A program made the position numbers and the translations under genes. A stretch of 36,768 bases of DNA from Thermoproteaceae archaeon (GTDB lineage Archaea > Thermoproteota > Thermoprotei > Thermoproteales > Thermoproteaceae), in NCBI GenBank assembly GCA_020833025.1, contig JAJHRB010000006.1, forward strand, positions 1 through 36,768, in the 5' to 3' direction. Every line of letters starts with the position of its first letter. Positions within the stretch are counted from its first letter, which is position 1. This document shows positions 1 through 36,768 of the stretch, one piece after another. The notes beneath the pieces are model-generated. The model had not been told where the DNA came from, searched no databases, and saw only the letters and a program-made list of their open reading frames with translations.

Positions 1-317
1 ATCAGCTGCAGCTCTATCTTAACAGTGTCGGGAACGCGAATTGTCATCAGGCGCCTGAGCACTCTCTCGGAGGCCTCTATGTCTATGAGCCGCTTGGATA
101 TCCTGAGCTCCCAGTGGTCGAAGGTGTGGTACCCCTGTCCCGAGGGCGCCCTCCTGACGGTCACCGTCAGGCGGCGCGTCGGGAGCGGTATTGGCCCGCT
201 GACCCCGACGCCCATCTTCCTAGCCAGCTCCACTATCTCCCTTGCAACCCTGTCGACGTCTGCCGGGTTGGTGCCGTAGAGCCTGATTCTGACCTTCCTG
301 CGCGCTGCAAGCGCCAT
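1..317 (-). CDS. rps10: 30S ribosomal protein S10 (uS10); last codon(s) run off the window edge
   Basis: Not in the ORF track. Manual translation from ATG at 317: MALAARRKVRIRLYGTNPADVDRVAREIVELARKMGVGVSGPIPLPTRRLTVTVRRAPSGQGYHTFDHWELRISKRLIDI...; the GPIPLPT motif is typical of S10. Confidence 0.96.
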   Translation of the reverse strand, partial: MALAARRKVRIRLYGTNPADVDRVAREIVELARKMGVGVSGPIPLPTRRLTVTVRRAPSGQGYHTFDHWELRISKRLIDIEASERVLRRLMTIRVPDTVKIELQL

Positions 318-394
318 GACTGCCCCTGTCCCGGGCTTAAAAAATGCTGTCGGGGTGACGCATTCCTTTCAACTGCCGAGGGCCAGGTCGCCCG

Positions 395-1558
395 CTACGT
401 CTTGGCGGCTTGCGCCTGTAACTGCTGCTCCAGGATCCAGACGGGCGCGGATAGAATGGCGACATACCCGCCGAAGGCCTGCACGAGAGTTTTGCTCTCC
501 TCGACCTCGCGCGGCACGACCTCTATCCTCGCGCCGCGCCTCTCCGCGAGCATCGCGACCTCCAGCACGGCATCCTCGCCCAGCTCCTCGGCGACGATAA
601 CGACGTCCGCAATGCCCATCTCGAGCGCTCTCAAGGCCCTCTCCCTGCCGTGAACTATATAGTCGCTCTTCTTCACGGCGTAGTACATCACCCTGTCCAT
701 TGTCTCCTTGGCGCGCACGTACTCGCTCTCCCTCAAGTGCTCTCGCGCGTTCCTGATTGCCTCGATGACGCCGTACTCGTTGGCGCAGCAAGCCGGGACT
801 ACCGCTAACACGAGCCCCTTGAGGCGGTAGTCGAGACCACCCGCCTCGAGGAACTCCTCCTTCGTGGGGCCGGGCCCTGCCACAATAATTCCCTTCAGCG
901 ACGGCATGTGCAGGAAGATCTTGTTTGCCTCCTCGGCGACGAGCTTGTAGAACGTCTCGGCGAGGTGCTCGATCTGTCTCTTGAATCTATTGGCCGACTG
1001 CCCGCCCGCGTGGTGCTTTCCCGGGACGAAGAACTCAACGGTCTTCACGACCTCCCACCTGCTCCCCCGCAGCAGCGCTATCACGGCCTCGCCCCGCTCT
1101 ATTACAACTATGCCGTAAGCCGCGCCGGCGTGCAGCTGGTCTTCGAGGATCTCCGTGTGGAACGCCGTGTCGCAGATGTACTTGAATGTGTATATCGGCT
1201 GCGGCGGCACAATGACGTAGTACACCCAGTCGTAACTCCCGGGGCTCTCCATGTGAAAGCCGGCAAACAGCGCCATGCCGCTCTCCGGCGCCTTTGCCTC
1301 TCCCTTGAGGTTATTTACTATTCTCTCCAGCGCGTCTTGAACGTGAGTCCGCGTCGTCTTGTCCTTTATGTTAGACGCCGTGGCCCACTCCGACCGCAAG
1401 AAGCTCAGCACGTCCGGAATGGGCCTCTCGGTGTTGATGTACAGCGTTATGAGCGTCGTCGCGTAGCCTCTGAACTTCTTCAGCAGATTGATAAACGCCC
1501 TGAGCTCTACCGGCCTCTTTATGTAGTAAACTCCATTAGGCGGCCTGTTAAGGTGCAT
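395..1558 (-). CDS. prf1: Peptide chain release factor aRF1
   Basis: TASNIKD (NIKS-loop), YICDTAF (YxCxxxF) and GKHHAGGQSANRF (GGQ) motifs. Confidence 0.96.
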   Translation of the reverse strand: MHLNRPPNGVYYIKRPVELRAFINLLKKFRGYATTLITLYINTERPIPDVLSFLRSEWATASNIKDKTTRTHVQDALERIVNNLKGEAKAPESGMALFAGFHMESPGSYDWVYYVIVPPQPIYTFKYICDTAFHTEILEDQLHAGAAYGIVVIERGEAVIALLRGSRWEVVKTVEFFVPGKHHAGGQSANRFKRQIEHLAETFYKLVAEEANKIFLHMPSLKGIIVAGPGPTKEEFLEAGGLDYRLKGLVLAVVPACCANEYGVIEAIRNAREHLRESEYVRAKETMDRVMYYAVKKSDYIVHGRERALRALEMGIADVVIVAEELGEDAVLEVAMLAERRGARIEVVPREVEESKTLVQAFGGYVAILSAPVWILEQQLQAQAAKT

Positions 1559-1615
1559 GCAGCTGCAATCGCGCGCTAGGTTTTATATCTACACTCTCAC
1601 TTGTCGAGTGCCTGC

Positions 1616-3724
1616 TCACAGCCGTATCACGACGTCTGCCGCCTCCTCGAACTCGCCCAAGTGTGACGTCACGATTATCACGGGCACGACTGACGCGAGC
1701 TCTCTCACAAGCTCGACTACCCTCCTTCTGTGCTCTTCGTCTAGGTGCTCCGTCGGCTCGTCGAACAGCATGAAGGGCACTCTCCCTAGGAGGGCCCTGG
1801 CAAGCGCCACTCTCAGCGAGAGCGCGAGCAGGTTCTGCTCTCCCACCGAGAGCAGGCCGTGGTCTATGTGGCCAGCCTGCGTGTGTACTCTCACGACGTA
1901 GCGCCCATCGCTCTCGACAAGGCTTACGGACTTGAACGATTCCTTGTGCCTCAGCTTCAGAAACACGGCGTTTAGCTCCTCCGTCACTACTCTCAAGAGC
2001 ATCTGGCGTGCCAAGGGCTTTAGCTCCGCCAGCGCCGACCGCAAGTCTCTCGCTGCAGCGAGACTCCTGTCAAGTCTCTGCGCCTCGGCCCTCTTCTCCT
2101 CGAGCTCTCTGAGCACGCCCTCGAGCTCGCGGCCGAGCTCCTCGCTCTGGCGCCTCAACTCGGCAACTAGAGATCTCACAGACAGGTACTCCTCGTACCC
2201 GGCCTTGAGTGCAGCGAAGCGGGCCTCGGCCTCCCCAAGCCTCTCCTGCACGTCCCTGAGCTCGCGCTCCACGAGCGCCAGCCTCTTGCCAATTTCTCCT
2301 GCCCTCCTCTCGGCCTCTTCCTTTCTCGCCCTTGCCAACTCCAGCCGCTCCCTCGCGTCGCGCTCCCTGCTCAGCAGCGCGAGTAAGTAGGCCCTCCTGG
2401 ACTCGACCTCCCTTTTCCTCCGGTAAAGCGCCTCGAGCTCCGCGAGCCTCCTCCTCGCAGACTCCACGTCCACACCGGCGTACTCCCTGTACAGCTGGTA
2501 CTTCCTGTCGAGCTCTTCCAGCCTCCTCTCCTCGCCGCGCAGCGCCTCTAGCCGCTCCGAGAGGCGCCTCAGCTCCTCCTCCAGCGTCGCCACCTCGGCC
2601 TCGTGCCTCTTTATGGTCTCGCCCGAGAGCGGGGACCCGCAGATCGGGCAGCGGCCGCCCTCGGCGCGCCGTGCCAGCCTTATCACGTCCCTGAGAAGCT
2701 CGAGTCTCGACTTCACGACCGCGTGCGCGGCACTCACCTCCTCGACCCTCCTCCTGACCTCCGCCAGCAGGGCGGGGTCGTAGCTCCTGATCTCGGGCGG
2801 AATTCTCTCGGCCAGCGACACGAGCCTCTTGAGCTCCTGATACTGCGCCTCCACGTCCTCAATCTCGGGGAGCGACTTCAGCTCGTCCGCCGCCCTGGCG
2901 ATCTCTGCCAGCTCGCCCTCCACTGCCCTGAGATCTCTGTCCGCGTCGAGCACCGCTCTCGCGCACTCCTCTGCCTCCCTCTCAAGCGCCTCTCTCTCCT
3001 TGGCCAGAGACGCGAAGCGCTCTCTGAGCTCGACGTATGCCCGCTCGGCGCTCCTGTACTCAGACTCGATGCCCTGCATCTCCGCGAGCCTTCTCTCCGC
3101 CTCCGCGAGCCTCTCCGCCAGCGCCTTTATTCTCTCGCGGAGTTGCGCGGCTCTGCGCTCCAGCTCTTCAACCCTCCCCCCTGCCCGCTCGCGCCTTGCC
3201 CTCAACTCTCCTAGCGCGTCCCTCAAGATCTCGTCCAGCTTGTCAAACACGTCGAGGCGGAGCACGCGGTCTAAGTACTCCGGCTCCTGCAAGATTTTCC
3301 TGAGCTCCCCCTGCCTCACGTACAGCAGATTGCGGTACTCCTCAATGCCGAGGCCCAGCATGGATGTCACCGCGCTCGTTACCTCCGCGTCGCCCCTAGC
3401 GACAACGCCGCCGTTCACCGACAGGTAAGTTCCGGAGGACACGCTGCCGCTATCGCTGAACCTCCTCACCACGAGGACCTGGCTGCCGGCATACTCGATC
3501 TGCAGCCTCACCTCGCCGGCAGGAGTCCCGCGCCTGAGGTACGCGGACCACCTGCTGCCGACGCGCCTCACCCACTGCGAGCCGAAGAGCGCGACGGACA
3601 CAGCCTCCATTATGGATGTCTTGCCCGAGCCGTTGGGCCCGTGTATGAAGTTAACCCCCTCCCCGAACCTGAGGGCAGCGTGGGAGTGCGCCTTGAAGTT
3701 CAAAAGCTCGAGCCCCCGGATCAC
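1616..3724 (-). CDS. rad50: DNA double-strand break repair ATPase Rad50
   Basis: Walker A GPNGSGKTS, Q-loop YVRQGE, coiled coils with central CPICG zinc hook, signature LSVGEQ, Walker B/D-loop LFDEPTEHLD, H-loop TSH; adjacent to mre11. Confidence 0.96.
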   Translation of the reverse strand: MIRGLELLNFKAHSHAALRFGEGVNFIHGPNGSGKTSIMEAVSVALFGSQWVRRVGSRWSAYLRRGTPAGEVRLQIEYAGSQVLVVRRFSDSGSVSSGTYLSVNGGVVARGDAEVTSAVTSMLGLGIEEYRNLLYVRQGELRKILQEPEYLDRVLRLDVFDKLDEILRDALGELRARRERAGGRVEELERRAAQLRERIKALAERLAEAERRLAEMQGIESEYRSAERAYVELRERFASLAKEREALEREAEECARAVLDADRDLRAVEGELAEIARAADELKSLPEIEDVEAQYQELKRLVSLAERIPPEIRSYDPALLAEVRRRVEEVSAAHAVVKSRLELLRDVIRLARRAEGGRCPICGSPLSGETIKRHEAEVATLEEELRRLSERLEALRGEERRLEELDRKYQLYREYAGVDVESARRRLAELEALYRRKREVESRRAYLLALLSRERDARERLELARARKEEAERRAGEIGKRLALVERELRDVQERLGEAEARFAALKAGYEEYLSVRSLVAELRRQSEELGRELEGVLRELEEKRAEAQRLDRSLAAARDLRSALAELKPLARQMLLRVVTEELNAVFLKLRHKESFKSVSLVESDGRYVVRVHTQAGHIDHGLLSVGEQNLLALSLRVALARALLGRVPFMLFDEPTEHLDEEHRRRVVELVRELASVVPVIIVTSHLGEFEEAADVVIRL

Positions 3725-4905
3725 GCGCGCTGCTCGTAGAGCGCCCTCATTATCAGTCTGTAGGCCCCCTCTCTATTGCCGTCCCGCAGTAGCTCCATGG
3801 CCTTTATGACAGTCTCGGCGTATCCGCCGAGCCTCTCCCTCACCAGGCGCCAGAGCTCCTCGTACGCCGCGCCGCCCCTCGCGCCCGGCTCGCGCCGCGG
3901 CGCGGACTTGTAGACGGCGTCAACGTAGAGCGCCCTCGAGAACGCCGACGCTATCTGCCCCGCCCTCACGCCGCCATCCGGGGCCCCCCATATCTCGATC
4001 CGTATCACCGCGCCGTCCCTGTCAAACGCCCTCACAGACTCGTCTATCGCGCGCAGCAGATCCTCCCTATCGCGCACGAAGAGCCTGAGCCTGTACATCG
4101 GGCGCCTCGCGGGCAGCGGAATCGACTTGACCGACACGCCCCTCCCGGCGATATCCAGCAAGACGGCGCCCTTCTGCGCCGCGCTCTGGACTCTCTCGAA
4201 CCTCCCCGCGTAATTCCACGTCTCGAACTCGCCGGCGTCCCACAGCTCTAGCGAGCCGGCCCAAACCGCGCCCACCGGGTGCGTGAGCATGTGGTCGTGC
4301 ACGTGGCCGGCCGCAATGTGCAAGTAGCGCACGCCGCGGAACACCTCTGCCGGCATGGTGTACTCATCCGCCTCGGCTGGATACCTAGCCCTCACGCCCT
4401 CGATTGCCTGGTGTATTGCCAGCACGCAGTTGGGAGGCGCCTTCTGGAGGGCCCTCTTGTACTCGCCGGCGTAGGCCCTCGGCGTGGCGCACGCGCCGAA
4501 CACGTGAACGCCGCCTGCGTCCGCAGCCTCCCAGCACAGCAGCCTTATCACGCCGAGCCTGTCAAGGAGGCTCAGCACTGTGTCGTGCGGGCCGCACCGC
4601 TGGGCCTGGCAGTCTCCTGCCTCTGCCCTGTACCTCACGTAACTGAAGTCGTGATTTCCGCCCACGACGTAGATCGGCACGCCGATCTCTCTGACGGCCT
4701 CGACGAACCTCACGACGGACCTCACGGGAGGCCTTCTCGAGTCAAACAGGTCTCCTGTGATGAGCACTGCGTCTGCCCCCCTCCCAAGCCTGACGGCATC
4801 CTCAAGCGCCCTGTAGTAGTCCTCCTCGCGCGCTTGCAGCTGGTACTGCGCGCGCCCGAGGTGGGCGTCTGAGATGTGGAGGATTTTCACGGGCGCCAGC
4901 GTCAC
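3721..4905 (-). CDS. mre11: Mre11 nuclease
   Basis: Phosphoesterase motifs ILHISDAHLG, GDLFD, GGNHD, HQAIEG, GHVH; 4-nt overlaps with herA and rad50. Confidence 0.95.
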   Translation of the reverse strand: MTLAPVKILHISDAHLGRAQYQLQAREEDYYRALEDAVRLGRGADAVLITGDLFDSRRPPVRSVVRFVEAVREIGVPIYVVGGNHDFSYVRYRAEAGDCQAQRCGPHDTVLSLLDRLGVIRLLCWEAADAGGVHVFGACATPRAYAGEYKRALQKAPPNCVLAIHQAIEGVRARYPAEADEYTMPAEVFRGVRYLHIAAGHVHDHMLTHPVGAVWAGSLELWDAGEFETWNYAGRFERVQSAAQKGAVLLDIAGRGVSVKSIPLPARRPMYRLRLFVRDREDLLRAIDESVRAFDRDGAVIRIEIWGAPDGGVRAGQIASAFSRALYVDAVYKSAPRREPGARGGAAYEELWRLVRERLGGYAETVIKAMELLRDGNREGAYRLIMRALYEQRA

Positions 4906-6737
4906 GAGTGCCTTATTACCTCCACTGCCTCCTCAAGCGCCTTGTAGATGTGAGCGCACGGCCTCCCCGCGCCGCAGGCGTTGCACACGGGCCTCCCGTT
5001 GTCTATGACCACGGCGACCTCCCTATCCCCGTCGAGGAGCGTCACCACCACGCGCCCCCCCTCGCGCGCCTTTCTAAGCGTCTTCAGCCTCGCGGCGGTG
5101 ATTGTGATGTCCGGAGTTGGCAGCGAGCTGTAAAGCCTGCGCCACAGCTGCACCGCGCCGAGGGCCTTGCTCGGCCTCCACGCCGCGTCGAGGTCTATGT
5201 CCGCGCCGCCGTAATCGAGCGTCCTGTCTCTCAGCTTGATGACAGTGGGCACTCTGACCACCGGGCCCAGCACGACTGCCTCGCCCACGTCAAGCCCGGG
5301 CAGGTTCTCGAGGAACTCCTGCGCCAAGAGCTCGCTGCTATCTCTGATCGCCTCCTGGTCCTTTGGATTTATTACACGCATTATTACCTGGCTCTGGCAC
5401 TGGCTCATTATGTCGGCGTCCACCTTGCTGGGCCTCTGGCTCACTACGACCAGGTACACCCCGAACTTCCGACCCTCGAATGCCACTCTGCTTAGTATCT
5501 CGTAAGACTTTGTCCGCCTCAGCGCCTTCGGGGGCGCGAATCTGTGCGCCTCCTCCACGAAAACGACGACGGGCCACGGTATCTTGGCCCCCCGGAGCGA
5601 CCTCACGTGCCGCACCCTCGCGCTGAAGACCCGCGAGAGTAAGTGGTACACGACGTAGTCCTGAACCTCCTCGTTAACGCCGGCGAGGTTGACTATGGTC
5701 ACGTCCGCGAGGACCCGGGACAGCGGCGTTGACCTCGACGAGAACACGCCAAGCCTCCTCAGCCTCCTCAGGTACGTCAGGGCGCTGAATATTGCGTGCC
5801 GGTCCCTTCTCGCGAGCTGCATCAAGTCATCCCTCACGAAGTCCGAGGCGGCCCCCAGCTGGTGGAGTAGCTTGTTGAGCGCTGCCTCGCCCCGCAGCGC
5901 CGTCCGAAGCACGCCCTGCATGAACGAGAGGCCGGCTGGCCTGCCGAGAGTCTCGCGCGCCTTGCGCGCGCACGCCCACGCCAGGTATATCGCGTACCTT
6001 ATCTTCTTGGCTCCGGCGGGCACCCCGGCGGCGTTTGCAATTGCGTCGGGGTCGCTGTCGAGCACGCCTATTCTGTACGTGACGTCGCCGGCGTGCTGCC
6101 TCGAGACTCTAACCACAATCGCGGAGAACGGGCCGAGTCTGTGCACGCTGTCCCGGATTGGCACGTACTCGCCGTGCGGGTCTACCACGACGACCTTTGC
6201 GCCCCTCTTGACCAGCTCCTCTACAAGCACCACGGAGAACCACGTCTTGCCGCTGCCTGTTGCCGCTATGACTGCCACGTGGCGCTTTATGCCGTTAACG
6301 TCCAGGCATATCTCGATATCCCTGCTGACAAGCCTCCCGACGCAGAGACCGCGCTCCACCTTGAAAATCTCGCGCAGCTCCGCGTCCTCGGCCGCGTAAA
6401 CGGGGGCCCCCACTCTCGGCGGGTATTTCGGCTGTCTGAGCTCGCCGTCATGCACGTACCCGAGGACCCTGACCCTCGCAATTTGAACCTCCAGGATGTT
6501 GCTCGCAACCTCCCTGATCACGCTATACAGAGACATATCTCTCTTGGCCGAGTAGGGGCTCCTGAAAATCCTCACCACCTGGCCGAGCAGCCTCACATTG
6601 AGGTACTCATTGGCGTGGCTGTCGTACTCCACGTGCTCGACCGTGACGTAATCGTACAGGCTGACGGGTCTCTCTGGGTCGAGCGTTGCGATGAACTCAA
6701 GCGGCGAGCTCGCCGATATTACATAGCCAATTCTCAT
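4902..6737 (-). CDS. herA: HerA helicase/translocase with a C-terminal Cys/His zinc-finger extension
   Basis: Likely start is ATG 6737 (MRIGYVISASSP..., HAS barrel); Walker A AATGSGKT, DPHGEY, Walker B FVEEAHRF, EGRKFG, SQRP. The ORF-track start at 6800 overlaps nurA and is unlikely. Confidence 0.93.
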   Translation of the reverse strand: MRIGYVISASSPLEFIATLDPERPVSLYDYVTVEHVEYDSHANEYLNVRLLGQVVRIFRSPYSAKRDMSLYSVIREVASNILEVQIARVRVLGYVHDGELRQPKYPPRVGAPVYAAEDAELREIFKVERGLCVGRLVSRDIEICLDVNGIKRHVAVIAATGSGKTWFSVVLVEELVKRGAKVVVVDPHGEYVPIRDSVHRLGPFSAIVVRVSRQHAGDVTYRIGVLDSDPDAIANAAGVPAGAKKIRYAIYLAWACARKARETLGRPAGLSFMQGVLRTALRGEAALNKLLHQLGAASDFVRDDLMQLARRDRHAIFSALTYLRRLRRLGVFSSRSTPLSRVLADVTIVNLAGVNEEVQDYVVYHLLSRVFSARVRHVRSLRGAKIPWPVVVFVEEAHRFAPPKALRRTKSYEILSRVAFEGRKFGVYLVVVSQRPSKVDADIMSQCQSQVIMRVINPKDQEAIRDSSELLAQEFLENLPGLDVGEAVVLGPVVRVPTVIKLRDRTLDYGGADIDLDAAWRPSKALGAVQLWRRLYSSLPTPDITITAARLKTLRKAREGGRVVVTLLDGDREVAVVIDNGRPVCNACGAGRPCAHIYKALEEAVEVIRHS

Positions 6738-6741
6738 GCAC

Positions 6742-8037
6742 TCACGGGCCCAATGCCATCCTGACCCTCCTGGCCACGTCCATGTCCGCGCTCGCCGCAA
6801 CCCTCCTAATGTAGGCCACGTACTCCGAGATCTGGCGCGAGCTGAATGACGCTATCACGTGCGCGTACCAGAGCCACGTGTTGTAGTGAACCGGGTCTCT
6901 GTACTGCTGGGCCAGAATGCCCGCAACATCGCCCACCCCGGCCGTGAGGCAGAATGCCTTCGCGGGAGTCCCGTCGAACATCCGGGACCCGTAGGCCGGC
7001 ACCTCGACCAGTAGCGGCGTGTCGCTGTCGTTGAGCTTGATGTAGAGAAGGTAAAGCTTTGGTACTGCCTCGAGCGCCTCTCGTAGCGCCTCCGCCATAC
7101 CGGCAGCGCCGTCCCCCTGCGGCCTAAATACCGCCGAGTCCCTGAGCCTCTCCGCCGCGGCCTCGGAGAGCCTCTCCGCCGCCGTCAAGCCCCTGTAATT
7201 TAGATGCGCGTCGCAACACCCTAGGAGCATGGGCGCGGTGTAGCTGCCCGCCGGGAGCAGTCTGGCGAGCAGCTCTGAGTCTGTTATTGACTGGGAGAGC
7301 AGTAATGACACGAGCCTGGCGCTCTCGCGATCTAGCGACTGGGCCGCCTTGTAGAAATCTATCAACTCCCTTCTGTACTTGCGCAGCCAGAGCACTGAGT
7401 ACCAGAGGAGCCCTCTAGCGAAAACCCCGTCGCGGTACTTCTCGCTCAGCTTCTCAAATATTGCGTGCTCCTTGAGCAGCCTGAGACTCGAGTCCTTGGA
7501 GACAAAGACCAGCCTGACTCCGCGTCTCTGCGCGCTCGTGAGGAGCCTTGAGAGACTAAGCAGCGCCCTTGCGAGCTCCGGGGCGTGGTAGAGGCTCTGG
7601 AATTCCCGCGAGATTGCCAGGCTGCGCACGAGCTTGGTGACTCTGACGTAAAGCGAGCCGTCCGCCAGCAGCACCTTAATGTCGTGCTTCTCGATTGCCT
7701 TCAGCCCCGCGAGCGACTCCACCGTTATGAGATACGCCCACAGCAGCGGCGGAGAGTCCGCTATTGCTATGTCAACTAGGAACTCCCTCTCGATAAAGTC
7801 AGGCCCCACGGCAGCGGCTCTGGCCAGTACGACGTGGTGCCCGTTTGAGAGCTTGACTGTTACCGCGCCGCCGTCAACGCCGGCAGTCTCGGGACTCTCG
7901 CGCGGCGCTCTCACGCCGAGCGCAGGCAGCCTGCCAGCCAGCATCTCGATTGGGTACTCCTGCTCGAGACTGCTGGCTAAGTACTTGCGCAGCTTCCTAC
8001 TCACCTGCGACATGAACTCGTCGAAGAAATAGTCCAC
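6742..8037 (-). CDS. nurA: NurA 5'-3' nuclease
   Basis: AGVDGG and LLADGSL acidic motifs, C-terminal ..LWYAH; first gene of the herA-mre11-rad50 run. Confidence 0.88.
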   Translation of the reverse strand: MDYFFDEFMSQVSRKLRKYLASSLEQEYPIEMLAGRLPALGVRAPRESPETAGVDGGAVTVKLSNGHHVVLARAAAVGPDFIEREFLVDIAIADSPPLLWAYLITVESLAGLKAIEKHDIKVLLADGSLYVRVTKLVRSLAISREFQSLYHAPELARALLSLSRLLTSAQRRGVRLVFVSKDSSLRLLKEHAIFEKLSEKYRDGVFARGLLWYSVLWLRKYRRELIDFYKAAQSLDRESARLVSLLLSQSITDSELLARLLPAGSYTAPMLLGCCDAHLNYRGLTAAERLSEAAAERLRDSAVFRPQGDGAAGMAEALREALEAVPKLYLLYIKLNDSDTPLLVEVPAYGSRMFDGTPAKAFCLTAGVGDVAGILAQQYRDPVHYNTWLWYAHVIASFSSRQISEYVAYIRRVAASADMDVARRVRMALGP

Positions 8038-8055
8038 GATAAAATTTCACACGCT

Positions 8056-8070
8056 GTAATTTATAATTGC
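8056..8070 (-). promoter_or_regulatory. TATA box of the nurA operon (leaderless start), within a divergent promoter region
   Basis: Minus strand reads AATTATAAATTA roughly 20-30 nt upstream of the nurA GTG at 8037. Confidence 0.6.
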
Positions 8071-8197
8071 AGCTGAAGCTCACTATAGCAGAGCTCGCAA
8101 AAAGTTTCAGCGCTGTATTTACAACAGAGGCAGGGATCGCGGGCCCAAATACTCTGCGGGGCCCCGTGCCGAGCGCGCCGCAGCCGCGCGCGGGAGA

Positions 8198-9352
8198 GTG
8201 CCGGGAGGAAAAATTTTAGCGGGGGCCGCACTGGCTGCAGTGGAGGATTTAGTAGCCAAGATCTCGCAAGCCAGAAGGGCTCTCGATTCACTCTTCTTCA
8301 AGCTCACAGACGAAATCACGGCCAGCCTGACGGCAATAGTCACGCGCGAGAACTTCCTCCTGGTGGGCCCCCCCGGCACAGCCAAGACCATGCTCATTGC
8401 GTGCATTTCAAAACTGCTGAAGGCGAAGTGGTTCTACCGCCTCCTCACAAAGTTCACGGAGGTGGAGGAGATCATAGGCCCAATTGACATCGTCGAGCTA
8501 TTAAAGGGGAGCGTGAAAAGAATATACACAAATTCAATAGTTGATGCAGACCTAGCACTGCTTGATGAGATATTCAATGCATCGAGCGCAATTTTAAATA
8601 CAATGTTGACAATTCTCAACGAGAGAGTGATTTATGACGGCGGGAGCATAATACCGGTGAGGACGTGGGCTGTGTTCGGCGCCTCCAACAGAGTACCGGA
8701 GGAGGAGGAGCTTCAAGCGCTCTATGACAGATTCCCGCTGCGCGTGTTCACCAAGTACGCGCAGCCGGACGAGACCGAGCAGCTGATGAGGGCCGGGCTC
8801 CTGCTCCGGAAGAAGCTCGACAGGCTAGTGCCTGTCATGACAATGGACGAGGTGAGAAAGCTGAACGACTGTACACTAGAGTTTGCATACGAGCACTTGG
8901 ATACAATAGTAAAGCACACGTCACCCATTGTCGCATCCTACTTGGACCACGTGATGATATCCAATAGGACGCGGGTTAAAATCCCGCTCTACGTCATAGC
9001 GTACTTGACAGTGCTGGGGATCCCGCCGTCTGAAATTGACGCGGCAGCGCTGAGGGCGGCAACGCTGAAAGTGCTAAAGTATCTGGTCGGGAACAGGGAA
9101 AATCTCGCCGAGTACGAGGCCTTCCTCGCGTCGCACATGCCCGGCGGCTTGTCTATTCTGTACGACATCGTCAACGAGATAAAGGCGCTCATATCCAGCA
9201 ATGCTCTCTCTCTGGCCAGGGAGAAAATTAAGGAGGCCTACGAGCTGCTGGAGAAGTCGCAGCGGGATCCAGTAATAACTAGGTTCTTCCACGTAGAACT
9301 TGAGGAGATAGGCCAGGCGCTTAGGAGCATTAAGAGCCAGGTGCTATTCTAG
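8198..9352 (+). CDS. MoxR-family (RavA-like) AAA+ ATPase
   Basis: LLVGPPGTAKT Walker A, LALLDEIFNAS Walker B, GASN sensor I, ALYDRF arginine finger; followed by a VWA gene. Confidence 0.9.
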   Translation: MPGGKILAGAALAAVEDLVAKISQARRALDSLFFKLTDEITASLTAIVTRENFLLVGPPGTAKTMLIACISKLLKAKWFYRLLTKFTEVEEIIGPIDIVELLKGSVKRIYTNSIVDADLALLDEIFNASSAILNTMLTILNERVIYDGGSIIPVRTWAVFGASNRVPEEEELQALYDRFPLRVFTKYAQPDETEQLMRAGLLLRKKLDRLVPVMTMDEVRKLNDCTLEFAYEHLDTIVKHTSPIVASYLDHVMISNRTRVKIPLYVIAYLTVLGIPPSEIDAAALRAATLKVLKYLVGNRENLAEYEAFLASHMPGGLSILYDIVNEIKALISSNALSLAREKIKEAYELLEKSQRDPVITRFFHVELEEIGQALRSIKSQVLF

Positions 9353-9403
9353 CGCGGGCGCCAGCTCGGAGGCGCGGTTAAAAATCCGCGCGGCAAGGTC
9401 TGA

Positions 9404-10687
9404 GTGGGCGTGTTATTGAACGTTGACTATAGCGACGAGCTGACGAGACTCAGAGTCCGCAGTATAGTGAGACAGCTGCAGAGAGCCGGCATGTTCTCCA
9501 GACTGGCGTCGCTGCCAGACGACGTAATTGCAGACGCCTTCTACGTCCACTACAGGACGCCGATCTTAAGAGAGCAGCCCGGGCGCGACGAGACTCTGTG
9601 GTATATGTTTGTAAAGACATATCTCTCGTCGGATGTATACCAGGAGGTATCTAAAATAAGCAGGTATAACTACCGCGTGTCGAAAATTGCAGCAACCAAG
9701 CTCTTGCGAGCTTACAGCAACTTCCTGTGGAGAGCAGAGAGAGGGAGTGGCGCTGCAAATGGCGAGGAGCGCGGCGCGCGGAACGCGGGCGACCGCGCGC
9801 AGCAGGAAATAGAGATGCTCATAAGATTTTACATGGGAAGTATTAAAGATGTCGAGCGGCTGCGGAGGTCCATTGCGCGCGCGCTCGGCGAGGAGGCCGG
9901 CAAGACGGCAGCCGAGCTTCTGTTCAGCATAGACGCGGACCCGTACCGCGCTAGACTCGCCAAGATCCTCGAGTCAGTAGTGGAGGTGCTCTCAGTGCTG
10001 GGACCCGAGCTCAGACACGGAGAGGTCGAGGAGAGGCAGGGGCTCGTCACCGGAATTACGAGAATAAAGGCGTTCTCCGACCTCAGGAGGGCCACAAATC
10101 TGACGCGCGCGCTCTACATCTCGGCGCGCGAGCTATTCAGCTACAAGCTCGCGACGAAGTCGCTCTCAGTGTACGAGCTGAGTGTAGACACTCGGGGAAA
10201 TCTGTACCTGCTAGTCGACAAGTCCGGCTCCATGTTCTACACCGTGTACGACGAGGTGGCGAGGGGCGCGACGCAGAAAATAGCGTGGGCTACCGCCCTC
10301 GCCATAGCCTTGATGAGAAAGGGAAGTAGGGTCGTGCTGAGGTTCTTCGACCAGATAGTCCACCCGCCGGTAACGAGCGTTAAAGAGGCTATAAGGTCGT
10401 TGCTGAGCGTCATGCCTCTCGGCGGGACTGACATCACCGCCGCCGTTCATACTGCCGTTAGCGACGCAAAGCGCAGCGGCCTTTACAAGTACAAGCTGGT
10501 CCTTATAACTGACGGCGAGGATGATGCCGTGCGCCCCGAGATCCTCAGGGCGGCGAGGCAGGCATTCAGAGAGGTCAGGGCGGTGCTGGTAGGCGGCACG
10601 AACAAGGTCATAGAGTCCTGCCTGCCGACTCTCAAGGTCAACCCCGCCGATTTCAGCACGCTGAAGGCCGCGCTCAGGAGCGTATAG
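9404..10687 (+). CDS. VWA-domain protein (ViaA-like partner of MoxR)
   Basis: MIDAS LLVDKSGSM, GGTDI, LITDGED after a helical N-terminal region. Confidence 0.88.
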   Translation: MGVLLNVDYSDELTRLRVRSIVRQLQRAGMFSRLASLPDDVIADAFYVHYRTPILREQPGRDETLWYMFVKTYLSSDVYQEVSKISRYNYRVSKIAATKLLRAYSNFLWRAERGSGAANGEERGARNAGDRAQQEIEMLIRFYMGSIKDVERLRRSIARALGEEAGKTAAELLFSIDADPYRARLAKILESVVEVLSVLGPELRHGEVEERQGLVTGITRIKAFSDLRRATNLTRALYISARELFSYKLATKSLSVYELSVDTRGNLYLLVDKSGSMFYTVYDEVARGATQKIAWATALAIALMRKGSRVVLRFFDQIVHPPVTSVKEAIRSLLSVMPLGGTDITAAVHTAVSDAKRSGLYKYKLVLITDGEDDAVRPEILRAARQAFREVRAVLVGGTNKVIESCLPTLKVNPADFSTLKAALRSV

Positions 10688-10720
10688 GCATGATTTAAGT
10701 GGCCCGGAGCGCAGAGCGGC

Positions 10721-12004
10721 ATGGCAGGACGCGCGCTCGCGCTGGCGCTTGCCGCCGCGGCGCTCGCGGCCGCGCTGCTCTCACTCGCGCTCCTCGCGCA
10801 CAAGCACGGCCAGGCGGAGGCCTCCGGGCGCGTCTACGTGTACCACGTGAGCGTTAGCGCCGCGGGAGGTAGGGGCGCGAGCGGCATTGCGTACTACACA
10901 GAGAGCGAGTACGGCACGGTTTACGGCCAGCGCGTCGGCAACGGCAGCTTCTTCGCGCTCTTGAAGAGCGCGAGGGGGGTCATGAACGCGCTCGTCGAGA
11001 CCCCGCACGTGATCCGAAAGCTCACGTACTACGCCGAGTACGCGAACGGGTCCTATGCGCTCTGCGTGAACTCGTCCGCGTCAGCGACCGTGGCCGGCGA
11101 GAGAGTGACTGTAACGCGGAGGGAGTGCGCGGCTGCAGCCGCACAGCTGCCCTCCGCCGGGACATTTGACGAGCTGGTGAGAGCGCTGCTGGGCCTCCCC
11201 GGGCCCACCTCGCCCTCGCACTGGAGGCTCGCCGGCGCTGCCCTGACGCCGTATGGCCGCGCGCTCGTCTACGCCAACGTCACGGAGGTTCCCGTGCTGC
11301 AGCTGCTCGGCAGCACGATAAAGCTGGTGTTCGAGCACGAGAAGTGGGTGCTCCCCGACGGCGCGGTGTATGCGTACAGAGTGCGCGAGGTCTCGGAGAG
11401 AGACCTCGTCGCCGCGCTGACATACACGCTGAGGAACGTCACGCCGCTGACGCCCGAGCTCAGCTCGGTGATAGGAGAGCTCGCGCGCGAGGTCAAGGCG
11501 GCGGCAGGCGGCGGTCTCGAGATACTGCGCGCGGCGGAGAGAGTCGGCATGCCGTTTAACGGCAGCTGGCCCGCGCTAGTGGCCTTCTTTGACCTCCACT
11601 GCCCCTACTGCGCCAGGCTCTTCGTCTACAACTTGACGCTGCTCGAGGGGCGCAGGCTCGCGCTCGTCGACCTAGTGGTACACCCAGACGCCGAGCAGTA
11701 CCACGAGAGCCTCCGCTGCCTCTACAAGGAGACTAACGCGTCGAGAGGCGCCGTGATGGGCGCCATAGTCTCCGCGTACAAGAGGCTGCTCGGCGGCAGC
11801 GGCAACTACTCCGGCCTGCTCCCGCGGGAGCACTGCGCGATAGACGTGGAGTCGGGCAGGCGCCTCGCAGAGCTCCTCGCCGGCGAGGCGGCAACGCCGA
11901 TAGTCGCCGTGGTGTACCCCAACGGGAGCTACAGGGTGATAGTTGGCTACAGGCCCTCGGAAATTGCCATGGCGCTCGGCGCGGCGGGAGGCGCGCAACG
12001 ATAA
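10721..12004 (+). CDS. Exported/membrane-anchored protein with C-terminal DsbA-like thioredoxin fold
   Basis: N-terminal hydrophobic signal/anchor; FFDLHCPYCARL (CxxC) and ATPIV (cis-Pro loop) in the C-terminal third; uncharacterised N-terminal domain. Confidence 0.75.
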   Translation: MAGRALALALAAAALAAALLSLALLAHKHGQAEASGRVYVYHVSVSAAGGRGASGIAYYTESEYGTVYGQRVGNGSFFALLKSARGVMNALVETPHVIRKLTYYAEYANGSYALCVNSSASATVAGERVTVTRRECAAAAAQLPSAGTFDELVRALLGLPGPTSPSHWRLAGAALTPYGRALVYANVTEVPVLQLLGSTIKLVFEHEKWVLPDGAVYAYRVREVSERDLVAALTYTLRNVTPLTPELSSVIGELAREVKAAAGGGLEILRAAERVGMPFNGSWPALVAFFDLHCPYCARLFVYNLTLLEGRRLALVDLVVHPDAEQYHESLRCLYKETNASRGAVMGAIVSAYKRLLGGSGNYSGLLPREHCAIDVESGRRLAELLAGEAATPIVAVVYPNGSYRVIVGYRPSEIAMALGAAGGAQR

Positions 12005-12027
12005 AACGCCCCGCCTGGCGCAACGCC

Positions 12028-12729
12028 GTGGGAATCTTTGTCGGGACGTCCGGCTGGGCCTACTCGTGGAATCTCGGGGGCTCGCTTGAGTGGTACGTCA
12101 GGAGCAGCGGGCTTAACGCGGTCGAGCTGAACGCGAGCTTTTACCGCATACCCGCAGAGCGCCAGGTGAGGCGGTGGGCGCTGGTGGGCAGGGAGCTCAG
12201 GTGGGCCGTCAAGGTGCACAGGAGCGTGACGCACTCGGGCAGGCTCTCGGAGAAGGCGCTCGACGCTCTGCGGCGCTTCCTCTCCGCCTTCGAGCCGATG
12301 GACGGCCTGATAGACTTCTACCTGTTCCAGATGCCGCCCGCGTTTGTGAAGTCGGAGGAGAACGCCGCGAGGGTGGAGAGGGTCGCCTCGCTCCTCGGCG
12401 GGAGGGCCGCCTTTGAGTTCCGCCACCCCAGCTGGTTCTCCGACGAGACGGTCTCGTGGGCCGAGCGCACGGGCTTCACGCCGGTGTCTGTGGACTCCCC
12501 CAATGCTACGTGGATAGTCGCGGTGCGCGGCACGGTCTACTTGAGAATGCACGGAAGGTCCGCGTGGTACTCTCACAACTACAGCGAGGGAGAGCTGCGG
12601 GAGGTGGCAGAGAGACTGGCGGCGCTGAGGCCGCGCAGGGTCTACGTCTTCTTCAACAACGACCACGCAATGCTAGACAACGCTAGGGCCATGATGAGAG
12701 TGCTGAGAGAGCTCGCCGGGAGGGCGTGA
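12028..12729 (+). CDS. DUF72 (YecE-like) TIM-barrel protein
   Basis: GTSGW, NAVELNASFY, VKVHRSVTH, FEFRHPSWF, YLRMHGR and YVFFNND motifs. Confidence 0.9.
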   Translation: MGIFVGTSGWAYSWNLGGSLEWYVRSSGLNAVELNASFYRIPAERQVRRWALVGRELRWAVKVHRSVTHSGRLSEKALDALRRFLSAFEPMDGLIDFYLFQMPPAFVKSEENAARVERVASLLGGRAAFEFRHPSWFSDETVSWAERTGFTPVSVDSPNATWIVAVRGTVYLRMHGRSAWYSHNYSEGELREVAERLAALRPRRVYVFFNNDHAMLDNARAMMRVLRELAGRA

Positions 12730-12731
12730 GG

Positions 12732-12755
12732 AAAAAGGCGGGAGTTAACCCCGCC
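12732..12755 (-). terminator. Hairpin plus T-run between convergent genes
   Basis: Minus strand reads GGCGGG-GTTAACT-CCCGCC-TTTTT just after the stop of the 12761-14308 gene. Confidence 0.55.
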
Positions 12756-12760
12756 GCCGG

Positions 12761-14308
12761 CTATCTCGCCTCGATGTAGAGCCCCGCGGGCGCGCCGTAC
12801 GTGCAGCCGGACGGCGTTGCGTACGTCAGCCTGCTCGCCGCCATGTAGACGTACATGTAGTCGGAGCCGATGTTTTCCAGCCCGCCATCAATGTAGAGAC
12901 TCGACGACTGGTAGCCGAACGACACGACGACGCCTCCAAGAAATGCTTGGCAGGCGGGCGCGTACTCAGGGGCGAGCGCGCTGCAGAGCGCCATTCCCAC
13001 GAGGGCGCCCACGGGCACGCCGACGTCAAAGCCTGCGCTGCACTTGTCGCAGCTCTGGAGGATTGTCTGGAGCGTGATGCTCTCGCCGGGGTCCAGCTTG
13101 CCGTCGGCCAGCGCGGTCTCCGGCACGACGAGCTGCTGCATCTGAACGCCGCCGAAGAAGCTGCTCATCAACGCGCTGTGGGGGAGCCCCGGCTGGCTCC
13201 CGCCCTGAATCTGCACCCCGCTGATCAGCACGCTGGAGACGTACGCGTCGAGCTCGTCGTACATGTAGTAGTAACAGCTGTACTCGTAGCCGTCGAAGCA
13301 GAGGTAGACCTCGTAGAGCTCGGTGACGGGCCTCGCCCAGATGTAAGCCCACCACCGCCCGCCAGGGTCAAGCGGCGGGAGGTATCTGAAGTAGCTATAC
13401 CTCTGGCCGCCCCAGACCGCGCCGCCGACGAATAAATTAACGCCTGGCCAGCTGCCCTGCCTCAGCGCGCTGATTATCTGGCCCGTGCTGTAGGCGAGCC
13501 TCGCGACGACGCTGTCGGTCTGCGTATAAATCAGTATTGAGCTGCCAAGCCTCGCCCCCGCCCTCGGCGCGTTGTTGTAAACCACGAGCACGGGGGTCTT
13601 CACGTACAGCACGCCGCCCTGGCTCGTGAAGTAGTCGGGCGGGAGCGCCGACGTCAAGTTCTCCGGCCCCGACCACGCCACCGGTATCCAGCAGATCGCG
13701 TCGATGCTCTCGCCTATGCCGTAGCAGTAGCACTCCCTCCCGTCGCACGTTGGATCTCTCGCCTCTGCCGCCGCCACCGCTCTTGCCGGCCAGGCAGCAG
13801 CCCTCGCTGCCTCCACCTGCGGGCGGCCCCTCGCGACGCGGGCTACGTAGTACACGGCCTGCGGCCTCTTGAAGTCGCCAAGCGTGAGCGGTATCGAGTC
13901 GTGCGCCGTGTATATCGGAGCCCTGCTGGTCCTGTTCAGCAGTATCGCATCGACTATGAGCCCTATCTGGTGTCTGTCCACGAGCTCCTCTGGCACCCCC
14001 ATGGACCGCAGGTGCTCGCGCCACCTGTCGGCGTGCTTTTTTATTGCGTCGTAGGGTATCTTAACAACGGGAATGCCCCTGAAGCACCCGCCCGCGAGGG
14101 GCCTGGAGCCCTCTGGCGTGACTACTCTCGCGAAGATGCAGAGCGAGACGTTCTGGGCGGCGAGCCGTCCCGTCTCGTCGGCGCCGGTCGGCGCGTGGAA
14201 CCTGAAGTCCAGGTAGAGGCCCGGCTCGGGCCGCAGCGTGTAAAGCGCCACGGCGATTGCCGCGAGCGCGGCCGCGGCAGCTGCAGCCGCGATGAGTGCA
14301 CTACGCAT
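12761..14308 (-). CDS. Secreted Cys-rich hypothetical protein
   Basis: 515-aa ORF with a signal-like N-terminus, Ala-rich linker, 13 Cys by manual count and a hydrophobic hairpin near the C-terminus; no family recognised. Confidence 0.8.
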   Translation of the reverse strand: MRSALIAAAAAAAALAAIAVALYTLRPEPGLYLDFRFHAPTGADETGRLAAQNVSLCIFARVVTPEGSRPLAGGCFRGIPVVKIPYDAIKKHADRWREHLRSMGVPEELVDRHQIGLIVDAILLNRTSRAPIYTAHDSIPLTLGDFKRPQAVYYVARVARGRPQVEAARAAAWPARAVAAAEARDPTCDGRECYCYGIGESIDAICWIPVAWSGPENLTSALPPDYFTSQGGVLYVKTPVLVVYNNAPRAGARLGSSILIYTQTDSVVARLAYSTGQIISALRQGSWPGVNLFVGGAVWGGQRYSYFRYLPPLDPGGRWWAYIWARPVTELYEVYLCFDGYEYSCYYYMYDELDAYVSSVLISGVQIQGGSQPGLPHSALMSSFFGGVQMQQLVVPETALADGKLDPGESITLQTILQSCDKCSAGFDVGVPVGALVGMALCSALAPEYAPACQAFLGGVVVSFGYQSSSLYIDGGLENIGSDYMYVYMAASRLTYATPSGCTYGAPAGLYIEAR

Positions 14309-14379
14309 GGCAGGGCCGCGCCTCCCGGCTTTTTTTTACTCCGCAGGTTAGTGTAATTAAGCCCCTGACTGGGGCGGGG

Positions 14380-14513
14380 TGGTGGGGCCGCCGGGATTCT
14401 TGGGCGGGCACTGCCCCGAACCCGGGTCGCCCGCGTCCCCCCGCCGGGGCCCCGGCTGTAAGGCCTGCGCGGCGCTACAGCGCCTGGGCATCCTTCCGCT
14501 AGACTACGGCCCC
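14380..14513 (-). tRNA. tRNA-Val(TAC) with three introns (29/30, 36/37, 56/57), CCA encoded
   Basis: Removing 14465-14485, 14437-14457 and 14400-14417 gives GGGGCCG-TA-GTCT-AGCGGAA-GGAT-G-CCCGC-CTTACAC-GCGGG-CGAC-CCGGG-TTCGAAT-CCCGG-CGGCCCC-ACCA; each intron has BHB-like geometry. Confidence 0.8.
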
Positions 14514-14604
14514 CCTTTCTGTGCGCGGCGCTTTATTAAGCTTTCCTGGCAGCAAGCGCCGGCGTGGCCCGGAAACCTTTAAAAGCAACGGCGGGGGACG
14601 CTCG

Positions 14605-14717
14605 GGGCCCGTAGTCTAGCCTGGTAGGATGCGCGGTTGTACACTACCGTGTACCGCAGTGGGTCCGCGTGATCCCGGGAGGGTACCCCGGGACTTCAAA
14701 TCCCGGCGGGCCCACCA
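14605..14717 (+). tRNA. tRNA-Pro(TGG) with two introns (33/34, 53/54), CCA encoded
   Basis: Introns 14639-14659 and 14680-14694 each have a perfect 4-bp central helix and 3-nt bulges; mature anticodon arm CGCGG-TTTGGGT-CCGCG, T-loop TTCAAAT. Confidence 0.85.
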
Positions 14718-14759
14718 TTATCTCAAGGGAGCAAACGCGCGGCGCCGGAAGAAGCGCGG

Positions 14760-15125
14760 GGCGCCTGTTCAGAGCCCTCGCAGCACGCTCCCTCCTCCGC
14801 CGCGGCGATCCTCTCGACGAGCTCCGGGGAGAGGCGCATCTCAATCATGTCGAGCAGGCTCTCCAGCCCCTCCCCGCAGCCCCTCAGCATCCTCAGCGCG
14901 AGCGCCGCCAGCAGTCCCAGCTCCGGCTTCGCGGCGGTGCCCCCTCTCGCACTCCCTGATGCACTTCTTGAGGCAGTCTAGGCGCCCCTCTCTATGCGCT
15001 TCACAAGCCCCTCCCTGTCTATTGACTTCAACGCCGCGAGCACCTCCCTGCACAGCCGCGCGCCGGCCCTCTTCCTGCACTCCTCCGGGAACTTGTCGTC
15101 ATCCGTGGCCGTGCGGAGGACTGGC
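14760..15125 (-). pseudogene. Frameshifted remnant of a helical, Cys-containing hypothetical protein
   Basis: Protein-like segments in different frames: DDDKFPEECRKRAGARLCREVLAALKSIDREGLVKRIERG / LDCLKKCIRECERG / AKPELGLLAALALRMLRGCGEGLESLLDMIEMRLSPELVERIAAAEE; no in-frame start. Confidence 0.5.
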
Positions 15126-15359
15126 CGTTATGAAATTACCTCTCCCGGGGTCCTGAGCGCCCGGCGGCGCGCCCAGCGCGTAAAGAGCCGCGCGCCTGCG
15201 CCTCTTGACGCGCGTAAACTGCCGGGTCTCGACGAGGTGGTGGCTAGCTCAGGCTGCTGCTAGGGTCTCTCGGAGCGACGTGCGTGGCGCCGGACGGCGC
15301 GCCGCGCTCTCTAGGGGGCGGGCTCGCTGCACGTGCCCTACGGCTTTACTAAGGCCGGC

Positions 15360-16007
15360 TCACCGCTGCCCGCGCCCCCTCAAGATTTCAGCCGCGAGCC
15401 TCACAGCGTCGCCTATTGTCGCGCTGCTCGCGGTCGCGTGCCGCACCCCGAGGCGGGAGAGCGCGCGGGAGGTGACCGGGCCTATCGCCACGACGACCTT
15501 GCCGCTCATGTCCGCGAGCCCGGCGACGGCCTCCGCGGCGAGAGAGCTGGCAAAAACCACGGCGCGGGCCCCCGCAATTAGCCGGGCGGCAGCTCTCGCC
15601 CTCTCCGGGTCAATCTCGACGTCGTAAACCGGCACCTCAATCACGCCGGGAGTCAGGGATCTCAGGATGTCGTTCCCCGAGCTGGATCTCAACACAACGA
15701 CCCTCCCCGGCGCGAGGCCTGACAGCAGCTCCGCCACGCCGTAGCTGGTGTACTCGCGGGGGATTTCGCAGTCGCCGACAGCTCTCGCGGTCGACGGCCC
15801 TATGCAGATAACGCGCTTGAACTTGCGCCTTAGCGCCGCCACGTCAACTGCGCTGGCGGCCACCGGGCTCATTACCACCAAGTAGTCCCCCTCGGGCACG
15901 GTGACGTCGCGCCGCGGGATCGCGCGGCCCACGGGCGCGCACACCGCGCCCCCCGGGCAGGGCCCCTCCTTTATCCTGATGACGACAATCTCAGCGCCGC
16001 CCTCCAT
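15360..16007 (-). CDS. hemD: Uroporphyrinogen-III synthase
   Basis: CIGPSTARA, LRS, VPVYD, VFASS and AIGPVT motifs; downstream of cobA. Confidence 0.85.
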   Translation of the reverse strand: MEGGAEIVVIRIKEGPCPGGAVCAPVGRAIPRRDVTVPEGDYLVVMSPVAASAVDVAALRRKFKRVICIGPSTARAVGDCEIPREYTSYGVAELLSGLAPGRVVVLRSSSGNDILRSLTPGVIEVPVYDVEIDPERARAAARLIAGARAVVFASSLAAEAVAGLADMSGKVVVAIGPVTSRALSRLGVRHATASSATIGDAVRLAAEILRGRGQR

Positions 16008-16714
16008 AGCCTCAACCCTCTCTCCACTACCCTCCCCACGACGATTATGCTCGGGCTCGGGAGGGGGCCCAGCCTCCCCAGAGTTGTTGTGAAGAATTCC
16101 TCGTCCTCGTAAAACGCAGACTTTACCACAGCGACAGGAGTGTCGCCGGGCAGGCCGCCTTCGATGAGCTCTCTCGCAATCTGCCCGGCGACCGACGCGC
16201 CCATGTACACTATTATTGTGTCAACTGCGCCTGCCAGCTTCTTGAAGTCCACCTGCCTCGCGCCCTTTCTCTGGTCCTCCCTCCCGGTGACCAGTGCAAC
16301 AGAGCTAGCCGTCCCTCTCACCACTGGCGGTATGTAGTACTTCGCCGGGGCCGCGAGGCCGCTGGTAACGCCGGGGACTATCTCGCACGGCACGCCCCTG
16401 GATATCAAGTACTCGCACTCCTCGAAGCCCCTGCCGAAGACCAGCGGGTCGCCTCCGTGCAGCCTCACGACGGTGTTAAGGCGGGACGCGTATTCATACA
16501 GCGCTCTGTTTATCTCCTCCTGAGAGGCGCCAATGCCGCCGGGCTGCTTGCCGACGTCAACTACGATAGCGCCCGGCCTCACGCGCCGGAGGAGCTCCCG
16601 CGGCACCAGCCTGTCGTGCAGTACGGCATCTGCTGACTCCAGGAGTCTCAAGCCCTTGACCGTGATAAGCTCGGGATCGCCGGGCCCCGCGCCCACAATG
16701 AAGACCCTGCCCAT
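15971..16714 (-). CDS. cobA: Uroporphyrinogen-III C-methyltransferase
   Basis: IVGAGPGDPELIT, LHDRLV, RLHGGDPLVFGRG and VPGVTS motifs. Confidence 0.95.
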   Translation of the reverse strand: MGRVFIVGAGPGDPELITVKGLRLLESADAVLHDRLVPRELLRRVRPGAIVVDVGKQPGGIGASQEEINRALYEYASRLNTVVRLHGGDPLVFGRGFEECEYLISRGVPCEIVPGVTSGLAAPAKYYIPPVVRGTASSVALVTGREDQRKGARQVDFKKLAGAVDTIIVYMGASVAGQIARELIEGGLPGDTPVAVVKSAFYEDEEFFTTTLGRLGPLPSPSIIVVGRVVERGLRLWRAALRLSSSG

Positions 16715-16750
16715 GCGGGCCGCTGCAGGCCCCCGGCGCCTGCCCCGCGC

Positions 16751-16912
16751 CTACTTTTTCTTGAATTTCTTCGGTCGCAAGTTCTTGCTGCGGCAGCGCC
16801 TGCACTTCTCGGCGTCAGGCGGGTTCCTGGCGCCGCACTTCCTGCATACTTTGTAGCCGAACTTGTGCCTTGTCACAATTTCCATCTTCTCGGGGTCAAG
16901 CGCCACTGGCAT
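16751..16912 (-). CDS. rpl40e: 50S ribosomal protein L40e
   Basis: Not in the ORF track. [53 protein letters not shown]. Confidence 0.95.
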
Positions 16913-16997
16913 TGTTGAGCCCCGGCGGTCTGGGTATAAATTTTCTTATACCGCTACATCGCGAATTAAATATTTCTGGCCGCCGGCAAGTGCTTGC

Positions 16998-18407
16998 ATG
17001 CTGAAAAAGCTGCTATACCCGTCAAGCGTTGCGGTAATTGGGGCGTCGCCAAAACCTGGCTCCGTGGGGTACGTGGTGCTGGAAAATCTGCTAAGCAGGT
17101 TTAAGGGCGCCGTCTACCCTGTCAACCCTAAGTACGACGAGGTGGAGCTGTGGGGGCGCAAGGTGAAATTCTTCAAGAGCGTTCTTGACGTGCAGGAGCC
17201 CGTTGACGTCGCGGTCATAGCCACCCCCGCCCCCACCGTGCCCAAGGTGCTGGACGAGGCTGGCCGCAAGGGCGTCGCCGCGGCGATAGTGCTAAGCGGG
17301 GGGTTCGCGGAGGCGGGAAACGCGGCGCTCGAGGAGCAGGTGGTGGCCGTTGCTAGGCAGTACGGAATTAAGGTGCTCGGGCCCAACTGCATAGGCCTCT
17401 TTAATGCATTTGCCGACTTCGACACGGTATTCCTATCCTCCGAGAGGGCGGGGAGGCCCCCTCGCGGGCCGCTGGCCCTTATAAGCCAGAGCGGCGCCGT
17501 GACCGCGGCCATCATGGACTGGGCGGCGCGGAGGGGGCTGGGCCTGGGCATTGTCGTGAGTTACGGCAACGAGGCCGGCGTGACAGTCACGGAGCTCGTC
17601 GAGGCCGTCACCGACGACAGTAACGTCCGCGTCGTAACGCTCTACCTCGAGGGGTTCAGATACCCCGGAGAGGCCAGAAAGCTCCTGGAGGTGGCGAGGA
17701 AGGTGGCAGCGCGCAAGCCGATAATTGCGTACAAGGCGGGCAGGGGCCGCACAGCCCAGCGCGCCGTCAAGAGCCACGTCGCCGCGATGGCCGGCTCCTA
17801 CGATATGTACCGCGGACTCTTCAGTCAGGCGGGGATTATAGAGGCATCGTCTGTCAGGGAGATGTTTGACATGGCAAAGGCTCTTGCAATGCAGCCCATC
17901 CCGCGCGGCAGTAGAGTGCTGGTGGTGACCGACAGCGGGGGCCTGGCAATTCAGGCCGTGGACGTGCTGGAGGAGCTCGGTCTCGAGATCCCCGAGCTGC
18001 CGGAGAGCATCGCAAGAGAGCTAAAACGCGAGCTTCTGCCCTTCGCCACGGTGTCGAATCCCGTCGATCTGACCGGCAGCGCGACAGACGAGCACTACAA
18101 GATCGTGCTCGACGCGCTGCTCCCAACCGCATTCTTTGACATGGCGCTGGTGATAACGCTAGTGCAGGTGCCCGGCCTCACACACAATCTTGCCGACTAT
18201 ATAACTGCCGCGAGGAGGTACGGGAAGCCGATAGCTGTCGTGAACTTCGGCGGCAGCGAGTTCGTCATAAAGTTCGAGCGCGCGCTGGAGGACAACGGGA
18301 TACCGGTGTACCCGACTCCCGAGAGGGCAGCAAAGGCGCTGTGGGCGCTCTATAGGTACGGAGAGGTCAGGAGGAAAATTGCAATAGCAGAGGCCGCGGC
18401 GGCATAA
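16998..18407 (+). CDS. acdA: ADP-forming acyl/acetyl-CoA synthetase alpha subunit
   Basis: Start ATG 16998 (MLKKLLYPSSVAVIGAS); YPVNPK, LGPNCIG, SQSGA, KAGR...SH (phospho-His) and SNPVDLTG motifs. Confidence 0.92.
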   Translation: MLKKLLYPSSVAVIGASPKPGSVGYVVLENLLSRFKGAVYPVNPKYDEVELWGRKVKFFKSVLDVQEPVDVAVIATPAPTVPKVLDEAGRKGVAAAIVLSGGFAEAGNAALEEQVVAVARQYGIKVLGPNCIGLFNAFADFDTVFLSSERAGRPPRGPLALISQSGAVTAAIMDWAARRGLGLGIVVSYGNEAGVTVTELVEAVTDDSNVRVVTLYLEGFRYPGEARKLLEVARKVAARKPIIAYKAGRGRTAQRAVKSHVAAMAGSYDMYRGLFSQAGIIEASSVREMFDMAKALAMQPIPRGSRVLVVTDSGGLAIQAVDVLEELGLEIPELPESIARELKRELLPFATVSNPVDLTGSATDEHYKIVLDALLPTAFFDMALVITLVQVPGLTHNLADYITAARRYGKPIAVVNFGGSEFVIKFERALEDNGIPVYPTPERAAKALWALYRYGEVRRKIAIAEAAAA

Positions 18408-18454
18408 CGCGCGCTCGTGAATACGCTATAAATAGTCGGCGGGCCCCCGCCGCC

Positions 18455-19156
18455 GTGACCCACCAGATTGTGGCGAGGGCTGTTGCGGACGGGCGCAGCA
18501 AGCTCCGCGAGGACGAGGCGCTAGCGCTCCTGAGGGCGTACGGAATACCGGTACCGGATTTCACGATCGCCGAGAGCGAGGAGGGCGCCGTCAAGGCAGC
18601 CGACCAGATAGGCTATCCGGTCGCCGTGAAGGTAATATCGCCGCAGATAGTTCACAAGACCGACGTGGGCGGGGTGGTTCTAAACGTCGCTGACGCGCAG
18701 GGAGTTAGGGAGGCCTTCAGAAGACTGCTGGAAGGCGTGAAAACGAAAGCGCCGTACGCGGACGTGGAGGGAGTGCTCGTGCAGAAGATGGTGCCCAGGG
18801 GCGTGGAGCTAATAATCGGCGCGGTCTACGACGAGATTTTCGGGCACTTAATTGCATTCGGGCTCGGCGGGATTTACACTGAGCTGCTTAGAGACTTCAC
18901 TATGCGCGTCGCCCCAATTGACGAGCACGATGCGTGGGAGATGGTGCGCGAAGTGCGCGCGTATCGCCTCCTCACGGGCTTTCGCGGGATGCCCCCGCGC
19001 GACATAGATGCTATTGTGGACGTGCTGATTAAGTTCTCGCGGCTAGTAACGGAGAACCCGGAGATACGGGAGGCAGACTTGAACCCCGTCATCGCGCTCG
19101 AGGAGGGAAGGGGGGCCTACGTCGTTGATGCGAGGTTTATACTTCGCCCGTCCTGA
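18455..19156 (+). CDS. acdB: ADP-forming acyl/acetyl-CoA synthetase beta subunit (ATP-grasp)
   Basis: GYPVAVK, HKTDVGGV, VQKM, ELIIG, FGLGGI and DLNP motifs. Confidence 0.92.
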   Translation: MTHQIVARAVADGRSKLREDEALALLRAYGIPVPDFTIAESEEGAVKAADQIGYPVAVKVISPQIVHKTDVGGVVLNVADAQGVREAFRRLLEGVKTKAPYADVEGVLVQKMVPRGVELIIGAVYDEIFGHLIAFGLGGIYTELLRDFTMRVAPIDEHDAWEMVREVRAYRLLTGFRGMPPRDIDAIVDVLIKFSRLVTENPEIREADLNPVIALEEGRGAYVVDARFILRPS

Positions 19157-19255
19157 TCTCTGGCGCCCCGCGCGGCACGGCTCGGCTCACCGCCGAGAGG
19201 GATCTGTCGCATACTATCCTTTTCTGCGGTGGGGAGCCCTGGCAGAACTTAAAGG

Positions 19256-19343
19256 TGGTGGGCCCGGGGGGATTTGAACCCCCGACGTCCGCCCGCGCAG
19301 CGGCCTACGGGTCTGGAGCCACGACGCCCCGCGGCAGGCCCGC
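19256..19343 (-). tRNA. 3' half (nt 31-76) of tRNA-Trp(CCA) with a 45/46 intron and a 24-nt GC-rich leader; 5' half absent from the window
   Basis: Minus strand: leader GCGGGCCTGCCGCGGGGC-GTCG-TG | G-CTCCAGA-CCCGT-AG [intron 19287-19304] GTC-GGGGG-TTCAAAT-CCCCC-CGGGCCC-ACCA; TATA-like motif 23-30 nt upstream. Confidence 0.75.
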
Positions 19344-19410
19344 TTCTTTTCATTTGCTGCTGCAATTTTATGCTTTTCGCCGCTCGCGCGAGAGAAGTCT
19401 GCCGGGCAGG

Positions 19411-19463
19411 GAGTCGGCCAGCCAGCCGTCATGCGTCCGCCGCGAGCTGCAGCACCACCAGCC
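19411..19463 (-). repeat. Decayed duplicate of the C/D sRNA at 20851-20907
   Basis: 19427-19463 matches 20871-20907 at 36/37 nt; the mismatch hits the C box (GTGGTG vs GTGATG), the D guide is shortened and the D box reads CCGA. Confidence 0.7.
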
Positions 19464-19570
19464 GCCCCTCTGGCAGAAATCTGAAAAAGAACGCGAGAAA
19501 AAACATAAAAAGAATAGAAAGAGGGTGGGGTGGAGCATAATGCATATGTGCGCGCCAGCACACGAGCTGC

Positions 19571-20587
19571 ATGGACCGCCTGAAGGTGTATATTCTCGGT
19601 GCAACGGGCCTCGTGGGCCAGAGGTACGTCCAGCTGCTGGCGAGACACCCGTGGTTTGAGATCGCTGGCATGGCGGCATCCGAGAGGAGCGCGGGCAAGA
19701 CGCTCCTCCAGGCCGGCTGGATTCTGGAAGAGCCGCCCCCGCCGGAGATAGCCGAGATGGGAATAGAGAAGCTTGACGTGGACAGGGTGCCGCGCGTCGA
19801 CTTTATATTCTCGGCGCTCCCGAGCGAGGTCGCCGCCAGAGTTGAGCCTCAGCTGGCGGCGCGGGGGCATACAGTGCTCTCAAATGCCAGCAACATGAGG
19901 CTCGACCCCGACGTTCCGCTGGTAGTGCCCGAGATAAACCCCGAGGATCTAAAACTGCTTGAGAGACAGAGAGCAGAGAGGGGGTGGAGCGGCGGCGTGG
20001 TCAAGAAGCCGAACTGCACCACCACTATACTGAACCTCTCGCTGAAGCCCATTCTCGACGAGTGGGGCATAGAGAGAATTCACGTCGTCACAATGCAAGC
20101 CCTCAGCGGGGCCGGATACCGCGGAGTGCCCAGTGTCGCGATAATTGACAACGCAATTCCATACATCAAGGGCGAGGAGGAGAAAGTGGTGCTCGAGACG
20201 AGGAGGGTCCTCAAGGCGGATTTCGAGATTTACGTCACGACGACGCGCGTCCCGGTGCTCGACGGCCACCTGGAGGCTGTTTACGTGGACACGAAGAAAG
20301 ACTTTGACGTCAGTGCCGTCGTGAGCGCGCTCTCGAGGTTTAAGGGACTCCCGCAGGAGCTTAAATTGCCGTCGGCGCCGGAGAGACCTATAGAGGTCAG
20401 GAGCGAGATAGACAGGCCCCAGCCGAGACTCGATAGGTGGGCCGGCAGAGGCATGGCGGTGGTCGTTGGCAGAGTGAGAAAGCTGGCGCCGAGAAAGCTC
20501 GCGTTTGTCGTGTTGGGACACAATACAGTAAGGGGAGCGGCTGGTAACTCGATCCTGGCGGCAGAGTTGATGGTGAAGATGAAGTAG
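19571..20587 (+). CDS. asd: Aspartate-semialdehyde dehydrogenase
   Basis: [22 protein letters not shown] (catalytic Cys), [16 protein letters not shown] and [10 protein letters not shown] motifs. Confidence 0.96.
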
Positions 20588-20588
20588 C

Positions 20589-20675
20589 CCTGCAGTCCCT
20601 CCTCTGAGATTTGTATTTCCGCGAGCTGTCTCCCGCGCCCTGTCGGCACGTAGTTTTCAATCCCTCCTGAGATCC
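20589..20675 (-). CRISPR. Possible degenerate mini-array (repeat, 41-nt spacer, repeat)
   Basis: CCTGCAGTCCCTCCTCTGAGATTT (20589-20612) and TTTTCAATCCCTCCTGAGATCC (20654-20675) resemble each other and, as recalled, the Pyrobaculum-type repeat CTTTCAATCCTCTTTTTGAGATTC. No cas genes in the window. Confidence 0.4.
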
Positions 20676-20850
20676 GCCCCCTGGCGCTTCCCACTCGCGC
20701 CTTTAAACTCCAGCCCGAGCTCTGACGCTTGCAAAGATATGCGCGGGGTCGGATCAAGGCATTCTTGATATTAAACAAGGGAAATGACTGGAAGAAAGAC
20801 CGGCAAGACTGCTGCGAGACAGATTCTGGGTCGGCGGGTGGGGCGCGAGA

Positions 20851-20907
20851 CGTCAGCCAGTATGCCCTGTCGTCATGCGTCCGCCGCGAGCTGCAGCATC
20901 ACCAGCC
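20851..20907 (-). ncRNA. C/D-box methylation guide sRNA
   Basis: GGCTG-GTGATGC(C)-TGCAGCTCGCGG-CGGA(D')-CGC-ATGACGA(C')-CAGGGCATACTGG-CTGA(D), with 12-13 nt guides; TTAAAT TATA about 20-25 nt upstream. Confidence 0.75.
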
Positions 20908-21010
20908 TGCAGTGCTCCTGCACCATTTAAGCCATTTACGGGCAGAAGCCTGCCTCTCGCGGCGGGGGCGCCGATCAGCATTAATCAAGCACTACTGCTC
21001 CTGACTCTCC

Positions 21011-21559
21011 GTGAGTGGGGAGGCAAGAGCGCTGTTCATCGGGCGCTTCCAGCCACTTCACTGGGGTCACGTGAAGGTGGTCGAGTGGCTGCTCTCTCAA
21101 CACGACGAGGTTGTGGTGGCCATAGGCTCTGCCGACAGGGCACTAACTTTTGAGAATCCCTTCACGCCGGGAGAGCGCGTGGAGATGTTCTTGCGACACT
21201 TCGGCCGGAATTGCCGCCTGGTGTACTGCACCGTTCCGGACACGGGCAGCTCCGCGAGTCTCTGGGGTGCGTACTTACGGCACTGGTGCCCGCGGCACCA
21301 CGCGATTTACTCGAACAATCCCTGGGTCGCCGCGGCGCTCTCCTACTGGGGCGTGAAAGTGAGGGGCCACCCGCAGTTCGGGAGTTACTCCGCAACTACA
21401 GTGCGGCTGCTGATGGCGAGGGGCGACGAGAGGTGGAGAGAGCTCGTGCCGTCTGCCGTTGCGGCGTACATAGAGGAGATACATGGCGTCGAGAGAATGC
21501 GTGCGCTCTATGCCACGGAGGGCTCTGGGCTCAGTGACTCCCGCGGCACGCTTTTATAA
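21011..21559 (+). CDS. nadM: Nicotinamide-nucleotide adenylyltransferase
   Basis: [30 protein letters not shown] and WRELVP motifs. Confidence 0.92.
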
Positions 21560-21578
21560 CCGGGCGGTTTGCGCGCGC

Positions 21579-21737
21579 GTGGGCGAGGAGAGAAAGATCT
21601 ACACGTGCATGAGGTGCGGCAAGACTTTCTCGAAACCTGAAATGGAAATACTTCCTGGCATCAGGTGCCCGTACTGTAACTTCAAAATTATCATGAAGGT
21701 CAGGAGTCCGGCTGTCAAGAGGGTACAGGCAATTTGA
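21579..21737 (+). CDS. rpoP: RNA polymerase subunit Rpo12 (P)
   Basis: From GTG 21579: [17 protein letters not shown]...[25 protein letters not shown]; TTTTATAA about 20-27 nt upstream. Confidence 0.95.
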
Positions 21738-21759
21738 GGTGTCGCTGTAGAGCCCCTGC

Positions 21760-21783
21760 CTTTCAATCCTTCTTTCAAGACTC
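21760..21783 (-). repeat. Solitary CRISPR-repeat-like 24-mer
   Basis: Minus strand GAGTCTTGAAAGAAGGATTGAAAG; 19/24 identity by eye to the recalled repeat GAATCTCAAAAAGAGGATTGAAAG, with an intact ATTGAAAG end. Confidence 0.45.
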
Positions 21784-21967
21784 CTGGTTCTTTTTGACGC
21801 CTTTCTCCGCGCCCTTTCAGGTGCCTGCCCTGACTGCAGGATTGCGCCTCGGCAAACTCGCCCGGCGCTGCGCGCTGCCCGGCATTGCGCGAGTCCGGCA
21901 GGCCGCGCCAGGTGCCAGATGCCCGGCGTTATGGGCACTGCTTATAAACCGCCGCGCGCGCGCGTCA

Positions 21968-23332
21968 GTGTACAAGGTGCGCATTCGCGGCATCTTCGCC
22001 ACAGCGCTTACGAAGCTCGCTCTTGACTGGGGCTTTAAGATCGTCCAGCCAACAGCGCAAGTACTGAGCCGGTTCGGCTTAGAGCCGGACTACTCGCCGC
22101 CAGACTTGACGGTGAAGGATCACGAGTCAAAAAGCGGCGTGGTACTGGTGGGCGAGTGCGGCGCAGTGGAGCTCTTTCTCGAGAGACTGAGGGAGCGCGC
22201 CGACGCAATTGTGACCAGAGCCGCCGCTAGGTATCACGAGGTCTTCGTTGGGAGTGCAGTTAGAGAGGGCAGAGTTGAGGCGCCGGACAAAATCACGCTG
22301 AGAGTGCCCGGGAATTATGTCGTGCAGCCAGGGAGCGTCGGGATATTTACTGTGGTCAAACCGCCAGTGGGGCCTTTGGAGGGAGTGGCCGTGCCAGAAA
22401 TAATAGTTGAGGGAAATCTTGTCGAACTCAACACCACGGGGAGAGTTACCTTCAGCGCGCACATACCGGAGCACGAGAGGCTGAGGCTCAGAATTCTGGC
22501 AGGGACGCGCCTGAGGAATTACGCGAACATGGGCCTCCACTTTAAGTCGTCTGCCCGCTACGCGGACGACGAGTCGATAGCCAGAGAGGCAGAACAGCTC
22601 TACCAGGAGATGTTAAGGATTTCGCAAGGAGGCCCCCCGGGGACAGTGTTGAGGCACGGCAAGTGCGTTGCGCTTGCGCTGTTCGACAAGTACTCAAAAG
22701 AGAGGCTCGACGAGGCTAGGGCAGCTGTAGTAGTAACAATCCGCGGCCATCACGCGCTCAGGGCGCAGGAGCTCGGCGAGTGTCTGGACATTCTCGATCA
22801 CGCCGCGGTCTCTACTGACATCTACGACAGAGTTGCCGAGTACCTCGCGCGCGGGGACGTCACAATATATCACATCAAGCCGTGGGGCGAGGTAATAAAG
22901 ATGGGCGGACGGGCTATTAAAAGGGCAGGAGACGTCCTGGTAGTAAGGCGGGCGCTAAAGCCGGGCGGCACGCTGGACGGTCTCGGCATAAAGATTGAGA
23001 GAGGGTTTTACGCCCTCACTTGTATTCCTAAAAATGCAAACTACATCGTGCACAGTTACTACACGGCAGAGGGCAAGAATGTAGGAACGTATGTCAATCT
23101 GAATACGACGCCGGAGTGGGGGCGCTACATAATTTACATCGATCTCCTCGCCGATAAAGTTTACGGCGAGAGTGGGGCTGAGATGGTGCTTGACACGCAA
23201 GAGCTCAGCAAGCACGTCGACGTGCTCCCCGAGAGACTTAGAGATCCGTTGCGGTTTGCACCCCTGCGGAGAGTCCTCTGCACGGAGAATGGGCTTGTCG
23301 AGGCGCCTCCCGCGCAGGGCGCGGGAGGCTGA
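21968..23332 (+). CDS. fau-1: Probable ribonuclease FAU-1 (RNA-binding AU-1, DUF402)
   Basis: Start GTG 21968 (MYKVRIRGIFATALTKL) behind TTATAAA; GHH motif; C-terminal HSYY...GTYVNLNTTPE...YIDL DUF402 pattern. Confidence 0.85.
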   Translation: MYKVRIRGIFATALTKLALDWGFKIVQPTAQVLSRFGLEPDYSPPDLTVKDHESKSGVVLVGECGAVELFLERLRERADAIVTRAAARYHEVFVGSAVREGRVEAPDKITLRVPGNYVVQPGSVGIFTVVKPPVGPLEGVAVPEIIVEGNLVELNTTGRVTFSAHIPEHERLRLRILAGTRLRNYANMGLHFKSSARYADDESIAREAEQLYQEMLRISQGGPPGTVLRHGKCVALALFDKYSKERLDEARAAVVVTIRGHHALRAQELGECLDILDHAAVSTDIYDRVAEYLARGDVTIYHIKPWGEVIKMGGRAIKRAGDVLVVRRALKPGGTLDGLGIKIERGFYALTCIPKNANYIVHSYYTAEGKNVGTYVNLNTTPEWGRYIIYIDLLADKVYGESGAEMVLDTQELSKHVDVLPERLRDPLRFAPLRRVLCTENGLVEAPPAQGAGG

Positions 23333-23360
23333 GCGGGAGCGCGGGGCAGTACCGGCGCGG

Positions 23361-24272
23361 CTAGGGCGGGCTCAGGCCGGCGTAATACAGCGCGCCGTGA
23401 GTGGGAGAGGCAATCTTGACCTCGGCCTTAATGCCCTCCTCGGCGTACGCCCTTTCTATTGCCGCTCTCACCGCGTCGCTGTGCTTGTCGTCTACGAGAG
23501 CTATCACCGAGGGGCCCGCGCCGGATATCGTGACGGCGTGGGCGCCCGCCTCGAGCGCGTACATCTTAACCCTGGCGTACCCGCGAATATACGGCGCCCT
23601 GAGGGGCTCAATGACGTCATCTCTCATGCCGAGCGCGACGAGCCTGTAGTCAGACGTCGCGAGGCCGATTACAAGTGCGGAGACCCTCGCGAGCTGGGTC
23701 ACGTATGCCCTGAATGCAACCTCCCTCGGCAGGAGCTCACGCATTACTCTCGTCTTCTCGCGCAGCGGCGGGACGTCCGGAACCCCGACGGCGAACAGCA
23801 GGCGGGGGAAGAAGTGAGAGACCTCTAGCGGCTGAGTCGACAAGACAATCGCGGCGCCGCCGAGCGCCGCTGCGGCAACGTTATCGAAGTGGGGACTCCC
23901 TGCTGCTGCCGCCTCTCCCAAGCCCGCCGCCTCGATGATCGCCTGCGGGCTCGCGCTCACGCCCGCCTCCCTCACGAACGCAGCGAGCGCCGCAACCGCC
24001 GTGGCGCCGCTGCTGCCGAGACCGCGCGCCACCGGAATTTTGTTGTTAACGGCGGCCTCGACGCCCCAGCACCTGCCTAGTATCTCAAACAGTCTCTCAA
24101 ACGCGCGCGTGACAGTGTTGTCAGAGCCGGGGTCGTACCCCTGAAATTTGACGTGCACGCCGCACCCGCTCCCGACGTTCACGTAAGCGTCCGCGAAGTA
24201 GGCATCGTGCGCGACAGCGACGACGTCAAACCCGGAGCCCAAATTCGCGCTGGTTGAGGGGGCTCTCACCAC
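23361..24272 (-). CDS. thrB: Homoserine kinase
   Basis: [24 protein letters not shown] (GHMP), HFDNVA and ISGAGPS motifs. Confidence 0.95.
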
Positions 24273-24337
24273 CCAGTGCCTCTGCAGGCACTTTTAGCAC
24301 TTGCGGGCAGGGCCGGCACAGGCATTCAGCCTAATGC

Positions 24338-25654
24338 CTATCCTCGAGCGCCACGCCGGAGGATCCCGCGCATTAAGAGCAGCCCGAGGAGCAGCCAGAG
24401 CGCGAGAATCCAAATGTATCTCAGCTTCTCGATTACCGTCAGCATGAGTCCTGTGGATATCAGCACCACGCCGAGCGCCGCAGAGAGCGGGATTCCGGCA
24501 ATGAGCGGTGTTCTGAACGCAGCGTAGAGAGCGCGCGCCCTCGAAATTCTCGCAAGCGACAGCGCGACGAGTAGGTAATTCACGAGAGACCCCACGGCAT
24601 AAACTGCTATTATGAGCTCAACGCCCCCGGTCACTATGAACGCAAAAGATATGAAATACGCCGTAAGTAACGACACGTAGGGAGTTCTAAAGCGCCGCTG
24701 GAGCTGCCGGAAGACGGGATTTAGCAAATGCCTCTCCGCCAGCATGTACAGCAGCCTTGAGAAGGATAGATAGCCCGCGAGCGATGCCAGAGTCATTACT
24801 AGCGACAAGTCGGCCGCGACGAGGTGCGCCATGACGCCGTGAACCTCTTTCGCTAGGTACAGCGGCACCAAGGCGGGGTCTTTGGCAATCGCGTCATGCT
24901 TCAGCGCCGACATCACTGCCGCGGTGAGCCCGAGCCCAAGCGCCGCGCACGTTATTGCAATGGCTACAGCCGCTCGCGGAATCTGCACAAGCGGGCTTTT
25001 GGCCTCGCCAGCAAGCTGTCCAAGCACGTCAATGCCCGTAAACCCGCGGGACAGGAGGGACAGCGCAAAAAGGAAGTTAGTGGCGCCGACGCCGGCCCAG
25101 TTAAAGTACGGCGGGCTTGCAGGATGCCGCAAGAGGGCTAGCGCTATCAGCGCGAGCATTACTGAGAAATCTACAGTTGCGACGGCTCTGGCGACTGCCG
25201 CGCTCTCTTTAACACCAGCCAGCGCGAGTGTAAAAAGCGCCGTGCTCAGCGCAACTGCAATAGGAATCTCGCAGTACTCGCATCCCGTAGTGTCGCCTAT
25301 TATCTTCGCCGCGCAGACGGCTCCGTAGGCGACCATCAGTATCTGGTCGAGGGCCAGCAGCCATGCGGATATGTAGGCGGCAAGGGCGCTGAAGCCGCTG
25401 TAAACGTACAAGTAGGACCCGCCAGTCTCGGGGTACCGCGACCCCATCTCGCCGTACGCCAGAGTAATTGCCGCCATCAGCACAATGCCATAAAGCGCCC
25501 CGAGGAATGTATACTCTCCGGCGTACAGCGCAATGAATCCAACCAGGAAGTAATAGGTGCTCTGAATGTCGGGGTATGCAAGCGCGTAAATGTCGAGCGT
25601 GTTAAGCCTGCGCCTCAGCCACTGTTTAGACGTGTCTGCCCGCGTTGCGGTCAT
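24338..25654 (-). CDS. APC-family amino acid permease
   Basis: Multi-TM protein; YGEMGSRYPETGGSYLYV, GFTGIDV and FRTPYVS motifs. Confidence 0.88.
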   Translation of the reverse strand: MTATRADTSKQWLRRRLNTLDIYALAYPDIQSTYYFLVGFIALYAGEYTFLGALYGIVLMAAITLAYGEMGSRYPETGGSYLYVYSGFSALAAYISAWLLALDQILMVAYGAVCAAKIIGDTTGCEYCEIPIAVALSTALFTLALAGVKESAAVARAVATVDFSVMLALIALALLRHPASPPYFNWAGVGATNFLFALSLLSRGFTGIDVLGQLAGEAKSPLVQIPRAAVAIAITCAALGLGLTAAVMSALKHDAIAKDPALVPLYLAKEVHGVMAHLVAADLSLVMTLASLAGYLSFSRLLYMLAERHLLNPVFRQLQRRFRTPYVSLLTAYFISFAFIVTGGVELIIAVYAVGSLVNYLLVALSLARISRARALYAAFRTPLIAGIPLSAALGVVLISTGLMLTVIEKLRYIWILALWLLLGLLLMRGILRRGARG

Positions 25655-25710
25655 TTACAGCAGCCCCCACTCTGGCGCGCTTTTTAAAATGATGCGAGCG
25701 CCACCGGCCG

Positions 25711-26733
25711 ATGGAGCCTTTGTCGCTTATTGCCAACGTCCTGGGATGCCTTTACCTGGCATTAATATCCATCGGCGCGCTGGCGCGGCGGAATTCCCCG
25801 AAAGCACCCCCGGCCGCCAACTACCTCATTGTTGTCGTCACAGTGGGCACAGAGAGAGTGCTCCCGGCGCTGCGCGAGACCGTCGCGCAGCTCAGGCGTC
25901 TTGGACTCAAATTTGTAATACTGTCATCGACACCGCTTGAACTTCCTAATGTCTTGCTAATTCCAAGAGAGGAGGACGGGAGCAAGTACCGGGTAATTAA
26001 ATGGTTTGTCGTCAACTACGTGAGGCGGGACGCGTGGTACATATTCCTCGACGACGACTCCTACCCCCTCGACGCAGAGTTCCTGAAAGACATAACGTAT
26101 TACGGCGCTAGAGGCTGTGTTGCCGGCAACGGCATACTGGTGCCTAGGCCTAGCCGCTCAAGGCTCGCCTACGCGCTCGACTGGGCGAGGTACTTTAACG
26201 ACTTGACGCTATACAGATTCGCGCTCGAGATGCTCAGGAAGCCCATTTTTGGCATGCACGGCGAGTTGTTAATAGTTAGGGGCGACGTGCTTCACGAGAT
26301 CTGGCCCGCCATGGGGGAGAGCATTACAGAGGACTTCCGCTTTGCGATGGAGCTCGTGAGGCGCGGCTACAAGACGTTCCAGAGCCGCACCAGGGTGTCC
26401 GTCAAGAGCCCTAACACGCTCCGCGATTTTATGATGCAGAGAATGAGGTGGGCAGGCGCATTTTACGACGCGCTTAAGTATCGAAACCCCGTACCGGCGG
26501 TGGTTCTCATCATTTCGGTCGCAATGCTTGTAATGGGGCCCGCGGTAACAATACACGGACCCAGCGCGCTGCTGGCGGTCTCCGCCGTCTACCTGGCAGT
26601 CTACGCCTACGGGAGTTTAAAGGCGAGACGCCCTCTTCTCGACGTTCTCATGCTGTCGCCGATAGAGGCTCTGGCGCTTCTCGCGGGCATCATCTTCAGG
26701 CAGAGGCGTTTTTACGTGATAGATAAAACATGA
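25711..26733 (+). CDS. Membrane GT2-family glycosyltransferase
   Basis: FLDDDS (DxD), GMHGE, ITEDF and QRMRW motifs; N- and C-terminal TM helices. Confidence 0.88.
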   Translation: MEPLSLIANVLGCLYLALISIGALARRNSPKAPPAANYLIVVVTVGTERVLPALRETVAQLRRLGLKFVILSSTPLELPNVLLIPREEDGSKYRVIKWFVVNYVRRDAWYIFLDDDSYPLDAEFLKDITYYGARGCVAGNGILVPRPSRSRLAYALDWARYFNDLTLYRFALEMLRKPIFGMHGELLIVRGDVLHEIWPAMGESITEDFRFAMELVRRGYKTFQSRTRVSVKSPNTLRDFMMQRMRWAGAFYDALKYRNPVPAVVLIISVAMLVMGPAVTIHGPSALLAVSAVYLAVYAYGSLKARRPLLDVLMLSPIEALALLAGIIFRQRRFYVIDKT

Positions 26734-26842
26734 GCCGCCCGGATGCCACCCCCGGGCTCCGCTGGAGGCACTAACCCCGGCAGCGGGAGCTCGCCTCGGA
26801 CGGAGGGGGCCATAAAATTAATTTAGCTGACACGCAGGGTGC

Positions 26843-27550
26843 ATGCGCATACCGCTGTGGGTTGAGGCCTCGAGGCTCAGGGTGTTAGTGCTTGGCGGGG
26901 GCTCTGTCGGCACTAGGAGGGCAAAGTACTTTCATGAGGCAGGGGCAAGGGTGAGAGTTATAGCGAGGGAGGTGACCAAAGAGCTGGAGGCGCTCGGAGT
27001 GGAAATAAAGCGGGCCGACCTCCGCGAGCACGACCCCTCAGAGGATATTAGGTGGGCAGACGTGGTCGTTATCGCAGTCGACGACTCGGCACTCGCGCTG
27101 AAACTATTCCGGCAGGCAGAGGCTGCGGGAAAGCTTGTGAATGACGCCACCGACGCGAGCCGGACTCACGTCATTGTGCCGTACGAGCGGGTTGTTGCTG
27201 GGTTGAGAATTGCGGTCACTAGCGAGGGCGCTGCCGGCGCTCCTGCGCGCCTATCGCTCGACGTAATAGAAAACTGTATAAGAAAGAGCTGGGTGCCGTT
27301 ATTTTATGAAATCTATAAGGAGCTCAAGAGAGAGGCCAAAAGCAGGCTGAATGATGCAAAGGTGAGAATGCAATTTTACAGGGAGCTGTGCGAGGACGAG
27401 GAGTTTACGAGGTTAATAAAGAGCGGGAATAGAGATGCGGCACTTGCGCGAGGTCTCGAGCTCTTAAACTTGATCGCAGGCGCCGCGAGGGGCTGCAAGG
27501 CCCCTAACTCCCACTGCTCTCCGGGGGCCGGAGCCCCGAGACGCCGCTAG
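26843..27550 (+). CDS. sirC: Precorrin-2 dehydrogenase / sirohydrochlorin ferrochelatase (SirC/CysG-N/Met8-like)
   Basis: VLVLGGGSVGTRRA Rossmann motif, LVNDATD, IAVTSEG. Confidence 0.88.
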   Translation: MRIPLWVEASRLRVLVLGGGSVGTRRAKYFHEAGARVRVIAREVTKELEALGVEIKRADLREHDPSEDIRWADVVVIAVDDSALALKLFRQAEAAGKLVNDATDASRTHVIVPYERVVAGLRIAVTSEGAAGAPARLSLDVIENCIRKSWVPLFYEIYKELKREAKSRLNDAKVRMQFYRELCEDEEFTRLIKSGNRDAALARGLELLNLIAGAARGCKAPNSHCSPGAGAPRRR

Positions 27551-27563
27551 GCCTCCCGGGAGC

Positions 27564-27945
27564 GCGGCTGGAGGAATCGCGCCGGCAGACGTGTTAGCCC
27601 GGGCCTGCCGGGGCGGGCAGGGAAAAAGAGGGCCTGGCACTCCTTATGCAGCAGCCGTCACCGCAGCCCACGCAATTGCGTGCACGGCATAGCCCGGCGT
27701 TCCGCGCTCTGCGCCCTCCCGGGCGGCTCCCCACGGCTAGTCCGGGCAGGGAACCGCAAGGGAGCGCCTGCATCAGACTCCTAGGGAGTCTGTGCCAGGA
27801 GTTTTGTGGCCGGGGAGCGGTCACTCTTGCGTACAGGACTCCCGGAAGAGACTCCCTAGGAGTCTGAAAGGCAGCCGGACGGGGGCAAAAGGAGGGTCAT
27901 TCTGTGCAGACCGGACAGTCAAAATCTGCCTGCTCCTCCAGCCGC
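27564..27945. other. Unassigned nested inverted-repeat element (structured ncRNA or MITE-like)
   Basis: Nested pairings 27564-75/27934-45 (12 bp), 27584-89/27925-30, 27640-49/27885-94 (9/10), 27740-45/27875-80 and 27773-91/27849-67 (19 bp); no credible ORF. Confidence 0.6.
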
Positions 27946-28116
27946 CGAGCCGGCCAATATTGAATTAACGCACTGAATTTAGCTACTGCGTCCAGTGCTC
28001 TGGAGCAAGATCTGCGTGAGGAGCCCAGCCTGGCCCTCGTGATGAGAGACTTGCGCTCAGTGCAGTGCGTCACGAGAGTTGAGATCCGCTAGCACGCAGT
28101 CCCGACCCCCGATTAA

Positions 28117-28599
28117 CTAGCTGGGGCTGGCGCTCCGGGCTGCGAGCGTCACTAAAAGTCTCCTCAGCGCGATGTGCTTGTCGAAATTTCCAGTCCTTAT
28201 CCATCTCCCGCATGCTCTGAACGGAGATAGCACGTATGCATTGTGCTTGCATGCCACCTCCTCAGTTGCAATGTAATACGGTTTCGAGACTACGAGAACT
28301 AGCGTTGACACGGCTGCCACTCTCTCGAGCGCGTCTATCACGCCCGCCTCGCGAGACCACCTTCTTATCTCAGCCGGGGGCGCGCCCCTTAACGTCGCAT
28401 CGTAGGGCTCCACCACCTGCCACTCGCCAACGAGGCCGTACCTTGCAGAGAGGACGTACAGCGATACTGGCGCGCCAGAGCGCCTCACCTCGTCTACAAC
28501 CCGGACAATGCGGGCAAACGCGGTCCCGCGGTAGAGCTCCCTTGCCGGGGCTGGCCTGTTGAGCTTTCTAGCGCTGCAGTTTGTAACCACCGATATCAC
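28117..28599 (-). CDS. DUF6884/YaaA-like protein
   Basis: NCSARK..PARELYRG..F, VLSARYGLV and EPYDATL pattern. Confidence 0.7.
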   Translation of the reverse strand: MISVVTNCSARKLNRPAPARELYRGTAFARIVRVVDEVRRSGAPVSLYVLSARYGLVGEWQVVEPYDATLRGAPPAEIRRWSREAGVIDALERVAAVSTLVLVVSKPYYIATEEVACKHNAYVLSPFRACGRWIRTGNFDKHIALRRLLVTLAARSASPS

Positions 28600-28672
28600 G
28601 CCAAATCTTGGGGGAGCGCGCTATAAGCATGTTCAGGCACAAAAGAATATAACGCGCGGCGGGCAGGCTGCC

Positions 28673-29422
28673 GTGGACTTTCTGTCCGCAGTGAAGAGAA
28701 CAGTAGAACTCCGAGCGGCGGCCGAGCCGCTGCCGCCTCCGAGAGCCGTACCGCTTGTCGACTTCGCCAGAGCGCTGGGAGAGTTTGGCGTGATTGCAGA
28801 GTACAAGCGCTCGTCCCCCCGCGGCCTCATCAGGCTTGACCTGCCGCCGTGGACCTACTTCGCGGAGCTAAGCGCGCACGTCTCGGCATTTTCGGTGCTG
28901 ACGGAGCCCTTCTGGTTTCTTGGAGATTACAGATTTATTGGCATCGCAAAGGCATTCAAGCCGGCCCTCATGAAAGACTTTGTAATCAGTAAGAGGCAGA
29001 TTGATATTGCATTCGGTTACGGTGCCGATGCAGTGCTGATAATTTACAAGCTAGTCGGGAGAGAGGCAGCAATGGAGCTTGCTGAGTACGCCGAGAGACT
29101 CGGCCTCACGCCGGTGGTGGAAGTTGACAACGCGAGAGACGCGAGGGAGGTCGCAACGTGGGGCGGCAAGATAATAATCGGAATCAACGCGCGAGATCTC
29201 AGCACGCTGGAGGTGAACCTCCAGCGAGCCTTTGAGGTGGCCAGGGCCCTTCGAGGAGACGTCGATTACATAATCGAGAGCGGAATTTCCAAGCAGGAGG
29301 AGGTGGAGAGAGCGTGCGAGCTGCACGCAAAGGGAGTTCTGGTCGGCACGGCTCTCATGAAGAACCCACCTCTCGCCAGAGAGCTCAAGGCTGCTGCCGA
29401 GAGGTGTCTCGCGAGGCGCTAG
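28673..29422 (+). CDS. trpC: Indole-3-glycerol phosphate synthase
   Basis: Likely start GTG 28673 behind AATATAA; IAEYKRSSP, SVLTEP, MKDF, VEV, GINAR, ESGI and LVGTALM motifs. Confidence 0.93.
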   Translation: MDFLSAVKRTVELRAAAEPLPPPRAVPLVDFARALGEFGVIAEYKRSSPRGLIRLDLPPWTYFAELSAHVSAFSVLTEPFWFLGDYRFIGIAKAFKPALMKDFVISKRQIDIAFGYGADAVLIIYKLVGREAAMELAEYAERLGLTPVVEVDNARDAREVATWGGKIIIGINARDLSTLEVNLQRAFEVARALRGDVDYIIESGISKQEEVERACELHAKGVLVGTALMKNPPLARELKAAAERCLARR

Positions 29423-30306
29423 CGCGCGGAAGCCTGTCGGCCGCACGGGCGGCGGTCGCGGCTGTAGTGAGCGCGGCTGCGTTAAAATTCGCGGCCTTCT
29501 CGCAGAGCCTCTCCGCAGCGGTGCTCGCTGACGCGGTGCACACAGCGGTTGACATAACCGCGGTGGCAACGGCATACCTAGTAGTTAAGGCCAGCCTGAA
29601 GCCGCCAGACGCAGAGCACCCCTACGGCCACCAGAGGGCAGACGCGGTTGGAGGCATTATTTCATCCATGGTCATGCTCCTCTCTGCCGCGATAATTGCA
29701 TACGAGGCATTGCATAAATTAGTGCTGTGGGAGCCATACGCGCCGTCTCTCATTAGCGCGGCGCTGCTGGGCACCGCCGTGGCGATAGACGTGAGCAGGG
29801 CGGCAAGCATGAGCCGCCAGAAGGGCCGCTCTATCACGCTGCGCGCGAGCGCGGCTCACTTTGTAACCGACGCGGCAATATCGCTTTCCGCGCTTGCCGT
29901 GCTTCTGTCAGGAATTGTGGCGTCGGCGCACAGCGCTGGCTTTCTGACGCGCTGGGGTCCTGCTATTGATGCAGGCACGGCTCTGGCTGCTGCGTGCTAT
30001 CTGGCACTGCGTTGTGCTGCCCTGCTGAGAGTCTCTGTAACCGAGTTGCTGGACTACATGCCGCGCGAGATTGCAGACAGGGCATGTAGAATTGCGCGCG
30101 AGATGCCCGGCGTGCGCCTCGTCAAGTCCGTCCGGGTCAGGAAGTCGGGAAGTATATATCACGCCGATGTGGTCATAGCGGTTGACGGCCACATGTCGGT
30201 CAGCGAGGCTCACGAGATAGCCGATCGCGTTGAGAAAGCTCTCAGAAGGGAGCTAATGGGCGAGGTGTCGGTGCACGTCGAGCCTTGTGACTACAGACAG
30301 AATTAG
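29404..30306 (+). CDS. Cation diffusion facilitator transporter
   Basis: LADAVHTAVD, PPDAEHPYGH, HFVTD and AHEIAD..E...VHVEP motifs; start GTG 29404 inferred. Confidence 0.9.
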   Translation: MSREALARGSLSAARAAVAAVVSAAALKFAAFSQSLSAAVLADAVHTAVDITAVATAYLVVKASLKPPDAEHPYGHQRADAVGGIISSMVMLLSAAIIAYEALHKLVLWEPYAPSLISAALLGTAVAIDVSRAASMSRQKGRSITLRASAAHFVTDAAISLSALAVLLSGIVASAHSAGFLTRWGPAIDAGTALAAACYLALRCAALLRVSVTELLDYMPREIADRACRIAREMPGVRLVKSVRVRKSGSIYHADVVIAVDGHMSVSEAHEIADRVEKALRRELMGEVSVHVEPCDYRQN

Positions 30307-30605
30307 GGGCTTGGCGGCGTCTGCGAGCCACCACTGCTCTCTTTCATCTGTCTCTCTATTTCCTCAAGGGCCTTTTGCACCTCTCTCTCTATCTCTTCAA
30401 TGGGCTTCGGCGGCGGCGTGGTGGCCAGCGCGTAGCCGACCCACGCGAGCACTCCCAGAATTGCTGCCACTGCGATGAATGCTGTTATTTTGAGTACGAG
30501 CACGTCCCACGGCGGCGGCGTGAAGAAGACAAGCCAGCAGTAAACTAGTATTCCCGCCACGCCGGCCGCTATTAGGCCCGTGCCTATTGCCTGGTCTCTG
30601 TGCAT
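30303..30605 (-). CDS. Small two-TM membrane protein of unknown function
   Basis: MHRDQAIG...two TM helices...TTPPPKPIEEIEREV, a pattern recalled from conserved archaeal hypotheticals. Confidence 0.8.
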   Translation of the reverse strand: MHRDQAIGTGLIAAGVAGILVYCWLVFFTPPPWDVLVLKITAFIAVAAILGVLAWVGYALATTPPPKPIEEIEREVQKALEEIERQMKESSGGSQTPPSP

Positions 30606-30624
30606 GAGTGATGCTGCAGCGCGG

Positions 30625-31593
30625 CTATATAACAATATGGCGGCTGCCAAGACAGCACGTAATATAGTAGACGTAACCCGCGAGCCCCACGGGCGCCGTG
30701 AGGCCGAAATTTCTAGAGAGCACTACGATGGCGGCCTCGGCGGCTGAAACCATAATGGCGATGAGTAGCGCGCTTGCTGCCGCCGGCTCGATAGAGTAAG
30801 TGCCCAGCAGCATTGCAACTCCTGGGTAGAATGTGCTGTACAGCGCCTTCTCGCCGACTATTGCGCTCACACCCTCGCTGTCTCTGCCCCTGGCGAGGAA
30901 AACAAGCCCTACAATAGACTCGGGAAGCGCCGTCGCTATCGGCACGAGCACGATTGAAAGCGCCAGCTTATCTACTTTCAGCGTCTCGCCGAGAGCCTTA
31001 ATTCCGGACACCAGAATCTCGCAGCCGAGGTAAAGCGAGAGGATGGCCGTAAGCGCCTGAAAGACCGGGTTTCCGAGTTTGAGGGCCACGCGCGCCGCCT
31101 CTACCCCCCTCTTCTCACGCAACATGAACCTGGCATACGCGAAATACAGCGCGAGCAGCGCAGCGCCGTAGAGCCTGGCGTGGGCGCTGGCAGCCTCGCT
31201 AGTGAGCGGTAACGGCAGCAGCGGGGCGGCAAAGGTCAGCAGCGGGACCGCAATGATGCGGTCGACGCGTGGCACCGCCGTGCGTCTCCGCTTTAGCGCC
31301 CAGCAGACAAGGCTGGCGAGAACTGCAAGTGGGTATATAATAGTTGACGCCATGAAGGGCTGCGCCACGATGGATCCCCACGCAATTTCGACCTCTCCGT
31401 GCGCCAGCGCGACAATGTACGTGGCTAGCTCGGGAAATGACGTCATAACCGGCGCGAATATTGCCGCAACGCCCACAGTTTCCATGCGAAATTTCCACGA
31501 GATATAGCGCACGAGCTGCTCTATGAGCACGCCGGCAAGAACCGTCAAGAGCACGCCGGCAGCGATCACCGCAAACGCTATGCCAGGTAGCAT
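30625..31593 (-). CDS. CaCA-family sodium/calcium antiporter (YrbG-like)
   Basis: Two alpha repeats, APVMTSFPEL and PIATALPES; about 10 TM helices. Confidence 0.88.
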   Translation of the reverse strand: MLPGIAFAVIAAGVLLTVLAGVLIEQLVRYISWKFRMETVGVAAIFAPVMTSFPELATYIVALAHGEVEIAWGSIVAQPFMASTIIYPLAVLASLVCWALKRRRTAVPRVDRIIAVPLLTFAAPLLPLPLTSEAASAHARLYGAALLALYFAYARFMLREKRGVEAARVALKLGNPVFQALTAILSLYLGCEILVSGIKALGETLKVDKLALSIVLVPIATALPESIVGLVFLARGRDSEGVSAIVGEKALYSTFYPGVAMLLGTYSIEPAAASALLIAIMVSAAEAAIVVLSRNFGLTAPVGLAGYVYYITCCLGSRHIVI

Positions 31594-31600
31594 CCCTGAA

Positions 31601-31659
31601 CTTTCAGTGCTCTATTTTAGGTTCGTCGTTCATCCTTTCAATGACTTTATTCGAGACGC
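31601..31659 (-). repeat. Two CRISPR-repeat-like sequences 10 nt apart
   Basis: CTTTCAGTGCTCTATTTTAGGTTC (31601-24, 19/24 to the recalled repeat) and CTTTCAATGACTTTATTCGAGACG (from 31635). Confidence 0.4.
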
Positions 31660-31733
31660 CGCGGCGTTGGAGATGCCTTATTTGGTGTTCCCTGACGGTA
31701 GTGCGAGCTCCCTGACTCCCGCGCCGCCGCGCC

Positions 31734-32633
31734 CTAGCGGCTGCCTTCCTCCCTGAACTTCGAGATGAGCCGGGCAGCCCTTCTGCCGACTTCCAGCGGG
31801 TCGTCGCCAAATACCTTGACCACATGCCTCCTCCCTCCGCTCGCGTAACCCGCCGTGAATTCTATAGTGCCGCCAGGCAGGAGTCTCGCCAGCCCGCCCA
31901 CGGCGACGTGACAGCCGGCGCCCACGTTCTGCAAGAACTCCCTCTCTGCGCTTGCCTCAATCATCGCTGCCCTGTCGCTGGCCTTTCTGAGCAGCTCTAT
32001 CAGCCACGCATCGCTCTCTCTCACTACAGCGACGACAATTCCCTGACCCGGCGGCGGCGGCATGTCCTCAGCGCTTAGAGGGGCGGCGCGAACAGGCAGC
32101 GAGCTCCCATAGAGCCTGTAGAGACCTGCAAGCGCCATGATTGCAGCGTCGTAATGCCCCGAGAGGAGCTTTCGCACTCTCGTGTCCACGTTGCCCCGAA
32201 GCGGCTTCACCTCAATGTCCGGCCTCAAGGCCTTGAGGAACTCTGCCCTCCTCACGCTTGAGGTGCCCACCACGGCGCCTCTTGGCAGAGTCTCTATGGT
32301 GTAGCCGGCCTTGCTGACCACGGCGTCGTGGGGGGGCGCGCGCTTGGAGAAGCACGCAATTACGAGACCCGGGGAGAGCTCGGAGGGCAGATCCTTGAGG
32401 CTGTGCACCGCTATATCGGCCTCGCCGCGGAGCACTGCCATGTTTATCTCCTTCTCGAATATTCCCTTAACTCCAATTTTATAGAGCGGCCTGTCTTGTA
32501 TCAAGTCGCCTGTTGTCTTGATAATAATGGTCTCGAATTCTATATCCGGCTCGACGGCCCTCACCTGCGAGAGGAGCTCCTCCGTCTGAATCAGGCTGAG
32601 GGGGGAGCCTCTTGTTGCGACTCTCAGCTTCAT
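31734..32633 (-). CDS. hemC: Porphobilinogen deaminase
   Basis: [40 protein letters not shown] and GAGCH (cofactor Cys) motifs. Confidence 0.96.
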
Positions 32634-32691
32634 TGCCGGGTGGCGCAGCCGCGGGGCGGATTTTTAGTTTGGGTCTTGATAGCTGCAAGCG

Positions 32692-33843
32692 CTATTCCTG
32701 CGCCGCGAGGCGGCCGAAGAGGACAGGTATGGGGCACAGCGGGTCGTCGCCGAACATGTCGCCGGCTAGGTAGTAAGCCCTCGCCCTGTCTCCTCCCTTG
32801 CAGTAATGCCTGAACCTGCATGCCGAGCACCTGGGCCCGCGCAAGTACCTGTCAGTGTTGATGAAGGGGTCGAGCCTCTCCGGGTTGAGGACTTCTGCGA
32901 GCCTGCTCTCCCGCACGCTACCCAGCCTGTAGAAATCGACGAACTGACACGGATAGACGCTACCGTCGGGGTGCACGGATACTATTTTGCGGCCGCAGCC
33001 GCCCGAGAGCCTCACGAACTCGAGGTACTCGCGCAGCGAACTCCCTCCGAGAATCAGCGCGAGGTACACGCCGTCAAAGGGGCCCAGCGCGGTCTCTATT
33101 TCGAGCCTGCCCGCGTACTCCCTAGCCTTGGCCACCAAGGTCTCCATGAAGGTCGCGTACTGCTGCGGCGTGTACCACCAGTCACTGCCGAGAGCCCTTG
33201 CCCTGCCGGCGGCAGAGAGATGATAGAACACAACCCGCAGTGCGCCAAGGCTCGCGGCAAAGTCCACGTACTGGCCAGCCTGGTGGATGTTCTTTGCCGT
33301 GACGGTGAAGCGGAGGCCCACGCTCAATTCTGCCGCGATGGCATTCCTCGTGCCATTAATCGCGGCCTTGAAGGCGCCGGGCAAACCGCGAAAGCTGTCA
33401 TGAAAGCGCTCTTCGGCTGAGTCGAGACTCACGCCAATGTAGTCAACTTCGAGCTTTGCGAGCACTCTCGCCGCGGCGGGGCTTATCAGGGTGCCGTTCG
33501 TAGAGAGGGCTACTCTGATGCCCAGCTCCTTAGCGCGCCTAATTATGTCGGGGAGGTCCTCTCTCATGAGCGGTTCGCCTCCTGACAGTATTAATAGCGG
33601 CGAGTTAATCTCAGCCACCTGCTCGACAAATCTCAACGCCTCGGCAGTCGTTAGCTCCGCGCGGCGGGTGCCAGCGTCAGCGTAGCAGTGCGCGCAGTTA
33701 AGGTTGCACCTCCACGTGAGGTTCCATGCGATCACAGGCCTCAAGTGGCCAGAGAACTCGCTGGGCCTCCCGACGCCGTACGCACCCTTGACCCTAAACG
33801 ACACAGTGCCGCGCCCCGTGACGAGAACAGATACGGGTATCAC
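32692..33843 (-). CDS. Radical SAM/SPASM protein, AhbC/NirJ-like (siroheme-to-heme route)
   Basis: WNLTWRCNLNCAHCY, LSGGEPL, STNGT; SPASM CGRK...YPC and CSACRFRHYCKGGDR motifs; upstream of hemC. Confidence 0.85.
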   Translation of the reverse strand: MIPVSVLVTGRGTVSFRVKGAYGVGRPSEFSGHLRPVIAWNLTWRCNLNCAHCYADAGTRRAELTTAEALRFVEQVAEINSPLLILSGGEPLMREDLPDIIRRAKELGIRVALSTNGTLISPAAARVLAKLEVDYIGVSLDSAEERFHDSFRGLPGAFKAAINGTRNAIAAELSVGLRFTVTAKNIHQAGQYVDFAASLGALRVVFYHLSAAGRARALGSDWWYTPQQYATFMETLVAKAREYAGRLEIETALGPFDGVYLALILGGSSLREYLEFVRLSGGCGRKIVSVHPDGSVYPCQFVDFYRLGSVRESRLAEVLNPERLDPFINTDRYLRGPRCSACRFRHYCKGGDRARAYYLAGDMFGDDPLCPIPVLFGRLAAQE

Positions 33844-34261
33844 GGGCGCCCTCTCAGCTCCCTCCAGCCCTCAGGGGGTCCCGGGAGGTCTCTCTGCGCT
33901 CTGCGGCTGGATCCCGGCAGGCGTTTTGATGCGGCCGCGCGGCAGCTCGGCGGCGCCGGCAGGCCACAATGCCCGAAAGGGACATCCCTCCACGCGCCGG
34001 CTGGGTACCGGAGTTAATAACGGTTCAGGCCCGGAAAGAGTAGTGGACCTGGACCTCAGCCATTATCGAGGCGCCCCGCGCCCGCGTGATCGGCACCCCG
34101 TCCCTGTCGGTTTCAGGGCCGCACCACGGCACTGGCCCGCCTGCGGCAGTTCTTGCACTCTTGCACCCGCACCTCGGGCCCCAACGAGCTTCTCAATCGG
34201 TCCCAGCAGCCGAGGTCCAGCGGCGCCTTTCTGCCTGTATTAACAGCGGTCGCCCTCTATT

Positions 34262-34432
34262 GAGCCCTTCTGACCTCCTCCCCGCCCTGAGGGGCGGGTC
34301 CCCCGGCGGCTCGCCGGTTTGCGGCTTGCCGCCCTCACCCCCACCGCCTCACGGCTGGCGGGCGCCCGCCCCGCTCGTCCGGCGGCAGGCCGCGGGCCGG
34401 GCCTCCGGCCCGTTACCCCTATCCCTCCCGGG
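34262..34432 (-). ncRNA. Unassigned very GC-rich structured RNA candidate
   Basis: Minus strand carries hairpins GGGCCGG/CCGGCCC, GCC-GTGA-GGC, GCGG-CAAG-CCGC and CCCGCCC/GGGCGGG with purine-rich loops; no credible ORF. Confidence 0.45.
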
Positions 34433-34730
34433 ACTCGGGGATATGTAGGGCTTGAAAGCTCGACCACGCCCCGGGGGGCTTTCAGTTGTAATGATCGGCT
34501 CGAAAAGCGCATAACTGTGACTGGAGTTGCAGGCGTTACCTGTGCTTGTAGAGTTCTCCCACCAGCCCGCGTATTAACGCCGCAGTGTTTAAGTATGCCC
34601 TGGATGTTGGGAGGCCCGAGCCGGCGGGTTTGGCGGCGTCTCGCGCGACAAGGTCGCCGCGATTCCGTACATGGAGGCAAGGGTGTAGGAGTATGTACAC
34701 ACTACGTGGAGTCTAACTCAGGAGGACTAG

Positions 34731-34809
34731 AGCCCGGGACGGTACACATCCGACCCGGGAGCCGCCCAGACCGCTCACCGTGGCCCCTTGGCCGCTAGAC
34801 GACCGGGCT
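34731..34809 (-). ncRNA. tRNA-Gln-derived 5' fragment or degenerate tRNA with intact promoter
   Basis: Begins AGCCCGGTCGTCTAGCGGCCAAGG (tRNA-Gln-type acceptor and D-arm) and closes with CCGGGCT, but has no recognisable anticodon loop or TTC T-loop; TATA 24-31 nt upstream. Confidence 0.55.
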
Positions 34810-35200
34810 CTGAGTGCCAGGCGCCTCCTCCCTTTTATGCTTTTTCCCGATCTGCTGCCCCGTGTTCTCCCCGAAGAGCCGGCCAGCGCAATGCTGGCGA
34901 TTGCCGGCGGAGGAAATTTATGCTAGGTACCTCTCTGCATTCCAGCCTGCAGAGAGCCGGCTGTCAGCCGGCCCTGTGAGGGCAGGAGCGTTGGCACTCC
35001 GACACACCTCTAGCGCTCTCTGCGTGCCAGTACGGTGCATAACATTGGCATCGCGGTTGCCGGAAGCAGGCGAGCCCCCACTGCCAGGATTGCGGGCTCA
35101 GCGAGAGGAGGCTCTTCGCGTATCTGCCTAGCTGTCGCTCGTCACAGCGGCGTATTACTGCGTGCGGGCGAAAAACAATTTCGCGCGGCAGGCACGATCG

Positions 35201-35710
35201 TTAATATCTCCCGCTCCCGCGCATGTAGCGCGGCCCGAGCCACGGCGGCAGCCGGCTTATCACGCGCCTCACGTACTCCTCGAGCCAGTCCGGCGTCCTG
35301 AACTCGTTCACGACGTCGAAGTGGTCGTACGGCTTTATGTCGAGCACCGGGCTCCCAGTCCACGCGTCAAGGCCCATCACTCTCACGCGCGGCGGGCTCA
35401 CCTCGGCCAGCTTGACAATAGTCAGCGCTATGCGGTTGGGCCTCAGCGGCGATCTCGTGGCAAACACGCCGACCTCGGGCGCGACCTCGCTCGCGACCGG
35501 CCTCACCTTGAGCCTGCCCTCTCCCGCCTCGTGGAAGTACCACAGCACGAACGCGTGGCTGTACTCCTCCAGCCCCTCAAGCCCCTCCGCATACTCGTCG
35601 TAAACTCGAATCACCGAGACGAAAGAATATCTGTACTCGTCGACGCCGCCTGTCCGGGGGACTCCAACCTCCACAAAGCCTATTGGCCTCATGCAGAGAG
35701 GGCCTGACAT
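35201..35710 (-). CDS. trmO: tRNA m6t6A37 methyltransferase TrmO/TsaA
   Basis: RPIG, GLEGLEEYSH, GVFATRSPLRPNRI and GLDA..GSPVLDIKPY motifs. Confidence 0.92.
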   Translation of the reverse strand: MSGPLCMRPIGFVEVGVPRTGGVDEYRYSFVSVIRVYDEYAEGLEGLEEYSHAFVLWYFHEAGEGRLKVRPVASEVAPEVGVFATRSPLRPNRIALTIVKLAEVSPPRVRVMGLDAWTGSPVLDIKPYDHFDVVNEFRTPDWLEEYVRRVISRLPPWLGPRYMRGSGRY

Positions 35711-35814
35711 TTAGCCCCCGCTGCCGCGCGGGGCGTTAAATCAGTTATGCACGCTGCCAGCTAAACGCCGCTAGCTATGTGGGGAAATCTTAAATAGACG
35801 CCGCGAGAGAAACG

Positions 35815-35958
35815 GGGGCCGTAGTCTAGCCTGGCCAGGATAATGGGAGCGGCCGTCGCTCCCATCGTGAGGCCGGCCTGGGGCCGAGCCCCGTCGCTGG
35901 ATCGCCGGTGATCCCGGGTTCGGGGAGAGCCCGCCCAGAAATCCCGGCGGCCCCACCA
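35815..35958 (+). tRNA. tRNA-Pro(GGG) with three introns (25/26, 37/38, 56/57), CCA encoded
   Basis: Introns 35842-35871, 35884-35902 and 35922-35938; mature anticodon arm CCGGC-CTGGGGC-GCCGG, T-loop TTCAAAT; TTAAATA promoter upstream. Confidence 0.88.
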
Positions 35959-36114
35959 GCGTGCTCTTGCTCCGGAGGCGTCGCGAGGCGGGGGTCTTGA
36001 AACGCGGCAGCACAGGAATGGGCCTCCGCAGCTTTGCTCGCACTCGTTAGGCTGCGCGCTGTGAGTGCTATCGAGCAGTTCTGGCGCGCCTGTTAGAAGG
36101 CCCTCTCAGCCGCG

Positions 36115-36723
36115 TCAGCGGAGAAGCGAGCGGTAGGCATCGCCCCACCCCAGCCTCAAGACCTTGTAGTGGGCCTCGTCGAGATTCACGCTGCTCACGA
36201 CTTGCTCGATGTACCGCACTATCCACCGCACCAGCGTGAGCTTGCCCTCCGGCGTCAGCCTGTGCCAGATGTCGCTCGCCACCTCGAGAGGATTCGGCGG
36301 GTAGGTCCCGCATATGGTGACATCGCCAGAGGGCGGGACTCCAAAGACGAGCGAGGGCGCCGGCGGGCTCTCTGCGGCCCTCGGGAAGACACCGTCCCAC
36401 TCCCTCAGCTCCACTCTCTCGAAGACTTTTGCCTTTATCACCAGCGCCGCGAGTTTCACCGCGGCGACCTCTCTGCGCTTTAGGCTCTCGACCGACTCGT
36501 AGCACCTCCACCTCGCTTTGATCTCGTGGTAGAGCCCGAGGAGCGGCTCGAGGTACCCCTCCAGCGGGCCCAGATCTGCCGGCTTTCCCTCGCACATCTC
36601 GCGCGGCAGCGGCAGCCAGAACTCGTCAAATTTCGTCGAGATGGACTCCAGGAAGTCGGTGCACGCCTCGACGCCGGCTCTCGTCAGCGACGTGACGGCC
36701 ACCAGGGGGTGGCGCCGGGCCAC
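36115..36723 (-). CDS. Hypothetical protein
   Basis: 202-aa ORF with typical amphipathic composition; start could be 36723 or GTG 36702; no family recognised. Confidence 0.7.
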   Translation of the reverse strand: MARRHPLVAVTSLTRAGVEACTDFLESISTKFDEFWLPLPREMCEGKPADLGPLEGYLEPLLGLYHEIKARWRCYESVESLKRREVAAVKLAALVIKAKVFERVELREWDGVFPRAAESPPAPSLVFGVPPSGDVTICGTYPPNPLEVASDIWHRLTPEGKLTLVRWIVRYIEQVVSSVNLDEAHYKVLRLGWGDAYRSLLR

Positions 36724-36768
36724 GCGTCATGTCGCGCCTGGACATTTATTGCTGCTGGCATGACGGCG

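Follow-up and report, generated by a model that had tools for sequence, protein, structure and literature searches.

The stretch of DNA analysed here, 36,768 nucleotides long and identical to contig C28 of its assembly (hereafter the window), very probably carries the 3' half of a split, trans-spliced tRNA-Trp(CCA) of a Pyrobaculum species. Directly established are both halves of the gene, their complementarity, a geometry that fits, promoter motifs in front of each half, a proper tRNA-Trp when the exons are joined, the finding of no second copy, and the genes of the processing enzymes. From these we infer the transcription, annealing, cleavage and ligation of the halves. Two RNAs would be made from separate BRE/TATA promoters, the 5' half from contig C46 (minus strand, from position 7391) and the 3' half from the window. 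Their leader and trailer would anneal over 14 + 5 GC-rich base pairs and their acceptor strands would pair 7/7, giving an hBHBh' motif that EndA would cleave after G30 and before G31, whereupon RtcB would ligate the exons. A further intron, at 45/46, would be excised in cis by the same enzymes, and the CCA end is encoded in the gene.

Split tRNAs are known from a handful of archaea, namely Nanoarchaeum, Caldivirga and four Desulfurococcales, and they are central to a long debate over an ancestral versus an intron-derived origin of tRNA halves.

The 3' half of tRNA-Trp in the window

The host assembly is a MAG of 1.56 Mb in 126 contigs, with 62.6% G+C and a completeness of 93.9%. The window encodes, at 18455-19156, ACS-beta (the ATP-grasp beta subunit of ADP-forming acetyl-CoA synthetase), which is 74-80% identical to Pyrobaculum sequences and thereby places the genome in a Pyrobaculum species.

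The minus strand of the window reads, from 19343 to 19256, a leader, positions 31-76 of tRNA-Trp(CCA) interrupted by an intron at 45/46, and an encoded CCA, which matches the description given in an earlier note on this DNA (nucleotides 31-76 with CCA, a 45/46 intron and a 24-nt, GC-rich leader). All parts of the feature lie on this strand. A putative BRE/TATA-type promoter box for the 3' half, AAAAGCATAAAAT, occupies 19365-19377 and matches the box found before whole tRNA genes and 5' halves; the 12-mer AAAAGCATAAAA can be read in it at 19377-19366. A spacer of 22 nt (19365-19344) leads from the box to the GC-rich leader, which has the form GCGGGCCTGCCGCGGGGC-GTCG-TG and a length of 24-25 nt (19343-19320, or from 19344 if the paired A is included). 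Two segments of the leader, A-GCGG at 19344-19340 and GCCTGCCGCGGGGC at 19339-19326, pair with the trailer of the C46 half. [quoted passage not shown]

The first exon of the window, tRNA positions 31-45 (19305-19319), begins with G31 at 19319 and comprises the loop CUCCAGA with the anticodon CCA, the stem strand CCCGU, A44 and G45. It is followed by the 18-nt cis intron at 45/46 (19304-19287, with a boundary ambiguous by one G) and by the second exon, positions 46-76 (19256-19286), which holds GUC, the T arm, the acceptor strand CGGGCCC, A73 and the encoded CCA. The T arm is perfect (GGGGG-TTCAAAT-CCCCC), and removal of the 45/46 intron leaves a 5-nt variable loop, AGGTC, as in intron-free paralogues. 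Inserts of closely similar sequence occur at 45/46 of tRNA-Arg, tRNA-Lys and tRNA-Asn of the same genome; the tRNA-Trp genes of relatives also carry inserts at this site, with sequences unrelated to that of the window's intron.

On the 3' half ARAGORN returns a forced 'tRNA-???' with a 4-base anticodon, and the Rfam tRNA model scores 21 bits against a cut-off of 29 bits, both as expected from half a gene. At the gathering cut-off the Rfam search has no match in the window, and a permissive search gives sub-threshold partial matches only. With introns allowed, all that ARAGORN reports around the locus are spurious predictions with long introns (for example 'tRNA-Thr 19260-20933').

A Trp-type 5' exon was not found anywhere in the window at up to 3 mismatches. 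The claim that the window holds no acceptor 5' strand or D-arm stands for the Trp type but is too broad as worded, in that GGGCCCG followed by a D arm occurs at 14605 on the plus strand, within a separate and complete tRNA gene. This gene (14605-14717, plus strand) has its own promoter box and a D arm unlike that of tRNA-Trp, and inserts interrupt it twice, in the anticodon loop region and again after the 5' strand of the T stem. Its acceptor stem is the same as that of tRNA-Trp (GGGCCCG/CGGGCCC, A73), its anticodon is UGU or GUA depending on the register, and both ARAGORN and Rfam missed it.

A circularly permuted tRNA of the type known from Thermofilum pendens and Cyanidioschyzon does not fit, as no 5' exon occurs in the 100 nt between the CCA (19256) and the ACS-beta stop (19156), nor elsewhere in the window.

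A complementary 5' half on contig C46

A scan of the genome for an acceptor strand followed by a D arm finds the 5' half at 7391 to 7361 of contig C46, on the minus strand and with its own promoter box. The sequence from 7391 is GGGCCCGTAGCTCAGCCAGGCAGAGCGGCGG, then A-GCCCCGCGGCAGGC-G-CCGCT. The half comprises exon positions 1-30, followed by a trailer of some 21-24 nt, and an intron-free Pyrobaculum tRNA-Trp has the same 31 exon bases in its 5' part. The earlier note had foretold a 5' half of the form GGGCCCG...CGACGG-N-GCCCCGCGGCAGGCCCGC whose trailer takes up the remaining leader nucleotides. What is found, GGGCCCG...GAGCGGCGG-A-GCCCCGCGGCAGGC-G-CCGCT, agrees with this in its plan and departs from it in two details: position 27 is G, not A, and pairs as G-U, and the last pairs lie beyond a 1-nt bulge. 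The duplex of trailer and leader thus consists of 14 perfect base pairs and, past the bulge, 5 more (CCGCU/AGCGG).

Over its 14 bases GCCCCGCGGCAGGC is perfectly complementary to the window leader, and apart from the strand opposite that leader the genome has this 14-mer in the C46 trailer only. The cognate duplex has an energy of -47.7 kcal/mol. Random 32-mers taken from the genome average -22.6 (sd 5.6), and a single one among 20000 scores as low. When both Trp RNAs are cofolded (-103 kcal/mol), the 7-bp acceptor stem and the leader-trailer helix are formed, the acceptor strands GGGCCCG of C46 and CGGGCCC of the window pairing 7/7. No clear oligo-T terminator was seen after the C46 trailer. 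By itself this trailer can also form a weak BHB in cis (GCCG-CU/G, the slash marking the cut), which could lead to an unproductive cut.

The 5' halves on C46, C89 and C81 differ in the D loop only, and the 5' exons of the Lys and Arg types are nearly the same. This likeness would suit a reading in which the C46 half mainly serves another 3' half, of the Lys or Arg type, or in which joining is promiscuous. We regard that as extremely unlikely, given how sharply the pairing energies discriminate: the C46 half reaches -47.7 kcal/mol with Trp but only -29.8 with Arg-UCU, -33.0 with Lys-UUU and -27.5 with Asn, and the window leader combined with non-cognate 5' halves gives -27 to -33 kcal/mol. Every other 3' half has a best partner of its own, and the D loop of the C46 half, AGCCAGGCA, is that of intact Pyrobaculum tRNA-Trp genes.

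Junction geometry and the joined tRNA

The halves of the split tRNA-Trp meet in an hBHBh' motif at 30/31, the position that had been predicted, and all its pairs are canonical. The outer helix has 3 bp (G22-A23-G24 with C32-U33-C34), the 5' bulge 3 nt (G29 G30/A), the central helix 4 bp (C25-G26-G27-C28 with G-U-C-G, including one G-U pair where the family has GCCG) and the 3' bulge 3 nt (U G/G31), and the inner helix is made of the 14 bp of leader and trailer. Cuts after the second base of each bulge would release exons 1-30 and 31-76. The outer helix has 3 bp only and competes with the D stem, and by free energy, in a model that ignores the enzyme, a neighbouring register that has 1-nt bulges is preferred to that of the BHB. 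The same junction design, ...GCCG-NN/N before position 31, recurs within this genome in three other orphan 3' halves and at the cis 30/31 introns of two tRNA-Arg genes (UCG and GCG), and in relatives at the cis 30/31 introns of tRNA-Trp.

Joining exon 1-30 of C46 to the two exons of the window gives a 77-nt cloverleaf that ARAGORN identifies as tRNA-Trp(CCA), with G1-C72 and A73. The joined tRNA is identical at 75/77 positions to the continuous tRNA-Trp gene of a relative, G005. A scan of the 1.56-Mb assembly (93.9% complete) for the CCA anticodon loop with a T arm found no second tRNA-Trp. An intact gene elsewhere with no complementary half would have spoken for a different origin of the window's piece; the earlier note expected no such gene, and the assembly holds a complementary partner on C46 and no intact copy.

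The genome also encodes the activities that the model calls for, with a gene for the catalytic domain (alpha) of EndA at C61:40360-40611 and a gene for RtcB on C60, and it has three genes of the TrpRS/TyrRS family. The RtcB gene (C60:4614-7331, plus strand) is a single frame of 961 aa with an insert of ~455 aa between the parts that match Pfam, which suggests an intein.

Genuine tRNA remnants do occur in this MAG. Exact 3' duplicates are present for tRNA-Ser(GCU) (C12:492-579 vs C12:11322-11396) and for tRNA-Ser(CGA) (C17:10494-10581 vs C17:79-143), in each case ~10.5 kb away from the intact gene, and they look like att sites of integrated elements. The window's 3' half might likewise be a dead att-site duplicate or a pseudogene, with the working tRNA-Trp in the ~6% of the genome that is unassembled, since completeness is 93.9%. 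We consider this unlikely. Each att-type copy repeats, base for base, the 3' part of an intact gene that its own contig carries, and none has a complementary partner. The Trp piece has no intact copy, a promoter at tRNA spacing and a leader that pairs over 14+5 bp with the trailer of a Trp-type 5' half in the exact register of a 30/31 BHB, a combination that a remnant would not keep.

Putative promoters of the two halves

In this genome a box of the type AAAGCTTAAAA precedes whole tRNA genes and 5' halves and starts 33-35 nt before +1. Both Trp halves conform to this rule: the window box AAAGCATAAAAT starts 33 nt before the first leader base, 19343, and the C46 box AAAGCTTTTATT starts 34 nt upstream of +1. 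The window has two copies of the 12-mer AAAAGCATAAAA where 0 are expected, and the second (34833-34844) stands 22 nt upstream of a tRNA-Gln-type 5' piece, with the same spacing as at the Trp half; the window box is thus not a matter of chance. A looser form of the motif occurs once per ~19 kb of strand. The independent promoter at TATA spacing that had been proposed for the 3' half is upheld by this tRNA-like distance and by the shared 12-mer, both of them features of sequence, and independent transcription of the two halves appears well supported. A scan for sigma-70 promoters and intrinsic terminators, a method ill-suited to archaea, gave no match.

Other probable split tRNAs in the genome

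Besides tRNA-Trp, at least three more pairs in this genome are split at 30/31, with leaders and trailers specific to the cognate partner and a promoter box on both halves. These are Arg-UCU (C89:28993(-) with C13:~7330(+), -41.9 kcal/mol), Lys-UUU (C81:626(+) with C81:473(-) (~500), -37.5 kcal/mol), whose halves are divergent and share a palindromic promoter region, and Asn-GUU (C20:13302(-) with C74:~5782(+), -51.7 kcal/mol). Each pair is the best in its row and its column of the duplex-energy table when 5' halves without any 3' partner there are set aside. For Lys-CUU the halves are adjacent.

Further pieces were noticed. The tRNA-Gln-type 5' piece of the window, AGCCCGGTCGTCTAGCGGCCAAGG... 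(34700-34850, minus strand), lies 22 nt downstream of the 12-mer AAAAGCATAAAA, and Gln-type 3' pieces with a matching acceptor strand are present at C19:711(-) and C89:465(+). Pieces of class II tRNA-Leu are found at C89:44349(+), C89:55050(-), C89:48540(+), C89:53522(-), C102:3206(+) and C34:22760(+); two are 5' pieces that end in the D arm, and four are promoter-bearing 3' pieces (UAG, CAG, GAG and CAA). The leaders of the tRNA-Leu 3' pieces are complementary over 10-11 nt to a 5' trailer, and one 5' piece may serve several 3' pieces.

We lean slightly towards the view that this lineage has fragmented much of its tRNA set and that Trp is one of about ten or more split tRNAs. If so, this would be the largest complement of split tRNAs known and would include the first split class II tRNA, none having been known at the time of a 2015 review (PMC4390854).

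tRNA-Trp in related genomes and the probable origin of the split

We compared tRNA-Trp in 23 other genomes of the family. In most of them the gene is uninterrupted at 30/31 and has various introns elsewhere. The MAG G014 (JAEMPK01) has a 37-nt cis intron at 30/31, and four genomes of a sister genus have a cis intron of 16-17 nt at this site, with the end GCCG-UG/G. In Pyrobaculum sp. WP30, a cultured strain with a complete genome, exons 1-30 and 31-76 of tRNA-Trp are ~930 nt apart on one strand (CP012158.1, about 1555.3-1556.3 kb, minus strand); the genome carried as G015 in our set is that of WP30, as 714/714 overlapping bases match. The WP30 5' piece continues into a trailer and then a T-run, and the 3' piece, which a separate promoter box precedes, starts with a leader that is complementary to this trailer. 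A different break is seen in the Pyrobaculum MAG G013 (its C46, ~1200-1290), where a tRNA-Trp 3' piece with its own promoter box begins at position 23. Other species have a cis 22/23 intron where that junction lies, and a partner 5' piece was not found in the G013 assembly. Full-length tRNA matches at E <= 1e-5 number 17 in the present genome, 18 in WP30, 18 in G014 and 17 in G013, against 36-43 in most Pyrobaculum. Pfam has no match in the small ORFs between the WP30 halves or beside the C46 half, and hence no mobile-element gene is linked to the split there.

The separation seen in WP30 also bears on the quality of the assembly. The host genome is a MAG of short contigs, and exons that are near-identical across tRNA families may mislead assemblers; moreover, exact-pattern scans of the metagenome contigs for the leader/exon and exon/trailer junctions found no second assembly of either. 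An ordinary tRNA-Trp with a cis 30/31 intron, broken by chimeric joins, would on these grounds be conceivable, and we judge it very unlikely. The junctions lie deep within their contigs (the ends are 17-19 kb away on C28, and 7.4 kb and 23 kb away on C46), and each half is preceded by a box of its own at the correct spacing. The sequence past the intron halves is unique and, on the C46 side, coding, with the rpl23 stop 24 nt from the exon. The complete WP30 genome, in turn, has separated halves independently (~930 nt), with a promoter on each.

The neighbourhoods of the two halves of the split gene still resemble those of intact tRNA-Trp genes. In the window the 3' half is 100 nt from the ACS-beta stop codon and convergent with ACS-beta; intact tRNA-Trp is likewise downstream of, and convergent with, ACS-beta in G014, P. 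oguniense and another MAG. Genes for a GNAT protein and an aldo-keto reductase, which in P. oguniense, G001 and G011 flank the intact tRNA-Trp, lie 1.5-3.3 kb from the C46 5' half. The halves are not co-linear: they are in the interior of different contigs, at least ~24.8 kb apart even if the contigs abut, and rpl3, rpl4 and rpl23 stand between them on the opposite strand.

Synteny breaks both at the trailer end and on the leader side. Between the end of the C46 trailer and the stop codon of rpl23 there are 24 nt, and conserved gene order is interrupted at this point: the downstream neighbour of rpl23, present there in 12/13 relatives, lies on C61 in this genome. On the other side, asd adjoins the leader and promoter and has lost both of its conserved neighbours. 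A 42-nt direct repeat, with copies at 19422-19463 and 20866-20907 that are 93% identical and 1444 nt apart, brackets asd, and the right copy resembles a C/D-box sRNA on the minus strand. A single block transposition with three breakpoints, proposed for the junctions of C28, C46 and C61, was dropped as a full account, because the downstream neighbour of asd is also lost and because of the 42-nt repeat, both of which point to more than one rearrangement event.

Most likely, the split goes back to a long-hairpin cis intron at 30/31 in whose loop a genome rearrangement made the break. A 40-nt hairpin intron at 30/31 is present in tRNA-Arg(GCG) of this genome. The 3' half still stands beside a conserved neighbour gene, so that the split looks derived from an intron. 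The description of tRNA-Trp as recently split agrees with the data only in part: the split is derived within the genus, judging from the genes of relatives, but protein identity to the sampled relatives is only about 75-85%.

Significance and comparison with known systems

Split tRNAs have been described in Nanoarchaeum equitans for iMet, His, Lys-CUU, Gln and two Glu, in Caldivirga for Gly, Glu and Ala, in Aeropyrum and Thermosphaera for Asp, and in Staphylothermus for Lys-CUU (PMC4390854). The five Pyrobaculum genomes sequenced at the time of an earlier survey had no trans-spliced tRNAs (PMC3218864). Our full-text literature searches, in which the coverage of journals is partial, turned up no later paper that describes a split tRNA-Trp, or split tRNAs of any kind in Pyrobaculum. 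The split arrangement is thus unreported before for tryptophan tRNA or for the genus Pyrobaculum, and it adds a new isoacceptor as well as a genus for which the absence of split tRNAs had been reported explicitly (PMC3218864).

Within this single genus tRNA-Trp forms a graded series, from a continuous gene through a cis intron and adjacent halves (WP30) to dispersed halves. This series, together with the conserved neighbour gene beside the 3' half, argues for an intron origin of the halves and not for an ancestral one. Should the wider fragmentation of the tRNA set also be real, the series would mean that split tRNA genes arise repeatedly from intron hairpins acting as rearrangement breakpoints. 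In practice, standard tRNA finders miss such genes, and genomes then seem to be without tRNA-Trp. Since WP30 is cultured and has the intermediate form, the model is testable at the bench.

[quoted passage not shown] 2005), which, like tRNA-Trp here, has separately promoted halves that are kilobases apart and join at 30/31 through a canonical hBHBh' motif. The perfect GC-rich pairing in trans extends over 13 nt in those systems (PMC3218864) and 14 nt in tRNA-Trp. The Trp case differs from them in the isoacceptor, in its host (Thermoproteales, Pyrobaculum), in the additional cis intron at 45/46, in the central G-U pair and in the cis intron that congeneric relatives carry at this very site. The adjacent halves of WP30 resemble instead the tRNA-Asp of Aeropyrum, with a second promoter before the 3' half and a T-run after the 5' half, although the Aeropyrum join is at 37/38; in contrast to that adjacent type, the halves in the genome of the window are on different contigs.

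As far as the account of Fujishima et al. (2009) given in PMC4390854 goes, the split and tri-split tRNAs of Caldivirga maquilingensis share with the present case the order Thermoproteales, the occurrence of several split tRNAs in one genome, and leaders that correspond to cis introns at the same position in relatives; the isoacceptors there are Gly, Glu and Ala, compared with Trp here. The cis non-canonical introns of Thermoproteales tRNAs, including the multi-intron genes of Pyrobaculum, have a BHB design in common with both the 45/46 and the 30/31 introns described here, and the same enzymes presumably act on them all. Unlike in those cis introns, the two sides of the 30/31 intron of this tRNA-Trp are no longer on one transcript.
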